From the IMG/VR virus record IMGVR_UViG_3300014913_000014, positions 1 through 59,724 of that record: a stretch of 59,724 nucleotides of DNA; one strand, given 5' to 3'. Positions within the stretch are counted from its first letter, which is position 1. Each line of letters opens with the position of its first letter. A program made the translations under genes and the position numbers. The DNA is from a virus. Its lineage: Duplodnaviria > Caudoviricetes. Positions 1 to 59,724 of the stretch are shown piece after piece. The notes below the pieces were generated by a model. It had not been told where the DNA came from and ran no database searches. It was given only the letters and a program-made list of their open reading frames with translations.

Positions 1-123
1 ACGTAGCAGGACTCCCAGAACGTAGCAGGATTCCCGGGACGTAGCAGGACTCCCAGAACGTAGCAGGATTCCCGGGACGTAGCAGGACTCCCAGAACGTA
101 GCAGGATTCCCGGGACGTAGCAG
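1..123. repeat. 19-bp tandem repeat, alternating variants ACGTAGCAGGACTCCCAGA / ACGTAGCAGGATTCCCGGG (6 full units plus a partial unit; may extend left of the window)
   Basis: Directly visible: three exact 38-bp super-units (1-114), then ACGTAGCAG (115-123); no spacers. Confidence 0.97.
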
Positions 124-137
124 ATTCGCCCAAGGTG

Positions 138-153
138 ATACCATGCATGGTAT
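138..153. promoter_or_regulatory. Perfect 16-bp palindrome ATACCATGCATGGTAT, putative protein-binding site
   Basis: Sequence is its own reverse complement; lies between the tandem repeats and the promoter at 184. Confidence 0.55.
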
Positions 154-183
154 AGGTTGCCATTCTGGTATTAAAGGAAGCAT

Positions 184-212
184 TTGACTCTCATACCGAA
201 GGATGATATACT
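184..212 (+). promoter_or_regulatory. Sigma70-type promoter TTGACT-17-TATACT with extended -10 TG
   Basis: Near-consensus hexamers with 17-bp spacing, upstream of SD AAAGGAGG and ATG at 250. Confidence 0.8.
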
Positions 213-249
213 TGAGTCAAGGTCGGAATTCAGATAAAGGAGGTCAGAA

Positions 250-366
250 ATGGGAATAGATTTCGCCACTGCAATTCGGAGCCAGATTGTCCAAATTGGC
301 TGGCCGGTCTTGATAATTCTGATCGGTTTGGTCATATATCTAGTCAGGAGAGATTACCGTGTTTAA
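250..366 (+). CDS. 38-aa single-transmembrane peptide MGIDFATAIRSQIVQIGWPVLIILIGLVIYLVRRDYRV (below ORF-track cutoff)
   Basis: Strong SD AAAGGAGG at 236-243; hydrophobic core with basic C-terminus; stop overlaps the start of the next ORF. Confidence 0.75.
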   Translation: MGIDFATAIRSQIVQIGWPVLIILIGLVIYLVRRDYRV

Positions 367-976
367 GAAATTGGACGGAAATAGTCTGATTTCGCTCATG
401 TTTCGAGTCGTGAGCATGATTCGAATCAAGCGGAATCCGGTTACGTCCCGACCGTTGATCACGAATATTTGGACCCAGTTACTCGCAAATCGTATTTTGA
501 CGATTCGCGCGGAATGGAAGCAAAACGGAGTAAAGGAGCCTATTCGGATAGAATTAGACAACTTTGCTCCGACTCGTGACCCAAAAACTGGAGTATATGA
601 TCGAAATTTGACCGAAGATATCCGAAAACACTACCAAATGGGACTACCAGACTCCGAATTAGCCGTTAGGGAATTCGGATACCTGTTGTCCTATTTCACC
701 GCCTGCTTTACCACTGGCAAGCTCCCGACTCCATCCAAACCGTCAGGACAATCTACAATTATGGCAAAGATTGTCCAAATTTGGCGAGAGGAAGCAGGAG
801 TCAATCCGAATTGGATCGAAATTGTCAGCAAATCCGGAGTCGTGAAAAGAGTTAATCGAAACGTGATTGACTCAATTCAGACCGTATTTGTCGCAAATTT
901 CGATGAAATTGTGGAGACATGGGATACCGGAGATTCTCGACAAAAAAACTCCGGAAATCGCATCGAATGGCTCTAA
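359..976 (+). CDS. Hypothetical protein, 205 aa
   Basis: GTG start with AGGAGA SD; lies between the promoter and terminator; no motif recognised. Confidence 0.75.
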   Translation: MFKKLDGNSLISLMFRVVSMIRIKRNPVTSRPLITNIWTQLLANRILTIRAEWKQNGVKEPIRIELDNFAPTRDPKTGVYDRNLTEDIRKHYQMGLPDSELAVREFGYLLSYFTACFTTGKLPTPSKPSGQSTIMAKIVQIWREEAGVNPNWIEIVSKSGVVKRVNRNVIDSIQTVFVANFDEIVETWDTGDSRQKNSGNRIEWL

Positions 977-1014
977 GCTGACCTAGTTACTCCAAAATCT
1001 GAATTCCGACCGAA

Positions 1015-1058
1015 AGACTCCAGATTGTGCCAACACGGGCAATCTGGAGTTTATTTGT
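1015..1058 (+). terminator. Intrinsic terminator AGACTCCAGATTG-loop-CAATCTGGAGTTT followed by a T-rich tail
   Basis: 13-bp stem followed by ATTTGT, just downstream of the ORF. Confidence 0.7.
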
Positions 1059-1328
1059 CAACAATCCCCCGCCATTTCCGACAAAATTGATCCGAATTCG
1101 GTGGCCTGGCCGCCCTGTATACCCCAACGACGTCAAAAAAAATTTCGAAAATATTAACGGTCTGTACGCTGGTGAATATCCTCGACAAGGTCATTCAATT
1201 CGTGCCAGCTGTCGAAAAGCCTTTGTATTAGATCACCAACATTATTTTCATCTGCAAAAACAGGAATAATTTCGGGGCAATCCGGACCGTTGAGTAGATC
1301 AATTATATCCTGCAGCGTCCATTTCATT

Positions 1329-1544
1329 TTATTTCACCAGATAGTTTTCTATTGGAATCCAAGTATTATTAACTTTTACACGACAATTGACAAGTGAAAA
1401 AATCCGATAATAATGTTCTACTTGTAACATGTCTGCTTTCGTAGCGCATTTTATTTGGTCTAGAACAACAACAATTGAAAGCAAGAGTACAATTATAAGT
1501 AAAATTCCCAATATGGGGGCCAAATCTCCCCACAGGCTTCTCAT
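1329..1544 (-). CDS. Small membrane-anchored hypothetical protein
   Basis: N-terminal hydrophobic helix; ATGA overlap with upstream gene. Confidence 0.7.
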   Translation of the reverse strand: MRSLWGDLAPILGILLIIVLLLSIVVVLDQIKCATKADMLQVEHYYRIFSLVNCRVKVNNTWIPIENYLVK

Positions 1545-1726
1545 TTCTGCTCCCTTTCATAACTTTTCAGCGTGTTTAAAATCATTTGAATATCCTCTTG
1601 ACTCAACGTAATCGTGCAATTGTTGCGATTGAGAGTCAAAAAAGTTCCTTTACTCGTTGTAAACGCATCGGCGGTAAGTCCGTTTGGTGTAACGATCTCC
1701 CACAACGTTCGAATTCTCTCTTCCAT
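1541..1726 (-). CDS. Hypothetical protein
   Basis: SD GGAG; coupled to the downstream gene. Confidence 0.6.
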   Translation of the reverse strand: MEERIRTLWEIVTPNGLTADAFTTSKGTFLTLNRNNCTITLSQEDIQMILNTLKSYEREQK

Positions 1727-1997
1727 GAAATTTCTCCAATTCTTTTTCTAATAGACGCAGTGCGTCATCCAAATCTTCGGCTGTAACAACAATATTTCCA
1801 TATCTATCGCCGGTTTTTATTCGATAGCCTGCTGACCAATTTTCATAATTGTGGTATGGGCGCGTATTGAAGAATTCAAAACCGCCAAACATTTCAATGG
1901 TCACTATAATCTCATCATTTTTCCACATTTGTGTGGGAAATAGCCGGCGAAGTTTTCTATCAATACAGGTAAGTTGGTCCCACTTTTTATTTGGCAT
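1650..1997 (-). CDS. Hypothetical protein
   Basis: SD AAGGAG upstream; 115 aa. Confidence 0.65.
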   Translation of the reverse strand: MPNKKWDQLTCIDRKLRRLFPTQMWKNDEIIVTIEMFGGFEFFNTRPYHNYENWSAGYRIKTGDRYGNIVVTAEDLDDALRLLEKELEKFHGRENSNVVGDRYTKRTYRRCVYNE

Positions 1998-2062
1998 TCG
2001 ATAACTCCTTGTTTATTTTGGGTAGATTTTTAAACCCTTGTTTTTCCTTCGGCGGCCATCAC

Positions 2063-2584
2063 TCATTCTGGTTCACTTTCAAACATATCATATCTAGTTT
2101 TAGTGTACCATTTTTTATAGCCCTCAACCCAGGTTTCTGAACCCTCAGCAGAAGGTTTCAAATTATGTGGTCCAAAAGCATGGGGCAACAAGCCGGATAA
2201 ATTATGATAAACTATGTTATCTTGAGCATCAAAACTGATAATAGTCATGTTTGGATTGAGTTCATACTCCACCTGTCTACAGGCACCACAACTCGTACCG
2301 CCATCTTCGGTGACAATAACCATATATTGAATATCTTTAAAGCCAGCAGCTATTGCATTGTAAATAGCCACTCTTTCGGCACACATGGTCAATCCATAGC
2401 TTGCATTTTCCACATTGCAGCCACCAAAATAAAGCGCCGTACCAAATTCTGGATGAATGGCAACGGCACAAGCACCTACTTTATAATTTGAATATGGAGC
2501 ATACGCTCTTTCTCTGAGTATCTTAGCGAGCGCGATGGCAGTGTGAATTACACTTGCTCTATGATCTTCTGTATATTTTTCCAT
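2063..2584 (-). CDS. cdd: Cytidine deaminase (homotetrameric type)
   Basis: AYAPYSNYKVGA, GCNVENASYGLTMCAERVAI and CGACRQV zinc-site motifs. Confidence 0.93.
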   Translation of the reverse strand: MEKYTEDHRASVIHTAIALAKILRERAYAPYSNYKVGACAVAIHPEFGTALYFGGCNVENASYGLTMCAERVAIYNAIAAGFKDIQYMVIVTEDGGTSCGACRQVEYELNPNMTIISFDAQDNIVYHNLSGLLPHAFGPHNLKPSAEGSETWVEGYKKWYTKTRYDMFESEPE

Positions 2585-2739
2585 GCCTTTTTAGCCCTTT
2601 CCCCTTGAAAATCAAAAGTGGTTTCTTCCGTATAAATTCTCAAGAATGTATGATCTAGCAACTCAGATATTACTATTTCTACTGCTTTGATCGCATCTAC
2701 TTTCAAGTAGAATCCACTTCCTAGATTAACAAATTTCAT
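2548..2739 (-). CDS. Hypothetical protein
   Basis: SD AGGAGAGGG; operon position. Confidence 0.65.
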   Translation of the reverse strand: MKFVNLGSGFYLKVDAIKAVEIVISELLDHTFLRIYTEETTFDFQGERAKKAWKNIQKIIEQV

Positions 2740-2753
2740 TTCCCTCTCCTAAG

Positions 2754-2873
2754 TCATTTCAAAACAAATATAGCTGTACAGGCACCGAGTATGAAACCAC
2801 ATATGCCTACTATTACAAGTAGTACCAAATAATAGAATTGGGGCGTTGCACATCCGTATTTGTTTTCGTCCAT
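2754..2873 (-). CDS. 39-aa single-transmembrane peptide MDENKYGCATPQFYYLVLLVIVGICGFILGACTAIFVLK (below ORF-track cutoff)
   Basis: SD AAGGAGG directly after the promoter at 2919-2891. Confidence 0.7.
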   Translation of the reverse strand: MDENKYGCATPQFYYLVLLVIVGICGFILGACTAIFVLK

Positions 2874-2890
2874 TCCGCCTCCTTGACAAT

Positions 2891-2919
2891 ATTATACCAT
2901 ACTTTTGAACTATTGTCAA
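2891..2919 (-). promoter_or_regulatory. Consensus sigma70 promoter TTGACA-17-TATAAT (extended -10) inside a 10-bp inverted repeat CTTGACAATA/TATTGTCAAG (2882-2920)
   Basis: Perfect hexamers and spacing. Confidence 0.85.
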
Positions 2920-3018
2920 GTATCGTATAGCAAACATCACAGATCAAGCAATAAGCCACTTGATGCTCACATCGACCATATTTGTGTGAATATTTACCTA
3001 TTTCACGCCTTCTAAATG

Positions 3019-3393
3019 TTATGGGATTAGCGGCGGCAATCCAAACCAGTCTATAAACTTTGGAAATAGTCCATATTCCCAAAGAACTTCTAACGATAAA
3101 AAGGTTAGAATTAGAGCTCCAAATATAATTACCACCGTTTTTCTTGGACTAGAGTGCAGCAAGCTTAGCAATGATGGATGTCTCTGTGATTTGGCTGCCG
3201 CCGCCTCGACTTTTTTTAGCCGACCATTTATTGCTTTGACCTCATTATGTGTATCTAATGCAATAATTAATGACATCTTCTTGAAAAGTTTATCTGATAA
3301 TTCTTCTCCATTTTCTAATGATTCATGCAACTCTTCTATTAAAATTTTAGTCATATCGCTTTCTTTTAATTGTTTTATATTATTCTCTTCCAT
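3019..3393 (-). CDS. Putative holin/XhlA-like lysis membrane protein
   Basis: Coiled-coil N-terminus, C-terminal transmembrane helix, directly after the endolysin. Confidence 0.5.
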   Translation of the reverse strand: MEENNIKQLKESDMTKILIEELHESLENGEELSDKLFKKMSLIIALDTHNEVKAINGRLKKVEAAAAKSQRHPSLLSLLHSSPRKTVVIIFGALILTFLSLEVLWEYGLFPKFIDWFGLPPLIP

Positions 3394-3396
3394 AAT

Positions 3397-4176
3397 TTAT
3401 CCTAGAGCATTTTCCAACTCTTTATGTAAAAGAATGGCCACTTTTTTTGAAATTTCTATGGTATCTGTAGAAGGGGGTTCTGGTAATTCTAATATACCAG
3501 CATACTTATATAAATCATCCTTTGTGCCATTGAAATAATTCAAGTCAATAGAATCACTTCCTACGCCATATTTAGAGCCAAGATTATTACCATCTGCTGA
3601 ATACTGCCACAATTTCCATGTATTCCAACCTGCTGGTTTAAACTTTCCATCACTCCAAGGCCCTGTCAAATCTGGCTCAAGATTCGAATTCAAAGGTCTA
3701 TAGCGAGCACACCATAAATCATAATTACTTGCCCAATTTAGATTTCCTATCGCCAGATTCCAGAAAGAAGCTCGTGTATAAATAAGCGGTTTTTTACCAG
3801 TTTCTGCTTGCAAAGTATCTAGAAAAATTTTCAGCCTTGGAACTAGAATACTTGCTGGAATATTGTTTGAAGTTTCTACATCAGCTATTGGAGGCAGGTT
3901 CCATTTCTTATACTTGATTAAATTAGCAAAAAATTCTGCTTGTGTGCGAGGGTCTTGATTAGCTCGCCAGAACCAATAAAAACCTAAAACATCAAAATGC
4001 TCTGCACATTTGTCAGAGTTTATCTCAAATTTATAGTCTGCGTATGGTATGCCAGTAATATAATTTATACTGCCTGCCCTTATTATAACACCATTTAGGT
4101 CTTGATTGCTAAATTTCACAAAGTTAATGTCTTTTTGCCAATGTGAAATATCGGCTAATTTTGCATAGTTAAACAT
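3397..4176 (-). CDS. Endolysin, GH25 muramidase
   Basis: DISHWQ, IIRAG, GFYWF, PIADVE (DxE), PLIYT, LWCARY, WQYS and DLNYF motifs. Confidence 0.9.
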   Translation of the reverse strand: MFNYAKLADISHWQKDINFVKFSNQDLNGVIIRAGSINYITGIPYADYKFEINSDKCAEHFDVLGFYWFWRANQDPRTQAEFFANLIKYKKWNLPPIADVETSNNIPASILVPRLKIFLDTLQAETGKKPLIYTRASFWNLAIGNLNWASNYDLWCARYRPLNSNLEPDLTGPWSDGKFKPAGWNTWKLWQYSADGNNLGSKYGVGSDSIDLNYFNGTKDDLYKYAGILELPEPPSTDTIEISKKVAILLHKELENALG

Positions 4177-4187
4177 TTTATCTCCTT

Positions 4188-5246
4188 TTAGGCTCTCCAG
4201 AACTTCACTCTATCTCCATAAAGCATGTCATCAACGCCGTCATTGGTAGAAAATCTAAAGAATTTAAAGTGAAATAGATTAGAATTATTTGTGGTATTCT
4301 TTCTCTGACCCAGTCCTATGCCATCAACCGCCCATTTTCTTGTAACGTTATCTACATCCATCCAGTGATACCCATCAATAGAATAGCCAAAATACCATGT
4401 AGTTCCAGATTGACGTAATCTCAAAAAGTAGCCAGGTTCATAGCCGCCTGGTCCAGTAGTTCTATTAGACAAAGTACTATTCCAACTATTATATTGATTT
4501 AACCATGCTGCCCTAAGACCAACAGAGCCCCCTCTATAAATTCCCCAAATAACAGCATCTGATGTACTTAGATTTGCTGTGTCTTCTAAAATAAGCAGTC
4601 CCCCAATATCATCGCCAGTTGAAGCATTTAATGCGCCTACATATGTATAAATTACAAAATCTTGATCTGTTATATCTATAAAGATGCCTTGCCCGTCATT
4701 TACAGTTCCACCAGTAAAATATAGCCCGTGCTCAGCTTCATTTACAGTGAGAGTGCTAGAAACATCCCACTCTGTCCATAAGCTCGTGTCAAAAGAGGCA
4801 TCATCAAACTCATCATCATATGAACTTGGAGACGCTGGTGGGGCCTCTGGCATCCAAATTGTAAAATCGCTCTCGCCTGGACCGCCTCCACCTCCTCCAC
4901 TTATAGTAATATCTGCTGTATTTTCACCACCACCACTAACAGTAGCGCCAATGAAATTTAATGTTGTAGCTCCTTGTACCTTTAGAGTACCAGATTCTTT
5001 TACATTAATTCCACTACTGGTGGTTTCAGTAAACTCTAATGCATCTCCTGCAGTATTAACTCTAACAAATTTTGAGGCGTTTCCAGAATATGAACTAGGA
5101 GTATCTGTCAAGTCTAAAAATGTAACAGACCCTTGAGTTATACCAGATGCTATAATATTTCCAGCAGAAGTAACAGTTAATACATATCCAGCTGTCTGCC
5201 CCTCTGCTCCAATATCTGCAATTGTAATTCTTGTTCTATTTTCCAT
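4188..5246 (-). CDS. Tail fibre/receptor-binding protein with lectin-like C-terminal domain
   Basis: Fibre repeat FLDLTDTPSSYSG, Gly-rich linker, beta-rich C-terminus; end of tail module. Confidence 0.7.
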   Translation of the reverse strand: MENRTRITIADIGAEGQTAGYVLTVTSAGNIIASGITQGSVTFLDLTDTPSSYSGNASKFVRVNTAGDALEFTETTSSGINVKESGTLKVQGATTLNFIGATVSGGGENTADITISGGGGGGPGESDFTIWMPEAPPASPSSYDDEFDDASFDTSLWTEWDVSSTLTVNEAEHGLYFTGGTVNDGQGIFIDITDQDFVIYTYVGALNASTGDDIGGLLILEDTANLSTSDAVIWGIYRGGSVGLRAAWLNQYNSWNSTLSNRTTGPGGYEPGYFLRLRQSGTTWYFGYSIDGYHWMDVDNVTRKWAVDGIGLGQRKNTTNNSNLFHFKFFRFSTNDGVDDMLYGDRVKFWRA

Positions 5247-5247
5247 T

Positions 5248-7479
5248 TTAGCTGCCTATTTTTGTAATTTCTACATATGTATTCTGTCCTTCTGGACCTT
5301 GTCCATCAAGATTTACTGCGGTACCACTATTCTGCCAAACCGTTACTTCTATGTAATCATCGGCATTAAAATAATTCATTGTTGAGACACTTTGTGAAAA
5401 GTCCGTACCGCTCTTTGTTGGAGTTCTAGAGTATGCAATCGTAGTTGTTGCATTTTTTAGAATCAAAAGCCGGCGCTCCCCAGAAGAATTAGAAAACCAC
5501 CTAATCATAGAGTTTATATGATAATACCCATCTTCAGGAATTACTATCCTTGTAGGATTTGGACTAGATGCCCAAAAATCATCAGTATCAAACTTTTCAG
5601 AATCCCAGGAAATATAAGTATATGTACTATTTGGAATAGATGGATCGCTCGTTAGAATAATTCTGGCACCAATAAATTCTAATTCTACTGGAATTTGAAG
5701 TTTTTGCCACTCGATAAAAGTATTTGCAACGCCCGATAAACAATAATATTGTCCACCGCCGCCGTTTACAGTTTTAATAGCATATTCTTGATCTTTTGTA
5801 AACTCTTGAAGAGTTTCTATAGAAAGGGTTCTAACACCAGATGTAGTCCAATACCCCGATTTATATATAATCCATGGAGTATACCCTTGAAAAAGTCCAA
5901 CTTCAAAGGAATTAGATGATGGTAAATTTCCACTAACAGTTACTTGAGCATGAAATCTATAATATCCGGTTTCTGGAACTTTGAAAACATGATATCCATC
6001 ATAATAATAAGTTCCATCATCAACTGTATCAAAATCCTTATTATAGCTTTGCTGATTTCCATTATGCAGGTCATTCCAACCTGTTCCAGAGTGAGAACTA
6101 TTAGCATTCAAGTGCCAACGAGCCCCCTCAAATGGATTATCTGTAACAACAGTTACTGTAACGGCAGTTCCAGACGCGGTCGCTGTAACGCTGTTTCCTT
6201 TGAAATTTAATGATGTTATTCCACTAGCAATTGGTACATCTTCATCATAAGCATCAATAGCATTTCCGCCATTACCCGAACCAGTTCCACCACTAATTGT
6301 AACTTTTCCATTGCCCTCATCGGTTACAACTACCCCCTCAAAATTTAATATACTAACATTTTGTGCTACAGTTGAATCATTATCTTGAACTTCGAGAGAT
6401 AAAGCTAGAATATTTTCTGAGGGCACGTCTGTGTAGTATTCAACAACTAATTCGTCGCCTGAAACTGGAGAGAATAATGTATGAAATCCTCCTGAAGTAG
6501 TCGTATAGTTGTTAGGTTGTTGTGTCAAACCATTATAGTGAACAACAAGAGAACCGCTAGCAGGTGCTGCAGCAAGAGTAAAGTTATCGCCCGCTGCTGG
6601 AATTTGTGATGTTACGTCTTCTAAAATATATGTATATGGACTTCCACCACCGCTGCCACCCGAAATCAAAATAGTTGCCTTTCCACTACCTTCGTCTGTA
6701 ACAGAAACGCCGCCCTCGAAATTCAAAATTGTTGCACTAGAAACTTTGGGAGTGTCATCTTCTTGTATCTCGATCTCACCGCCCACAGTGCCAGGCGCAT
6801 AAATTGTACCATCAAATACCAATGCTTGACCAGATGCTGGAGCTATGCCAGAAATATCGTCTCCACGAATTTTTACAGCGTCGTGGCTAAGATCAGTAAT
6901 TTCTGATTCTGTATGAGTATGACCTTCTGCCGCAAGTCCTGATGCTGCTATTTCAAGGTCTTCATTACCCCCATCATTCAAGACCGAAATCACTATATTG
7001 GTTCCAGCTGTGATTTTATCCTCTAGATAACCAGCTGTAGTATCATTTACTGATACTTTTACTTGTTTAGTATCAGTTTCGCCTCCTCCACCACCAGAAG
7101 CAGTTCCTGGTGCATAGGCATTTCCATCAAATACTAACACTTGACCTGATACAGATGGTGGCCAGCCCACAACATCAATTCCTCTAATAGCAACAGCATC
7201 ATGAGGGGCATTTTCTACATTTTTAATTCTATAGCGGATTCTGTTTAAATTATCAACTAAAGAAATACCACTTGATGGGGGGTCCCATGTCTCTGCCTCT
7301 GTTGTATCATAAGTAACTTTACTCTGAATTAATTGACCAGTAAAACCACCAAGAGGTATGCCGCTACCACCATATTCTCCAGGCACACCGCCCAAGTTAA
7401 CACCAACAGTAAACCATTGATATTTATTCGCTCTAATTAGTTGAAGTATTTTATCTTCGAGATTTGTAATAATTGGCAT
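5248..7479 (-). CDS. Long tail fibre protein with internal repeats and two C1q/TNF-like C-terminal domains
   Basis: Repeats SGQxLVFDGxxYAPGT and xLNFEG; C1q-like FxVPETGYYRF and IVIPEDGYYHI...DYIEVTVWQ. Confidence 0.75.
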   Translation of the reverse strand: MPIITNLEDKILQLIRANKYQWFTVGVNLGGVPGEYGGSGIPLGGFTGQLIQSKVTYDTTEAETWDPPSSGISLVDNLNRIRYRIKNVENAPHDAVAIRGIDVVGWPPSVSGQVLVFDGNAYAPGTASGGGGGETDTKQVKVSVNDTTAGYLEDKITAGTNIVISVLNDGGNEDLEIAASGLAAEGHTHTESEITDLSHDAVKIRGDDISGIAPASGQALVFDGTIYAPGTVGGEIEIQEDDTPKVSSATILNFEGGVSVTDEGSGKATILISGGSGGGSPYTYILEDVTSQIPAAGDNFTLAAAPASGSLVVHYNGLTQQPNNYTTTSGGFHTLFSPVSGDELVVEYYTDVPSENILALSLEVQDNDSTVAQNVSILNFEGVVVTDEGNGKVTISGGTGSGNGGNAIDAYDEDVPIASGITSLNFKGNSVTATASGTAVTVTVVTDNPFEGARWHLNANSSHSGTGWNDLHNGNQQSYNKDFDTVDDGTYYYDGYHVFKVPETGYYRFHAQVTVSGNLPSSNSFEVGLFQGYTPWIIYKSGYWTTSGVRTLSIETLQEFTKDQEYAIKTVNGGGGQYYCLSGVANTFIEWQKLQIPVELEFIGARIILTSDPSIPNSTYTYISWDSEKFDTDDFWASSPNPTRIVIPEDGYYHINSMIRWFSNSSGERRLLILKNATTTIAYSRTPTKSGTDFSQSVSTMNYFNADDYIEVTVWQNSGTAVNLDGQGPEGQNTYVEITKIGS

Positions 7480-8127
7480 TTATAAATACCTCTGTGCTTC
7501 TAAATCAGTAAAAGTTATTCCAGAAGGAAGTAATGCAAGATAAGATGGTACTTGTGAGCCTTGAGCCATTCCGCTTACTACGTGTACTTCTATTACAACA
7601 ATTCCTGTGCTTTGATCTGGATACTGCTCGCTCGATGATACTAAGATTCTTGGTGATTCTGGGTAGTCTACTCCAATTACATCATTCATAAAATAACCGA
7701 TTCCAGAGGCACTGTCCCACCCAACTGGATACATTGGATAGCCCTCATAATAATGAATATTACCCTTTCCGCCTCCAGACATAGTTTTCATTTCAATATA
7801 AGCAGTTCCTAATTCCTCGCCCCACTCATTCAAATAATGCGCTATTTTAGCATTTTGTACATATGTTACTGGACCATTTACAGAATAAGATATACCATTT
7901 CCACCAGAATATTCTGCTATAGCATATACTCCTGAACCCATTATGAGCCTACATGTTTTATATGCCTGGCCCCCATATTTAGATAATGAAGAAGTATGTT
8001 CTCCAACAATATAATGAGAATAGGCATCTGCAAATAATGTCAAATCTGCACCATATACTATACCAGAATGAAGAATTCGGTGCGTATCCCACTGATTATT
8101 TGTATGAAATAATACAGTAATTCCCAT
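7480..8127 (-). CDS. Putative minor tail protein
   Basis: Position in tail module; Ser-Gly rich. Confidence 0.5.
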   Translation of the reverse strand: MGITVLFHTNNQWDTHRILHSGIVYGADLTLFADAYSHYIVGEHTSSLSKYGGQAYKTCRLIMGSGVYAIAEYSGGNGISYSVNGPVTYVQNAKIAHYLNEWGEELGTAYIEMKTMSGGGKGNIHYYEGYPMYPVGWDSASGIGYFMNDVIGVDYPESPRILVSSSEQYPDQSTGIVVIEVHVVSGMAQGSQVPSYLALLPSGITFTDLEAQRYL

Positions 8128-8130
8128 GAT

Positions 8131-11100
8131 CTAATCCAAAAAATTCCAATTTGCTGATGAACCACCATTTTCCATTCCAGTACTACCAGACGCAGTTCTG
8201 AAATCCCATACCCAAATAACGAACTGTCCCTGACTTGCCCACTTACTTCCAATTGGTTTAGATGGATAAGGGTCAAGAACACCCATATCACTGCCTAATA
8301 CAGTATAATTTCCAGGAGTAGCTCGTTGAGCTTTCCACATAAAGTGGTAATCATATTGTGTTGGATCATAATAAACGGGTTTATTAGGATCGCCGCCCTC
8401 ATAGTATTGTATAACACCGCTTGCCATTGCTCGATTTTCGTTTGTACAAATACCAAAGCTGGGATGTTGCCTTGTAAAAGGTGCCCAACCGCTTGGAGAT
8501 GCTGGTGGTGGTTTTACATCGGCCCACGTAAATGATGGACCAACATGCCACAGGTGCGTTTCTCCGCCCCATGTTTGTGGATCATCCCCCGCTACTCTAA
8601 TATCCCTAGCAGTAGCAAGCAAAGTATTTTCATAAAATGGTACTTTATAAACACCATGCTTACTTGCACCGCCAGCCTGCCCTCCTATTGGATTAGTATC
8701 CTTTGAAACACTAAAACCTGGATATGTTATCCAATAATGATAAACACCACCATGATCTGGCCAATTACTTCTGGTCCATATCAAATCTGTATTCATCATC
8801 ATAATTTGGCTTGGATTACCAGCCGTGGCGAAATCCTCCAGATCATCATCCCTATCTGGTTGTGATTCTGCTGGAGGCGGATTATGTCCCTCTGCAAAAT
8901 TAAAATTCTTACAAGTAATTTTACTAATTTCTTTGGCATCAAAATCTAATTCCACAACATAAATACCAATATTCACATGTTCTCCCCAATCTCTAGGATG
9001 TTTTTCATCAGGCCATCCCTGGTCCCTACTATCATGGTGCCAGTGTCCATGTTCTCCAACTGAAAATGCAAAATAACCTGTATTACTACTTGTCTTATAA
9101 GTAGTTGTAGCAGAATATGCAGCACCTGCTGGTAAAGGTTGTGGTGCTGTCCATTCACGGGGTACTGGGGATGCCGTACTATCATCAATAGCCTGCCATC
9201 CGAAAAGGCCATCACCATAATATGTTGGTTGATCTTCTGAATAATAGTCATCAACTGGAACACCAATATTTACTGTGTCACGATAAGTAGTCAAACTATT
9301 ATCTGGACTTTCTGTAATATCATCTTCAAAGAATATGGCATCCACAGAAATATACGTACTTGTTGGATAATCATCTCCACCAACCGTGCCTTTATGTCGT
9401 TGTGCATAGACCACAACCCATCTTACTATATCATTATTATTCAACGATGAATAATCTAATAAAGTATAATAATGAGTTGATGGTACGGCAGATGATCCGC
9501 CTTCTGTACAAGTTACTACCTCCCAATCAGGAATATCAGTTTCATCCCATCCCAGATAATCTGTCCAGTAATTTCCAATAGTTCTTGCTATATAGAATTG
9601 ATATGCTGTGTAATGTGTTGTAGTTATTATATAAGCAACTTCTCTATTATTTGGAATCGAGAATAAACAATTTGGTGCATGTAACAAACGAAGTTGATCA
9701 AACGGATTTGTTAGAATAATAACATTTTCAGCATATGCTTTATTTGCTGCCGCAACATTTCCACCAGCGTATCCATCCATATACCAAGTACCACATCTCA
9801 GATATGACCACCCGATTTTTCCAGGTGTCTCTGATACAAATACATAACCAAGATAAAATGTTTCTGCGGCAGATGTATCTGGCGGAGAATAAACTCCTGG
9901 CTCTCCTTCTACAAGTACGGTTACATTTCCACTAATATCACCGACTATGTCATGTGCATGTACATTCCATATAATTGCACCAGATGCTAATGTATTAGAA
10001 AGCATTCTTAATTGTGCCGGGGTCATGCCGTTTCCATTTATCAATGCTGATGGTAAACCAGAGGCCGTTCCAACTGCAATTCCTGTTCCTGGTATATATA
10101 GTTGCATTGAACTCCATGTATATCCAAAATCCGGTGTAAAATATACCCACCATCTTTCCTGTCCCAAAGGAAGTGCCCCACCGCCTCCAGAAACATATCC
10201 AAGAAGATGAAAGCGGTTCATAAATCCTGTTTCTTTTGTTACCTTTGAGAAAGTAATATCAGTTGGAAGAAATTGCCACTCGCCCTCATCATTTGATGGG
10301 TAAGTTTCATCCAAAACTGTAACTCTATTCCATACATCAGCAATTCCAGAGCGTCTGTAAACACCGGATATAGTTACCATCATTAATTGATTGTATGCAT
10401 TTGCAGCAATACTTTGTGCTGGAATGCCTGAAGCTGGTAATCCTTCATTAAACTCTAAGAACGATGTTCCAGCATCGTATGAAACTGCTGCTCCTCCACT
10501 ATCCCCCTCATAAGTAGCATAAACAAAGAACGGTGGTGGTGAAATTGTAATTCTAGGGCACTTCTCTCCAAAAGTAAATGTGGTCTGGGCCCCGCCACCC
10601 TTTGTTACTGAAACACCCTTGCTTGTAATCATTCTATCTGCACGGTACGATATTTCTCCTTGAGAAATATTGATTATAGCGTTATTAGTGATATCCACAC
10701 TTGGATACAAACCTGCACATTCTGCTATAACGATATCATCAAGTGTTCCGGTAATCGACAAAATTCTTGCTGCTACAATATTTGCAAATGTTTGACTTCT
10801 GATTTCAGGACTGGCCAGCACGAATGTCTGATCAGTGGGCAATTCATCCATGGTTGTCCGTGCCACGGCGTTGTATGCATGAGACTGCTGTGTTGTCCAG
10901 TCATAGTCATGTCCGCCCCAAACTTTTACCACATTCCGTGTTGTCTTAGTTCCAAGAGTTTGATCAAAATCAACCAAATTACTAGAATTTATTGTAATTT
11001 TTGGCTCTGCGTCATTTAGTGTATATACAACAATCTTATCTGCATCAGAATCGTAGCGGGTATATACGGCTCCCTTCCTTTCTAGCGTAGCAATGGCCTC

Positions 11101-11571
11101 TGAGGCTCTTTGCATTCCAAGCGGCGTTCCACCATTACCATCTGCACCAGTTGTTGCTATTCCTGGATATGTATCAAACTGTACGTCTAGATTTACAAGT
11201 CCACAAATATATGAAATCCAATAAGCAACGCTTTGTCCTGCTGTTTCCAAGCGAGTGTCAATAAAATAATCTGAAAGAAGAATGTACTTATCCATACCTT
11301 GTACACGCATTTCAGAATTATTTGCATTTACATTTATATTGGTAATATAGCCGCGTAGAACCAAGTCTGATGAAGGATACTTTTCATAAATGGTTACAGG
11401 ATCAGAAACAGTAAATTCTAGTATATCCCCATTTGGTTTCTTTCTAGTGAAGCCTAGTGCAAAACTTGTGCCGGGTTCACAAATAGAATTATTTTTCTGA
11501 TATGATAAAACATAATCAGAAACATCAACTCCATCTATTATAACTTGCAAAAAATCTTCAAAAAGTGCCAT
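8131..11571 (-). CDS. Large tail tip/baseplate hub protein with beta-propeller-like C-terminal region
   Basis: Hub-like N-terminus (VIIDGVDVS..., TRNVVKVWG); Asp-box-like SYDAGTSF and TPDFGYTW. Confidence 0.7.
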   Translation of the reverse strand: MALFEDFLQVIIDGVDVSDYVLSYQKNNSICEPGTSFALGFTRKKPNGDILEFTVSDPVTIYEKYPSSDLVLRGYITNINVNANNSEMRVQGMDKYILLSDYFIDTRLETAGQSVAYWISYICGLVNLDVQFDTYPGIATTGADGNGGTPLGMQRASEAIATLERKGAVYTRYDSDADKIVVYTLNDAEPKITINSSNLVDFDQTLGTKTTRNVVKVWGGHDYDWTTQQSHAYNAVARTTMDELPTDQTFVLASPEIRSQTFANIVAARILSITGTLDDIVIAECAGLYPSVDITNNAIINISQGEISYRADRMITSKGVSVTKGGGAQTTFTFGEKCPRITISPPPFFVYATYEGDSGGAAVSYDAGTSFLEFNEGLPASGIPAQSIAANAYNQLMMVTISGVYRRSGIADVWNRVTVLDETYPSNDEGEWQFLPTDITFSKVTKETGFMNRFHLLGYVSGGGGALPLGQERWWVYFTPDFGYTWSSMQLYIPGTGIAVGTASGLPSALINGNGMTPAQLRMLSNTLASGAIIWNVHAHDIVGDISGNVTVLVEGEPGVYSPPDTSAAETFYLGYVFVSETPGKIGWSYLRCGTWYMDGYAGGNVAAANKAYAENVIILTNPFDQLRLLHAPNCLFSIPNNREVAYIITTTHYTAYQFYIARTIGNYWTDYLGWDETDIPDWEVVTCTEGGSSAVPSTHYYTLLDYSSLNNNDIVRWVVVYAQRHKGTVGGDDYPTSTYISVDAIFFEDDITESPDNSLTTYRDTVNIGVPVDDYYSEDQPTYYGDGLFGWQAIDDSTASPVPREWTAPQPLPAGAAYSATTTYKTSSNTGYFAFSVGEHGHWHHDSRDQGWPDEKHPRDWGEHVNIGIYVVELDFDAKEISKITCKNFNFAEGHNPPPAESQPDRDDDLEDFATAGNPSQIMMMNTDLIWTRSNWPDHGGVYHYWITYPGFSVSKDTNPIGGQAGGASKHGVYKVPFYENTLLATARDIRVAGDDPQTWGGETHLWHVGPSFTWADVKPPPASPSGWAPFTRQHPSFGICTNENRAMASGVIQYYEGGDPNKPVYYDPTQYDYHFMWKAQRATPGNYTVLGSDMGVLDPYPSKPIGSKWASQGQFVIWVWDFRTASGSTGMENGGSSANWNFLD

Positions 11572-11579
11572 CGCCGTCC

Positions 11580-12593
11580 CTATTTAGTCAAAACCATATT
11601 AGTAGTAAATCCTCTCTGCCCAAACTGATGTTGTACCTGGTAGATAAACCAATCATCAGTTGTACCTCCACCAACTCCACTTGTAAACTCGCTCATTGTA
11701 AGTTCAGCAATTTCTCTACAGGTAACATTTGGATTACCTTCAATTGTCAAATTTACTGTTTCCGTCAATCTATTATAAAGTGCTAAGTTATAATCCGCTG
11801 TAGTTTGTGCTTGTGCCTGTGTTTGAATCAATGGGTGCCCAATAACGGCGGTCTTATAGTAATCTGCTGCATATAAGTCTGATCTAGATGCACTTGCCGT
11901 AGCAGTAATACCAGCACGTCCATATACAACCACTCTATTTCTGGTTTCCTCTGTTGATACAGTATAATCTAAAGAGATAACATTCGTACCCGCCTCTTCG
12001 TCCCATGAATAATTAGCAGAATCTCCTCCCATAACATATGGTTTTCTATCCACAAACCAAATCTTACCGTTTCTGTCAGCATAAATGTGCCATGCCAAAA
12101 GCTGTGCTAATTCATTTGCTCCTTGCCATGCAGATACAAGATTTACTTCCGCAGGGAGGTCTGTAGCCCAGTAATAAGTAAGTGGTACGTCTGCTTCAAA
12201 ATTGAAATTGCCTGTATCATTATACCAAGCCTGTTTTAGTACATTTTCAACATAATATTCCGATGTAACATTAGAAAATGTTAATGGATTTTCTGGATCA
12301 TCAGCTGCAATAAAAAAATTTGTCGCTCTTGCTAATACATCTTCACAAACAATTGAAATAAGATGTTTTGGAATATTTCTATTTATTTGTGATACATATC
12401 CTTGAAAAACTTTTGTATTTGATCCATCATATCCAATGTTTATAGTAATAGCATCTCCTAAACCCAAAGTTGTATCAGCAACTTCCAAAACAGCTGAGGC
12501 CACTGGAGAATTATATTGTTCTCTAATAGTAAGATTATCCAAATCTCCTGCGGATACACCAGTAATACTGTAAGTAAGCTGCTTTGTTGCCAT
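11580..12593 (-). CDS. Baseplate hub/tail tip protein
   Basis: KVFQGYV, IYADRNGKIWF and ETRNRVVVYG hub-like pattern; follows TMP and Dit. Confidence 0.7.
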   Translation of the reverse strand: MATKQLTYSITGVSAGDLDNLTIREQYNSPVASAVLEVADTTLGLGDAITINIGYDGSNTKVFQGYVSQINRNIPKHLISIVCEDVLARATNFFIAADDPENPLTFSNVTSEYYVENVLKQAWYNDTGNFNFEADVPLTYYWATDLPAEVNLVSAWQGANELAQLLAWHIYADRNGKIWFVDRKPYVMGGDSANYSWDEEAGTNVISLDYTVSTEETRNRVVVYGRAGITATASASRSDLYAADYYKTAVIGHPLIQTQAQAQTTADYNLALYNRLTETVNLTIEGNPNVTCREIAELTMSEFTSGVGGGTTDDWFIYQVQHQFGQRGFTTNMVLTK

Positions 12594-12958
12594 TATACTA
12601 CCTTAGCTGTAACAGTTACTCTATAAACGGGTGCCTCGGCATCCTGTGAGGTATCAATTTTTTGTGTCAAAGTGGGCTGCCTAACGGATTGAATTTCCAG
12701 GACTTGAATAGAAAATCCGCTGGGAAGCAAGTCGCTTATGAGAGTAACTTCATTTCCCCAAGTAGCACGAATATTAGATTCATATGTTTCTCCAACAACA
12801 GTGCCGGCAAATTGTATTTCGTCATCTGCCACAAATATTTTATGGTATATAGATGCAGTACTGTTGATAGGATTTAATTCAACAATCTCGCCTTTTGGAT
12901 TTTGTTGAAACGTGTCAACATATATATCTTGTCCATCAAGTTTCCAAATAGATGCCAT
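12593..12958 (-). CDS. Putative distal tail protein (Dit-like)
   Basis: Size and position immediately after tape measure. Confidence 0.55.
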   Translation of the reverse strand: MASIWKLDGQDIYVDTFQQNPKGEIVELNPINSTASIYHKIFVADDEIQFAGTVVGETYESNIRATWGNEVTLISDLLPSGFSIQVLEIQSVRQPTLTQKIDTSQDAEAPVYRVTVTAKVV

Positions 12959-12966
12959 ATTTACCT

Positions 12967-15900
12967 CTAATGTCCAAGTACATAATCGCCGCTACCAGTT
13001 CCAGAAACTTTATCTGCGGCTGATACAAGGTCTTCAAATAGATATTGTTTTACGATATTAGCAAGTGTTCTACCGTCTACGACCAAACGAATATTAGCAT
13101 TCAACTCGATCTTATTTTGAATTGTCAATGCCTCTCTCAGTTGATCCAATGTATTTACATCACCCGTCGGTGTCAAGCCAAGGCCACCACTTAATTGAGC
13201 CATAGCAATTTGTTCAAGTAATGCTGTTTTTTGTAATTCCGCCTGCTGTAATTCGTCTTGTGTTGCAAGATATTCATGCATTCCAAGTGCTTCTGGTCCC
13301 ATTTCCAACAGTTGTTTATAACCAGCAATGGCCTCATTCAATTCTAATAAACTTGCCTCTAATAATGCAAGTGTATTAGTTTCTTCTATTGCAACAGCTT
13401 TGTCTTTTCTTTCTTCTGTGAAAACGTTTTCAAAAGCAGATGTAGTGGTTCCTGCTACAATTTCTCTTGAGAACAACGAACTCCATGCAACCATGGCAGT
13501 CATTCCTGCTGGTATATTCCAAACGCCCTCTAATTGTTGTTCGTTTATATCAATTAAATCCTGCATAGCAAGGTTCAAAAGTGTTAAATCTGCATGAACG
13601 GTTGTTAGGCCATCTTTTGTAATAAGACCGAGATCAGATTCTTCTACCTCATATTGTGGAAAATAAGTTTGAAATGTTCCAACTACTTTACTGTATCTTT
13701 CCATTAACTCTGGAATCTGTCCCATAGTTAGAGAATCTCTTAGGTCTTGAAATTGAAATTGAATATTCTTTAGTAAATCATCAAATCCCAGTGCCTCCAT
13801 CGCCTCGGTCATAAATTGGGCGCCAACAGCAAAGCGCTCGCCGAAGCGTCGCCCAAATCCCTCTCCATAACGCAATAGAATTGGTTCAACTTGCTCTTCC
13901 ATCAAATCCGCAAGTTCTTCATTTCCATCTGCTATGGCTAGGAAGTACTCTCTTTGAAATTGCTTCGCAAGATTTGCTGCCATTTCTGCTTGTTGCGGTG
14001 TCGCTCTTCCAACATCAAATACTTGAAGTCTTGGTACTTGTGCTAATTGCTGCTGTTGCTGAATGGCCGGAATCATTTCTTTATAAAATTGAAGTTTTTT
14101 ATTATAATCTTCTTGTAATTCTGCAGCACGTTGAGTATAATAGCCATTCAGGTTAATCTCTTCCTTATATGCCGCCAATGCTTTAATGACATCATATGAT
14201 ACTGTTACTACATAATCACGTGTGGCATTATCCAATTCCATTATAAAACGAGAAAATTCTTGAATATCCAAACTTAGGCCAGCAAAATCTGCAGCTGTTG
14301 TTAATGTGGCTAGCTGGGTTGCAAGTTGATTAATATTCATTGTCTGGGGTATCTTAATAAACTCTGTAAGAGAGATGTCGCCCAAAACCAATTTTCTTTG
14401 CATATCCTGTATAAAATCATCGAAAACGGGACCCACGGTACCCTTTAAGTTTTCAATGACCTCTGTCATAGAGTCTTCTAGACCAACACCCTCCAATTTT
14501 AGATCAACAAGCTGCCGATTAAGCTCATCCATCACTTGCTCAGCTAAATCTTCTGGAACTAACCAACGCAAAAGTGGATTATCCCCAAGTCCAACATCAA
14601 TTCCTGCTCGTTGCATCGCCAACCCAGTCAAAAATGCCCGCGGGTCTACTTCTTCTTGTCCTCGTCTGCTAAGCACACCGGTTCCAAATAATCCGCCCTG
14701 ACCAGTAGCACTCAGCCACTGGAATCCTTCAACAAGCATTGATGATACTCCCGCTATCAATCTTGCACCAAAACCGAACGAATCCTCAATAGCTTTTCCC
14801 GCCTCTTCACCAGATTCGGCCTCCTCCTCTCCTTTTCTAACTATTTCTGCCCACCAAGCAGCCAGATCATCATCAAATTGAATTAATCCTTGATAAAACG
14901 AAGATGCCATTGCCGAACCTGCAGCAATTCCTAGTGGATTTCCAGCTGTTACAATACCGCCGACAATAGCACCAACAATAGATGTTGCCGCTCTACCAAA
15001 TTCTAGTGGTTCTTCTTCAGTGATTCCAGTTCGTATTGCACTTCCGGCAATAAGTGCTGGTGCAATTAAACTTAGAGGATCAAGTCCCCCTAATCTTGCA
15101 CCAAGACCCGTTCGTAATGACTGAAAAGCCCCGCCAACTGTATAGGCTCCGGCAATTCCTGGCCCGCCCGTAACGCCTGCAAGCCTTGCAGATAGAAGCT
15201 GCTGCTCTGTTAGAGGGACACCAAATCTCATTGCAGCGCCGGTCATAAATCCAGGTGCCGGAGCACCAATAAGTCCTTTGAAGATATCCTGTCCTCTATT
15301 TGATGCAAGAACGGCCCACGCTGCTCCAAATGCTAAAACCGCTGGTGTAGCTTTACCCAACCCTCCAACTAGCTCAGTTATAACATTTAGAAATCCAGTC
15401 ATCGCATCAACTATAGTAGTTATTACATTTAAGAAACCGCCCTCTTCTCCAAGAGTTTGAGCAAACTTTGTAAATGCATTTCCTAAACGTGTAATAGCTG
15501 ATTCAAGCGTTGCCATTTTGATTTCTAGAGCTTCTGTTGCTGCGCCGCCAGCCTGTGCTTGTTCAGCAGTTAATTGTAATACTCTTTGATTATTCTTGAA
15601 CAAAGTCTCTACTTGTGCTGCTCTACGATATCCACCACCAACTGCTTGAGCAATTTCGGAAATATCACGGTCTGATAGAACACCGCTCTGTGTAAGCTTT
15701 GCTAATTCTAAGTATAAGTCCATGAAGTCGCGTAATTGGCCGGTTGCATCTCTTGTAGCCAGACCAAATCTTGCGAGAGTTTGTTCCGCTGTTGCTGATT
15801 GAAAACCTGAAATAATACCACGGATAGCATTACCTGTTTCTGTTGCTGATAATCCTGTTGCTTCTGCTAATGTTGCTGCAAGAGCATTCAACTCTTCCAT

Positions 15901-17460
15901 CTCAATGCCAACGCCTTGAGCAGTAGAACCAACAATTGAATAAGTTTGTGCTAGCGTATCTAGTGAAACATTTGCTTGCCTTGATACAAAAACCCACTTA
16001 TCTAATAGATCACGGCCTTGATCTAGCTCCATTCCAACTTGTCTTAAAGCGCCGGTCAGCGTATCCAAAGCAGTTGCTTGATCAACGCCCGCCAATTTAG
16101 ACAAAATCATTGATTCCTGAAGTAGATTATTTGTTACTGCTAATCGTTCTGCTTCGTTTGTATAAGAACCTGTGGCTCTATAAGCAAGTGCATAGGCTTC
16201 TACAACTCCGCCTACGCTGGAACTTGTTAGATTGGCAATGTTTAGTGCTTCTTCAAATACAGTATTTAAATTGCCCTGGCTTGCTCCCAAAGCAACTTGT
16301 ACATCAGCAAGTTGGCGCTGAATTTGAATGATCTCTTTGAACACTTGATTTAATTGTCTAATTATACCATATACAACACCAGTGGCAGCGGCCCACTGAG
16401 TTACTTTGATAATATTGGTACCAACAGCATCTGCAAAACCTCTAAATCTTCTGCTGGTATCTCGCAGCACATTTCCAAAACGGTCCATATGAACAGTACC
16501 ACGTACTACTGCTCCGCTGGATTCCGTCATGCTAACAGACATGCTAGTTATACCATTTGACAATTCTCTTGTAGCTCTAATACTATTTACTTGAGTAACG
16601 CCTAAAGATTCTAGTCGAGTCTGAAGATTCTTTATTCCTGTTTCACCCCCAGGAATAAATGCCTCATATGGAGCAAGTGCCTCTCTTAGTGGAACGGGTT
16701 CTGGAATTTGTACCTGCCGCCCTTTTGCAGCAAGGTCTTCTCGTTGCTGCTGTAGAGAGCGTTCGAGAGCCAGTTGACGCAATTGTTGAAGTTTTCCTTC
16801 CGGCGTTTGAGCAAATGCGGCTTCTTCACGAATTCGAGCGAGTTCTCTTTCGGCCTCAACTTCAGCTTTTATTTGATTAACTAATTCACGAAATGCATCT
16901 CTCTGTGCTTGTACTTCAAGGGTTGCCTGCCGCTCATTAACAGCAATTTGAAGCACTCGGCGCTGCATTTCGTCAGCAAGGCGTAATGCTGTGGCCCTGG
17001 CTCCAATTTCATCCCGAATTTGATCTGCTGTCATTCTTCCGGCTTGTTCTGGAGTAATTGTCATCGCCGCCTTTCTGTAATATTCTTCTTGAATATTCCG
17101 CTGGCGACGAAATTCCATCATGCCGGCCATACGTTCGGCTGGCGGCAATCCTGCTAATTTTTGAAGTTGTCGCTGTGCCGCACCAAATTTATCATATTCT
17201 CTTGTCAGCTCAAATAGTGTATTTCTTAATCTATTAATATATGACTCAGATGCACCAACATTTGCCAAAGCTCCTGCTACCTGATTGATAACAGTAGCAA
17301 CCTTTGACAACTTTGGTGCAAATTGACCACTAATGCCGCCAATAGCCTCAAGAACCTGAGTAAAACGTTTTAGTTGATCTTCAGTAATATTAGAGGCTTC
17401 GGCTATTTTATTTAGTTCTGTAACAAGAACTTTTATACGTTGTTCTATGTCTCCGGCCAT
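12967..17460 (-). CDS. Tape measure protein (1497 aa)
   Basis: Ala/Gly-rich helical protein with TMP core (ATGLSATETGNAIRG..GQLRDFMD) and transmembrane-like segments; follows the chaperones. Confidence 0.92.
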   Translation of the reverse strand: MAGDIEQRIKVLVTELNKIAEASNITEDQLKRFTQVLEAIGGISGQFAPKLSKVATVINQVAGALANVGASESYINRLRNTLFELTREYDKFGAAQRQLQKLAGLPPAERMAGMMEFRRQRNIQEEYYRKAAMTITPEQAGRMTADQIRDEIGARATALRLADEMQRRVLQIAVNERQATLEVQAQRDAFRELVNQIKAEVEAERELARIREEAAFAQTPEGKLQQLRQLALERSLQQQREDLAAKGRQVQIPEPVPLREALAPYEAFIPGGETGIKNLQTRLESLGVTQVNSIRATRELSNGITSMSVSMTESSGAVVRGTVHMDRFGNVLRDTSRRFRGFADAVGTNIIKVTQWAAATGVVYGIIRQLNQVFKEIIQIQRQLADVQVALGASQGNLNTVFEEALNIANLTSSSVGGVVEAYALAYRATGSYTNEAERLAVTNNLLQESMILSKLAGVDQATALDTLTGALRQVGMELDQGRDLLDKWVFVSRQANVSLDTLAQTYSIVGSTAQGVGIEMEELNALAATLAEATGLSATETGNAIRGIISGFQSATAEQTLARFGLATRDATGQLRDFMDLYLELAKLTQSGVLSDRDISEIAQAVGGGYRRAAQVETLFKNNQRVLQLTAEQAQAGGAATEALEIKMATLESAITRLGNAFTKFAQTLGEEGGFLNVITTIVDAMTGFLNVITELVGGLGKATPAVLAFGAAWAVLASNRGQDIFKGLIGAPAPGFMTGAAMRFGVPLTEQQLLSARLAGVTGGPGIAGAYTVGGAFQSLRTGLGARLGGLDPLSLIAPALIAGSAIRTGITEEEPLEFGRAATSIVGAIVGGIVTAGNPLGIAAGSAMASSFYQGLIQFDDDLAAWWAEIVRKGEEEAESGEEAGKAIEDSFGFGARLIAGVSSMLVEGFQWLSATGQGGLFGTGVLSRRGQEEVDPRAFLTGLAMQRAGIDVGLGDNPLLRWLVPEDLAEQVMDELNRQLVDLKLEGVGLEDSMTEVIENLKGTVGPVFDDFIQDMQRKLVLGDISLTEFIKIPQTMNINQLATQLATLTTAADFAGLSLDIQEFSRFIMELDNATRDYVVTVSYDVIKALAAYKEEINLNGYYTQRAAELQEDYNKKLQFYKEMIPAIQQQQQLAQVPRLQVFDVGRATPQQAEMAANLAKQFQREYFLAIADGNEELADLMEEQVEPILLRYGEGFGRRFGERFAVGAQFMTEAMEALGFDDLLKNIQFQFQDLRDSLTMGQIPELMERYSKVVGTFQTYFPQYEVEESDLGLITKDGLTTVHADLTLLNLAMQDLIDINEQQLEGVWNIPAGMTAMVAWSSLFSREIVAGTTTSAFENVFTEERKDKAVAIEETNTLALLEASLLELNEAIAGYKQLLEMGPEALGMHEYLATQDELQQAELQKTALLEQIAMAQLSGGLGLTPTGDVNTLDQLREALTIQNKIELNANIRLVVDGRTLANIVKQYLFEDLVSAADKVSGTGSGDYVLGH

Positions 17461-17768
17461 TATTCAATCTCTTTGGGGTCTATAGTAAATACGAATTCAT
17501 CATCTTCTTTTGTTCCTTTCCTTTTGAATACTTTATCAAACCATTTATCAATATCGTCGGCAGTGCCATACCAAATAAGCTTATCCGGCGGTCGCTTCTC
17601 TTTCGGAAGTTCCGCATAAGAATCAAGCTCTAAACGCTTTCTTATTACATAGCTGATTGTCCACGGCATTTCGTCTGCCGCCGTCGGTAAGCCGTCGTGC
17701 AACGGTAGATTAGTAGCTTTTGCTACTGACCAGATGGCTGCGAGTCCGTTGCACCTTGCAATTTTTTT
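17460..17768 (-). CDS. Tail assembly chaperone, -1 frameshift extension (gpGT-like)
   Basis: The -1 frame is open from the slippery site at 17762-17768 into ORF 17460..17702. Confidence 0.8.
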   Translation of the reverse strand, partial: KKIARCNGLAAIWSVAKATNLPLHDGLPTAADEMPWTISYVIRKRLELDSYAELPKEKRPPDKLIWYGTADDIDKWFDKVFKRKGTKEDDEFVFTIDPKEIE

Positions 17769-18484
17769 AGCTCATCCATTCCAAACTCAAGAAGTCTGTA
17801 TTCGTCAATCAAACGTTCTTTCAGTTGAGGAGCAATATTATCAAATTCTTCAAAGCTTTTGAAGGCGGGTTTCTTATAATTTGGGTCAGAGTATAAGGAT
17901 TTATATACGCACATCTGATAATAGTTGTTAGCCATTTCACTTGAACATAGCTGTTCAATAACTAGAGATTCATACATATTATATAATTCTTTTTCATCAA
18001 GTTTCTCTAATCTTTTTCTTTCTGATTTACGAATTTTATTCATTTCTTTTTCAATGGCTTTAGAATATTTTTGTGAATAATTGTCAACATCTTCTTGATA
18101 TTTCTCTAGGGCTTCTAGGGAAGCATCCCCTTTTGGCGGTGTTGGTTCTGGAACATCAATATTATTGATTGCTTGTTTTTGGATGTCCCCAATTCCAAGA
18201 AGAATGATTGCTCCAATAAGAGTATCTTTATCTTGAAATTCTGGAATCTCATTAACGAAAGCCTCTCTCATATCAGAACCGGGCGTTCTTAACTCTCTTC
18301 GCAGTCGTCCAGATTTTCTAAGTCCAAATACTCTTGCTTGTGCTAAATCAGCGTCACCGATTAATCGCATATAAAATGTTGCTGAATTACCGGTAAGATA
18401 GTCCGTTACCTTAACCTCTTTCTTATATTTGAATAGTTGAGTAATATCAACATCATTCCGTTCTGCACTTCTTTTTGTACTCAT
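17723..18484 (-). CDS. Tail assembly chaperone (gpG-like); likely start ATG 18484
   Basis: Between tail tube and TMP; SD GGAG before 18484. Confidence 0.8.
   Translation of the reverse strand: MSTKRSAERNDVDITQLFKYKKEVKVTDYLTGNSATFYMRLIGDADLAQARVFGLRKSGRLRRELRTPGSDMREAFVNEIPEFQDKDTLIGAIILLGIGDIQKQAINNIDVPEPTPPKGDASLEALEKYQEDVDNYSQKYSKAIEKEMNKIRKSERKRLEKLDEKELYNMYESLVIEQLCSSEMANNYYQMCVYKSLYSDPNYKKPAFKSFEEFDNIAPQLKERLIDEYRLLEFGMDELKKLQGATDSQPSGQ
17762..17768 (-). other. Programmed -1 frameshift slippery heptamer A AAA AAA
   Basis: CTA AAA AAA TTG near the end of the gpG-like ORF; the shift gives KKIARCNGLAAIWSVAKATNLPLHDG... Confidence 0.8.
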
Positions 18485-18500
18485 CTTTTCTCCATAATTG

Positions 18501-18549
18501 AAAGGGACTACATTCAATATCATTAAAATATTGAGTATGTAGCCCCTTT
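18501..18549 (-). terminator. Long hairpin after the tail tube gene (terminator/attenuator)
   Basis: AAAGGG-CTACAT-TCAATAT / ATATTGA-ATGTAG-CCCTTT. Confidence 0.55.
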
Positions 18550-18580
18550 GTTAGTTATCCTTTTGGCTAATTTAATTTAG

Positions 18581-19771
18581 TTACGTTCGCTCGCCTTCAT
18601 ATATTCTTACTTCACCGGTTGTTGATTTGAAGTCAAATGTTTGCTGTGCGTTGGCATTAACATTTGAAGTAAATCCTTCACTAGTGATTGATAGTGAAGG
18701 CACATATACTGTTTTCAAAATAGTATATGGTAGCGTCTTATCTGCTGGGTCTTGTAACTTGATGTCCACATAGATTCCAGTTGCAGTAAATTCTGATACA
18801 CTAAATTCAGTATCAGAACTACTAAATTCACCTGTAGTAAACAGGCTAATAAGTTCTGTATCAGTATCCAAAACAGTGATAGTTCCGGTCACACTCGGTA
18901 CTTGTAACTGATATCCAACTACGTCTCGATTGCCCATTTCACGGACTGTTTCGGGATTGAATGTACCATTGATAGTAATAGATTGTACTCTATCAATACC
19001 ATTTGCAAGCAATTGTACCGGAACATCAGTTCCACGAATAGCCGCAGGCATTGAAGTATCGCTGGTATCTGACCAAACATCATCCGTTGATGGTGATTGA
19101 TAAATAGCAATACATTGATTTACACGGCTATCGCCGGTTGTCAAAGTTGTACCCGAGACTGAATATTCACCAGTGCTTGGGTTAGAAGCAACTTCATCAA
19201 GATATACGCCGTCCAAGATTACAGAAATACACTCATTTCCATTTTTCAGGGTTTCTGGTGTTTCTGACAAAGTAAATGTTGTTGTACCGGATGTAAATTT
19301 TTCTACAACAATATCATTTTTGAACCATCTTTTCTGAGTACCTATAATAGTATACTCTTCTGTTGATTCACCATCAACACTATAGTTGAATGAGAAGTCA
19401 CGAACCGTACATTTACGGGCATGTGCCATTTTCACGTAATCGTCTGTAGAATAGTCCCGAATGTGAACAAGCAGGTCCACATCGCCAATATCCGTAATGC
19501 TTACACCAGATGCAGGATATGCACTATAGTCTGTTCCTGTTAGAACTGAGAACAACTTAATTCCTGTGTCCATAGCCTGAAATGTAGCTGTTACGGCTGG
19601 TACGTCTTCAGTTGTACCAGCATGTAGACGGTTTCCCAACTCATCAATATCTGTTGATGGCCTGTCAGCAGTCAAGGTTAGACGCTGAACTCTTGGAATT
19701 ACCAACGCATCCCTTGCACCAACTAGTTTCAATTGGACATGCTTAGATGGAATAGCAACTCTTCTTGCCAT
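18581..19771 (-). CDS. Major tail (tube) protein
   Basis: Thr/Ser-rich beta protein with two similar halves (RVQxxTxxxxxxxxxxxExGNR); position upstream of the chaperones. Confidence 0.75.
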   Translation of the reverse strand: MARRVAIPSKHVQLKLVGARDALVIPRVQRLTLTADRPSTDIDELGNRLHAGTTEDVPAVTATFQAMDTGIKLFSVLTGTDYSAYPASGVSITDIGDVDLLVHIRDYSTDDYVKMAHARKCTVRDFSFNYSVDGESTEEYTIIGTQKRWFKNDIVVEKFTSGTTTFTLSETPETLKNGNECISVILDGVYLDEVASNPSTGEYSVSGTTLTTGDSRVNQCIAIYQSPSTDDVWSDTSDTSMPAAIRGTDVPVQLLANGIDRVQSITINGTFNPETVREMGNRDVVGYQLQVPSVTGTITVLDTDTELISLFTTGEFSSSDTEFSVSEFTATGIYVDIKLQDPADKTLPYTILKTVYVPSLSITSEGFTSNVNANAQQTFDFKSTTGEVRIYEGERT

Positions 19772-19782
19772 TTCGTTTTCTC

Positions 19783-20223
19783 CTAGGTTGCGTTATACTC
19801 TGTATAAAATCTGATTGTATTTCTCCAATACATCTTCTCTACCAAAGATGGAAAAATACGCACGGTAGCCACACTTATATCGAAGGGGCGTAAAAGCCCA
19901 ATTTGCGTTGGAGAGTCAAAGCCTTCATCATAATTATATACTGGAATGCCCGTTTCGATGTTATTCATGATAATAGACGTAATTTCATCCCTTTGTGCTT
20001 TGTTTAACGCAAGAATGTCAACTACCCAAAATCTTTCCCTTCTGCCGGTCCTACTTCCCAATTCATATTCACGAAATCTAATGCTTTGTGATTCTACCGT
20101 TACTGATGGCAGTTGCAAATCCTCGTCTGGATAACCATCATTAACTGTTATCATTGGATAGGGAGCCATCAGTCCTTTTAGCCAATAATATATGCTTAAA
20201 TCTTGCTTTCTCTCAATATACAT
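19783..20223 (-). CDS. Tail terminator/completion protein
   Basis: LPSVTV...VDILALNKAQRDEI pattern; position. Confidence 0.65.
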   Translation of the reverse strand: MYIERKQDLSIYYWLKGLMAPYPMITVNDGYPDEDLQLPSVTVESQSIRFREYELGSRTGRRERFWVVDILALNKAQRDEITSIIMNNIETGIPVYNYDEGFDSPTQIGLLRPFDISVATVRIFPSLVEKMYWRNTIRFYTEYNAT

Positions 20224-21095
20224 TAGGTCCTTCGTACTCGCAATGCTACGCCAATTCGTCTTGTTTTTGTTACATACACATTGTATTTTTTAGAATCTGC
20301 GTAAAATTGAGCTAATATATCATATGGTTCATACGAATCTGGATTATCCAAAAACTTTTCAACCTCTCTAAGAACAATATTTTCTACTTGATTTTCAATA
20401 TTCAAAAGCTCTCGTGTATATATTAGCTGTGCTTCTCTTCTTGATTTTTCCAGGAAGAAGGTTCCCCTAAATCTTGGAAATGCTAAATTATTATCATGAT
20501 TTCCATATTCCAAGATAAGCCAATATGGTGCTCCACCTTCCCACTCCATAAGTCGGGCCTGTATGGTGGTTTTGTACAATTCTTGAGCATTAAGGCGCCC
20601 GCCTTCAGTATATTTATCTTCGTTTGCATATAAGTGTTCATCCATACCTATTCTTGCAGGCCCATAAATGAAGTCTCGCCAAAATTTTGCTCTTTGTGTT
20701 TTTGTAAAATTGCCACCACCTAAACCCAACGCTTCTCTTGCTGCCTCAATTCCATCTGCCCAATCTTCCCATGTTCCAGCATATAGCAGAGCTCCCTCTT
20801 CCAGATCAATTTGATCATCCATTACTTGAACTATTTTCTCATTATTAAATGTTCGAAGTAGCGGGTCTCTAAATTCTGGTATATCAAACTCTCCAGGTCC
20901 ATGACCGCCAGCCGGGGCCGCAATTGCTTCTTTAAGATTACCAAGTAATACCCGCATTATTTTTGGCATTGCTACCGAAAGTGCTTTAGCACGTACATCT
21001 TCATAAGGACGGTTGGTTACGTGTTCCTCAATCATCGCTGCCCATTGCTGAGCATTGTAGGTCATAGATTTCAGATCAGTTTCTAACTCTGGCAT
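20223..21095 (-). CDS. Putative neck/tail completion protein
   Basis: APYWLILEYG resembles the HK97 gp10-like motif; position. Confidence 0.5.
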   Translation of the reverse strand: MPELETDLKSMTYNAQQWAAMIEEHVTNRPYEDVRAKALSVAMPKIMRVLLGNLKEAIAAPAGGHGPGEFDIPEFRDPLLRTFNNEKIVQVMDDQIDLEEGALLYAGTWEDWADGIEAAREALGLGGGNFTKTQRAKFWRDFIYGPARIGMDEHLYANEDKYTEGGRLNAQELYKTTIQARLMEWEGGAPYWLILEYGNHDNNLAFPRFRGTFFLEKSRREAQLIYTRELLNIENQVENIVLREVEKFLDNPDSYEPYDILAQFYADSKKYNVYVTKTRRIGVALRVRRT

Positions 21096-21328
21096 TATTT
21101 CATAGTTAGTCCTTCAATGTTTCCAAAGAAGGCTCTTAGAATTGAGCGGGTGTAATCATTGAAAGCGTCCAGAAATACTTTTCTAACAAATTTGTATTCG
21201 TTGCTTTCTTTATCCATGGTATCTTCTAGCTCCGCCAAGGCAATTGCTAGAAATTTATCCTTTTTTCTAGTAATAAAGCGAACAACGTCAATAACATCCA
21301 AACCCTCAATTATAACTTCCGGTTCCAT
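21095..21328 (-). CDS. Hypothetical protein
   Basis: Coupled ORF in the morphogenesis operon. Confidence 0.7.
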   Translation of the reverse strand: MEPEVIIEGLDVIDVVRFITRKKDKFLAIALAELEDTMDKESNEYKFVRKVFLDAFNDYTRSILRAFFGNIEGLTMK

Positions 21329-21329
21329 A

Positions 21330-21776
21330 TTATTCTTCCTTTTCTTCTAGTGCCACCACAATTCTATTTACTGTAGGCACTCCTCTTAAGCTAATATCCT
21401 TCTTTACAAAAGTTTTTCCGTCCATTACAACATATTCCATGTTATTAATGGCATTAATATTAGCAGTAGTATACTTTATTTGGAATTGAGCATCGCCCTC
21501 TACCAAAAATCCACCCACAGTCCATATTGGTGTATCTACATTTCTCAACCGTACATGGGCTTTAACTGTCAAGCCTGATACTGTATTTATCCAATAAAAT
21601 CCACTACATGTCGGGCAAAGAGAGTTTACAGATAAATTAGTAACTGGGTCTAAACTACAACCAGATGCAGGACACGGAATTCCTGAAATAGTAACATATA
21701 TAGTAATATCTCTGCCAATAGCATCTCGTATTTCATCTATTACAGTTGTAGTATTAGGTGGCCACGTAATTGACAT
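21330..21776 (-). CDS. Putative head closure protein with Cys zinc motif
   Basis: CPxxxC...CPTCSG; position. Confidence 0.55.
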   Translation of the reverse strand: MSITWPPNTTTVIDEIRDAIGRDITIYVTISGIPCPASGCSLDPVTNLSVNSLCPTCSGFYWINTVSGLTVKAHVRLRNVDTPIWTVGGFLVEGDAQFQIKYTTANINAINNMEYVVMDGKTFVKKDISLRGVPTVNRIVVALEEKEE

Positions 21777-23037
21777 TTATTTCCTCAAAAACCTTTTCAA
21801 ATTGTTTAGCAACGTTTTTCCAATCATACTTATTCTGTCTTACTAACCTGTAGGAATTTTGCCCCAACTTACGCAGCATCTCTCCGCCCTTTAACCAATC
21901 TTGATAAGCTAGTTCTAGCGCCTCTACTGTTCCATCCACGCTTACAACTTTTCCGCATGTATGAGTTATCTCATATAAATGGTCTGCGATAGTTGGAATG
22001 TATATTGCATTATCGCCCCACAATTCACGGGATACAGAGTGATCTCCTACAATTTGTGGTCGTCCGGTGGCGGCATGTTCCCAGCTGCATAGCCCCCAAC
22101 CCTCGCCCATACTTGTATTCAACCCAACATCGCAGGCATTATAAATCATATTCAATTTTTCATCTGGAACCCATGACAATGATGGACTGTTTGATGTGAT
22201 AATTAGCCGCTCATCGAATGAATATCTGACAGCCAGCTTTACAATATCCCACCCCATGTCCTGTGTACCCATATGAAGATATAATTTTACATTTTTAGGT
22301 TTATCTTTTACAAATTTTGCAAAAGCTTTTATAGTAATATCAATACGCTTTCTTGGTTGATTTCTATTAGCATTTAGTACAATGAAAGAGTTCAAAAGTT
22401 CTGGTTTTTGCGTAATTGGTAAAATTGCTTCTCTAGCAAGCTGCATTCCAGTTTTTATAATATTACCTTTTGCATCCTTAATATCTTTTATTGGATAAAA
22501 TGTATCTTTAGCCGTACCATGTGGAATTATTTCAATAATTGATGGATTGACGGCCCCCGTTTCTAAAATAACTCGTTTACCAAATTCTGTGTAAACACAT
22601 ACCTTTTTTACAAGTTCATTATAATCTCGAAACCAGTAAGCGTCATGTTCTGTGGCATCAACTGGAAAATACACAACAACAGGTATTTTCTCAATATTTG
22701 GAATTCTTCCTTTTGCTTCAATAATAAGTGCAAGATATTGTTGTATCACCCATGGGTCATTCAGAATAAAAATGATGTCGGGTCTAATTACCGCAATCAA
22801 ATTCACAAATCGTGCAAATCCCCACACATCTTGCATATTGGCTGTCGGAACAGCCGCAGGATAAATCTTATGGGCATACTCATGAGGATCGCCCCGATAA
22901 TTAATTGCTAGATGGTGTACTTCATAATTCTCACTTAAATTCTTAATTATATTATGATTTACTCTAGCAAATCCTGTTGGTGCAACGCCATCTCCTACCC
23001 AAAGAATTTTGGTCTTTTTTCCATTCCCTTTAGACAT
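21754..23037 (-). CDS. Glycosyltransferase family 4 (GT-B)
   Basis: PTGFARV, NRNQPRKRID and YNACDVGLNTSMGEGWGLCSWEHAATG (EX7E). Confidence 0.9.
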   Translation of the reverse strand: MSKGNGKKTKILWVGDGVAPTGFARVNHNIIKNLSENYEVHHLAINYRGDPHEYAHKIYPAAVPTANMQDVWGFARFVNLIAVIRPDIIFILNDPWVIQQYLALIIEAKGRIPNIEKIPVVVYFPVDATEHDAYWFRDYNELVKKVCVYTEFGKRVILETGAVNPSIIEIIPHGTAKDTFYPIKDIKDAKGNIIKTGMQLAREAILPITQKPELLNSFIVLNANRNQPRKRIDITIKAFAKFVKDKPKNVKLYLHMGTQDMGWDIVKLAVRYSFDERLIITSNSPSLSWVPDEKLNMIYNACDVGLNTSMGEGWGLCSWEHAATGRPQIVGDHSVSRELWGDNAIYIPTIADHLYEITHTCGKVVSVDGTVEALELAYQDWLKGGEMLRKLGQNSYRLVRQNKYDWKNVAKQFEKVFEEINVNYVAT

Positions 23038-23048
23038 TTTTGTCTCCT

Positions 23049-23540
23049 TTAGTCATATTCTCTCACACTGCCAACATAACCTGGCAAGTGACCTTTATTA
23101 GAGCTAGCTAGTCTTTTTTGTGGCGGCTTCAGAATGTTGGTCAGTTCAGTCCAATCTCTTTGAAGCATTTCGTCTTTTCTTCGGCTGGCTTCAATATTAG
23201 AATAAGATATTTCTGCATCTCTCCAAGCCCCGACACTCCAAGATAAGTTTTCCAGTTGTCCAGATTTTATAATAATAGCGGCCATCAAAATTATTGGTCT
23301 AATATCGCCTCTCTCAATTACTGGTGGCTCACTATGTAAAAATCTTACTGTCATATTACGGTACACATCATCATTTTCATCAACCAAGTATTTATAATTC
23401 CACCAGGGCTGTAATGTTTCGATGGCCGCTATTAATGATAGCCTCAACCACTCATCCAAATATCTATAACTAGTTGCATCTATATCGCCTAAATGAAGCC
23501 TTAACCGAGGAATCAAATATGAAAGATTCACAGTAGCCAT
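23049..23540 (-). CDS. Head-tail adaptor protein
   Basis: LRLHLGD...YLDEWL N-terminal adaptor pattern; position. Confidence 0.6.
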   Translation of the reverse strand: MATVNLSYLIPRLRLHLGDIDATSYRYLDEWLRLSLIAAIETLQPWWNYKYLVDENDDVYRNMTVRFLHSEPPVIERGDIRPIILMAAIIIKSGQLENLSWSVGAWRDAEISYSNIEASRRKDEMLQRDWTELTNILKPPQKRLASSNKGHLPGYVGSVREYD

Positions 23541-23542
23541 TA

Positions 23543-24058
23543 TTATTCCTCAGATGTGGATTCTTTAGATGGAAGGTAGCCCTCCATTTGTAACTCAGTA
23601 AGCCTTTCCTCAATATGTTTGATGTATTTTTCTGATACATCTAATTCTCTAGCACGATTTAGTAGTCTAAATACAGGTGCTGGGTCTGTGAATTTATTGA
23701 GTCTATTCTTTAGAGCAAGAAACTTGCTTGCCAAAATTTCATCAATTTCTTCATCGGTTAGCACATTTGGTGATTTTTGTTGAGGCACCACTTTGCTTGT
23801 TAGAGCAAGTCTTCCAGCATCGAGGTGCTTTTTATTCATTTTCTCAAAAAATACGACTTGTTTATTTGTCCACAAGTCTACCACCATATTTGGAAGATCA
23901 TCCATATTTCCTGGTCTTCCTTCTAGAATAACCCCTTCTGGTTCTTCCGAGAAGGGATTAAGTACAACAACGTGAACCTTGCCCAAAATAGTCTTAATGT
24001 ATCGCTTAATCGGCTCGCCCTCTTGCATAGCAGAATAAGCATCGTAGTCCTTAACCAT
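23543..24058 (-). CDS. Hypothetical protein downstream of MCP
   Basis: SD AAGGAGA; 171 aa. Confidence 0.75.
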   Translation of the reverse strand: MVKDYDAYSAMQEGEPIKRYIKTILGKVHVVVLNPFSEEPEGVILEGRPGNMDDLPNMVVDLWTNKQVVFFEKMNKKHLDAGRLALTSKVVPQQKSPNVLTDEEIDEILASKFLALKNRLNKFTDPAPVFRLLNRARELDVSEKYIKHIEERLTELQMEGYLPSKESTSEE

Positions 24059-24090
24059 AATACTCTCCTTATTGATTTTAAAGGTTCTAA

Positions 24091-24115
24091 GGGGGGCAGA
24101 CCAAGTCCACCCCCC
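24091..24115 (-). terminator. GC-rich hairpin after the MCP gene
   Basis: GGGGGGTGGAC-TTG-GTCTGCCCCCC on the minus strand. Confidence 0.6.
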
Positions 24116-24125
24116 ATATATTCAA

Positions 24126-25037
24126 TTATGACAAATCACCAAGAACAAAAATGCCCATAGCATTGTCAATGATTAAACCAAATTGCTGATAAATTTCCAA
24201 CATCCACTGTGGAGGAGTTGGGTTCATATCTGACCATTGCTTAGTTTTCACATCACCATAAGTGATGAATTCACCGACATTCTCACCAATAACAAGAATC
24301 TTATCGGTAGGTACTAAAGCATTGTAATCTTCTGGATTGTCCCAAACTTGTTCAACAACTTTGATCGGAACGCCATAATATTTTCCAAGCCATCCTGTTT
24401 GGCGAATGGCCTGAATATCATCTGGACTATAACCAACATTTGTGCCGTCACTCCAAAATGCAGCAAACTTAGTAATTGGAGTTACTGCGACACGAGAACC
24501 AACAATAGCTTTTGCTCCGCCGGTTGTTTGGTTAATAGTATTAATTGCATTTTCAAGCGAAGTTGCATCAATGGTTCCACCTACTGATGTAAAGTTGCTT
24601 GGAGTATTTGAGGCTGTCCAGATAGTTAAAAGGGCTGTAAACACCTTATTGATATAATAATCATTCAACTTTGCGGCCATTTCACGGCGAATCTCTTGAA
24701 TCGTACCAATTTCTCCGCTCTCAAGTTCCCACTGATTGTAGGTAACTTTCACATCGGCACCGTCAAGAACATAGTTCATACGTTCAGAAACGGTGATTTC
24801 GCTGGCTAGGTGCACTGCCCCTGGTACCAATGTACGTACCTTGATGCCCTTACGGACCTTCTTAACAAGAGAATCACCTGGCTTTAATCTTCGAGTATTT
24901 AGCAACCCTGAAATAAAATCAGTAGTAAGGTGATTTGGTTGTACATACTCTACGATAATCTCAGCCAATGCATCTCTCTTTAGAGGATCGGACATCATAG
25001 AAGCAATTGCTTCGGCTACTTTCTTTTCGTCTTTCAT
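24126..25037 (-). CDS. Major capsid protein (HK97 fold)
   Basis: Size, position after scaffold and decoration genes, GWLGKYYGVPI motif. Confidence 0.8.
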   Translation of the reverse strand: MKDEKKVAEAIASMMSDPLKRDALAEIIVEYVQPNHLTTDFISGLLNTRRLKPGDSLVKKVRKGIKVRTLVPGAVHLASEITVSERMNYVLDGADVKVTYNQWELESGEIGTIQEIRREMAAKLNDYYINKVFTALLTIWTASNTPSNFTSVGGTIDATSLENAINTINQTTGGAKAIVGSRVAVTPITKFAAFWSDGTNVGYSPDDIQAIRQTGWLGKYYGVPIKVVEQVWDNPEDYNALVPTDKILVIGENVGEFITYGDVKTKQWSDMNPTPPQWMLEIYQQFGLIIDNAMGIFVLGDLS

Positions 25038-25056
25038 GGCTAGTTATCTCCCTAGT

Positions 25057-25635
25057 TTATAAAGTCCTAAATGTTAGTGAGTATTCTTCTAAATCGAATC
25101 TCTCAACTACCGCAATAGCACCTGAAGCGCTATATGCCAGCTTCCCTGCTTCTGACGCACCATCGTCTGCTTTATTTAATACTTCTAGTTTTGCACCAGG
25201 AGTAGCCAGTTCAGCACTGTAAACAAAGTGACCTGATGGAACGGTGAATACACCACGATCAAAAGCTAATGCCTGATATCCAGATGGGATTATAACGCCC
25301 TCTTTGTGACCAGGATATGTCAAATGCACATAGGCTGAAAATGGAACATTGCTGTTTTGGTCCCATCCGCCTCTACGTAGTGCATAAGTAAAACTTGGAG
25401 TCGGGATGAACATCTTGATTGGGCCTTCTGCGTTAGCGTTACTTACTGGCCATGTTAGGCAGTATTTAGCACTGGCCGCCTCTGTTGAGTCCGCAGGTAG
25501 TCTAACGCCAGGAAGGTCAACCTTGCTTCCAAAGTCGTAGTTTTCTGAATGACCTGTCAAGATAACCATACGACCTTCTGGAATGTCTTCTCCTGTTACA
25601 ACTCCAATAATGTCGGTATATTTATTGATTTCCAT
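25057..25635 (-). CDS. Putative capsid decoration/cement protein
   Basis: Between scaffold and MCP; EDIPEGRMV-like start. Confidence 0.55.
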   Translation of the reverse strand: MEINKYTDIIGVVTGEDIPEGRMVILTGHSENYDFGSKVDLPGVRLPADSTEAASAKYCLTWPVSNANAEGPIKMFIPTPSFTYALRRGGWDQNSNVPFSAYVHLTYPGHKEGVIIPSGYQALAFDRGVFTVPSGHFVYSAELATPGAKLEVLNKADDGASEAGKLAYSASGAIAVVERFDLEEYSLTFRTL

Positions 25636-25655
25636 CTCTTATTTCTCCAAAGTAA

Positions 25656-26768
25656 TTACTTACTCTTGTCTAGACTATGTAGAAATTCTACAACGTCTTT
25701 CTTTTCTACATCACCCTGAGTCTTCCCTTTTACATCAGGAAGTTTTGATGTGATGCTAATTGATGCTTCTGCCGAAGCGTCTTCTTCATCAGATTCCTGC
25801 TTGAAAGCAATAAGCTCCTGAATGAAAAAGTCTACTTGTTCATCACTCATAGCAAGAAGTTTTTCTTCACGCTCAGCAAAATATTCATCTGTGGCCTCAA
25901 GACCAGCTTCAGCAAATTTGCTACGAATAGCCGCCAATTTCTCTTCTTTTTCTTTCTCTGCGTCAATGGTTGCTTTGAAAGTAGCAAGCTCTTCATACTT
26001 TGGCTTTAGGTCATCCAGTTCTGATTTCAAGCCTGCCAACTCTTCTTCCATAGGACGAAGTTTTTCTATTTCGGCGGTAGCTGCTTTTAGCTCATCTTTT
26101 AGCTCATTAATCTCTTTATTTAGACCGGCAACGATTTTGTCGTGGTCTTCTCGATTAATGGTGTCCATAGTATTATTGTCTCCTTGATGATCTTCTTTTG
26201 ATGCTATCGCTGTAACAGGAGTTCTTCCCATGTATGAGGGCAGGCCCACAATTGTTACAGCATTCATCTCTATATTTCTTAGTTCCAATATACCCGATTC
26301 GTCTTTTTGAGATGCCTCAACGTCATAATTAAGTTCCCAAGAGACATCAATAGATTGTCCATTAGTATATCTTTCTTTTAGATATTTAATATCCTCTGGA
26401 CGTTCTTTTGTCCAAAGTGCTGCCAATGCAACAACATGATCATCCTTTTCGACTAAATGGGCAATTGAACCTAGAGGAAAAGTTTCATCATGTCCTTCGC
26501 TGATGTTACCCCTTGCCATTTTAATTGGCATATAAACAGCAGTTTTTAGAACATTTCCGAATTCCTCTTTAGGAATACGCATAGCATTGGCATTTGGCTT
26601 ATCATCAGTGATAACCATTTTCAGCCAAGCCACGTTGGGATTTAGAGAAATTGAAGCAACAGCTTCACCTAATTTCTCATCATCTACCATTAATTGTACA
26701 TCTTTTGCGATTATGTTGACAGTTTTCATCGTATTTTGCCCTCTTTTTGCCCTAATTTTGGTCTTCAT
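25656..26768 (-). CDS. Prohead protease-scaffold fusion (start may be 26729)
   Basis: PNANAMRI, GH..PLG and DVSWEL protease-like N-terminal half; acidic coiled-coil C-terminal half. Confidence 0.7.
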   Translation of the reverse strand: MKTKIRAKRGQNTMKTVNIIAKDVQLMVDDEKLGEAVASISLNPNVAWLKMVITDDKPNANAMRIPKEEFGNVLKTAVYMPIKMARGNISEGHDETFPLGSIAHLVEKDDHVVALAALWTKERPEDIKYLKERYTNGQSIDVSWELNYDVEASQKDESGILELRNIEMNAVTIVGLPSYMGRTPVTAIASKEDHQGDNNTMDTINREDHDKIVAGLNKEINELKDELKAATAEIEKLRPMEEELAGLKSELDDLKPKYEELATFKATIDAEKEKEEKLAAIRSKFAEAGLEATDEYFAEREEKLLAMSDEQVDFFIQELIAFKQESDEEDASAEASISITSKLPDVKGKTQGDVEKKDVVEFLHSLDKSK

Positions 26769-26979
26769 TTGAGGATTTCTCTGTCAATGCGTCACCAATA
26801 AGTAACAACACTTCAAACAAAGCCAATTCAAAGCCATCAAAGGCTGCCTTGCCCTCATCCTGTTGAGGAGTTCTTCCATGCCTCTTATAATAAGCAATTG
26901 CACAAATTCTCTGCGCATCTTTTAGTTTTCTACCTTTAGCGACTTCTGATTTTACACACTCTTCATATTCTTTAGGCAT
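26752..26979 (-). CDS. Small hypothetical protein
   Basis: SD AAGGAG; between portal and protease. Confidence 0.65.
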   Translation of the reverse strand: MPKEYEECVKSEVAKGRKLKDAQRICAIAYYKRHGRTPQQDEGKAAFDGFELALFEVLLLIGDALTEKSSNEDQN

Positions 26980-26984
26980 GATAT

Positions 26985-28499
26985 CTACTCCTTAGGCGAT
27001 TTGCCTTTAGATTCTGGTGGACTTGAAGGTCTTCCTTCAGGTTTTTTTTGTCCAGGTTGGCCTGCTCCAGGTACATTTGAAGGTGCAACTGGTTCTACGC
27101 CCAACTTTTTCATTAATTCTTCTTCTTTGGCACGCTTTTCCTGTGTCTCCAAGAAGTCATAACCATAAGCCTCGTTATAATCTGTACGTGATAGATTACC
27201 ACTTTCATACATAGCTGTAAGACCATCATAAAATAGCTGTAAACTCATCAAATTGATTGGCTTGAATTTTACAATCGGATATGTGGTCATAACTTTATTG
27301 TATCTTCTCATCTCCAAAAGCACTTTTTCAGCAATAGGTAATAATTGTCTTTGTAACTGTTGCATTGTCTGAAGTGGTGATAATGTAGCAATCTGCGGAT
27401 CAGATGCAAATGATCGCTCTGTTTCTCCCGTGATCAGAATTCTTGGAAATCCAAGGGCTACCATAATATCCTGGTTCACTGTATCATATTTCTTGTCATT
27501 CAAAAGTGTTTCAACTTCTGGAAATACCCAATTTAATTCTACCGTATGATTAGTAAAAAAAGCAAAAACTCTTTCGATGTCATCAGCCGATAATGTCTCC
27601 CGCCACTTGAATTTATTTTCCAAGTCCGTTAGCTCATCTTCTTGATCTTCTGTAAGCGGAAAATCATCATTACCTACTTTTACATGCAAAATAGCGCTAA
27701 TAACTCTGGCTGCAACTGAATAGTCCATTCTACGTAAATTTCTTTTATGCTTTAATGCCTCTAATGCCGGATAAAGGTAAGGAATTGGATAGGCCGAATC
27801 TGCCAACGATAAACTTTTGATTACCAGAGGATTTTCCAATAATACTTTTGTAGCGCCTTCTTTGATCTGTTTTACAAAGTCTGGATAAAGTTTAACGATC
27901 TCTCTGTAAAGTTCTATATCTCTTTCGCCATCCGGATATTCGCCTCCACTTTGAATAAAGAATAGCACTTCTTCAGGAATTCTCAAAAAATATGATTCTC
28001 GTTCAGTAATAAGTGGACGCTTTATTTCAATGTCTTTTGAATCTCGCAACCACATACTTGTAGGATACATAAGGGTATCCAGTCGTTTTATATTCTTATT
28101 AAGCAAATCTTGCTTTTTGATTCGAGTCAGCTTAATTTCTGGAACCAATAAACCCGTAATTAGAAACTCAAAAGCCGCCTTTCTCAAAAATACCATCAAA
28201 TCTTTTTCAAGAGCAGCATAAATTGCCTTTTCTGTAACATTAGCTGTTCCGTCTGCTTGTATAAATAGACCATTAATAGCAATATCAACCAGTTTATGAA
28301 TTACTGTTGATGCTAGTGGATCGTGTCTAAAGTAAAATCTACAATCCTTAACGACTTGTTCATATTTATCGTGATCATCAAAGGCTAATCTATCAACTGT
28401 TGAAACCCAAGGATTATCTGCCCAAGTTCGAGTCATTGATTGGTAGATGGTATATGAACCCGCAAGAGCGCTTGCTAGTTTCTTTGTTTTGTCAACCAT
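26985..28499 (-). CDS. Portal protein
   Basis: 504 aa, directly after terL; IMVALGFPRILITG motif. Confidence 0.8.
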   Translation of the reverse strand: MVDKTKKLASALAGSYTIYQSMTRTWADNPWVSTVDRLAFDDHDKYEQVVKDCRFYFRHDPLASTVIHKLVDIAINGLFIQADGTANVTEKAIYAALEKDLMVFLRKAAFEFLITGLLVPEIKLTRIKKQDLLNKNIKRLDTLMYPTSMWLRDSKDIEIKRPLITERESYFLRIPEEVLFFIQSGGEYPDGERDIELYREIVKLYPDFVKQIKEGATKVLLENPLVIKSLSLADSAYPIPYLYPALEALKHKRNLRRMDYSVAARVISAILHVKVGNDDFPLTEDQEDELTDLENKFKWRETLSADDIERVFAFFTNHTVELNWVFPEVETLLNDKKYDTVNQDIMVALGFPRILITGETERSFASDPQIATLSPLQTMQQLQRQLLPIAEKVLLEMRRYNKVMTTYPIVKFKPINLMSLQLFYDGLTAMYESGNLSRTDYNEAYGYDFLETQEKRAKEEELMKKLGVEPVAPSNVPGAGQPGQKKPEGRPSSPPESKGKSPKE

Positions 28500-28503
28500 T
28501 TGT

Positions 28504-30051
28504 TTATCCTCTCACCCATCTAGCCGCCGCAAGTGTGGGCCGTTTTTGTGTAAATAATCTTCCATCAACTAACAAGAAATATGTAATCATTGCACATAAT
28601 AATGCTGCTGTAAAGTGATCAGCGCCCCTTTTACCGCCTTTTTGAGTTAAAGTTCTATATACAACTTCCCCAGTTGGCGTTTTTGTATATGTCATCCTTT
28701 CCATTTCTGTAATCATTTCTAAGTCAGTAGATGAGTAAATAATTTTATGAGAATTACTATATTCTTGCAACAAACTTACACTATATGGTTTTGTTTTAGT
28801 TTTTATTTCTTCTCCGTCTGGAGTGTGCCCTAAACTTAACCATGCCCCAAATTTCACTGGAAAAAGTCGTTTGTCGTACTTCTTGTGCACATAATTATCA
28901 TCATGTAGCAAATGCTGTACAAGTCCCTGCTCATTTCCAGCATCTATTCCTATAACTTCTGGGCGTCCAAATTTGTCGTCTAGATAATCAATTATTTTTT
29001 CTTGTAGCGGATATTCCACTTTGGTAAGCTGTATTCTACAGTGGAATTTTATTTTATCATTCTTTTCATATAAAAGTACAATTGCTGTTGGTTCTGTATA
29101 TCCGAGGTCAACACCCATTATTGCTAAGTCGTGTTCTGGAAGCGGCGGTATCAATGCTAGCTTATTTATAATGTCTGAATAGCCATCCTCGATTCCATTT
29201 ACTTTGACTTTATAAATGCTGTAAGTTTGAATGTCTAGTAATCTTCTATCAAATACAGCGAAGGTTGGCGAACCGTGTCGTCCCAAAACCAAATGAGTAT
29301 AGTCTTCACTATCTTTTCCACCATATTGCTTTATATTTCGTTGTTCATCCTCTTCTGTATATCGTGGATTATCATGAGCAGAAGTTCTATGATGACTGAA
29401 CTTATCATCGACCTCATCTGCATAGTAAAGAACATTATTTTCTCTAAGTCCTGTTGGAACTCCAGATACGAATAGTTTATGTCCTTCCTGCCATGAGTTT
29501 AATACGGGCTGAAGCTCTACCCATGTACCCCAGGGATAATAACCTGCCTCATCCAAAATAATAACTGGTGTGTGAAGGCCCACAACATTGGCTCCGGTAC
29601 CACTCTGTCCTGCAATACGACAAATCAATTCTGCAGAATTCAACAGGCGTATAGTATTATTAGAGGCGTTGATGCCCTTTTTTGGCTCAATAAAGTGCTT
29701 CAATAGCTCGTTGTTTCTGAACACTTTTGTCAGATTAAAGAATACTGGCTCTAGATGTGCTTTACTTGGAACAGTGTATACAATATATTCCTGTGGAAAT
29801 AAATTATTAATCAGAATCCATACGATATAATCCGTAAGCGATACCGTCTTGCCTACTGCACGCCCGCAACATAAAGATACATAATGCGAAAAATCGGCTA
29901 GATATTCTTTTTGATATTTTGAATATATCCATTTTTCATCTGACCAACTTGGTATGTCAAGACTCCGATAAAATTCACCACATAATACTGGGTGTCTTAA
30001 TATTTCATAAAGTATCAGGTCCTCTCTTTTTACTTTTTCAGTTATCGCCAT
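28504..30051 (-). CDS. terL: Terminase large subunit
   Basis: Walker A CGRAVGKT, Walker B IILDEAG, coupling motif GVPTG, nuclease MGVDLG...DH. Confidence 0.9.
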   Translation of the reverse strand: MAITEKVKREDLILYEILRHPVLCGEFYRSLDIPSWSDEKWIYSKYQKEYLADFSHYVSLCCGRAVGKTVSLTDYIVWILINNLFPQEYIVYTVPSKAHLEPVFFNLTKVFRNNELLKHFIEPKKGINASNNTIRLLNSAELICRIAGQSGTGANVVGLHTPVIILDEAGYYPWGTWVELQPVLNSWQEGHKLFVSGVPTGLRENNVLYYADEVDDKFSHHRTSAHDNPRYTEEDEQRNIKQYGGKDSEDYTHLVLGRHGSPTFAVFDRRLLDIQTYSIYKVKVNGIEDGYSDIINKLALIPPLPEHDLAIMGVDLGYTEPTAIVLLYEKNDKIKFHCRIQLTKVEYPLQEKIIDYLDDKFGRPEVIGIDAGNEQGLVQHLLHDDNYVHKKYDKRLFPVKFGAWLSLGHTPDGEEIKTKTKPYSVSLLQEYSNSHKIIYSSTDLEMITEMERMTYTKTPTGEVVYRTLTQKGGKRGADHFTAALLCAMITYFLLVDGRLFTQKRPTLAAARWVRG

Positions 30052-30956
30052 TATCGTTTAGACATCCACCATCTAATTATAGTTTCTTCATTGTTTCTAT
30101 CTTGAATATTTATTGTGGGTTGATTATCTACACCCGCAAAATGATAAATCTGTCCGTTGAATGGGACATCCCATTTTTCATGTCCAAAGTCGCCGCCCCA
30201 TTTTGTGTGATAGAAGTTTCTATTCATTTCAAAATATCTACTAGTTGAACCGCCGCTTCCTTGATGAATTGTTCTGCTCCAGAAGTGAAAATAAACTGCG
30301 TTCGTTACTCTACAAGATTTTAGATTAGCATGTATTGCCCGTCGAACATAATCATTATCTTCATAATAAGCTGGATAAAAATTTACATCAATGTAACCAA
30401 TTTTTTCCATGACTTCTTTTTTGAAAAGTGCTAGATTATGTACATCACTCAATCCGGCTCCATTTGTAACTATTTCAGAAGTTCTAAATTTATCTCCAAC
30501 TCTCCAAGGTTCAGCCTCACCAAAATCCACAAATTGATAGCTACTTCCATGAAAGTATTTTCGAGCTTCAGGAAAGTCTCTGCATAAAGATTTTACATCA
30601 TATTCTTGAGCACATACCCACGCATTATCTGTAACATTTGCGACCTTTATCAAAGAATCAATTGCATAAGGATATGGAATTACATCATTTCCCATTACGA
30701 TTAGATTATCATAATCGTGCTCTTTCCAAGCATAATCATAAATGTCATTCAATGATTTTGGAAAGCCCCAATTCAAATTATGAACAATAAATGGAATTCC
30801 CTCTGACTGTAAGTACATTACCGTTCCTGTATCATATGGCTTACCAACAACTAGAAACATATCATATGGTTCAGTAACAGTTCGCCTAATTCCATCTACT
30901 GCCAATTTTGTAAATTCCAGGTTTCCAAACGTAACCATTCCTATAAGCGTTTTCAT
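30051..30956 (-). CDS. Glycosyltransferase family 2 (GT-A)
   Basis: NWGFPKSLN, VMGNDVI, IGYIDVNFYPAYYEDNDYVRR and FHFWSRT. Confidence 0.85.
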   Translation of the reverse strand: MKTLIGMVTFGNLEFTKLAVDGIRRTVTEPYDMFLVVGKPYDTGTVMYLQSEGIPFIVHNLNWGFPKSLNDIYDYAWKEHDYDNLIVMGNDVIPYPYAIDSLIKVANVTDNAWVCAQEYDVKSLCRDFPEARKYFHGSSYQFVDFGEAEPWRVGDKFRTSEIVTNGAGLSDVHNLALFKKEVMEKIGYIDVNFYPAYYEDNDYVRRAIHANLKSCRVTNAVYFHFWSRTIHQGSGGSTSRYFEMNRNFYHTKWGGDFGHEKWDVPFNGQIYHFAGVDNQPTINIQDRNNEETIIRWWMSKR

Positions 30957-31855
30957 CTGTTGAGTGCCTCCTTGACTGTAAATACCACTGCTTCGACATC
31001 TGTCAGATTTGTCCAAAATTTTCTAGCGGGTGTCCCGTGTTCGTGGATAAAGAAACTACCAGGCAGACTATACGAAAAGGCCACAAAAGCTTTTTCTTTA
31101 TCAAAGTGATTATCAAATGTCAAACAAAATGTGTATGGTGCTGAACTTCTTCCAACAATTGTATCGCAAAATCTACTTAGCAACGAAATTTCATTTAGAT
31201 CAGTTCCAGTGGCTGTATGAATAATGTCATTAGTAAAAAACACATTATCTTTGCAAATTGGCGCTCGATGCGTAAGTACAAAAGCCACATCCTCATAACC
31301 ATAGGCCAGTAATTTTATTGCCGGCGTCATATCAAAGTTTTCTGCTTGATTTGATTGTACATTCCCGTTAGAAATTAGAACAATTCTTCCAGGCCATATA
31401 TTATCTTTGAAGTTATAAATTCTTTCTACATGTTTAGGGTGAAATTCTTTTATCTTGTCGAAATCGATTCTAGGCAGATATTCTGGAATAGGTTTCTCAA
31501 GCTTTATATTTAGCCCAAAACTAATATTAAGATTATCCAATATTTCAGTATACATCAGATGATAGTTTTCTAAAGTACAACCAACTCCTGGTAACACATG
31601 TCTAGGATTCAATCCAATCCAGGTATTGATATATAAATCATTGCCGTATACTTTGGTTCTCCAACGACCCTCCATTCGTGGTGTGATCTTGGAATAATGT
31701 AATCCATCAATATCTTCTAGTAAACGCGGATGTTTTCCATGTGCAAACCAAAATTTATTTGCCGGAATTTTCTCCATAAGCTCTTTTACAAAAGCCCTGT
31801 TATTGAACACGTCTCCATTACCAAACCAATTGAAAAATACTACATTATCGAACAT
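30953..31855 (-). CDS. Putative glycosyltransferase (GT-B-like)
   Basis: GNGDVF N-terminus and CDTIVGRSSAP C-terminal motif; cluster context. Confidence 0.55.
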   Translation of the reverse strand: MFDNVVFFNWFGNGDVFNNRAFVKELMEKIPANKFWFAHGKHPRLLEDIDGLHYSKITPRMEGRWRTKVYGNDLYINTWIGLNPRHVLPGVGCTLENYHLMYTEILDNLNISFGLNIKLEKPIPEYLPRIDFDKIKEFHPKHVERIYNFKDNIWPGRIVLISNGNVQSNQAENFDMTPAIKLLAYGYEDVAFVLTHRAPICKDNVFFTNDIIHTATGTDLNEISLLSRFCDTIVGRSSAPYTFCLTFDNHFDKEKAFVAFSYSLPGSFFIHEHGTPARKFWTNLTDVEAVVFTVKEALNR

Positions 31856-32939
31856 AGTCCTTTACCGCCTTTATAATATGGTTTTGTTCTTCCTCTGTTA
31901 ATCCTGGAAATGAGGGTAGAACAACGACCTCCTTTGCTAATAATTCTGCCACTTGTATTTTGCCTCCAAATCTTTTCAGATGTCCGTGATAATTCATTGG
32001 ATAAAACATTGGTCTGGTTTCTATGCCCCTTTCACTGAAAAATTTGTTGGCCGTTTCATAGGAATCCTGCCCAAGAACTCGAATTCCATACATCCAGTGT
32101 GATGGGATAGTGTCATTATCTTTTTTCTGAAGAACAAGCCCATTTATTTCAGAAAATGCTTCATAATAGCGGTCCCAGATTACAGCTTTTTGCAGCATTA
32201 TTTCTGTCCAATTATCTAGCTGTCCAAGAAGAATGGCCGCTTCGACATTTGTCATACGATAATTATGACCAATATCATCGTGAATAAATTTTTTATGGTT
32301 GCCAATAGAAACTCCTTGTCCCCAATATCTATAGGCAATCTCATACAATTCTTTATCATATGTAACAAATGCACCGCCTTCCCCACTAGTAACATTCTTA
32401 TTTCCGAAAAAAGACACCGTAAAAATATCAGATGCAGTTCCAGATTCTAGGTTCTGGTATGATCCTCCGAAACCTTCGCAATTATCTTCCACGACAATTG
32501 CTTTTGGATATTTCTCACGAAATGCTGGAACATTTACAATGTTTCCAAGATTATGCACAATCAAAACAATTGAGCTCCAGTGTTCCGGAAATATAATATT
32601 GTTAAGGTCCATATTCCATGTATCTATATTAGCATCAAAGAACTCTATTCTAAAAGTATCATCAAATAGAAATGGATTCCATGCCGCTACATATACATTA
32701 TTTGGAGCAAAAATTGTTCTTCTATCTACATACTTGGCCTCTAATGCAATTCGCATTAGATGGTTAGCGGCAGTACCGCTATTTGTAAGAATTATATATT
32801 TTGTTCTCCAAAACTCTTCTAATCTATCCTTCAACTCTTCCAAGTAGGGACCTTTTGATGACACCCATGAAGATTCTAGAGCATCATGTGCATAATCTAA
32901 GGACCCCTTTGGAAAATATGGTTTGTAAACTGGTATCAT
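31845..32939 (-). CDS. DegT/DnrJ/EryC1/StrS PLP aminotransferase (perosamine-synthase-like)
   Basis: NSGTAA, VEDNCE, SFFGNKNVTSGEGGA, NYRMTN, GIETRPMFYP and LPS. Confidence 0.92.
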   Translation of the reverse strand: MIPVYKPYFPKGSLDYAHDALESSWVSSKGPYLEELKDRLEEFWRTKYIILTNSGTAANHLMRIALEAKYVDRRTIFAPNNVYVAAWNPFLFDDTFRIEFFDANIDTWNMDLNNIIFPEHWSSIVLIVHNLGNIVNVPAFREKYPKAIVVEDNCEGFGGSYQNLESGTASDIFTVSFFGNKNVTSGEGGAFVTYDKELYEIAYRYWGQGVSIGNHKKFIHDDIGHNYRMTNVEAAILLGQLDNWTEIMLQKAVIWDRYYEAFSEINGLVLQKKDNDTIPSHWMYGIRVLGQDSYETANKFFSERGIETRPMFYPMNYHGHLKRFGGKIQVAELLAKEVVVLPSFPGLTEEEQNHIIKAVKDYVR

Positions 32940-32943
32940 CGCC

Positions 32944-33564
32944 TCACCTTATTCTAAACTTTTTATAGCATCTAGCTTCCTCTGGAATTTCTAGATAATC
33001 AAAAAGTCTATCTAAACCTTTCCTTATATTTAATTCTTCAATATTCATAAGATAAACATTTTCTAATTCGGCAGCCCGCTTCATATAATAATCCCAATAT
33101 TTTCTATAGGAGTCAATTACACTATTTGCATCAATTGCTGGGAATATTGAGCCGCTTCCAGCCAAAGGATGAAGTCCTGGCCAATATCTTATCATTCTTG
33201 TGCTATGCCAGTTTGCTAATTTCTTTGACTGCGGCAAAATTCTAGAAATATTTTGATGCGCTTTTATAAATGATTTTGCAACTTGCTCTTTATTTCTCCA
33301 TATATGTACCACTTTCAAATTTGGTATTTTTTTACGTAATGGTACAATCTTTGGTAAATTATTTAGTGAAATATCTCCAAGTGCAATAAGATTATATTTT
33401 TCATGGGCGGTGAACCAATTCAAAAGTTCTTTTATGTCCACTGATTCCCAGGGCGTTAGAAATGCTTCGTGTGTTGCTTTACAATTTTGACAGCTATTTA
33501 TGACAGCCATTAGACTTTTAGTTCCACAGCGCCCGGTTCCAATTCCTAAGAACTTTGTTGTCAT
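32944..33564 (-). CDS. Sulfotransferase-family protein
   Basis: PAPS-binding-loop-like GTGRCGTKSL, HE motif and KVVHIWRN. Confidence 0.7.
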   Translation of the reverse strand: MTTKFLGIGTGRCGTKSLMAVINSCQNCKATHEAFLTPWESVDIKELLNWFTAHEKYNLIALGDISLNNLPKIVPLRKKIPNLKVVHIWRNKEQVAKSFIKAHQNISRILPQSKKLANWHSTRMIRYWPGLHPLAGSGSIFPAIDANSVIDSYRKYWDYYMKRAAELENVYLMNIEELNIRKGLDRLFDYLEIPEEARCYKKFRIR

Positions 33565-34247
33565 AATTCTTCCAACTTATCCGTGGCCCCCCACCATGAA
33601 TCTTTCTGTATATGAGAAAAGAACGCATTATTAAAGCTTACAAAATTATAAGTATATCCAAGATTCTCTAGAGCTATTCTTATATTATCTAGACCTGATA
33701 CTGTATATTCTACACAGATCACATCTGGTAATACAACTGAGCCCGCCATTCCTTCAATAACTTGTAGTTCATGTCCTTCAACATCCAAAGAAAGATATGT
33801 TACATATGGAATGTGGCCCAGATAATACAAATCATCAAATAAATCTCTATATCTCCAAATCTCTACCTCGATATCTTCATAAGTACAACCATAGCCATCT
33901 AAAATCTTCTTGTGTTTTGGATGATGAGAGAAAGAACCATTGCCCCCTCCTCCACCAGGCGCCCTGATTATATCTGTAAATATAGCAGTGCCACTTCTAT
34001 TGGATAGACCGCAATGCAAATTTAATGATTTTTTACTAGTCCTGGATTCATTTAGATTCTTAAACATTCTTGGTGATGCCTCTAAATTTAGCCCTTTCCA
34101 GCCTAACGTTTCTTCGAAAAAGCGACATGCCGACCCATAATTACCCGCCCCACATTCTATGAAAAATCCATCCTCAGGCCCATTCTGAAAATAATTTCTG
34201 TATGCTACTTCATCTTCTGGTGGATTCCACTGCCCATAAAATTTCAT
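33561..34247 (-). CDS. FkbM-family methyltransferase
   Basis: GFFIECGA, GWKGLNLEA and LSLDVEGHELQVIEG. Confidence 0.85.
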   Translation of the reverse strand: MKFYGQWNPPEDEVAYRNYFQNGPEDGFFIECGAGNYGSACRFFEETLGWKGLNLEASPRMFKNLNESRTSKKSLNLHCGLSNRSGTAIFTDIIRAPGGGGGNGSFSHHPKHKKILDGYGCTYEDIEVEIWRYRDLFDDLYYLGHIPYVTYLSLDVEGHELQVIEGMAGSVVLPDVICVEYTVSGLDNIRIALENLGYTYNFVSFNNAFFSHIQKDSWWGATDKLEEL

Positions 34248-34810
34248 TGCGGCCTCGCTACAATAATATCTTGTTCATCGTTTTTAGAATCCTGGTATTC
34301 TATGATATAATTTGGATTTATTTCCAGAAGTTTATTTACCACGGCTGATTCTTTTATTTCTTTCCACTTTGGGGACATCCAGCCACCAGTTAATTTTCTG
34401 GCCGCCATCATTCTTCTGTCATCAACTAGAATAGTATGTGTTTTGATCGGATGTCTTTTAATTATATCAAGCTCTAGCATAAGTGGAACTTGATCTATAT
34501 AGCCCTCAAAATCCATATTTTCTTCTACAATGTGACTGTCCAGCCAGAATGTAATGGGCTCATGAATGTCCTTTATTACATTCCAGAGAACTAGTGCTGA
34601 ATCTCCCAAAATTAATTTTACATTTGGTTTCTCTTCATATATCTTAAGTGCTATCTTATATAGCTCTGGGTCTATTTCAATACTGATAATGTGTTCAAAC
34701 CCGACATCCAAGGCTACTTGTATTCCGCCACCTTTATAGGTCCCAGTTTCTACGAAATACTTATTATATGCATAGAATGCTAGTCCATCTTCTGTTAAAC
34801 TTAATGACAT
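34244..34810 (-). CDS. Class I SAM-dependent methyltransferase
   Basis: FVETGTYKG, IISIEID, GDS, FWLDSH and ILVDD. Confidence 0.75.
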   Translation of the reverse strand: MSLSLTEDGLAFYAYNKYFVETGTYKGGGIQVALDVGFEHIISIEIDPELYKIALKIYEEKPNVKLILGDSALVLWNVIKDIHEPITFWLDSHIVEENMDFEGYIDQVPLMLELDIIKRHPIKTHTILVDDRRMMAARKLTGGWMSPKWKEIKESAVVNKLLEINPNYIIEYQDSKNDEQDIIVARPQ

Positions 34811-34819
34811 CCGTATCCT

Positions 34820-35104
34820 CTAATATGTTTTGTGTTTACGTTGAACAACTCTACCATCATCTTCAGCATCCGTCAGTTTCAATAGTAACTCATCTATCTC
34901 GTCAATTAAAGCATTCCTTTGAAGATTTAGATCGATTCCTTTTTGGAACTGTTTCCATAATTTACGCATTCCATCCTTGCCTGAATATGTCTCAAAAAAT
35001 TCTTCAAAAGTCATGCCCCGTATTTTGTAGAAATCCTCTTGGGCATACCACATTTTCATATCTACAGTAATAAGTTTGTCAATTAACCCTCCAAGCGTGT
35101 CCAT
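34820..35104 (-). CDS. DUF4254/DUF6165-like helical protein
   Basis: TLGGLIDKLITVDMK...LNLQRNALIDEID; the family is often found near GT genes. Confidence 0.55.
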   Translation of the reverse strand: MDTLGGLIDKLITVDMKMWYAQEDFYKIRGMTFEEFFETYSGKDGMRKLWKQFQKGIDLNLQRNALIDEIDELLLKLTDAEDDGRVVQRKHKTY

Positions 35105-35397
35105 ACGTCCTCCCAATCTTTGAACTCGATTGCTCTATCATCTATCCATACATCACCAACCGGTTTACCCATAATTAACTGATGAAATAGAATACCATTC
35201 TTTACGAGCCAATCCTTTGTCATCTCATACTCAGCCCAACCGCGTCCCGTATAAATAAGTATTTTATAGCCTCTTGAATATAATAGATTTATAATCTCTC
35301 TACTACCGGCTATGGGCTTGGCTAATGCTCTTTCAAATGTTGGACGTTCTTCACAGATTACACCATCTAGATCAAATACTAAAGTAGTGGTCTTCAT
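35083..35397 (-). CDS. HAD-superfamily phosphatase (capsule-biosynthesis-like)
   Basis: FDLDGVI, YTGR, MGKP and WIDDRA. Confidence 0.85.
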   Translation of the reverse strand: MKTTTLVFDLDGVICEERPTFERALAKPIAGSREIINLLYSRGYKILIYTGRGWAEYEMTKDWLVKNGILFHQLIMGKPVGDVWIDDRAIEFKDWEDVWTRLEG

Positions 35398-36274
35398 AAC
35401 TCCGCTCCATCAACAAACCCTCTTGCCATTTTCCAGCTTCATATTTGAATTCTTTTCCAAAATAATCTCTTTCTATCAAAGAAATTACATCAAGTCCTGC
35501 TTTCATACTTAATGTAAAACCGCCGCCAAATCGTGCATTTGCCTCAATGAAAAACACCTTTCTAGTATTATCTTCAATAATAAACTGTATGTTGCAAGGA
35601 CCAACTATTTGTAGCCGCTCTCCAATAGTCTTTGCCCAAGTAATCAATTCTTCATTTCTTACCGTCAAGCTCGTAATTACTTCCCCGCTACCAACTCTGA
35701 TTCTCTCTCTGGGTACAGAGTCAACCCAATTCCCGTGTTTGTCGAAATATGAATCAACTGAATACTCCTTTCCGATAATTTTCTTCTGAACAACATAATC
35801 TTCAACGTCATCTCTCTCAAGAAACTCGCTTACATCGTATTTGTTGTTCATTACGATTAGATTTCTAGAGCCGAAACCATAACGAGGCTTGGCAATAAGC
35901 GGCGGCATAATATCAAGCTCTGGATATAGATTGGGAAAATTTTTTACCATGAAAGATTCCAGAGCCAGCTTATCAAAGCAAAGTTCCGCCGTTTTCACAC
36001 TAGAGCATAATGTTCTCTTTCTAGGTAACAGGGCACATACTCTTACTCCCGCATCCATTAATGGAATCACTAATTTAATTTTGTGTGTCTCCATTTCAGC
36101 CATTATATCCCAAAGAATATTCTCATGCTGCCACGGCAGACCCTTTATAACTTTTGCCACTGAACTGATTGGTACATTTTTATCTAGTTCATATGAGAAG
36201 ATATTGTGCCCCCGTTCAATAAACCTTCTGGCAAGAAGAACGCGTCTTCCGCCACCTAAGAATAGTATATTCAT
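35372..36274 (-). CDS. ATP-grasp domain ligase
   Basis: AKPRYGFGSR, VVQKKIIGKEYSVD and FIEANARFGGG. Confidence 0.85.
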   Translation of the reverse strand: MNILFLGGGRRVLLARRFIERGHNIFSYELDKNVPISSVAKVIKGLPWQHENILWDIMAEMETHKIKLVIPLMDAGVRVCALLPRKRTLCSSVKTAELCFDKLALESFMVKNFPNLYPELDIMPPLIAKPRYGFGSRNLIVMNNKYDVSEFLERDDVEDYVVQKKIIGKEYSVDSYFDKHGNWVDSVPRERIRVGSGEVITSLTVRNEELITWAKTIGERLQIVGPCNIQFIIEDNTRKVFFIEANARFGGGFTLSMKAGLDVISLIERDYFGKEFKYEAGKWQEGLLMERSYEDHYFSI

Positions 36275-36283
36275 TTCCTCTCC

Positions 36284-36571
36284 TTATTCAAACAAGGCAT
36301 AAATTGTTTGTGTTGCTGTTTCTCCATGCCCTGTCCATCCTCCGAGGGTCATATAGGCTTGAAACTTCCATGTTCCCGCTTCATCAAGATCATCTGCTTG
36401 AGTTTGATACTGAAGATATCTATTATCAACAACTGTAGCAGTCCAATAACCGGTCGTTCCGCTGGGTTTTTGATATTTTATCTGAGTATTTGTAGCGCCT
36501 GCAATATTGCTTACACAATCAACCTTGATTAGCGGTAAGTCCCCAATATAAATTTTATATTCTACGCTCAT
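36284..36571 (-). CDS. BppU-like small structural protein
   Basis: YQKPSG...LQYQTQADDLDEAGTWKFQ pattern. Confidence 0.55.
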   Translation of the reverse strand: MSVEYKIYIGDLPLIKVDCVSNIAGATNTQIKYQKPSGTTGYWTATVVDNRYLQYQTQADDLDEAGTWKFQAYMTLGGWTGHGETATQTIYALFE

Positions 36572-36741
36572 TATAATTCTTCCAGTTCAAACTCAGACAC
36601 TAACTTAAGTGTCATTTTGATTTTACTAAATAAATTTAGAATCGTGCTAATACCAGAATGTAAGTCCATCTGAGTATTGATGACAGACTGTTTAATTGCT
36701 ATAGGCTGTATTGCAGATACCAATTTTAGTGTTTCTCCCAT
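36571..36741 (-). CDS. 56-aa hypothetical protein (below ORF-track cutoff)
   Basis: Fills the gap exactly, with TAATG overlaps at both ends. Confidence 0.6.
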   Translation of the reverse strand: MGETLKLVSAIQPIAIKQSVINTQMDLHSGISTILNLFSKIKMTLKLVSEFELEEL

Positions 36742-36923
36742 TATTCTATCCTCGACTGTACATCAAGAACAGTTCTAACTCTAGACACAAGATTCATTAT
36801 CTCAGCAATCGTTACTTCTATAATTTCTGAAATAATGCCTCGATAAAGTCTTCCCCAAGAACTTATTGACATGGCCGATACTTTACCGGCCCTACCATGT
36901 GCTGCAATACTCATTCCACTCAT
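36741..36923 (-). CDS. Hypothetical protein
   Basis: TAATG coupling on both sides. Confidence 0.6.
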   Translation of the reverse strand: MSGMSIAAHGRAGKVSAMSISSWGRLYRGIISEIIEVTIAEIMNLVSRVRTVLDVQSRIE

Positions 36924-38269
36924 TAATTCTCCACCATTTGATAAGCCGTTAACTCATTATTTGCATTATAAGTTGCTGTCAAAGTCCAAGATTTCATCAC
37001 TGTTGTTAATGTATTATCTGTATAACGTGTTATTGTAGCACTTGTTAAATTATGATTAGCATCAAAGGATAAATTCGACCATTTGACATTTTCGCCCGTT
37101 AAACCGGCTATTGAAAACAACATTGCACCAAATGTTCCATATGTCTCATGATTAACCGTTGGTTCGCTCCAAACGGATGTTGCTATTGTTGGGGGGTTTA
37201 TCAAATTAGTTAGATCAACGGTTGTTCCACTACTGTTGTCTATTACTTTTCCGATACCGCGAATTACAATCGTGCCGTTTGTAATTGTTGAATCCAATTC
37301 AACCTGACCGCTGTTTAGATCAATACTAATATTTTCAGGGCCAGTTTTATTTATTAGTTTTATATCGCCGTTGTAATTTCTTATGTTGACGGCTTGACCT
37401 GAGCCCCCACAATCTAGAACGGGCATTGTCTGGCCTGGAACCCCTGACCAGCAATCTAAGATATAAGCCGGATTCCCTCCGCTTAATATGATAGTGCCTT
37501 CTCCAAGTATACATGCTTGTATATATCCATTAATATAATTTAAGTCTGTTATCAGACAGTCTTGTAAAGTAACATTTCCATCTAAATATCCTTTTATATG
37601 TGCATTATAAAATTCAGCATTAAAAACATTTGCTCCAGATGAAATTGTTAGAGTACTTTTCACCGGTGATTCGCCAATAAAAATTAATCCAGAGTAATCT
37701 CCTGCTACATCGATAAGAGCGTCTCCCATAACGTAAAATGTAGTAAAACCGCGCTCTGTTAATATTGACAAAGCATCTGCAAAATTATTTACGGGTTGTC
37801 TAGGAGTTCCGACTGGATAAGTTGTTCCACTATAGGAACTAGTTACATCTACAGTAACTCCACCATTAAAAGAACTATATTGAATGGCTGCTAATTCTTG
37901 CAATGTCGCTGAAGATGACGCCGTTAATGTAACAGTAACATAAGCTGCTGGTTCTATTGGACTTGTATATTGATCAAGAACAGTATCGTATCTAACAAGG
38001 TTTCCACCAGTAACATTACAAATAATAAAATCCGGGCCTGGCCTATCCTCGAACTTCAGCTTCCAATCAATCAATGTCACAGTTATTCCTACTAAAACCC
38101 CACCACCCAAGTCCTGTTTTCCAGAGGCATTTGCAATTTTAGCAAAACTCATTCCCAAATTATCATCTTCAAAATCACGAATGCCATTGATTAACTCTTG
38201 CATTGTAATTTCTGTGGCCGGTGCTTCAACCTCGATAATCTGATTGATCGTATCGAATACTAATCCCAT
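36923..38269 (-). CDS. Putative virion structural protein (beta-helix-like)
   Basis: Ile/Asn/Gly-rich beta repeats; strong SD GGAGG. Confidence 0.55.
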   Translation of the reverse strand: MGLVFDTINQIIEVEAPATEITMQELINGIRDFEDDNLGMSFAKIANASGKQDLGGGVLVGITVTLIDWKLKFEDRPGPDFIICNVTGGNLVRYDTVLDQYTSPIEPAAYVTVTLTASSSATLQELAAIQYSSFNGGVTVDVTSSYSGTTYPVGTPRQPVNNFADALSILTERGFTTFYVMGDALIDVAGDYSGLIFIGESPVKSTLTISSGANVFNAEFYNAHIKGYLDGNVTLQDCLITDLNYINGYIQACILGEGTIILSGGNPAYILDCWSGVPGQTMPVLDCGGSGQAVNIRNYNGDIKLINKTGPENISIDLNSGQVELDSTITNGTIVIRGIGKVIDNSSGTTVDLTNLINPPTIATSVWSEPTVNHETYGTFGAMLFSIAGLTGENVKWSNLSFDANHNLTSATITRYTDNTLTTVMKSWTLTATYNANNELTAYQMVEN

Positions 38270-38287
38270 GCCGACCTCCTCAGATTA

Positions 38288-40021
38288 TTACGCTACAATT
38301 GTATCTTCTGTTCTAATAGCAGTAATGGTTACTCCACCTGTTACTAGTGTAGCCACGGTTTCAAATGGTAAAATACCATACTTTCTTACTCTTGCTACAA
38401 GATTTCTATCAGTCACATAAATTAACGGTTGAACAATTGAGGTTGAAGTGGCTTCATTATCAATATATGGCACCCAGGCTGTATCGGTTGGTCCGACATA
38501 TTCCTTAGTTGTAGTTACATTCAAACCAAATGTATGATCTGTCCAGCCTGAGAAAGTATATCTCTCTTCGCTTACTCCAGTATCAACTACGCGAATAAAG
38601 CCCGATGTTGGAGTGTCATTTGGAATTGGAACAGTTACATGAATATAATCAGCACCAGAAGGAATTGTGCCTGATATAGTAAACTGTGTTTTATCAATTA
38701 CCGTTGAGGCAGCACCTGTTGATTTAGCAACAAGTACTCTATCTCCGGCAACAACAGAGCTAACTGTAATGGGTGCTTGTGTTGGCGGGTTACGAGTTAC
38801 GCCGGCACTGTCGATTAGCTGATATTTCTCGGCATCTGCACCAGCCATGTTCTCAATCCAAATACCTCTCGCGCCGAAGAAAATACCACCGGCGAAAGTT
38901 CCAAAAGGTGCCTGTTTAGACGGAGCATAAGTTCCCTCTTGTCCAACAACAACTGTATATTGCTGTCCTTCAACACCATCAATTAGAGATGTCTCGCCAT
39001 CTCTTGTTATATACTTTAGTCGTTCATATACCTGACTTAATGCTCTGCCGCCGCAGTCAATACTATAATCATAGTTTTGAGGACCACTACCATCACCAAT
39101 ATCTTTAGAATAAGGACCTGCTGTTCCAACTGTTATATCAGTCCATGTAGCGACGGTAGATGCTGCAGTAGTATTATTTAAGTCAGAGAATGTAGCCAAT
39201 GGTACAGCCTGCCTACCTCCAGGACCAAGGTCAACTTCAAACCAATCCCAAAGAGACCCATCACCATCAGTCCAATCACGATCAAATACTTGCACCCAAC
39301 CCGTGTCTCCGCCAGCTAGCTTGTCTCCAATTTCAGTACCACCTTCTTTGATTAGAATAAGGATATCAATATGTCCTGTGTCCCACCAAGCGGCGGTGCC
39401 AGTTCCGGACTGTGAAAGTCTTTCATCATCTCTGGTTATATACAGTGTTGGTGTTCCATATAAAGTACCAAGTGTATATAGGTTGGTCCAAAGATTATTA
39501 CCACTTGTAGATGCGCCATTGGCAGTGCCGTCAGCAGAGCTTCCATCAATGGTCATTGTTGAACCATCGCCGATAGTGGATGATGATCTAATCCACCATT
39601 TGGCTTCGGTAGAACTAATTTCTTCTGCATAAAGAAGCTCTCCAACTGGCGATGCATCATCGTTTACTGTTTTACCAACATCCGCTGGTATAGATGCATG
39701 TGTAGTAATACCGTCTACATTTAGAATTTGAATTTCGTTGGTCCAGCCGTTAGTTGTAATTGCTCCGCCCTTTAGACATTGAATGCTCTTTTCATCAATG
39801 AACCAACCATTGATAAGCGTATAGTCTGTAGGTGTTTGGGCGCTCATAGGAATGTCATCATCCATTTGATTTAGTTCATCAAATGTATCCTGCAAATATG
39901 AATAGAGTGCATTTACACTCAACATCTCTGAGAGTAAATATGGTGGCGTTTCTGATCCATCATATCTAATTAATTTATTAACATAATCGACCGTAAAATC
40001 GTTAACATTAATGTTAGCCAT
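38288..40021 (-). CDS. Putative virion structural protein
   Basis: Thr/Ser/Gly/Asp-rich; N-terminus resembles the 448-aa neighbour and C-terminus resembles the 537-aa neighbour. Confidence 0.55.
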   Translation of the reverse strand: MANINVNDFTVDYVNKLIRYDGSETPPYLLSEMLSVNALYSYLQDTFDELNQMDDDIPMSAQTPTDYTLINGWFIDEKSIQCLKGGAITTNGWTNEIQILNVDGITTHASIPADVGKTVNDDASPVGELLYAEEISSTEAKWWIRSSSTIGDGSTMTIDGSSADGTANGASTSGNNLWTNLYTLGTLYGTPTLYITRDDERLSQSGTGTAAWWDTGHIDILILIKEGGTEIGDKLAGGDTGWVQVFDRDWTDGDGSLWDWFEVDLGPGGRQAVPLATFSDLNNTTAASTVATWTDITVGTAGPYSKDIGDGSGPQNYDYSIDCGGRALSQVYERLKYITRDGETSLIDGVEGQQYTVVVGQEGTYAPSKQAPFGTFAGGIFFGARGIWIENMAGADAEKYQLIDSAGVTRNPPTQAPITVSSVVAGDRVLVAKSTGAASTVIDKTQFTISGTIPSGADYIHVTVPIPNDTPTSGFIRVVDTGVSEERYTFSGWTDHTFGLNVTTTKEYVGPTDTAWVPYIDNEATSTSIVQPLIYVTDRNLVARVRKYGILPFETVATLVTGGVTITAIRTEDTIVA

Positions 40022-40063
40022 CTAATTTTCTCCAATTATTTATAAGTATGGCCTTACCAATCC

Positions 40064-41677
40064 TTATTGTGCAACGGTATCCTCTATCAAAACAGCTGAT
40101 AAAGTATATCCAGCTGACGTTATTGTTCCGGTAGTCAAATAAGGTAAATATCTAGTTGAACCAGGAGATGATTTTCGAACTCTTACATAGATATTTGTAT
40201 CTCCAGTATAATTATAAGATTCTTGGGCAATGCCTGCAGCTGTTGCATATTCAAGCATAAGTGCAGCATTGTCTGATTGACGATAGACCCCCACTCTTCC
40301 ACTAGGAACCGGATTTCCAGCAGCATCTTCCAATGTAATTGTAATTAATACAGCATTTATAATATCTACCCAACCACCAATTGTATCCCAAGTACCCGGA
40401 TTTGCACCATTTAAGGCATTAACTGTTATATTTCCGGACGGTACTACATAGTTATAAATATCATAATCATTACCAATAAATGTTAATCCGTCATAATCAA
40501 ATACACCTGATGCCGGATGCTGTATAGCATGTAAACTTGTGTTAGTATTAGCATTAAATGAACAATTTTTTATATTTACATTGTCATTCCATAATACAGC
40601 ACTTCCACTGGTTGTAAGATGGGTGGTGCCTGAAAATACACAATTTCGTATAATCGGCTGTGCTAATGAAACAATTCCACACTGATCAACAGTATTACCA
40701 ATAAATTCATGAGATGAACTAGAACTCAATGTTATTCCGTTGGCAATTTTATAAAATTTACATCCGTAAATATTGATTGTATTAAAATTTGTAGCATCCA
40801 GCTTTACAAGAACTCCTGGACCAGCAGATTGAATAGTGCACCCATTAGAACCAACTGCTGTATCTCCAGACCCTACTTTATTTCCAAGTACAAAGCTGTT
40901 GGTACCAGTACTATTACCTACCAAATCAAACACATAATAAGTATCTGTAATAGGTACTACGGGATTCTCAAAAACAAGAACAGCATCTTTGTCTTCAAAG
41001 TAACTATCACTTGTTCCAGCATCTCCAAATCTTAATGCGCCCTGAGCACCATAAACACCAGCTTGAAGTTCTCTAACTATTCCCCAACCATTTGTAGTAG
41101 ATGCATCTTCTGCAACAATTTCAGAAAAAACTCCTGGATCACCACTAGTTCCCCCACCAATAAGCAGAGCATAGGTATCGTTAGCTACATAATCTATGCT
41201 GTCCCAGAAGAAGTTAGGTGAGTTACCAACAGCCTTTGTTGCCTGAAGTCCACCAACCCCTATCAAAGTTATTGCAGAAAAATTCGGTTCAGATGATCCT
41301 GCTATTTGATCGTAACTTGTTGGTGGATTAGATGTATCTAATATAAATCTAAACCAGCCCTGTCTGCTAAATGCTTCAGCATCACTTCCACCTACATAAT
41401 AGCCCCGCTGATTGGTACCGTCTCCAAGAACAAATCTATAACCACCATTTGCCTGTGTTTCCGGACTAGCCAGTTTCATCCATATATATATAATTGAATT
41501 AGATACATTTGTACTACTTATTGTTTTTGTAAAATATGAAGCAGATGTACTTATCTGATCTCCTAAGCAGGCGCTTCCTTCTCTTTGAAAACCAGAATAG
41601 GCAGTACCATCAGACCAGCCAGTATTTGCATCACAACTATCTATTTGTGTCAAATTTGAAGTAATAGAAACTGTCAT
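40064..41677 (-). CDS. Putative virion structural protein with beta-helix region
   Basis: IxNCxF repeats; Ser/Thr/Gly-rich. Confidence 0.55.
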   Translation of the reverse strand: MTVSITSNLTQIDSCDANTGWSDGTAYSGFQREGSACLGDQISTSASYFTKTISSTNVSNSIIYIWMKLASPETQANGGYRFVLGDGTNQRGYYVGGSDAEAFSRQGWFRFILDTSNPPTSYDQIAGSSEPNFSAITLIGVGGLQATKAVGNSPNFFWDSIDYVANDTYALLIGGGTSGDPGVFSEIVAEDASTTNGWGIVRELQAGVYGAQGALRFGDAGTSDSYFEDKDAVLVFENPVVPITDTYYVFDLVGNSTGTNSFVLGNKVGSGDTAVGSNGCTIQSAGPGVLVKLDATNFNTINIYGCKFYKIANGITLSSSSSHEFIGNTVDQCGIVSLAQPIIRNCVFSGTTHLTTSGSAVLWNDNVNIKNCSFNANTNTSLHAIQHPASGVFDYDGLTFIGNDYDIYNYVVPSGNITVNALNGANPGTWDTIGGWVDIINAVLITITLEDAAGNPVPSGRVGVYRQSDNAALMLEYATAAGIAQESYNYTGDTNIYVRVRKSSPGSTRYLPYLTTGTITSAGYTLSAVLIEDTVAQ

Positions 41678-42036
41678 TTATCAAATCTATCCTTTAGAAC
41701 AATTCCACACGCTACACATCCAAACAATGGGTGTTTATTTGGAGTCTGTATGCGCACAGATGTTAAATTAGGGAATAATAATTTCAAATCCTGGCCAGAC
41801 CTTCCAAAAACATAAACAGCATCTTTGGGATGCTCAAATTCTTCTAGAGAGAGTAGTCCATCTTCATCAAATATTATTACAGGGACATCAAAATTTGGAA
41901 AAGGGTCTCTGTCATTTAACATGATAAGATTAGCACCATATGCAGAACACGTCTGCTCGTAAAGTGCTCGATCAGTATTGTTCTCAAATTCTTTTCCAAA
42001 CCAGCCTTTGTCTCTATACGCTACAACTGTTATCAT
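41674..42036 (-). CDS. Minimal SPOUT (SpoU/TrmL-like) RNA methyltransferase
   Basis: FEHPKDAVYVFG...SVRIQTP...LFGCVACGIVLKDR knot motifs. Confidence 0.65.
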   Translation of the reverse strand: MITVVAYRDKGWFGKEFENNTDRALYEQTCSAYGANLIMLNDRDPFPNFDVPVIIFDEDGLLSLEEFEHPKDAVYVFGRSGQDLKLLFPNLTSVRIQTPNKHPLFGCVACGIVLKDRFDK

Positions 42037-42233
42037 ATATCTACATCTGGATTAGCTTTTCTAAATTCATCCAATGGATACCAATTTATCCACTGGCGAT
42101 ACTTTCCTAAAACTGTAACTTGGACATATTCAATTTGAATTGGTTCACCAGTAACAGCATCCATATTATTATGGACTATGACTTTCAAATCCTCTACCTC
42201 TCGTTCTTTGCCCTCTAGATCAACTATCATCAT
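42033..42233 (-). CDS. Hypothetical protein
   Basis: ATGA coupling. Confidence 0.65.
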   Translation of the reverse strand: MMIVDLEGKEREVEDLKVIVHNNMDAVTGEPIQIEYVQVTVLGKYRQWINWYPLDEFRKANPDVDI

Positions 42234-42889
42234 GGCAGTATTACATCCTCTAGATTCTTATTGTCTGTTTTATAAAGTGAAGATAATTCCTGTTTTAGTT
42301 CATGTCCACATCTATCACAAGTAACTTGCAAATAACTTTCTATATCTGGATATTGAAGCCATAAAGTAGATAAAAGCATTTTGCATTCTGGACAGAAAAT
42401 ATAAAGCATTCTCTCTTTATAGAATTTATGGGCCTTTATCTTAAGATCATTAAGAGCATCTATTACGCTGGCCTCTTTACTTTGCTTTCGTATTTTTCGA
42501 GTAAGCTGAAGATCATTAGAAATTTCTGAAATGTCTTTACGTAGACCACCGAGAATGCGATTTACCTTCTCAAGTATCTGAACGGATTGGTGGTCTACCT
42601 CTTGCCTAAGAGTAAAAGCCGTTTGTTCTAAATCCTCTAATTGAATCTGTGCCAGCACAAGTGCCCGTATTTGAATCATGTCATTTGACTTCATATCATC
42701 CATGTCATAATCATCTGCCAATTTTGCCAGAGTTTCGTTGACACGGGCTTCGAGAGTCTCTGGAGAAATAGAAAGGGCTCTTTCACGTTCGGCCCACATT
42801 TCCTCGAACTCTTCATCAGTCAAATTTTGATACTGCTTCAGATTCCGCATCTTTGCCTTATTAGGCAAAGTCAATCGTTCCTTTCCCAT
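42230..42889 (-). CDS. Hypothetical helical protein with C-terminal zinc ribbon (possible terminase small subunit)
   Basis: CPEC...CDRC; the terS idea is inference only. Confidence 0.4.
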   Translation of the reverse strand: MGKERLTLPNKAKMRNLKQYQNLTDEEFEEMWAERERALSISPETLEARVNETLAKLADDYDMDDMKSNDMIQIRALVLAQIQLEDLEQTAFTLRQEVDHQSVQILEKVNRILGGLRKDISEISNDLQLTRKIRKQSKEASVIDALNDLKIKAHKFYKERMLYIFCPECKMLLSTLWLQYPDIESYLQVTCDRCGHELKQELSSLYKTDNKNLEDVILP

Positions 42890-42896
42890 AATTTAC

Positions 42897-43085
42897 CTAT
42901 AAATCACAAGATGACCAGCCGCATTCTGTACAAATTTTACATCTTCCATTCAATTCCATAATTGTTCCACAATTTGGACAATAAATCTCTCTCTTTGCTT
43001 CAGCAAGTTTTATGACATCTGTATTCATGTCAGCATATACAAGCAAGCCCCCTTCTTCGACAATAATAACTTCTTCTTTTTCCAC
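42897..43085 (-). CDS. Small zinc-ribbon protein
   Basis: CPNCG...GRCKICTECGWSSC. Confidence 0.6.
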   Translation of the reverse strand: MEKEEVIIVEEGGLLVYADMNTDVIKLAEAKREIYCPNCGTIMELNGRCKICTECGWSSCDL

Positions 43086-43104
43086 TGTTTCCTCTCTAAT
43101 TATA

Positions 43105-43308
43105 TCATAAAAGTCCCTGAATATGCTGAATTACAGCATTTTTCAGGCTGTTTTCGTCAAATTTTTTCAAACAATCGCGGTGTACAATAATGTTCAAATA
43201 TATTGGTCTATCTATTGGTATAATCATTCTTGGCTGGTTCTTCAAAACTTTTTTGTTACAAAGGATGCACACAATATCTTTTGGTCGTCCTACTTTTCTT
43301 TTACTCAT
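43105..43308 (-). CDS. Small zinc-binding protein with AT-hook-like GRPK
   Basis: CILC...HRDC. Confidence 0.55.
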   Translation of the reverse strand: MSKRKVGRPKDIVCILCNKKVLKNQPRMIIPIDRPIYLNIIVHRDCLKKFDENSLKNAVIQHIQGLL

Positions 43309-43522
43309 CTATTGAAGCCCTAGTGTATCTAAAAAGTGTTTTAGAAAGTCGCTCGGTCAAAAGTGTCCTATCGCCCGTGGCGATAAAATTCAACAGTCTG
43401 TTCAAATCTTCTCTAAGAATTGGAACAAATAAAACATCATGCCCATTCTCACATTTTCTGGCATCCTCTGGATCAGCGTACCATTTCTCACAATAAAAAC
43501 AAAGATTTTTATCTATTTTCAT
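43301..43522 (-). CDS. Hypothetical protein
   Basis: CxxC...CExxH; coupled ORF. Confidence 0.6.
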   Translation of the reverse strand: MKIDKNLCFYCEKWYADPEDARKCENGHDVLFVPILREDLNRLLNFIATGDRTLLTERLSKTLFRYTRASIDE

Positions 43523-44789
43523 TTTTCCAATACTCTAGCCTTTTGACGGCAATCTCACAAACACTGTCTTCAATTTCAATACCAACAATCTCATCCCAAC
43601 CTGCCAATAGACCGCCAATCATTTCTGATCCTGAACCAGAAAATGGAACAAGCAATCTTCTAGGAGAATACTCATCAGGCGGTAATAATAATCGAGTCAA
43701 ATGTTTTGTAAGTTTTATTGGCTTTACTGTAGGATGTGTATTCTTTACGACGGATTTTCCAACCGGTATTGATTTTTGGTTTTTACCAGCATTTTTTCTA
43801 TCTCCGCTAATGCCAGTCATTCCTTGCTTAACAGTAAATCTCTCTTTATCTGGAAATTCTTCTAAGCCAGCATCGCGTTCTTCTTTTCTTGGTTTAGCGC
43901 AGTAGAAAAATTTTTCATAGGGCAGACCAACATCGCCACTCAAAATAACATTTGCTGGCCATCTACCACTATTTTCTGTTCTGGTGTAAGAATGGCCAGC
44001 GCCGTGTCCAAATGGTTTCATTCCATCATCAAACTGATTACTTGGAACGGCATCTATTCCGACCCTATTTCCATCAATCCACATCGTGCCGGCACCAGTT
44101 TCAACAATGCTATCAAGAGGCACTTTATCATAAGGTTTCTGAAAAACACAAATGGGCTCAAATGCCGGCTTCAATGCCTGTAGCCCATATCTATGCTCTT
44201 GCCAAATTTTTGCCAAATCTGTTGCTGGACCTCTCAATTCTATTTGATCTCGTATTTCTGCTGTTTCATAACCATCATGTGAAGCACTTGAGTGTGTTCC
44301 TATCTTGCCCTTTATTCTGGCTGTTCCGGTCAATTTTTGAACTCCAACTACTGGTCCTTCAACACCAGCACGTTTATCTAATAATTTACTTATATTGGTA
44401 GCCTTTGGGAAACCCTGTGCTTGTATCCATCCGATCATGGGATGAATAATAAAACCGGCGCTCTCAATTGCTGTAGCCATTCTATGATAAGTTCGTGTAG
44501 AACTGAAGGCCATGCATAGAGCACCAGGGTATAGCACCTCTCCAAGTAACTCCCACGTGAGCGGTTGAAATGCAATGTCTGTATCCCACTCTTGCCCCAT
44601 GAACCCTCTAGAAGAACGTTGAAAAACTCCATCCGTACCATACTTGGCTGGAGCAGCATTTTTATTTCCAAATCTTTTTTTGATAGTATCTAAATTATAG
44701 GGTGGGTCACACACGATGGCATGAAATAAAGGGCCGTCATAAGAACGTGCCCAACTAATAACGTCTTGGTTAATTATTTTCCAATCCAT
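43509..44789 (-). CDS. DNA N6-adenine/N4-cytosine methyltransferase (beta class)
   Basis: DPPY, HPTVKP and PFSGSGS in beta-class order. Confidence 0.9.
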   Translation of the reverse strand: MDWKIINQDVISWARSYDGPLFHAIVCDPPYNLDTIKKRFGNKNAAPAKYGTDGVFQRSSRGFMGQEWDTDIAFQPLTWELLGEVLYPGALCMAFSSTRTYHRMATAIESAGFIIHPMIGWIQAQGFPKATNISKLLDKRAGVEGPVVGVQKLTGTARIKGKIGTHSSASHDGYETAEIRDQIELRGPATDLAKIWQEHRYGLQALKPAFEPICVFQKPYDKVPLDSIVETGAGTMWIDGNRVGIDAVPSNQFDDGMKPFGHGAGHSYTRTENSGRWPANVILSGDVGLPYEKFFYCAKPRKEERDAGLEEFPDKERFTVKQGMTGISGDRKNAGKNQKSIPVGKSVVKNTHPTVKPIKLTKHLTRLLLPPDEYSPRRLLVPFSGSGSEMIGGLLAGWDEIVGIEIEDSVCEIAVKRLEYWKNENR

Positions 44790-44967
44790 CCTTGACAAAC
44801 CTCTCAAAGTGATGTATAATGTCTTCAAGCTGATCTCTAAGCAATCGCTGCCGCTCTAGCTCGGCATCGTTGTTGCTGTGCTGAATGACAGCAATCATGG
44901 ATTCATGGAAGCGTAGGCGGCGCTTGAGATAAGTATAAAACAAAGAGAGTGGGTCATAATTAGTCAT
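44770..44967 (-). CDS. 65-aa hypothetical protein, probably leaderless (start 44967)
   Basis: ATG lies 6 nt after the TATAAT of the minus-strand promoter. Confidence 0.6.
   Translation of the reverse strand: MTNYDPLSLFYTYLKRRLRFHESMIAVIQHSNNDAELERQRLLRDQLEDIIHHFERFVKDGLENN
44792..44820 (+). promoter_or_regulatory. Consensus promoter TTGACA-17-TATAAT, antisense to ORF 44770-44967
   Basis: Perfect hexamers. Confidence 0.65.
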
Positions 44968-44973
44968 GTATAC

Positions 44974-45002
44974 ATTATACCATATTTGGCTCCGTTTGTC
45001 AA
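44974..45002 (-). promoter_or_regulatory. Consensus promoter TTGACA-17-TATAAT, leftward
   Basis: Perfect hexamers with extended -10, at the strand switch. Confidence 0.85.
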
Positions 45003-45026
45003 GGTTCAATTTAGGAAATTTGGTAC

Positions 45027-45055
45027 TTGACAAACCTTTTTATTTATGGTATAAT
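45027..45055 (+). promoter_or_regulatory. Consensus promoter TTGACA-17-TATAAT driving the replication operon
   Basis: Perfect hexamers with extended -10. Confidence 0.85.
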
Positions 45056-45091
45056 CCTAGAGCGAACGCGAGGGGGAGGAGTATTAATTAA

Positions 45092-46981
45092 ATGATATTA
45101 ATAGAATCTAAAGAATCTTTAATTAACTTAACTACTAAAGTAGAATCAGTTAATACAATAGGATTAGATATAGAAGGTAGCGGACTTGATCCCTATACAT
45201 CCAAGATACTTTTGATTCAGATAGCTCTGCCAGAAGAAGTATATGTAATAAATGCCGGAAGAGTGGACAATGACGCTCTTCTTTCTCTTTTTCAATTGAT
45301 ACAAGACAGAAAAATTGTATGTGTTAGCCATAATTCCAAATATGAAATCAAGATGATATATCATAATTATGGCGTACTGCTTACCAATGTCTTTGATACA
45401 ATGATTGCTGAAACAATGCAATTTGCTGGTGTAGCCAGACCATATAATAATCTTGCTTTTGTTGCTTATAAATATCTTGGGCTTGATCTCAAAAAGGATG
45501 TACGTAAAGAATTTGAGGGCAAGAAAGATTTTGAATTTACTCAAGAACAGCTTGAATATGCGGCCAGAGATGCGGCTATACTTCTACCAATTTGTGAGGC
45601 TCAGAAAAAACTTTTGCAAAAGAATCAAAGTCCGCAAGTTTGGAATTTGGAAATGATGCTTTTACCCGTTGTAGCTCTGATGGAGTACCATGGCGTACTT
45701 CTTGATGCCGAGGCATGGGTTAAGTTAGCACGAGAATCAGAAGAAAAAGCGGCACACTATGCTATGACAATTAGTAATCATTTGGCTGAAAAATTTGATA
45801 TTATTGCTGGCAAGTATAAAAATGCACTAGAGGCAGCAACCAATTTATGTATGCCAGTAAAACAGATGCGTAAAGCAGAGAAACAAAGGCTAGAGGCTAT
45901 TACGGCTCCCGCTGAAATAGTCAACACGTTAGTGCCCATGATTAATCTCAATAGTAGTAAACAAGCATTACATGTGCTACAAAAACTGGGCGTAAAGACC
46001 AAAAGTTCTTCGCAAAAAGAACTACAGAAATTTAAAGGGCATGAATTTGTAGATATGCTTTTTGATTATAGAAAAGCTATAAAAGCAGGAACCGCTTTCG
46101 GAGAGGAATTTATTTCTGCTATTAATCCAGTCAGCGGACGTATTCATAGCGAATTCAATCAAATACGTGCAGCCACCGGACGTTTTGGTAGTAGTAATCC
46201 TAATCTTCAAAATATTATTGCACTGCTCAAGTATCGAAAATGTTTTCTGGCTAGAGATGGTTTCAAGATAGCCACTGCCGATTATTCTCAAATTGAGTTG
46301 CGTATCATGGCCGAGGTAAGCGGCGAACCACTTATGATTGATGCTTTCAAGAATGGCGACGACCTTCATAAATTGACCGCATCTATTATTTTTGAGACAC
46401 CATTAACGCGTGTTACGGCGGCACAGAGACGTCGGGCGAAAAATGTAAATTTTGCTGTGATTTACGGAACTACTGAATATGGTCTACGACGTAACTTTGG
46501 TTGGCCACTTGATGTCGGCAAAGGTTATTTGAAAAGATACTTTTCACAGTATGTTGTTTTGAAAAGTTTTATTAATGCCGTAGGAAGTAAGGTATTACAA
46601 CTAGGATATAGTAATACATTATATGGCAGAAAACGCTATTTTACCGTACCTTATAAGGTTACAAAACAAAATATCTACGAGATAAATAGAATAAAGCGGC
46701 AAGGAGTAAATCATATTATCCAGGGCACTTCTGCTGATATGATAAAACTTGCTATGGTAAAAATGTTCTATGAAAACCCATTTGATAAGGATTACACGCA
46801 TCCTGATAACTTTAGATTTTTGCTAACAGTACATGATGAAATTGCAATCGAATACAGAGAAGATTTAGAAGACGAAGTAGAGGCATTTATTGGTGCTAAA
46901 ATGACAGAAGCAGCTGCACCATTTCTAAAACAAGTACCAGTAGAATTTAAGATCAAAAAGGAATATTATTGGAGTAAATAA
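45092..46981 (+). CDS. polA: Family A DNA polymerase with 3'-5' exonuclease
   Basis: ExoI LDIEG; motif A ADYSQIELR; motif B RAKNVNFAVIYG; motif C VHDEI. Confidence 0.95.
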   Translation: MILIESKESLINLTTKVESVNTIGLDIEGSGLDPYTSKILLIQIALPEEVYVINAGRVDNDALLSLFQLIQDRKIVCVSHNSKYEIKMIYHNYGVLLTNVFDTMIAETMQFAGVARPYNNLAFVAYKYLGLDLKKDVRKEFEGKKDFEFTQEQLEYAARDAAILLPICEAQKKLLQKNQSPQVWNLEMMLLPVVALMEYHGVLLDAEAWVKLARESEEKAAHYAMTISNHLAEKFDIIAGKYKNALEAATNLCMPVKQMRKAEKQRLEAITAPAEIVNTLVPMINLNSSKQALHVLQKLGVKTKSSSQKELQKFKGHEFVDMLFDYRKAIKAGTAFGEEFISAINPVSGRIHSEFNQIRAATGRFGSSNPNLQNIIALLKYRKCFLARDGFKIATADYSQIELRIMAEVSGEPLMIDAFKNGDDLHKLTASIIFETPLTRVTAAQRRRAKNVNFAVIYGTTEYGLRRNFGWPLDVGKGYLKRYFSQYVVLKSFINAVGSKVLQLGYSNTLYGRKRYFTVPYKVTKQNIYEINRIKRQGVNHIIQGTSADMIKLAMVKMFYENPFDKDYTHPDNFRFLLTVHDEIAIEYREDLEDEVEAFIGAKMTEAAAPFLKQVPVEFKIKKEYYWSK

Positions 46982-48024
46982 TGGTCAAAAAGAAAGAAAT
47001 CAGTTTCTTAGATGAAATTTTGGACAGATACGGTGAGGAAGTAGCAATACGAAAATACAAAAAGGGCATACCAGCCATTTCTACGGGCTCTTTGGGAATT
47101 GATGTATCTACTGGTATTGGTGGTATACCAAAGGGGCGCTTCACGGAAATTTATGGTGCAGATGGCAGCGGCAAGACCACATTATTATTAAATATTGCTA
47201 AACAAGCATTATTAGCTGGAGAACGTGTAGCATTTATTGATACAGAAAATAGTCTTGATTATGCCTATGCTCACGATATCATTGGAGATTTTGATAGTGA
47301 CAGCCTTATTATTATTCAACCAGAAAGTGCGGAAGATTCTTTTGAAATTGCACTGAGTGCTATAGATCATGACTATGGAGTTATATTATTTGATTCAGTG
47401 GCAGCACTATCACCAGAAAAAGAGCTTGAAAATAGAATGGATAAGGCACAGGTTGCTTTGGCACCGCGTCTTACGTCAAAGTTCTTGAGAAAGGTTGCCT
47501 TTAAGGTTCGTCAAAAAGAGGTTGCATTTGTATTCACAAATCAAGTTCGTGCTAACATGGGCAGTTATGTTGGTGGGTGGACAACGCCTGCTGGTTATGC
47601 CCTGAAACATTATGTCTCACTTAAAATTTTTCTACAACGTAGTGATGAAATCAAAGATGGTGAAGATGTAATAGGGCACTTTATAAAATTTACTATCAAG
47701 AAGAATAAAGTTGGTAAACCATATAGACAGGCTACTACAAATATTATTTGGGGTAAGGGAATTGATTTTTATAGAGATGTACTTTCATTTGGAACATTGC
47801 TGGGCGTGATAAAAAATCGGGGGTCTTACTTTGGTTTTGAAGAAGAAACCATTGGAAATAAGCCCGGTGCGGCTAACACAGCGATAGCGCTTAAAGAAGA
47901 TAAAGAGCTACTTGACAAGATTGTAGAAATGTGTTATAATGTAGCCGGTTCTAAAAGATATCAGAAGGAGGAACAAAAAAGTGTCGAAAAAGAAAATGGT
48001 GACGGGAAAAATGACAGTGGTTGA
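46981..48024 (+). CDS. recA: RecA recombinase
   Basis: ISTGSLGID, GGIPKGRFTEIYGADGSGKTT, FDSVAAL, FTNQVR and KNKVG. Confidence 0.93.
   Translation: MVKKKEISFLDEILDRYGEEVAIRKYKKGIPAISTGSLGIDVSTGIGGIPKGRFTEIYGADGSGKTTLLLNIAKQALLAGERVAFIDTENSLDYAYAHDIIGDFDSDSLIIIQPESAEDSFEIALSAIDHDYGVILFDSVAALSPEKELENRMDKAQVALAPRLTSKFLRKVAFKVRQKEVAFVFTNQVRANMGSYVGGWTTPAGYALKHYVSLKIFLQRSDEIKDGEDVIGHFIKFTIKKNKVGKPYRQATTNIIWGKGIDFYRDVLSFGTLLGVIKNRGSYFGFEEETIGNKPGAANTAIALKEDKELLDKIVEMCYNVAGSKRYQKEEQKSVEKENGDGKNDSG
47912..47940 (+). promoter_or_regulatory. Consensus promoter TTGACA-17-TATAAT within the recA 3' end
   Basis: Perfect hexamers with extended -10. Confidence 0.75.
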
Positions 48025-48277
48025 GAATGACAATGAAGCTGTTGCTACCTTTGATATGGATGAAGCAGGTAATCTTGTAGTGGGCGCAGACCTCAGCAAA
48101 TTTATTGAAAGCATGAAAATTGATGAGATCGTTGCTCAGCCTATAATTGATAGATATAATAGCATGTTTGGTAAATTAATCTTAAATAAAGGCACATTTT
48201 CAGCCTATGAGCAAGCATTCTTTGATCTATTCATCTATGCACTTGCACTCAAGGTAAAATATGAGGGAGAACTATGA
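47981..48277 (+). CDS. Hypothetical protein
   Basis: SD AAGGAGG. Confidence 0.7.
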   Translation: MSKKKMVTGKMTVVENDNEAVATFDMDEAGNLVVGADLSKFIESMKIDEIVAQPIIDRYNSMFGKLILNKGTFSAYEQAFFDLFIYALALKVKYEGEL

Positions 48278-48570
48278 AAAGGGAAATTGGAACGGAAAGA
48301 CTTTATTCTTTGGGCGACTTCAAGAACATCAAGTTCATGGATATTATTGTCGAAGTTCCACAAGAACTTGCATTAAATGATGACCTAGTGAATGAAGTCA
48401 AATTCCTTCAACTAGTTAGCATTGAATTGGCGTTTCGACGCTACATGAGACTGATGGAGGAGGTTCCCTTGGCTTGGGGTCAAAAATCAATTGAGGCACT
48501 AGAAAAGATTCGCCAAGATACTATTAACTCCATTACGTCATTACTAAAAAACGGAGACACGGAGGCTTAA
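48274..48570 (+). CDS. Hypothetical protein
   Basis: ATGA coupling; SD GGAG. Confidence 0.7.
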   Translation: MKREIGTERLYSLGDFKNIKFMDIIVEVPQELALNDDLVNEVKFLQLVSIELAFRRYMRLMEEVPLAWGQKSIEALEKIRQDTINSITSLLKNGDTEA

Positions 48571-48571
48571 T

Positions 48572-49369
48572 ATGCCATTTGCAGAAATTCCAGAGTTTGA
48601 ATCTTCATTCAAACCAACAGAATATGTAAAACTTATTTCAGGTGTACCACTAACTATCAGAGTTCTTGATAAAAAGGCAGTCCATCTTGAAAAGCACTAT
48701 ATTCCGGCAAGTAAAATCAGTGTGCTTTGCTTGGGTGAGGATATCTGTCCAATTTGTCAGAATAATCAAAAATTGATGCGAGAAAATCCTGACGTGTCAC
48801 CACGACAAATTCGTGGCTTTTTGGCACGTCAAAATCGTTACATGGTGAATGTCTTGAATCGTACCGTTGTAAAGGTAGCACCTAGCGGAAATATTACTTA
48901 TCCAATTCAAGGCCAATTTCCGGCCAACGACCCACAGACTGGAGAATTACTTGTTAATATTGAGGCTAAGCCTCTTAACAAAGTACAGGTTCTAGAACGT
49001 GGGCCGACACTTTTTTCGCAGTTAAACGCAATTAATGATGCCGTTGTTGATCCAGAAACCGGTAATCCAATTGGTCTGTGGAATTATGATATTGTAATCA
49101 CCGCTACTGGTAGTGGTCGTAAAATGACCACCAATGTCATTCCTTATCCAAATAAGAATGACGAAGTGAATGTACCAGACGAAGAGAAATTTGCTCTCGA
49201 AACTTTGGGCATTCGACTATCTCCAGAGGAAATGCTGAAAGCCCTTCAAGGAGTTTCGTTGAGAGATATCTTTGAAGCTCGAAGGGCCATGGATGACACT
49301 CTTGCTGCTGCTGAAACAGCAGTTAGTGAGGATGTTCAACGAAAACTTGATGAGCTATTTCCTCAGTAA
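48572..49369 (+). CDS. Single-stranded DNA-binding protein (T4 gp32-like)
   Basis: H...C...CPIC zinc site, YMVNVL, YDIVITATGSG and acidic tail ending LDELF. Confidence 0.7.
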   Translation: MPFAEIPEFESSFKPTEYVKLISGVPLTIRVLDKKAVHLEKHYIPASKISVLCLGEDICPICQNNQKLMRENPDVSPRQIRGFLARQNRYMVNVLNRTVVKVAPSGNITYPIQGQFPANDPQTGELLVNIEAKPLNKVQVLERGPTLFSQLNAINDAVVDPETGNPIGLWNYDIVITATGSGRKMTTNVIPYPNKNDEVNVPDEEKFALETLGIRLSPEEMLKALQGVSLRDIFEARRAMDDTLAAAETAVSEDVQRKLDELFPQ

Positions 49370-49372
49370 AAT

Positions 49373-49394
49373 GTAGGGGGTTTCGGCCCCCTAC
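49373..49394 (+). terminator. UUCG-capped GC hairpin after ssb (no U-tract)
   Basis: GTAGGGGGT-TTCG-GCCCCCTAC. Confidence 0.55.
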
Positions 49395-49400
49395 TATCAT

Positions 49401-49481
49401 GGATGGGTGGGCATGGTTGCCCCTTGATACTATAGTTCGTTGCTAGTGTCGAGTAGCTGAGGTTCGATTCCTCACCATCCG
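49401..49481 (+). ncRNA. tRNA-like element lacking an anticodon loop
   Basis: Acceptor GGATGG/CCATCC; D arm GGGCA-TGGT-TGCCC; T arm TGAGG-TTCGATT-CCTCA; anticodon arm replaced by a 9-bp-plus stem capped TTCG. Confidence 0.65.
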
Positions 49482-49520
49482 CTTAGCCTTATGGCTAAAT
49501 TTATAAAGTTGGGGTAAAAC

Positions 49521-50855
49521 ATGGAAGAACTCTTTAACAGTGGCGTTGAAGAAGCAGTTTTGGGTTTATTGTTGACAGATGGATATATAATATATGATAT
49601 AAAAAACAAACTCAGTCCACGTAGATTTAGTGTACGGCACAATGAGATTATTTATCGGGCCATAGAAAGTTTGGCCGATGGACGAATTGAGCCAAATTTT
49701 GCGCTTGTGAAAATGAAGCTGGAAGATACTAATTTATTAGACGAGGCTGGTGGTGTAAAATATCTTGAATATCTTTGTCAGCACCATGAAAATGTAAAGA
49801 ATATTCATGAGTACGTAAGAAGATTGAATGATGATTATAAAATTAGAAGTCTTCTTTCAATTAATGCAAAAATTCCTCATTATCTCAAGAAGAATAAGGG
49901 CGCAGTAAATGAAGTAATATCTCAACTTGATAAAGAATTGGATGATCTTATTATGGAAATAGATCGTCCAGATGTTGTGCTACTTAGCGACGCAGTTGAT
50001 GAAACATTTGAACTTATTCTAAGAAAAAAAGATGAGCCTGGAATTGATGGCATGTCCACTGGTTTCACAGACATTGATCATATGACAGGGGGTTTTCTTA
50101 GCGGTGAAATATGGTATATTGGAGCCAGACCATCACACGGAAAATCAGCGTGGTTGATAAAAGTGGCATTAAATGTTGCAAAGAAAGGAAACCCTGTTCT
50201 TCTATTCAATCGTGAAATGAGTCTTAGAAGTATACAACAGCGTATGTTTGCAATAGTTAGCGGCGTTCCTCTTGAAAAGATACGCAGTGGTAATGGTCTT
50301 ACAGAACAGGATATCAAGAAATTAGAAGCTGCAAAAGCAGAACTGAAGGAACTTCCGATTCATATTGATAGTAATTTTCAAGGCGACATTGATTATATCA
50401 TAGCCACAATAAGAAAATACCACCAGCTTTATGGTATTAAGTTGGTTGGAGTAGACTACATCGGTATTGTAGTTGAACGTACTGCTGGCGAAGCAACTCA
50501 TCTTTTGGGCGCTGCATCTAGAAAATTGAAGTTACTTTCCAATGAGCTTGGTATTACAACAATTATTCTTTCACAAATGAATAGACAGTGTGAGTTGCGA
50601 GAGAATAAAAGACCGCTTATGGCCGATTTGAGACAGAGCGGCAATCTCGAAGAGGATGCAGATATTATGGTAGCGCTGTATCGAGAAGCTGTTTATAATA
50701 ATAACCACCCTGATAGGGATGTATTGGAATTTATTATACGAAAAGCTAGAAATGGCCCTATTGGGCAAATAAATTTGAAATTTGAAGATGAGACTGTGAA
50801 TATAATAAATCAAGATTTAAGTGATCTATGGAAAGATAAAAAAGGTTTTATTTGA
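49521..50855 (+). CDS. dnaB: Replicative DNA helicase
   Basis: GARPSHGKS, VDYI, LSQMNR, DLRQSGNLEEDAD and KARNGPIG. Confidence 0.95.
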   Translation: MEELFNSGVEEAVLGLLLTDGYIIYDIKNKLSPRRFSVRHNEIIYRAIESLADGRIEPNFALVKMKLEDTNLLDEAGGVKYLEYLCQHHENVKNIHEYVRRLNDDYKIRSLLSINAKIPHYLKKNKGAVNEVISQLDKELDDLIMEIDRPDVVLLSDAVDETFELILRKKDEPGIDGMSTGFTDIDHMTGGFLSGEIWYIGARPSHGKSAWLIKVALNVAKKGNPVLLFNREMSLRSIQQRMFAIVSGVPLEKIRSGNGLTEQDIKKLEAAKAELKELPIHIDSNFQGDIDYIIATIRKYHQLYGIKLVGVDYIGIVVERTAGEATHLLGAASRKLKLLSNELGITTIILSQMNRQCELRENKRPLMADLRQSGNLEEDADIMVALYREAVYNNNHPDRDVLEFIIRKARNGPIGQINLKFEDETVNIINQDLSDLWKDKKGFI

Positions 50856-51292
50856 TGGGTAATCCACAGAAAGAAAAGGGCTCACGATGGGAACGGGATG
50901 CTTGTAAATTATTAAATGAAGATTTTCCAGGCACATGGAAAAGAATCGCTCTGTCTGGTGCCATTGGCACGCAATTAGATATTCCCATGCTGAGGCCAGA
51001 CGCTATTGGAAAATATGCCCACCTATCTAGAAAATTTGTTGGTGAGGCAAAAGTCGGTTATGGCGGTAAATCAATGACCATTAAGAAAGATTGGTTTGAT
51101 GGTATTGATGAAATAGCTGAAGAAAATTATGCATTGCCAGTTGTTCTTCTGAAGTTTGAAAAAGCACGTACCGGCGTACGACATATTATATGTTTAAGTT
51201 TTGAAACTTGGAATGAACTTATGCGAGAAATGGCAGACATGTATCATGAATTACTGTTGGCTTATGAGAGATTAAATGGACACGACAAATGA
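50852..51292 (+). CDS. Holliday junction resolvase-like PD-(D/E)XK nuclease
   Basis: KGSRWER, SGA, PD and GEAK. Confidence 0.75.
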   Translation: MMGNPQKEKGSRWERDACKLLNEDFPGTWKRIALSGAIGTQLDIPMLRPDAIGKYAHLSRKFVGEAKVGYGGKSMTIKKDWFDGIDEIAEENYALPVVLLKFEKARTGVRHIICLSFETWNELMREMADMYHELLLAYERLNGHDK

Positions 51293-51725
51293 CATACGCT
51301 CTATTCTATTAAAAGAATGGCATAAATTAAAAGATACTACTGGAGAAGATGTATCATTATGGGACGTTTTCATTTCACTGATAAAAGATAAAGTTCCGGT
51401 GTACTTGGTAACTTTAAAAGCCGATATTTTTATTCTAAAATATATTGCTAGCGGTCTGTCAATAAATACAATTTTTCAAAGAACAGGTATCCCTAGCAAG
51501 GCCATCCGAAAGGTCGCCTTTACATGGGGTTTGACGCCCCTTGAAGAAACACTTGACTTTAATCCTCTTTTGGTGTATAATACGGGCATGAGTCCAGAAT
51601 CGCTCAAGGCACACATGGATGAGATTTTACCTAGACCAATAAGTTTAGAGCTTTGTGAAATTGCTATAAACAATATTGAACGATATTTTGAACTGGACAG
51701 GATATTAAGGGAGGAAGACATATGA
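51276..51725 (+). CDS. Hypothetical protein with possible HTH
   Basis: GLSINTIFQRTGIPSKAIR. Confidence 0.55.
   Translation: MDTTNDIRSILLKEWHKLKDTTGEDVSLWDVFISLIKDKVPVYLVTLKADIFILKYIASGLSINTIFQRTGIPSKAIRKVAFTWGLTPLEETLDFNPLLVYNTGMSPESLKAHMDEILPRPISLELCEIAINNIERYFELDRILREEDI
51553..51581 (+). promoter_or_regulatory. Promoter TTGACT-17-TATAAT internal to ORF 51276-51725
   Basis: Near-perfect hexamers. Confidence 0.6.
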
Positions 51726-52099
51726 ACATCGAGGACCTTCCCGATTTTGATGAGTTAGCTAATTTAACTACAGAAATCGGGGGGCTGAAAACCCAGATCA
51801 TGCTAGACAAGGTCGCTTTAGAGCGACTGGAGGCCGAGATCACTGAGAAAGTCACATCTTTACCTCAATACCATATTGGTGGTAAACCACCCAGCATGGC
51901 ATATATAAAATCACACTATCATGTACTCGGTTGCGATGAAGAAACAGCCCAAGAATTGGCAGAAATCAAGGGCATTTTAGCTGAGAATGAGGGCAAGCTA
52001 AAAGAGAAAGAGTTGCTGTTTCAAGTATATCGAGATATGATTGATGTTTGGAGAACGGAGAGTGCTAATAAACGCGGAGCATTCTTTGAGGGTTCTTGA
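51722..52099 (+). CDS. Coiled-coil protein, possibly UvsY-like recombination mediator
   Basis: Helical, with C-terminal IDVWRTESANKR; recombination context. Confidence 0.45.
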   Translation: MNIEDLPDFDELANLTTEIGGLKTQIMLDKVALERLEAEITEKVTSLPQYHIGGKPPSMAYIKSHYHVLGCDEETAQELAEIKGILAENEGKLKEKELLFQVYRDMIDVWRTESANKRGAFFEGS

Positions 52100-52809
52100 T
52101 GAAACGTCTTAGTGCGACTAGTATTGGTGACTTTTTAGAATGCCCTCAACGATTTTGGTACAGGACACATCATCCTGAGGCGGCCAAATTATCAGATCAT
52201 GTAATATTTGGTGGTATAGTACACGAGGCCATAGAGAAATTTGACAATTTTGATGATGCTCTTGCTTGGGCACTGAAAGAATGGGAACTTCGTAGTCAGG
52301 ATGGTAATTTTATGCCTGACAAGCAAGTAAAGAAACCTCCCAAAAGCTTTAAGCGCATGTTAGAAAATTACTATAAACAAATAGAACCAATGATAAATGG
52401 CGGCGAAAAGGAAATGTTCTTTTCGTTTCCGTGGAATGGTAGAACAGAAGAGATAAAAATAATTGGTAAGATGGACCGTGTTACTGATACTGCTGTCTAT
52501 GACTGGAAAACTAGTGGTAGAAAGCCATCCAAGTATCAATTACACAGCATTCAATTTTATATATATGCATGGGCGTATAGAAATATTTATGGCAGAGATG
52601 CCGAAGTTTATTATGGATATCTTAATGGCGGCGATCTAATTCGAATTGATATTAAGCCAGCATTAGTAGATAATGTTACTGAGACTATTGAATATGTAAT
52701 TGAGAACATGGATAAAAAGCCCATTAGAATTTGCGGATATCAGTGTAGTAATTGTTTCTATAGAGAAATTTGCTTTGCTCAATTAGAAGGAGCTTGGACA
52801 CAGTTTTAA
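52096..52809 (+). CDS. RecB/Cas4-like PD-(D/E)XK exonuclease with Fe-S Cys ligands
   Basis: SATS..ECP, GKMDR, YDWKTS, QFYIY and C..CSNCFYREIC. Confidence 0.85.
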   Translation: MMKRLSATSIGDFLECPQRFWYRTHHPEAAKLSDHVIFGGIVHEAIEKFDNFDDALAWALKEWELRSQDGNFMPDKQVKKPPKSFKRMLENYYKQIEPMINGGEKEMFFSFPWNGRTEEIKIIGKMDRVTDTAVYDWKTSGRKPSKYQLHSIQFYIYAWAYRNIYGRDAEVYYGYLNGGDLIRIDIKPALVDNVTETIEYVIENMDKKPIRICGYQCSNCFYREICFAQLEGAWTQF

Positions 52810-53189
52810 TGAGTTGGATTATCGGAGAATACATCAGACAATTACCTTATATCAAGGAAAGGGCCGACGTTAACAGTGATTCATATAATAATGCTATAAT
52901 GATAGAGATGGTCATTGAAAAAATGGCAAAAGATGGCTTACTATCTGAGCAAGAAAGCAATATTATGTGGGCGGTTTCTGCTGGCTATAGCTATTCCGAA
53001 ATAGGACGATTACTTGGTTTACATCGTTTGACTGTTTCTCAGATATTTAAAACCGTTACAGATCGAATATCATATATTATAGGCGGGGAATTAACAGACG
53101 AGGCTTTTATTGAACGTATACAAGATATTGAGCCCCTAAATAAAGATGATATATCAATACGATTTAGAAAAGGAATATCTAAAGCATGA
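52809..53189 (+). CDS. Sigma70 region-4-like HTH transcription regulator
   Basis: LSEQE...GYSYSEIGRLLGLHRLTVSQ. Confidence 0.7.
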   Translation: MSWIIGEYIRQLPYIKERADVNSDSYNNAIMIEMVIEKMAKDGLLSEQESNIMWAVSAGYSYSEIGRLLGLHRLTVSQIFKTVTDRISYIIGGELTDEAFIERIQDIEPLNKDDISIRFRKGISKA

Positions 53190-53374
53190 TAAAAGCAAGA
53201 AGATGTTTTATGTGCAATACTCTTCTAAATAGTAAAGAGAGAGAAATTTGTTTTGACTGTGCGGTATTATTACTAAGGAGGTCTGATGACCGAAAAAGAA
53301 TTACGATGTATTCATCGCCACACGATAGAGACACATCCAAATTGTTTTCGAAAGGGCTTAATAAAAAGGGATGA
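53186..53374 (+). CDS. Possible small zinc-finger protein overlapping the next gene
   Basis: ATGA coupling; CxxC...CxxC. Confidence 0.4.
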   Translation: MIKARRCFMCNTLLNSKEREICFDCAVLLLRRSDDRKRITMYSSPHDRDTSKLFSKGLNKKG

Positions 53375-53933
53375 TTGGTGGCACGATAAGTGCATTGCCT
53401 ATTTGGATATTGAAGCATCTAATCTTGATGCCAATTGGGGCTTCGTTTTAACATGGTGCATCAAATATCGTGGCGAGGATAAAATTGTTAGTGACACCAT
53501 CACACAGAAAGAACTTTATAACGGAATTTTTGATAAACGGATTATAAAAAGCTTGTTAGAAGAACTTAAGAATGTAGATATTGTCGTAACTTATTATGGA
53601 ACTGGATTTGATATTCCATATATAAGGACCAGGGCTACTTTTTGGGGATTAGAAGAAGAATTTCCAGCATTTGGAAAAATGTATCACTGGGACCTTTACT
53701 ATAAGGTTAGACGTGCATTCAAATTGAATAGTAATAGATTGGGCACGGTCACAAAATTTTTTGGTATCGAGGGTAAAACACATTTGGACCCTCAATGGTT
53801 TATGCGTGCAAAATATGGGCATAAGAAAGCTCTGAAAGAGCTTCTATATCATAATGAAGAGGATGTTATAATTCTGGAGAAATTGCACGACTTGTTATGG
53901 AGGCACGCTAAATGGATAAGAAAGAGCATTTAA
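53286..53933 (+). CDS. RNase H-like/DnaQ-family 3'-5' exonuclease
   Basis: YLDIE, YYGTGFDIPYI, HWDLY and HNEEDV. Confidence 0.85.
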   Translation: MTEKELRCIHRHTIETHPNCFRKGLIKRDDWWHDKCIAYLDIEASNLDANWGFVLTWCIKYRGEDKIVSDTITQKELYNGIFDKRIIKSLLEELKNVDIVVTYYGTGFDIPYIRTRATFWGLEEEFPAFGKMYHWDLYYKVRRAFKLNSNRLGTVTKFFGIEGKTHLDPQWFMRAKYGHKKALKELLYHNEEDVIILEKLHDLLWRHAKWIRKSI

Positions 53934-54262
53934 CAGACAAAGAATTTGAAAAAATGTTAAAGGAGGGCTATGATTTTGATGATGTAGTAGGACAACGTGT
54001 ATCATTCAGTGTTATTGGTATGCGTGATGTTGATGGCAGATGGAAAGTTGATGCCAAAGCAAACTTTGCTCTATCTGTTGATGGAGTGTCATGGGCAGAT
54101 AAAGATATTCCTGTTTCAACTGTAGATGATGACTATGATTCAGCGCTTGCTACTACTATGTTGGCAATGGCCAATGCAATCAATAGCCCTAGATTTTTAG
54201 CAAGTCTAAGGCGAGAGCTTGATTTACACAGTGCTCTACCAAAGGCAAAGGATATTCAATGA
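53912..54262 (+). CDS. Hypothetical protein
   Basis: SD GGAGG. Confidence 0.7.
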   Translation: MDKKEHLTDKEFEKMLKEGYDFDDVVGQRVSFSVIGMRDVDGRWKVDAKANFALSVDGVSWADKDIPVSTVDDDYDSALATTMLAMANAINSPRFLASLRRELDLHSALPKAKDIQ

Positions 54263-54474
54263 GCAACGAGGAAAAACTTAGCGTTCTTTCTCTAGCGGGC
54301 TCGGATACATATGTGATTAGAAAGAGCAAAAATTCACGTTTTTTCATTACGACACCTGACACTATAATTATAGGAAAGGACGGTTTAGTTTTTCTTGTAA
54401 ACTTTCTAGTAAAACATGGTTTTATCAGTTCGAGAGTGCTAGAGGGAATACTTGAAGAGGCAAATACAGAGTAG
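54259..54474 (+). CDS. Hypothetical protein
   Basis: ATGA coupling. Confidence 0.7.
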   Translation: MSNEEKLSVLSLAGSDTYVIRKSKNSRFFITTPDTIIIGKDGLVFLVNFLVKHGFISSRVLEGILEEANTE

Positions 54475-54483
54475 GAGGTAATT

Positions 54484-54795
54484 ATGCATTGCCCCACACA
54501 TCCAAGATATACTGCAAAACGTATGCCTAAGAGCAATTGTTTTTCTTGTTGGCGACTTTACATAGAGAAAAAGGGTATTAGTGTTTTAGAGCTTTTAGAA
54601 CAGTCAGCAGTAACTGACACCAGAGCCGCATGGCTAAAAGAGCATATTGATAATATTACTTATGCTCCATTAAAATCGGCTGCAGAAGACGAGAAAGAGG
54701 TAGCTGTCGCAACATTTATTACACCAGCAAAATTTGTTGAAGAGAAAGACCTTGAAGATGATGATACAAAACCAGTTAGAGGAGTTAGAATATGA
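54484..54795 (+). CDS. Hypothetical protein with N-terminal CxxH...CxxC
   Basis: SD AGGAGG. Confidence 0.7.
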   Translation: MHCPTHPRYTAKRMPKSNCFSCWRLYIEKKGISVLELLEQSAVTDTRAAWLKEHIDNITYAPLKSAAEDEKEVAVATFITPAKFVEEKDLEDDDTKPVRGVRI

Positions 54796-55340
54796 TAATC
54801 CTCATTGGTGGTCGTGCCGGTGAAGGTAAATCTACTTTTGCTGCGTTTTGTGGTGATTATCTATTGAAAGACCTTGATATAAGTTCTGTTGTAGTTCCAT
54901 TTGCGGCAAAAGTGAAAGACACTGCTTTTGAAATGGGCTGGGACGGTAATAAAGATGAAAAAGGCCGAAAACTTCTGCAGGAAATTGGACGAATCGGACG
55001 AGAATATGACATTGATCTTTGGGCTAATCATGCTATTGAGTATATAAAAGATTGCGATGCCCAAGGCTTTGAATATTACTTTATTGACGATTGGAGATTT
55101 CCCAATGAAGCAAAAGCCGTAAAAGATCATTTTCATCCAGTAGTGCTAGTTAGAATGCGAAGACCAGAAGAATACCACACTCTTTTTGGCACGGCTATGT
55201 ATAATGATGTAAGTGAAGCATCTTTACCAGATGAAGATAGTTACTATGATTACGTAATCAATAATAACAAAAGTTTAGACGACTTGAAAGCTAAAGCTAA
55301 AGAGTTCGTTGACGAAATTCTCAAAAAAAGGAGAGTATAA
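54792..55340 (+). CDS. Deoxynucleoside monophosphate kinase
   Basis: GGRAGEGKST, FAAKVK, RKLLQEIG, IDDWRFPNE and YDYVINN. Confidence 0.85.
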   Translation: MIILIGGRAGEGKSTFAAFCGDYLLKDLDISSVVVPFAAKVKDTAFEMGWDGNKDEKGRKLLQEIGRIGREYDIDLWANHAIEYIKDCDAQGFEYYFIDDWRFPNEAKAVKDHFHPVVLVRMRRPEEYHTLFGTAMYNDVSEASLPDEDSYYDYVINNNKSLDDLKAKAKEFVDEILKKRRV

Positions 55341-55654
55341 TGTTAACAATTACAGTTGAACAAATTTTTACATTTGCAGTAGCAGGTACACTGTGGTCAC
55401 TAGTTCTTGAGTATTTTCCAGCATTAAATAGCTGGTATAATGCTCTGAGTGACCGCGTTCAGCAACTAGTCATTCTTGGTTCAGGTTTAGTGGTAGTGCT
55501 TGGTGCCTTTGGTTTCAATTGTTTGCAATTGTTTTTTGATCTTCCATGGGCTTGCACCTGGCTTGGCCTAAAAAATGCAGCAGTTGCATACTTGACCTTT
55601 GTATTTGCAACACAGGGTACATATCTAGTTACTCCAAAGGCATCTGATGAATAA
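55340..55654 (+). CDS. Three-TM membrane protein (holin-like)
   Basis: Three hydrophobic segments; ATQGTYLVTP C-terminus. Confidence 0.6.
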   Translation: MLTITVEQIFTFAVAGTLWSLVLEYFPALNSWYNALSDRVQQLVILGSGLVVVLGAFGFNCLQLFFDLPWACTWLGLKNAAVAYLTFVFATQGTYLVTPKASDE

Positions 55655-55925
55655 AGATGAAATCAAATACCATGATGTATTAGATGCTGGTTTGATTTCA
55701 TTCTGTAAAAACAATTTATCACCAAATGCACTGGTCATTTTGGGCGTATTCATTGATAGTGATGGTACTGTGAAAGTAGATACTGAGCAATATGCTTATT
55801 TGGTGCAACTATATTTGGAAATTGGCGCCCGTACTGGGGGCGAATTTAATGGTGTGCTAGATTTTGATCTGGGCGATGGCCCTTCGGCCATTCGACCTGG
55901 GGCTGAAACTGACACGTTGCTGTAG
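55647..55925 (+). CDS. Hypothetical protein
   Basis: Coupled ORF before the terminator. Confidence 0.6.
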   Translation: MNKDEIKYHDVLDAGLISFCKNNLSPNALVILGVFIDSDGTVKVDTEQYAYLVQLYLEIGARTGGEFNGVLDFDLGDGPSAIRPGAETDTLL

Positions 55926-55950
55926 ATTTTTGATATAATTAATAAACCAA

Positions 55951-55976
55951 GTGGGGGAGGGTGACTCCTCCCCCAC
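55951..55976 (+). terminator. GC-rich hairpin ending the replication operon
   Basis: GTGGGGGAGG...CCTCCCCCAC. Confidence 0.65.
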
Positions 55977-55996
55977 ACAATCTCATCAAATAGCGC

Positions 55997-56025
55997 TTGA
56001 CAAAAAAGCCGTTTTATGCTATAAT
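55997..56025 (+). promoter_or_regulatory. Consensus promoter for tRNA array part 1
   Basis: TTGACA-17-TATAAT with extended -10. Confidence 0.85.
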
Positions 56026-56045
56026 ACTGTCACTTGGAGCTATAT

Positions 56046-56118
56046 TGTCGAGTAACTCAACTGGTAGAGTGGCTCCCTGTTAAGGAGATGGTTGGGGGTT
56101 CGAGTCCCTCCTCGACAG
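56046..56118 (+). tRNA. tRNA-Asn(GTT)
   Basis: Cloverleaf; acceptor TGTCGAG/CTCGACA; loop CTGTTAA. Confidence 0.92.
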
Positions 56119-56129
56119 CCTGAAGATAT

Positions 56130-56142
56130 GCACATTAACAAT
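56130..56142 (+). promoter_or_regulatory. boxA-like antitermination element GCACATTAACAAT
   Basis: Identical copy at 58177; resembles rrn boxA. Confidence 0.55.
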
Positions 56143-56159
56143 TGTACTATAATATATGC

Positions 56160-56231
56160 GGGGGATTAGGTTAGTGGCTAAACCAGCAGTCTCCAAAACT
56201 GCCACCGGAGGTTCGAGTCCTTCATCCCCTG
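56160..56231 (+). tRNA. tRNA-Trp(CCA)
   Basis: Cloverleaf; loop CTCCAAA. Confidence 0.92.
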
Positions 56232-56236
56232 CCTAT

Positions 56237-56333
56237 GCCCTGTACCCCTTACGTTGGTTTACACCGTAGTAAATCAAAGACGCTGTTTGAACAGGCAGGG
56301 CTGGGAGTGTCAAAAGGGGTTGAATGGCACTCC
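56237..56333 (+). ncRNA. Putative pseudoknotted structured RNA (unknown family)
   Basis: Helices GCCCTGT/GCAGGGC, TTGGTTTAC/GTAAATCAA and GGAGTGTCA/TGGCACTCC; loop pairing ACCCCTT/AAGGGGT; fills the tRNA spacer. Confidence 0.55.
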
Positions 56334-56337
56334 GTGC

Positions 56338-56408
56338 TGCAGAGTCGTCTAGTGGTAGGACAGCGGACTCTGAATCCGCTTACGGAGGTTCGAATCCTTC
56401 CTCTGCAA
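56338..56408 (+). tRNA. tRNA-Gln(CTG)
   Basis: Cloverleaf; loop CTCTGAA. Confidence 0.93.
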
Positions 56409-56413
56409 CCTGA

Positions 56414-56484
56414 AGCTAGGTCGTCTAATGGTAGGACACGGGCCTTTGAAGCCCACGATGGCGGTTCGAATCCTCCCCTAGCTG
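56414..56484 (+). tRNA. tRNA-Gln(TTG)
   Basis: Cloverleaf; loop CTTTGAA. Confidence 0.9.
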
Positions 56485-56497
56485 CCTAGGAGGTGCT

Positions 56498-56674
56498 ATG
56501 TCAATACCAACATTGACTCTTTTATCTACAATTTTAGCCATCGTTGATGATGAACAAGAAGAAATAGATCATGTCTATTATTATGATGATAAAGACGGCC
56601 CAATCAGCGAATCGGATAAAATGGATGAAGAGCTAGAAGATATCGAATATCGAACAAAATTTGATAGGAGGTAG
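56498..56674 (+). CDS. 58-aa very acidic protein with hydrophobic N-terminus (below ORF-track cutoff)
   Basis: SD AGGAGGT; MSIPTLTLLSTILAIVDDEQEEIDHVYYYDDKDGPISESDKMDEELEDIEYRTKFDRR. Confidence 0.65.
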   Translation: MSIPTLTLLSTILAIVDDEQEEIDHVYYYDDKDGPISESDKMDEELEDIEYRTKFDRR

Positions 56675-56736
56675 GTTATGCGGTAAACCGTCGGGTTGTG
56701 GCCCCGATAAAGAGGGTTCGAATCCCTTCCTCCTGA
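56665..56736 (+). tRNA. tRNA-His(GTG), lacking encoded G-1 and C73
   Basis: Cloverleaf; loop TTGTGGC. Confidence 0.88.
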
Positions 56737-56740
56737 CCTT

Positions 56741-56816
56741 GGTCTTGTGGTGTAGTTTGGTCTAACATGCTTCCCTGTCAAGGAAGAGATCGAGGGTTCA
56801 AATCCCTTCAAGACCG
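56741..56816 (+). tRNA. tRNA-Asp(GTC)
   Basis: Cloverleaf; loop CTGTCAA. Confidence 0.93.
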
Positions 56817-56821
56817 CCTTT

Positions 56822-56903
56822 GCCGATATGGTGAAATTGGTAGACACAGTTGCCTCAAGAGCAATCGCCGAAAGGCATGTAGGTTCGAATCCTACTATCG
56901 GCA
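56822..56903 (+). tRNA. tRNA-Leu(CAA)
   Basis: Class II cloverleaf; loop CTCAAGA. Confidence 0.93.
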
Positions 56904-56908
56904 CTTAT

Positions 56909-56994
56909 GGAGACATGGCCGAACAGGATAAGGCGCTAGTCTTGAAAACTAGTGAGGCCGTCAGGCTGTGCAGGTTCGAGTCCTGCTGTCTCCG
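56909..56994 (+). tRNA. tRNA-Ser(TGA)
   Basis: Class II cloverleaf; loop CTTGAAA. Confidence 0.92.
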
Positions 56995-57134
56995 CCTATG
57001 GTGATACCTTTTATTGGCTTTGATTTATTATTGCATGCGCCCTTTGGATATGACCGTATACCATTTGCAGGGCATGTATGGGGGATTTGTTTCCATCCTC
57101 CACTTGATTTTCATGTACTTATATGGATAAGTTA

Positions 57135-57206
57135 GGTCAGAAACCCAATCGGCTAGGGAAGCGTCTGCAAAACGTTTTTTGGTGGGTTCGATTCCCACTC
57201 TGACCT
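57135..57206 (+). tRNA. tRNA-Cys(GCA)
   Basis: Cloverleaf; loop CTGCAAA; U73; A at position 8. Confidence 0.88.
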
Positions 57207-57209
57207 CCT

Positions 57210-57504
57210 TGTGACGGCTTGAGCCCACGCTGTACAATTGTGCAGAGGAAACTCAGGACTACTCCGCTTAAGGTGGGAGGACTATCAGTAGGCAGGGGCC
57301 ACGGTGAACATAAGAAACCACCCCCGAAATTTAGTCCGATTTACCACCGAGGTAGCAATCCTAAATTGCCTAGTGGGTGAGCGGCACTATGATGGCGTGG
57401 TTGGAGCAGTAACTCATAAAGAGTTACCACCGCAAGGTGAGATAGATGTGGGCAGGTTTCTAACATTAGAAATCTAACAGAATTCTGGTTACGGAGCCGT
57501 CACA
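57210..57504 (+). ncRNA. rnpB: RNase P RNA (divergent)
   Basis: P1 TGTGACGGCT/AGCCGTCACA; P2 GCCCAC/GTGGGC; P3 CTGTAC/GTGCAG; CR-I GAGGAAACTCAGGA pairs with CR-V ACAGAATTCTGGTTA (P4 with bulged U); CR-IV AGATAGATG; P19-like hairpin. Confidence 0.85.
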
Positions 57505-57713
57505 TGCATAAACTTAATTATCGTAAGACGTGGAAAGAATTTGGCAAGAGAATCCGAATAATTAATGGTTATCCCGCTTGTAGATGGCCCAGAAGAGGTT
57601 GTGGTCGATATTGGAAACGGCAATTGAGCAAGGCTCGTCGCAGAGCGTGGAAAGACCCACATCAAAGAGGTCTTCTACGTTGGGAACGTGAATGCAATTG
57701 GAAAAATTGGTGA
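57504..57713 (+). CDS. 69-aa highly basic Arg/Lys/Trp-rich protein
   Basis: ATG abuts the RNase P RNA 3' end; GGAG in the P1 strand is positioned as an SD. Confidence 0.5.
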   Translation: MHKLNYRKTWKEFGKRIRIINGYPACRWPRRGCGRYWKRQLSKARRRAWKDPHQRGLLRWERECNWKNW

Positions 57714-57717
57714 AAAG

Positions 57718-57948
57718 ATGACAGATATATCACTTACTGGCGGAGTCAAATTAGTAGAAAAGGCTCCAGAAAATTTAGAAATTGGAGAGGGTACATTTCC
57801 AGCCCATGGTGGAAAATTTAGAGGAGTAAGTGTCGGAAGAAACGACTATGGTTACTTCGTCTTTACTCATAGAACTAATTCCAAAGAGTACAACTCTCCA
57901 GCAGATATACCTGACGAAACTATTACATTTGTCAGAAGTACAGGATAA
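57718..57948 (+). CDS. Hypothetical protein (76 aa)
   Basis: Open ORF in the tRNA array; ATG at 57718. Confidence 0.65.
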   Translation: MTDISLTGGVKLVEKAPENLEIGEGTFPAHGGKFRGVSVGRNDYGYFVFTHRTNSKEYNSPADIPDETITFVRSTG

Positions 57949-57964
57949 TAAATTATAGCATTGT

Positions 57965-58055
57965 GGAATGTTGGCTGAGTGGCTGAAAGCGCCTCCCTGC
58001 TAAGGAGGTAGACGGTAGTACTGTCTCGAAGGTTCGAATCCTTCACATTCCGCCA
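57965..58055 (+). tRNA. tRNA-Ser(GCT), CCA encoded
   Basis: Class II cloverleaf; loop CTGCTAA. Confidence 0.93.
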
Positions 58056-58133
58056 GCCGATGTAGCTTTAATTGGATAGAGCGACCGCCTTGTAAGCGGA
58101 GGGTTGTGGGTTCGAGTCCCACCTTCGGCTCCA
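58056..58133 (+). tRNA. tRNA-Thr(TGT), CCA encoded
   Basis: Cloverleaf; loop CTTGTAA. Confidence 0.92.
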
Positions 58134-58141
58134 AAAAGTAC

Positions 58142-58189
58142 TTGACAAATCATAGATTTTCTGCTATAATATGACAGCACATTAACAAT
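58142..58189 (+). promoter_or_regulatory. Consensus promoter (58142-58170) plus boxA-like GCACATTAACAAT (58177-58189) for tRNA array part 2
   Basis: TTGACA-17-TATAAT. Confidence 0.8.
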
Positions 58190-58201
58190 AGAGGGCTTTT
58201 A

Positions 58202-58273
58202 GCACCTGTAGGCTAATGGATAAACCGCTTGGCTACGGACCAAGAGTTGGAGGTTCGAATCCTCTTAGGTGCT
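58202..58273 (+). tRNA. tRNA-Arg(ACG)
   Basis: Cloverleaf; loop CTACGGA. Confidence 0.92.
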
Positions 58274-58278
58274 CCTTT

Positions 58279-58366
58279 GGACGTATGGCTGAGTCTGGTT
58301 GAAAGCACCGGTCTGTAGAACCGGCGAGGTTTGTCCTCCACGGTGGTTCAAATCCATCTGCGTCCA
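58279..58366 (+). tRNA. tRNA-Tyr(GTA)
   Basis: Class II cloverleaf; loop CTGTAGA. Confidence 0.9.
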
Positions 58367-58370
58367 CAAT

Positions 58371-58453
58371 GCCGGTGTGGTGAAACTTGGTAGCCACGCA
58401 CGCCTTAGAAGCGTGTGCCTTCGGGCGTAGAGGTTCGAATCCTCTCATCGGCA
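58371..58453 (+). tRNA. tRNA-Leu(TAG)
   Basis: Class II cloverleaf; loop CTTAGAA. Confidence 0.93.
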
Positions 58454-58456
58454 CTT

Positions 58457-58532
58457 GGGGCTGGATATAGCGATTACATAGCAAACAACTATACTTTGTT
58501 TATACGTTTTATATCGCTATAGTTTTTGCCTC
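58457..58532 (+). ncRNA. Stem-bulge-loop small RNA, copy 1 of 3 (unknown family)
   Basis: GGGGC-TGGA-TATAGCGAT-TACATAGC-var-ATCGCTATA-GTTTTT-GCCTC. Confidence 0.75.
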
Positions 58533-58540
58533 TTTGATTT

Positions 58541-58613
58541 GTGCCTGTAGCTCAGTCGGTAGAGCATCTGTCTGAAGAACAGAGGGTCATGGGTTCAACT
58601 CCCATTGGGCACA
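58541..58613 (+). tRNA. tRNA-Phe(GAA)
   Basis: Cloverleaf; loop CTGAAGA. Confidence 0.93.
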
Positions 58614-58616
58614 CTG

Positions 58617-58684
58617 AGGGCTGGATGTGATGATTACATAGCCAAAGGTTATCACACAATCTATATCATTGCAGCTTTTGCCCT
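58617..58684 (+). ncRNA. Stem-bulge-loop small RNA, copy 2 of 3
   Basis: AGGGC-TGGA-TGTGATGAT-TACATAGC-var-ATCATTGCA-GCTTTT-GCCCT. Confidence 0.75.
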
Positions 58685-58692
58685 GATATATT

Positions 58693-58765
58693 GGGGCTAT
58701 GATAGTAATGGGGAACTATCCTCGTTTGCACCGAGGCATTCTGGGTTCGAATCCCAGTAGCTCCA
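58693..58765 (+). tRNA. tRNA-Ala(TGC)
   Basis: Cloverleaf; G3:U70; loop TTTGCAC. Confidence 0.9.
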
Positions 58766-58768
58766 CAA

Positions 58769-58892
58769 GGACCAGCCGTAATTTATAGGATTATGGGCTG
58801 GGACCTGCCGTGGTTTTGACGATTGTACCATAAACAAGCGTCCTCTGGTCCCCTTAACGGGAACTCGAACCCGCATGGCAGTTTCTGGTCCA
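58769..58892 (+). ncRNA. Putative structured RNA (unknown family)
   Basis: Closing 7-bp GGACCAG/CTGGTCC plus A; CTGCCGTG/CATGGCAG; CCGTAATTT/GGATTATGG; GACG-TTGT/ACAA-CGTC. Confidence 0.55.
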
Positions 58893-58921
58893 TGCCTGCC
58901 TTATCAAAAATGGGCCACATT

Positions 58922-58994
58922 CGGGGTGTGGTCGAGTGGTTAAGGCGCGCGGTTTGGGGCCGCGAAATCGCTGGTTCGAATCCAGCCATCCCGA
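58922..58994 (+). tRNA. tRNA-Pro(TGG)
   Basis: Cloverleaf; loop TTTGGGG. Confidence 0.93.
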
Positions 58995-59011
58995 CCTTGA
59001 TTTCTAATTAA

Positions 59012-59023
59012 GCCCTTTAACAT
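59012..59023 (+). promoter_or_regulatory. boxA-like element GCCCTTTAACAT
   Basis: One mismatch to E. coli rrn boxA GCTCTTTAACA. Confidence 0.5.
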
Positions 59024-59029
59024 TTATAT

Positions 59030-59102
59030 AGCGGGGTGGACAAGTGGTTAAGTCGCTCGCCTCATAAGCAAGAGATCGAGGGTTCGAATCCCTCCCCCGC
59101 CA
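59030..59102 (+). tRNA. tRNA-Met(CAT), initiator-like
   Basis: A1-C72 mismatch, GCGGGG/CCCCGC acceptor, A11:U24; loop CTCATAA. Confidence 0.85.
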
Positions 59103-59107
59103 CCTTT

Positions 59108-59190
59108 GCCGGTGTGGTGAAATATGGTAGACACGCCTGACTTAAGATCAGGTTCCTTCGGGAGTGCAGGTTCGACTCCTGCCATCGGCA
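59108..59190 (+). tRNA. tRNA-Leu(TAA)
   Basis: Class II cloverleaf; loop CTTAAGA. Confidence 0.93.
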
Positions 59191-59193
59191 CTT

Positions 59194-59279
59194 GGGGTTG
59201 GATGCCTTGATTACATAGCTTTGAAAAGTTTAATGAAACTTTTATCCATTTATCCATTTATCATGGCAGCTTTTACCTC
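59194..59279 (+). ncRNA. Stem-bulge-loop small RNA, copy 3 of 3
   Basis: GGGGT-TGGA-TGCCTTGAT-TACATAGC-var-ATCATGGCA-GCTTTT-ACCTC. Confidence 0.75.
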
Positions 59280-59283
59280 ATTT

Positions 59284-59357
59284 GCTTCTGTAGTTCAGTG
59301 GAATAGAACAACGGTCTTCTAAACCGGAGGTCGCAGGTTCAAATCCTGCCAGAAGCG
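59284..59357 (+). tRNA. tRNA-Arg(TCT)
   Basis: Cloverleaf; loop CTTCTAA. Confidence 0.92.
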
Positions 59358-59371
59358 CCTAGGAGGGAACT

Positions 59372-59722
59372 GTGTACAAAGTAGCAATAGTAGGTAGTAG
59401 ACGTTTTAATGACTACAACTTTATGCGGCGTGTACTAGACCCCCATGTTAACGATATCTCAATGATTATCTCTGGAGGAGCAAAAGGTGCAGATACACTG
59501 GCACAAAGATATGCAAGAGATAATGGAATACCAATATATATTATATATCCTGACTATAGAAAATATGGAAAAGTGGCACCGTTTCGTAGAAATGTAATAA
59601 TTGCAAATCTTGCAGAGAAAATGATAGCATTTGCTTATTCAGATAGTCGGGGAACAAGGCATGCTGTCAACAAAATGAAGCAACTTAACAAACCAGTAGT
59701 AGTAATAGAATTGGACCAGTAG
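59372..59722 (+). CDS. SLOG-superfamily protein (DUF2493/YspA-like)
   Basis: IVGSR, IISGGAKGADTLA, GKVAPFRRN and SRGT. Confidence 0.85.
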   Translation: MYKVAIVGSRRFNDYNFMRRVLDPHVNDISMIISGGAKGADTLAQRYARDNGIPIYIIYPDYRKYGKVAPFRRNVIIANLAEKMIAFAYSDSRGTRHAVNKMKQLNKPVVVIELDQ

Positions 59723-59724
59723 CT

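Follow-up and report, generated by a model that had tools for sequence, protein, structure and literature searches.

RNase P RNA counts as a hallmark of cellular genomes, and a two-domain design, with a catalytic (C-) and a specificity (S-) domain, as the norm in bacteria. Helices P8–P14 include CR-II/III and the T-loop binding site; here and below, helix numbers and the names CR-I to CR-V follow general usage in the field. In bacterial type A RNAs, the GGU of L15 pairs with the tRNA 3' end (RCC; PMC11143913). Bacterial C-domains alone are reported to cleave pre-tRNA with and without protein, albeit less efficiently (PMC11143913, PMC5839562), and C-domain-only constructs to bind pre-tRNA more weakly (PMC11143913). 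For the engineered C-domain RNA of E. coli (Eco CP RPR), a laboratory deletion with reduced efficiency, this efficiency is described as dependent on the P17 loop forming a P6-like pair (PMC5839562). A natural reduction is known from the archaeal type T RNAs of Thermoproteaceae, in which most of the S-domain is missing and the catalytic domain is kept. According to the same source, they preserve universal positions in P4, J2/4, and J15/2, their truncated stem ends in a small loop, and they are characterized by archaeal sequence, a 3-bp P2, a shortened P15, a 2-nt linker between P5 and P15, and archaeal proteins (PMC3579882). Among viruses, orthopoxviruses (camelpox) encode an RNA similar to bacterial and archaeal RNase P RNA; it belongs to a eukaryotic virus and is presented as having some secondary-structure similarity only and no pre-tRNA cleavage activity in vitro (PMC3001073). 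Diverged RNase P RNAs in bacteria of the CPR (PMC8172020) are also among the nearest literature items. Our search of full-text literature, which leaves most subscription journals outside and may therefore have missed an earlier report, returned no description of a phage-encoded RNase P RNA, and for a phage family lacking the S-domain we found no published description.

Here, we describe a 293-nt, phage-encoded, and tRNA-flanked RNA that shares P1–P7, the P4 and P6 pseudoknots, the bulged U, CR-I, CR-IV, and CR-V, J5/15, P15–P17, and the L15 GGU with bacterial type A RNAs (RF00010), but differs from them in having neither P8–P14 nor CR-II/III. In contrast to type T, it possesses a 6-bp P2, a 3-nt CAA linker, and a bacterial P15–P17 arm with GGU. 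It thus shows neither the 3-bp P2 nor the 2-nt linker of type T, and its best clan member is bacterial type A; the relation between the two is one of convergent reduction, not of membership. Like Eco CP RPR, it and its relatives keep a P6-like pairing (GCUU with GAGC), whereas they are natural, maintained by selection as judged from covariation, and retain P7 and a conserved irregular stem. Unlike the orthopoxvirus RNA, the phage family yields significant covariance-model scores, conserves the full core, and occurs among tRNA genes.

A predicted RNase P RNA in a tailed phage genome

The DNA analysed here (the window) is a 59.7-kb viral record with an estimated completeness of 67%; the phage comes from marine sediment. 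It carries genes for a portal protein, a large terminase, a family A DNA polymerase (PolA), and a DnaB-type helicase, and the contig is that of a tailed phage; its best PolA matches among cultured phages have <31% identity. The complete RNase P-like RNA extends from the 5' strand to the 3' strand of P1 at 57211–57503 on the + strand, which also holds its parts described below, tRNA-Cys, and the promoter at 55997–56025. A match there was obtained both with the Rfam model RNaseP_bact_a (RF00010) and with R1, a covariance model built from 10 relatives with the window excluded.

RF00010 aligned end to end (model positions 1–367) with 57211–57507 at 47.3 bits, with E-values of 2.6e-13, 9.8e-13, and 3.6e-15 in searches of 1 kb, 3.8 kb, and the whole record, respectively. 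The aligned parts comprise P1, P2, P3, CR-I/P4, P5, J5/15, P15–P17, CR-IV, and CR-V, and RF00010 was the best-scoring Rfam family and clan member. The score is below the Rfam gathering cut-off of 100 bits: with the curated thresholds, only tRNAs and no RNase P RNA were reported in the window, and the match emerged with E-value reporting. A comparison with Rfam models had been suggested in an earlier note on this DNA.

With R1, a single match was obtained in the 59.7-kb window (57211–57503; 136.4 bits, E = 2.5e-31, leave-one-out). Ordinary RNase P RNAs outside the family were matched by R1 as well, at 27–89 bits (maximum 88.9), and type A RNAs were found reciprocally. The minimum free energy of the window RNA corresponds to a z-score of −4.48, with 0 of 200 shuffles folding as well. 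Based on the covariance-model scores, the covariation described below, and the phage genes on the contig, we interpret the RNA as a divergent, phage-encoded RNase P RNA homolog within a tRNA array, which agrees with the central proposal of the earlier note. We consider it nearly certain that 57211–57503 encodes an RNA homologous to bacterial type A RNase P RNA and under selection.

The same 1,061-nt stretch recurs with 0–1 differences in contigs of sequencing runs (X3 and X5) that belong to different metagenome studies on marine sediment and hydrothermal vents; another run, X2, may represent the source sample. No RNA run was among those listed for this stretch, and the four runs that we examined contained DNA contigs only.

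Conserved elements of the catalytic domain

The model alignments confirmed P1, P2, and P3 where the sequence had first been read as forming them. P1 pairs 57211–57219 with 57495–57503; all nine pairs show compensatory changes in the family, and 8/8 pairs form in 11 of 14 testable members. In P2, GCCCAC (57223–57228) pairs with GUGGGC (57448–57453); five of the six pairs covary, and 6/6 pairs are present at the same architectural place in 15/15 members, which use 14 different strand pairs. The P3 hairpin (57230–57245) covaries in its outer pairs (4/4). CR-I (GAGGAAACUCAGG, 57245–57257) contributes the 5' strand of P4 (57250–57257) with the bulged U at 57253, and CR-V (AACAGAAUUCUGGUUAC, 57476–57492) contributes the 3' strand (57484–57490). 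The resulting pseudoknot, AAC(U)CAGG with UCUGGUU, departs from the usual AAG(U)CCGG/CCGGCUU by two compensatory changes and is one of several compensated versions in the family. It is 100% paired in 16 sequences with 5/7 pairs covarying, in line with the bulged-U pseudoknot and compensatory changes noted before. CR-IV (AGAUAGAUG, J18/2), likewise recognized from the sequence, was placed at 57440–57448 by both the RF00010 and the R1 alignment.

P5 is formed by CUAC (57259–57262) and GUAG (57352–57355) and is 100% paired, its third pair occurring as A-U (9), C-G (4), or G-C (3) across the family. Three bases 3' of P5, GCUU (57266–57269) is proposed as the 5' strand of P6, which would form a pseudoknot with GAGC (57379–57382) in the loop of P17. 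In the type A layout, this is the place of the 5' strand of P6. In E. coli, residues 81–86 are described as the 5' side of a 'P6-mimic' (PMC5839562). P6 is 100% paired in 16 sequences, with G-C changed to U-A in L023 and U-G changed to C-G in L141. RNAalifold offered an alternative pairing of CUU (57267–57269) with the GAG of CCGAGG; we disfavour it since a C-to-A change in L17 accompanies the G-to-U change of L023, a preference that has a single sequence as its basis. P7 comprises 5 bp between GGUGG (57272–57276) and CCACC (57344–57348) and is 100% paired; its fourth pair covaries (A-U 8, G-C 5, G-U 2, U-A 1). J5/15 follows as CAA at 57356–57358 in the RF00010 and R1 alignments, with A151 and A152 invariant in alignment A4. 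Across the family, little or no variation is seen in CR-I with its bulged U, CR-IV, CR-V, J5/15 AGCAA, and the L15 GGU, and the A-rich J3/4 is also kept.

Both RF00010 and R1 place a P15–P16–P17 arm at 57359–57405. It consists of P15 (UCC/GGA, 57359–57361 with 57403–57405; 3/3 pairs covary), P16 (UGCC/GGCG, 57367–57370 with 57394–57397; 4/4), and P17 (GUG/CAC, 57373–57375 with 57385–57387; 2/3), and the L17 loop GGUGAGC (57376–57382) contains the P6 partner GAGC. The L15 GGU lies at 57399–57401 and is found at the equivalent place in 16/16 aligned sequences. These results correct the earlier note, which had regarded P16/P17 and the L15 GGU as apparently absent and had taken the hairpin GTAACTC/GAGTTAC for a P15-like element. 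The likeness it had drawn to type B and type C RNAs without P16/P17 also fails, because P15–P17 and the GGU are present in the window RNA.

Selection on this structure is indicated by an alignment of 16 sequences that was guided by, and fitted to, the helices of R1. In it, 96.7% of pair cells pair, compared with 70.7% in shuffles (0 of 500 reach the observed value) and 30–48% with slid partners. Compensatory substitutions in which both partners have changed were found in 35 of 49 pairs. Although outside the structure of R1, P4 and P6 are fully paired. An independent MAFFT alignment of 15 sequences gave 86.4% standard pairs versus 64.2% in shuffles and 32–46% with slid partners.

Loss of the specificity domain and inserted hairpins

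RF00010 model positions ~74–220, corresponding to the specificity domain, are unaligned in the window RNA. Judged against the general CR-II/III consensus, P8–P14 with CR-II/III are absent, and P7 and one variable hairpin remain. The specificity domain had been described as hard to align; apart from P7, it is actually absent, a loss that had gone unrecognized. The true divergence of the window RNA is the loss of P8–P14, and the molecule is a structurally conserved homolog of bacterial type A RNA of which only the catalytic domain is left.

Compared with the family core, the window RNA contains three insertions. A variable hairpin (57279–57337) caps P7 at the place of P8–P14 and appears in the R1 alignment as an insertion of 54 nt versus 8 nt; across members, this hairpin ranges from a tetraloop stem to >150 nt. 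Two hairpins are inserted at the P18 position (57409–57439; 30 nt in R1), namely GUAACUC/GAGUUAC (57409–57427) and the GCAA-capped CACC-GCAA-GGUG (57428–57439). This insertion is missing from 10 of 16 aligned family members, and L370, L141, L140, L121, L144, and L327 have similar pairs of hairpins whose sequences differ. By this distribution, the GTAACTC/GAGTTAC hairpin is a lineage-specific insertion. The GNRA-capped hairpin of the earlier note was confirmed and stands at the place of P18, but it is part of an insertion found in some members only. P8, the usual docking partner of a GNRA-looped P18, is absent. The P19 hairpin was also recovered: a P19-like hairpin at 57455–57474 forms an 18-nt insertion relative to R1 and occurs in the window only among the 16 aligned members.

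Large insertions are tolerated elsewhere in the family. L140 (2740–3104) carries ~135 nt in the P3 loop, and L134 (4193–4530), L143 (10743–11039), and L144 (1890–2196) have inserts of ~90–160 nt in the P7 cap; the insert of L134 opens with an ATG frame containing cysteine pairs.

RNase P RNAs in phage tRNA arrays

A scan of IMG/VR with a degenerate CR-I motif yielded at least 118 stretches. Among the matches listed, 47 loci had a downstream ACAGAA and at least 6/7 P4 pairs, and 21 of these 47 carried at least 8 tRNA genes, with the element often located directly after a tRNA. We scored 40 of the 47 loci with RF00010. Five of those omitted (L020, L070, L092, L107, and L111) have motif strings resembling retained loci, and the remaining two (L033 and L065) have only 6/7 pairs and an odd offset. 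All 40 viral loci tested were matched; 31 exceeded the 100-bit cut-off with lengths of 269–508 nt, among them copies within tRNA arrays of near-complete 162-, 279-, and 463-kb genomes, and the other nine reached 50–85 bits (200–393 nt). The scores form a series from ~280 down to ~50 bits. The results for these 40 loci show that RNase P RNA genes are common in phage tRNA arrays of the IMG/VR collection and range from full-length to miniature.

Full-length type A genes (200–280 bits) were seen in tRNA arrays of large phages, some with complete genomes (L053, L025, L110, L002, L100, and others). Like the window family, the full-length RNAs lie on the same strand inside tRNA arrays, and several begin right after a tRNA, ~36–40 nt upstream of GAGGAAA; they keep the S-domain, whereas the window family is a branch without CR-II/III. 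A graded set of shortened forms (L054, L062, L091, L024, L067, and L105) still shows CR-II/III-like sequences. For the full-length RNA of L053, blastn matches were limited to metagenomic 'Bacteriophage sp.' records without annotation and to bacterial contaminants.

The family of the window was defined by two further motif scans of viral contigs and one each of metagenomes and genomes, with the signature GCUUAAGGUnGGAG ... UUGCACnACCGAGGnAGCAA ... GGUGAGC. The window RNA carries it as GCUUAAGGUnGGAG ... ACCGAGGnAGCAA ... GGUGAGC and matches R1 over its full length. In total, the family has at least 17 distinct members on viral and metagenome contigs (the window and 16 relatives), the smallest relatives measuring ~192–197 nt from P1 to P1. 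Applied to 383 other loci, R1 found all motif-defined members again but one: in L134, a large insertion breaks the match into two weaker parts (63.9 and 25.3 bits). Two members, L023 (162.6 bits) and L327 (147.1 bits), were gained through this search. In the metagenome motif scan, nine family-level R1 matches were found among the 119 matches listed, three of which duplicate viral loci. Among the 120 matches listed for bacterial and archaeal genomes, motif context and R1 revealed no family member. Two relatives (G002 and G005) reside in complete genomes with terminal repeats; the closest relative of the window is L370. The window RNA had no blastn match among cultured and GenBank phages, a method that cannot detect short conserved cores. 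A neighbouring 86-aa ORF used as a single-protein query found no related loci, and a two-sequence alignment of it recovered only the L015 contig again. Since family RNAs score below the Rfam cut-off, they would be missed by routine annotation.

Genomic context and predicted transcription

The window contains 20 tRNA genes on the + strand between 56046 and 59359. The RNA sits between tRNA-Cys (57135–57208), which ends with an encoded CC 2 nt before P1, and two small ORFs. After the discriminator base, C is encoded in 20 of 20 window tRNAs and CC in 14 of 20 (12 CCU, 2 CCA). With these counts, the proposal of an RNA possibly tuned to mostly CCA-less tRNAs fails; the encoded CC of these 14 tRNAs is the presumed partner of the GGU. 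CCU in place of CCA after the discriminator is also frequent in L015 (22/27) and L140 (10/12), and the tRNAs of L007 (24/26) and L341 (8/8) encode CCA. The GGU is kept in L138 and L325 although their tRNAs encode no CC (0/6 and 0/8, respectively).

Most family members lie in tRNA arrays. In 8 of 17 members, the RNA begins 2–8 nt downstream of a tRNA on the same strand, a count that misses L015 with its tRNA-Cys directly upstream, and the next tRNA follows 4–7 nt downstream in 4 of 17. In 6 of 17 members, no tRNA is located within 2 kb in the available flanking DNA.

Upstream of the first tRNA, a candidate sigma-70-type promoter with an extended −10 element (12/12 with TG) was found at 55997–56025 as a consensus match only, and no promoter of comparable sigma-70 quality was found for the RNA itself. 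The window RNA is therefore probably part of the tRNA transcript. The start of P1 2 nt after the CC of tRNA-Cys, together with the placement of the family, suggests its release by tRNA-trimming nucleases. Perfect TTGACA-17-TATAAT promoters with TG occur at both 55997–56025 and 58142–58170 (+), which makes two transcription units likely in the tRNA array. The array spacers at 56234–56337, 56487–56664, 56997–57134, and 58767–58921 (104–178 nt) had no Rfam match at E ≤ 0.1.

Downstream of the RNA, a very basic 69-aa ORF (57504–57713, +) starts at the last bases of P1, and a GGAG within the 3' strand of P1 is its likely ribosome-binding site. L015 has this ORF with 72% identity and L370 lacks it; no Pfam family matched it, and the Atlas gives only unnamed clusters at 0.90. 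We considered this ORF as a general protein cofactor and dropped it, given the missing Pfam assignment and its absence from the closest relative. A 76-aa ORF follows (57718–57948, +; L015 74%, L370 62%; no Pfam family). Directly downstream of the tRNA array, the end of the contig carries a gene for a SLOG-family protein (59372–59722, +; YspA/cpYpsA-related, PF10686, E = 1.2e-14). RnpA (PF00825) was found in none of five phage records searched, four of them complete, and the window contig has no RnpA gene; any protein partner of the RNA would accordingly have to be that of the host.

Proposed function and alternative explanations

We propose that the window RNA would be part of a tRNA transcript started at the 55997 consensus promoter, cut out by tRNA-maturing nucleases, and bound by the host RnpA protein. 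It would then cleave the 5' leaders of phage pre-tRNAs, with the L15 GGU pairing with the CC encoded by 14 of 20 phage tRNAs, so that an infecting phage would have RNase P of its own at its disposal. The conserved catalytic and acceptor-end-binding parts, taken together with the published cleavage by isolated C-domains, favour an active minimal ribozyme. We assign a probability of roughly 55% to this full mechanism, a phage ribozyme that uses host RnpA and cleaves phage pre-tRNAs. A broader generalization is put forward tentatively, at slightly below even odds: tailed phages may carry RNase P ribozymes, one lineage of which would be reduced to a catalytic domain of ~190–300 nt, excised from tRNA arrays, dependent on host RnpA, and engaged in maturing phage tRNAs. 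In the same reading, excision at the 3' boundary is possibly performed by the RNA itself.

The RNA might instead act as a decoy or competitor that binds host RnpA via P2–P3, CR-IV, and CR-V, cleaves poorly, and diverts or throttles host tRNA maturation instead of serving phage tRNAs. RnpA contacts the P2–P3/CR-IV/CR-V region of RNase P RNA, and this presumed contact site is retained in a phage without its own RnpA, while the S-domain as a source of tRNA affinity is gone. A protein sponge, however, needs no bulged U, A-rich J3/4, J5/15, or L15 GGU, all of which are conserved, and a phage with 20 tRNA genes needs more RNase P activity rather than less. The orthopoxvirus RNA has been discussed as a possible decoy, but the same report puts the reduction of host RNase P activity at only 20% (PMC3001073). 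We consider such a role distinctly improbable. Somewhat easier to entertain, yet still unlikely, is a repurposed RNase P-derived RNA that, for example, has relaxed its specificity and cleaves non-tRNA substrates or serves as a scaffold on which the polycistronic tRNA transcript is folded or processed. The nearly invariant stem GCUUAAGGUnGGAG ... UUGCACnACCGAGG, which replaces the S-domain, suggests a new interaction surface, and the tolerance of large insertions in P3 and the P7 cap as well as the six of 17 members away from tRNAs in the available DNA would fit this explanation. On the other hand, most members are located directly between tRNAs, the retained elements are exactly those for pre-tRNA cleavage, and no result points to an alternative target.

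A non-functional sequence, be it a decaying fragment of a host rnpB, mis-assembled host DNA, or a chance match over small ORFs, could account for the RF00010 score below the Rfam cut-off, for the small ORFs of 53 and 57 aa that overlap the region, and for a match on a contig that is only 67% complete. This explanation is already contradicted by recurrence, R1, and covariation, and we regard it as extremely improbable. Decay would not preserve a fold that 17 divergent members keep through compensatory changes; moreover, the 1,061-nt stretch recurs in X3 and X5, relatives occur in complete phage genomes with terminal repeats, and R1 matched 0 of the 120 bacterial and archaeal loci among the matches listed. 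A minimal phage ribozyme that matures phage pre-tRNAs with the help of host RnpA thus remains our preferred interpretation.

Implications for RNase P and phage biology

The family constitutes a natural experiment on the minimal ribozyme, in which P1–P7, P4, P6, and P15–P17 with the GGU have been kept and insertion-tolerant sites become visible. Its shortest members (~195 nt) offer small constructs for structure determination and engineering. If our interpretation is true, this catalytic-domain-only RNA would be the smallest RNase P RNA of bacterial type in nature and would parallel archaeal type T by convergence. For the phages, the RNA may define a new class of auxiliary genes, as phages with tRNA arrays may bring along a tRNA-maturing enzyme, and RNase P would then join the viral translation toolkit beside tRNAs and tmRNA.

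Follow-up and report, generated by a model that had tools for sequence, protein, structure and literature searches.

A genome-specific, three-copy structured RNA repeat between the tRNA genes of an uncultured phage

The window analysed here is a whole IMG/VR record of 59,724 nucleotides (IMGVR_UViG_3300014913_000014) from a virus of the Caudoviricetes (Duplodnaviria), and it carries a tRNA operon headed by a sigma-70-type promoter and ordered Arg-Tyr-Leu-E1-Phe-E2-Ala-...-Met-Leu-E3-Arg. The elements designated E1, E2 and E3 all lie on the tRNA strand within this one promoter-headed operon, and their parts, together with the scores of model R1, are as follows.

58142–58170, plus strand: sigma-70-type promoter, TTGACA, 17 nt, TATAAT, with TG before the second hexamer and 12 of 12 hexamer matches
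58371–58453, plus strand: tRNA-Leu(tag), followed by CTT (58454–58456) at the CCA position
58457–58532, plus strand: E1, 76 nt, R1 score 97.4 bits by construction; outer stem 58457–58461 with 58528–58532; inner helix 58466–58474 with 58513–58521; other parts UGGA 58462–58465, UACAUAGC 58475–58482, variable part 58483–58512 and GUUUUU 58522–58527
58541–58613, plus strand: tRNA-Phe(gaa), between E1 and E2, followed by CTG (58614–58616)
58617–58684, plus strand: E2, 68 nt, R1 score 81.2 bits; outer stem 58617–58621 with 58680–58684; inner helix 58626–58634 with 58665–58673; other parts UGGA 58622–58625, UACAUAGC 58635–58642, variable part 58643–58664 and GCUUUU 58674–58679
58693–58765, plus strand: tRNA-Ala(tgc), starting 8 nt past E2
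59108–59190, plus strand: tRNA-Leu(taa), followed by CTT (59191–59193)
59194–59279, plus strand: E3, 86 nt, R1 score 81.1 bits; outer stem 59194–59198 with 59275–59279; inner helix 59203–59211 with 59260–59268, one U.U mismatch; other parts UGGA 59199–59202, UACAUAGC 59212–59219, variable part 59220–59259 and GCUUUU 59269–59274
59284–59357, plus strand: tRNA-Arg(tct), starting 4 nt past E3

A SLOG-family ORF follows downstream of tRNA-Arg(tct), from position 59372. The elements had been noticed in a sequence-only reading of the window, whose coordinates, lengths (76, 68 and 86 nt) and motif order all stood as first described, as did the placement of each element 3 nt past a tRNA discriminator base (58453, 58613 and 59190 by Rfam, against element starts at 58457, 58617 and 59194) and its end a few nucleotides short of the next tRNA (gaps of 8, 8 and 4 nt for E1, E2 and E3). 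The 3-nt trailers in between read CTT, CTG and CTT, such that each copy is preceded by CACT(T/G) and the three copies form direct repeats.

The three elements share one architecture, in which an outer stem of 5 bp, an internal loop that is small and asymmetric, and an inner helix of 9 bp lead up to the invariant UACAUAGC and to an A/U-rich variable part of 22–40 nt. Each element holds one copy of the 11-mer GATTACATAGC, and these three are its only occurrences in the 59.7-kb record. Alignment of the three sequences revealed standard pairs in 41 of 42 pair cells and both-sided, compensatory changes in 7 of 14 pairs, a covariation drawn from three paralogues within one genome, and the helix sequences differ while they keep pairing, as had been proposed. 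Only one of 500 shuffles reached the same pairing and one of 500 the same number of compensatory changes, while sliding the pairing partners by 1–3 columns lowered pairing to 33–58%. Conservation was concentrated elsewhere, with 17 of the 18 unpaired scaffold columns invariant; among helix columns the count was 13 of 28 (Fisher p = 0.0011) and among loop columns 6 of 43, in keeping with the description of a constant scaffold with a variable loop. With so few loop columns invariant, the copies appear old enough to have diverged, and because the helices covary while the unpaired scaffold bases are fixed, the pattern resembles that of a recognised RNA and not that of recent inert duplicates. Of the functional-RNA signature claimed from the sequence, this much is supported: E1–E3 are genuine repeats of one RNA structure, whose helices covary and whose unpaired bases are conserved.

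RNAalifold recovered both helices unaided and added two further pairs (G.U and G-Y) within the UGGA/GYUUUU region. The internal loop described there is indeed conserved but smaller than claimed since, with these two pairs inside it, it reduces to a U facing UUU plus an A.G mismatch. Each element then becomes a near-continuous irregular helix of about 17 layers with an internal bubble. Folding single sequences gave energies of −20.8, −19.8 and −20.3 kcal/mol for E1, E2 and E3, with z-scores against shuffles of −3.8, −1.5 and −2.0, so E1 alone clearly beats shuffles by energy alone. The proposal that each large loop forms its own hairpin agrees with these folds, in which small apical hairpins appear, that of E2 taking up part of the conserved AUAGC. 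Four plus-strand G.U pairs would become C.A mismatches if read from the minus strand, and because they fit the plus strand only, they favour an RNA read from the tRNA strand.

Searches for relatives showed that E1–E3 match no catalogued RNA family, in line with the failure to recognise one from the sequence. At gathering score Rfam 15 returned 20 matches, all of them tRNAs and none on the elements, and at E ≤ 10 with permissive filters the 44 matches within 55500–59724 likewise overlapped neither E1, E2 nor E3. Homologues, for which the sequence-only reading had proposed a search, did not emerge from pattern scans, blastn or R1, a model from the three copies, which between them found none in IMG/VR, JGI metagenomes, INPHARED, PolA-related loci or the related phage G001. 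The pattern TGGA-N6-GATTACATAGC gave 68 single-hit loci in IMG/VR, on which R1 scored four weak matches of 17–27 bits that we attribute to chance, their helices being largely unpaired and no tRNA gene lying at those loci; without TGGA the pattern found 5 IMG/VR loci (best R1 score 19.2 bits, helices unpaired). A strict pattern holding the 5' and 3' parts of the scaffold had a single match among JGI metagenome contigs, in a high-G+C bacterial contig, which was also taken as chance (10.9 bits, unpaired, tRNA-free). Comparison of the array and of E1 with 50,697 phage records by blastn yielded only single tRNAs or coding-region matches at E ≥ 0.8.

Protein-guided searches for related loci gave a similar picture. 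Single proteins (ORF 57688, SLOG, DnaB) led to no close relative among IMG/VR loci, an alignment search with PolA gave 80 IMG/VR loci with none above 38% identity (one R1 match of 14.6 bits across 1.34 Mb), the GTDB genome contigs contained a single, remote PolA (32% identity), and tblastn against INPHARED gave no match above 40% identity. The ORF inside the array had no match in INPHARED and, in IMG/VR, matched G001 alone. A protein index places this phage's own PolA on an 86.8-kb contig and lists relatives with PolA 72–74% identical on contigs of up to 96.7 kb. We conclude that this structured RNA repeat is specific to the one genome; any function of the family would be lineage-specific or fast-evolving.

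The setting of the elements, on the tRNA strand inside a tRNA operon, makes their release by tRNA processing plausible. The sequence-only reading had suggested that a phage RNase P might take part, and the array does contain a reduced RNase P RNA-like gene (57211–57507; 47.3 bits, short of the gathering score of 100). Two RNA runs from one study each gave one contig inside this RNA, from 57231 or 57235 to 57452, and none over E1–E3, contigs not being expected for RNAs that short. In two DNA runs the pieces around the elements were identical to the window, with no natural variants. Keyword searches of an open-access subset of the literature returned no paper on such elements or on a phage-encoded RNase P RNA. 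Of the 19 tRNA-tRNA junctions, only 3 hold an element and 9 measure just 3–5 nt, so the hairpins are no general requirement of processing. Past the discriminator the three upstream tRNAs have CT(T/G) and not CC(T/A), and tRNA-Leu(caa) has CTT as well, with no element behind it.

G001, a complete 96-kb phage record in IMG/VR with a PolA 56% identical and a syntenic tRNA array, offers the one detailed comparison. Model R1 had no match in it. Its array nevertheless contains inter-tRNA spacers of 81, 93, 80 and 58 nt, each closed by a terminal stem of 8–11 bp (z −2.8 to −3.3) that, like the stems of E1–E3, runs from a few nucleotides past one tRNA to a few nucleotides before the next. The sequences are unrelated to E1–E3 (z ≤ 0.9 apart from one E2 comparison), and each spacer is single-copy and by our reading without a common motif, whereas E1–E3 share theirs. 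The exception, a possible homology of E2 to the 80-nt spacer, reached z 3.9 with an unconvincing alignment and was set aside. Within this stretch, tRNA-Phe is the sole gene of both arrays to be placed differently, as G001 has the order Leu(taa)-spacer-Phe-Arg(tct) and the window has Leu(tag)-E1-Phe-E2-Ala, with E3 occupying the site of Phe in G001, between Leu(taa) and Arg(tct). The window alone has tRNA-Ser(tga), which is absent from the G001 array. An ORF inside the G001 array is read, from its sequence, as a putative HNH endonuclease.

Our tentative preference is to see E1–E3 as hairpin RNAs that the tRNA-processing enzymes excise and that bind a protein through their conserved loops. Stems that covary across three paralogues, with the unpaired bases held fixed, make a pattern that points to a specific binding partner; the existence of that protein, transcription through the elements, the cut sites and the stability of the product are what we infer. 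The three paralogous modules would be transcribed in a polycistronic tRNA precursor from the promoter at 58142–58170, and the enzymes that mature the neighbouring tRNAs would also release each module, one end coming from an endonuclease (of RNase Z or RNase E type) that cuts the upstream tRNA at its discriminator or beyond it, the other from RNase P, which would cut the next tRNA at +1. The product would be a hairpin RNA of about 75–95 nt, its ends locked by the 5-bp outer stem. The invariant unpaired nucleotides, namely the U/UUU plus A.G mismatch low in the stem and UACAUAGC atop the 9-bp helix, may then serve as a sequence-specific docking surface for a phage or host protein, leaving the apical 22–40 nt free to drift. 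The likeliest role would be that of a small RNA that binds or sequesters a protein, its synthesis keeping pace with that of the phage tRNAs. Against this reading stand the lack of homologues in all the searches, G001 included, the origin of all the covariation in three paralogues of a single genome, and the folds of E2 and E3, which are not much better than those of shuffled sequence. Nor was a candidate RNA-binding partner seen among 25 listed of 31 Pfam families (66 ORFs; 67% of the genome).

Somewhat doubtful, in our estimate, is the account of E1–E3 as cis-acting processing or insulating spacers whose excised piece is degraded, the hairpins acting as punctuation that stops long spacers from disturbing tRNA folding. 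They may also give a defined site at which a double-strand- or structure-specific RNase (RNase III or RNase E type) separates CCA-less tRNAs, and the CT(T/G) trailers of the three upstream tRNAs fit this. Because the G001 spacers are stem-closed too, such spacers look customary among these related phages, irrespective of sequence, and the 17-layer irregular helix with its bubble resembles the RNase III hairpins of phage T7, which are irregular, bubbled and mutually similar within one genome and punctuate a polycistronic phage transcript, although those separate mRNAs and E1–E3 lie between tRNAs. Against this, a hairpin-free junction of 3–5 nt suffices at nearly half of the tRNA junctions, Leu(caa) does without an element despite its CTT, and the G001 spacers share no motif with E1–E3 or, as we read them, with one another. 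Simple insulation would also leave the 17 of 18 invariant unpaired positions unexplained.

It is unlikely, we think, that E1–E3 are a dispersed repeat tied to tRNA-gene rearrangement, with the RNA fold secondary or a single-stranded DNA hairpin. Such a repeat could be a small element, selfish or recombinogenic, whose insertions lie behind tRNA genes, or could mediate, or be left by, the movement of tRNA cassettes; the hairpins would then mark a movable cassette, with E1 and E2 flanking the relocated Phe and E3 at its other site. The relocation of this one common gene relative to G001 and the direct repeats behind CACT(T/G) speak for such a history, and the candidate HNH endonuclease ORF in the G001 array would be compatible with it, even though only two genomes are compared, which gives no direction of rearrangement. 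The layout further recalls integron attC sites, where an outer stem, an unpaired spacer, an inner stem and a variable terminal structure flank a mobile gene cassette. The attC end boxes are absent by our reading, however, the 3' GYTTTTG misfits the consensus by eye, and neither tyrosine (PF00589) nor serine (PF00239) recombinases were found, each in 0 of 2 records (the window, 67% complete, and G001). Neither a clear duplication of a target site nor a long inverted repeat at the ends could be seen by eye, the G.U pairs point to an RNA on one strand, and the copies have diverged too far in helices and loops for a recent spread, with the unpaired motifs nonetheless kept.

A new small self-cleaving ribozyme that helps to cut the tRNA precursor seems very improbable. 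Small ribozymes usually show themselves by conserved nucleotides concentrated in the internal loops that separate covarying helices, and the elements lie where RNA cutting is needed, but no Rfam ribozyme (hammerhead, twister, pistol, hatchet, hairpin, HDV) matched at E ≤ 10, no conserved candidate tertiary pairing or homologue was found, and cellular enzymes suffice at the other junctions.

We are just as sceptical of programmable guide RNAs, in which the variable part would pair with a target and the scaffold bind an effector, an arrangement that would parallel synthetic tRNA-gRNA arrays. The sequence-only reading had offered guides with an exchangeable payload as one option, and a constant scaffold plus a variable segment, plausibly freed by tRNA processing, is the right layout for one. 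The variable parts, though, are of unequal length (30, 22 and 40 nt in E1, E2 and E3), hold 20–32% G+C and partly fold on themselves, and their longest exact matches on both strands of the 59.7 kb were 11, 10 and 12 nt, the chance level for 2 × 59.7 kb, which gives the idea no support. Among the listed families no effector-like gene (TnpB, IscB or a Cas gene besides a Cas4-like nuclease) was found in the 66 ORFs.

Y-RNA-like adaptors for the Ro60 (Rsr) protein, another option of that reading, have very little probability in our view. The resemblance lies in 5' and 3' ends that pair into a stem interrupted by an internal loop and in an apical region both large and variable, features also of YrlA (RF02553), the bacterial Y RNA associated with Ro60/Rsr, and further in a 5' GGYUGG like the start of vertebrate Y RNAs. 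Neither the Y_RNA nor the YrlA model matched over E1–E3, and the only YrlA match (22.1 bits against a gathering score of 69; E 0.24) fell on the tRNAs at 58222–58335. The elements also lack a tRNA-like domain, and a Ro60/TROVE gene was found in 0 of 2 records (the window, 67% complete, and G001, complete), with positive controls found in 2 of 14 genomes, so that an adaptor with a phage-encoded partner is largely refuted. RtcB, which had likewise been named as a possible co-occurring protein, was absent from both the window record and complete G001.

Transcription terminators or attenuators within the operon are the least credible of the alternatives: a U-run (GYUUUU) does follow the 3' strand of the inner helix, yet the terminator scan called 5 sites in 55500–59724 and none at E1, E2 or E3, the loop is 30–48 nt, the stem is A/U-rich, the U-run is followed by the outer-stem strand, and tRNAs and an ORF lie downstream in the same orientation.

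Several further candidates were rejected. A type III antitoxin RNA (ToxI-like) is at odds with copies split by tRNAs and with differing loops, and no ToxN-, AbiQ- or CptN-type toxin occurred among 18 PADLOC families (66 ORFs). A K-turn lacks GA on the 3' strand, a C/D-box GUGAUGA-like word is present in E2 only, an H/ACA-like RNA is contradicted by the constant internal loop and the missing ACA tail, an anticodon-loop mimic in AUUACAU has no flanking stem, and the likeness of GGYUGGAU to the 3' region of 16S rRNA spans 8 nt and is probably chance.

Among known systems the nearest in position are rnaC and rnaD of phage T4, which, like E1–E3, are structured non-tRNA RNAs arranged head-to-tail and in the same orientation as the neighbouring phage tRNA genes. 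Both go by the name of 'small, stable RNA' (species 1 and 2); rnaD begins 1 nt past tRNA-Arg and rnaC 6 nt past rnaD. These RNAs are 139 and 119 nt long and stand at the end of the cluster, whereas E1–E3 lie between tRNAs; rnaC has a tRNA-like T-arm sequence, the folds differ from those of E1–E3, and the two share no constant scaffold with a variable loop. The best match of R1 in the T4 region (10.3 bits) was not on either of them. A published account still calls rnaC and rnaD RNAs of unknown function (PMC9697503).

Phage tRNA clusters are discussed mainly as codon-supply or anti-defence devices. Non-tRNA RNAs within them, with T4 rnaC and rnaD as the examples, have to our knowledge been of unknown function since the 1970s. 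The value of E1–E3 is limited at present, as the family has been seen in a single genome, that of an uncultured phage, with no homologue to back its conservation; if the elements are stable and protein-bound, phages would co-produce accessory small RNAs with their tRNAs. A bolder form of the reading we favour, in which the tRNA operon is a production line for a shared protein-binding scaffold with differing apical 'cargo' loops, the products being directed as decoys or adaptors at an RNA-binding protein or a defence protein of the host, strikes us as decidedly unlikely. The tRNA-miRNA units of the herpesvirus MHV68 and synthetic tRNA-gRNA arrays start from a precursor linked to a tRNA, out of which the enzymes of tRNA processing release small hairpin RNAs. 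Those systems are eukaryotic or engineered, and here neither a Dicer or Cas partner nor complementarity to a target was found. If the production-line reading were true, E1–E3 would be a natural counterpart of such engineered, tRNA-punctuated small-RNA arrays.

On the sequence evidence, the three elements lying between tRNA genes (E1, E2 and E3) are genuine, and together they make up a structured RNA repeat, not catalogued before, within the tRNA operon of a phage. The whole IMG/VR virus record of 59,724 bp, with an estimated completeness of 67%, encodes a family-A DNA polymerase, a DnaB-like helicase, a RecA/UvsX-like protein, tail and head proteins and a lysozyme, and its right end holds 20 tRNA genes on the plus strand (56046-59359). 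The second tRNA block, which holds all three elements, runs Arg(acg), Tyr, Leu(tag), E1, Phe, E2, Ala, a 156-nt spacer, Pro, Met, Leu(taa), E3, Arg(tct) and an ORF of the SLOG family.

55997-56025, plus strand: sigma-70-type promoter just 5' of the first tRNA block, 12 of 12 matches, extended -10 TG
58142-58170, plus strand: sigma-70-type promoter just 5' of the second tRNA block, 12 of 12 matches, extended -10 TG
58457-58532: E1
58617-58684: E2
59194-59279: E3

The two perfect consensus promoters suggest that the host is a bacterium whose housekeeping sigma factor is of the standard type. The region 56000-59724 recurs nearly identically in sediment, marine-sediment and hydrothermal-vent metagenomes from at least three studies beyond the possible source samples, with 0 differences in the pieces from two of those metagenomes.

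The coordinates, lengths and motif order assigned to the elements by the sequence-only reading were all confirmed. Each element begins 3 nt past the upstream tRNA's discriminator base, with CTT, CTG and CTT filling the CCA position before E1, E2 and E3, and the next tRNA follows 8, 8 and 4 nt downstream. Among the 19 tRNAs listed (56119-59360), a CCA trailer is present in two (Ser(gct) and Thr) and 17 carry CCT, CTT, CTG or CAA-type trailers, with CCT the commonest and CT- or CA-type in five, so that almost every one of these phage tRNAs would have to be trimmed at the 3' end and have its CCA added or repaired. Each of the three elements contains one copy of GATTACATAGC, which is present nowhere else in the record, and a covariance model made from the three copies (R1) scored them, by construction, at 97, 81 and 81 bits, with the next best site on either strand of the whole window reaching 11.5 bits.

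Comparison of the three copies upheld the covarying helices that had been proposed. Standard pairs fill 41 of 42 pair cells of the alignment and 7 of 14 pairs changed on both sides (two of five in the outer stem, five of nine in the inner helix), values that 1 of 500 column shuffles attained; when the partners were slid by 1-3 columns, pairing fell to 33-58% and 0-1 compensatory pairs remained, and RNAalifold recovered both helices with no structure supplied. The UGGA/GYUUUU internal loop, previously taken as unpaired, does have constant bases but is not fully open, as RNAalifold adds a G.U and a G-C/G.U pair inside it. With these two pairs the predicted stem is better described as 5 bp, then a single U facing UUU, 2 bp, an A.G mismatch and 9 bp, and the modelled element is a nearly continuous irregular helix capped by a large loop that starts with UACAUAGC. 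Four G.U pairs become C.A mismatches on the opposite strand, which favours an RNA read in the same sense as the tRNAs. Against shuffled controls, only E1 folds clearly better (z -3.8, compared with -1.5 for E2 and -2.0 for E3).

The anticipated conservation of unpaired scaffold bases was also found, with 17 of 18 invariant as against 13 of 28 paired positions (Fisher p=0.0011); invariant columns in the loop number 6 of 43. Fixed unpaired positions beside varying paired and loop positions would not readily result from recent duplication alone, and this pattern, seen in three paralogues of one uncultured phage and with a homologue absent from the nearest accessible relative, is the main argument that some partner recognises the constant bases.

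No known family accounts for the elements, and the sequence-only reading had recognised none: Rfam 15 at gathering scores returned tRNAs only, and none of 44 matches obtained at E<=10 with permissive filters across 55500-59724 overlaps E1-E3, a weak YrlA match (22 bits) sitting on two tRNAs and off the elements. Homologues sought with motif and R1 searches were not found in IMG/VR, JGI metagenomes, 50,697 phage records or a related complete phage (G001). Scans of IMG/VR with two motif patterns gave 68 and 5 loci, and a strict pattern run on JGI metagenome contigs gave 1 locus; the best R1 scores on these loci were 27, 19 and 11 bits, with helices largely unpaired, and tRNA genes were absent from the top four loci of the first IMG/VR scan and from the metagenome locus. 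Blastn against the 50,697 phage records matched individual tRNAs only. Relatives of the DNA polymerase form a metagenomic clade at 40-74% identity, and the one compared at the DNA level was G001 (an IMG/VR record of 96,486 bp with terminal repeats, 100% complete, its PolA 56% identical), where R1 detected no element in the whole record with default filters or in the 11-kb array region with filters off. As far as can be seen, the scaffold appears specific to this genome.

Our leading reading, which we hold tentatively and with less than even confidence, builds on these sequence-level observations, from which we infer transcription, cutting, stability and binding. The elements would be transcribed as part of the tRNA precursor, the cuts that mature the neighbouring tRNAs would release them, and the freed elements would persist as end-locked hairpins whose invariant unpaired bases dock a putative protein while the apical part drifts. 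A phage RNase P had been suggested for such processing, and a reduced RNase P RNA-like gene is indeed present directly 3' of tRNA-Cys inside the array, scoring under the gathering threshold. (L157 denotes the G001 stretch with its tRNA array, in its own coordinates.)

57211-57507, plus strand: RNase P RNA-like gene (bacterial class-A, reduced), 47.3 bits against a gathering score of 100, E about 1e-13
L157 8497-8699, minus strand: RNase P-like gene of G001 at the equivalent array position, 203 nt, 58.9 bits
57504-57713, plus strand, and L157 8293-8502, minus strand: 69-aa ORF, very basic, Cys/Trp-containing
57718-57948, plus strand, and L157 8056-8289, minus strand: 76-77 aa ORF matching phrog_3666, function unknown

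The alignment covers segments P1-P4 and the ACAGAA core, with much of the specificity domain absent. In each of two metatranscriptome runs from a single study, one contig of 218-222 nt lies within this RNA with 0 differences, where DNA carry-over is possible, and a keyword search of the open-access literature found no description of a phage-encoded RNase P RNA. Both small ORFs lie 3' of the RNA in both phages; the 69-aa protein, unmatched in Pfam and PHROG, may serve the RNase P-like RNA as a cofactor, and the 76-77 aa protein is 74% identical between phages.

The chief rival, which we consider unlikely, is that the elements are cis-acting processing or insulating hairpins, and its support comes from G001. 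The two tRNA arrays are clearly syntenic, that of G001 running Asn, Trp, Gln, Gln, His, Asp, Leu(caa), Cys, the RNase P-like RNA, the small basic ORF, the 77-aa ORF, Ser, Thr, Arg(acg), tmRNA, Tyr, Leu(tag), Ala, Pro, Met, Leu(taa), Phe, Arg(tct), an ORF that we read as SLOG-like, and further tRNAs.

L157 7329-7409, minus strand: 81-nt spacer, predicted fold
L157 6762-6854, minus strand: 93-nt spacer, predicted fold
L157 6596-6675, minus strand: 80-nt spacer, predicted fold
L157 6931-6988, minus strand: 58-nt spacer, predicted fold
L157 7552-7802, minus strand: tmRNA gene between tRNA-Arg(acg) and tRNA-Tyr, 77.8 bits, gathering score 47
L157 5663-5971, minus strand: 102-aa ORF between two tRNA-Ile genes

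Each of the four spacers closes in an 8-11 bp terminal stem where it borders the tRNAs (z -2.8 to -3.3) though unrelated in sequence to the elements (z <=0.9 except for a z of 3.9 between E2 and the 80-nt spacer, where the alignment was unconvincing), and stem-closed inter-tRNA spacers are on this comparison a predicted trait of the phage group. This rival is weakened by the conserved unpaired bases and by the many junctions that do without a hairpin.

Other features of the arrays were also observed. The 81-nt G001 spacer reads as three internal hairpins, one with a T-loop-like UUAGAUU loop, and may thus be a decayed or tRNA-like gene. A TTGACA...TATAAT-like sequence was seen by eye 3' of the G001 tmRNA, and the matching Arg/Tyr junction of the window, 5 nt wide, has no tmRNA call. 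In the window (plus strand), the 106-nt Trp-to-Gln spacer (56232-56337) folds into two G+C-rich hairpins (-35.6 kcal/mol, z -1.6); the 180-nt Gln-to-His spacer (56485-56664) carries a 58-aa highly acidic ORF (56498-56674) with a GGAGG site upstream and no Pfam match. The 156-nt Ala-to-Pro spacer (58766-58921) reaches -51.7 kcal/mol over 150 nt (z -2.6, 0 of 200 shuffles) and contains GGGAACTCGAACCC, whose reverse complement resembles a tRNA T-arm; its sole Rfam match is permuted tmRNA at 15 bits, and ARAGORN made no call there.

A repeat tied to tRNA-gene rearrangement is a distinctly less probable explanation. tRNA-Phe is the only tRNA common to both arrays that is placed differently in this stretch, REARRANGEMENT coinciding with the elements; tRNA-Ser(tga), found in the window, has no G001 counterpart. 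Phe (58541-58613 and L157 6522-6595, 88% identical) lies in G001 between Leu(taa), with its 80-nt spacer, and Arg(tct), and in the window between Leu(tag) and Ala with E1 and E2 on either side, E3 occupying the Leu(taa)/Arg(tct) junction. As the three elements mark both Phe junctions, the repeats may have brought about the relocation or may owe their spread to it, the direction of change not being readable from two genomes. No tyrosine or serine recombinase was found in the window or G001.

A guide RNA, a Y-RNA-like adaptor, a new ribozyme and a terminator are each very improbable; the proposed guide payload had longest exact variable-part matches of 11, 10 and 12 nt on both window strands, which is chance level, and in six-frame searches that detected positive controls, the window and G001 revealed no TROVE or RtcB domain for the suggested Ro60 or RtcB partner. 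For the protein-docking reading, Pfam and PADLOC overviews of 66 ORFs (25 of 31 Pfam families listed) made no RNA-binding or toxin partner evident.

By analogy, the elements recall T7 RNase III sites, integron attC sites, and the tRNA-miRNA units of MHV68 and synthetic tRNA-gRNA arrays. The putative HNH endonuclease that we read in the 102-aa ORF of the G001 array is likewise comparable to the segB homing endonuclease within the T4 tRNA cluster. The closest precedent by position is also in T4, where rnaD lies 1 nt after tRNA-Arg and rnaC 6 nt after rnaD, both annotated as 'small, stable RNA' and, in one account, still of unknown function (PMC9697503). Because R1 did not match rnaC or rnaD and rnaC has a tRNA-like T-arm whereas E1-E3 have none, the T4 RNAs are, judged by these comparisons, not relatives. 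Non-tRNA RNAs lodged within the tRNA clusters of phages are already known, and E1-E3 add an uncatalogued example of this kind.
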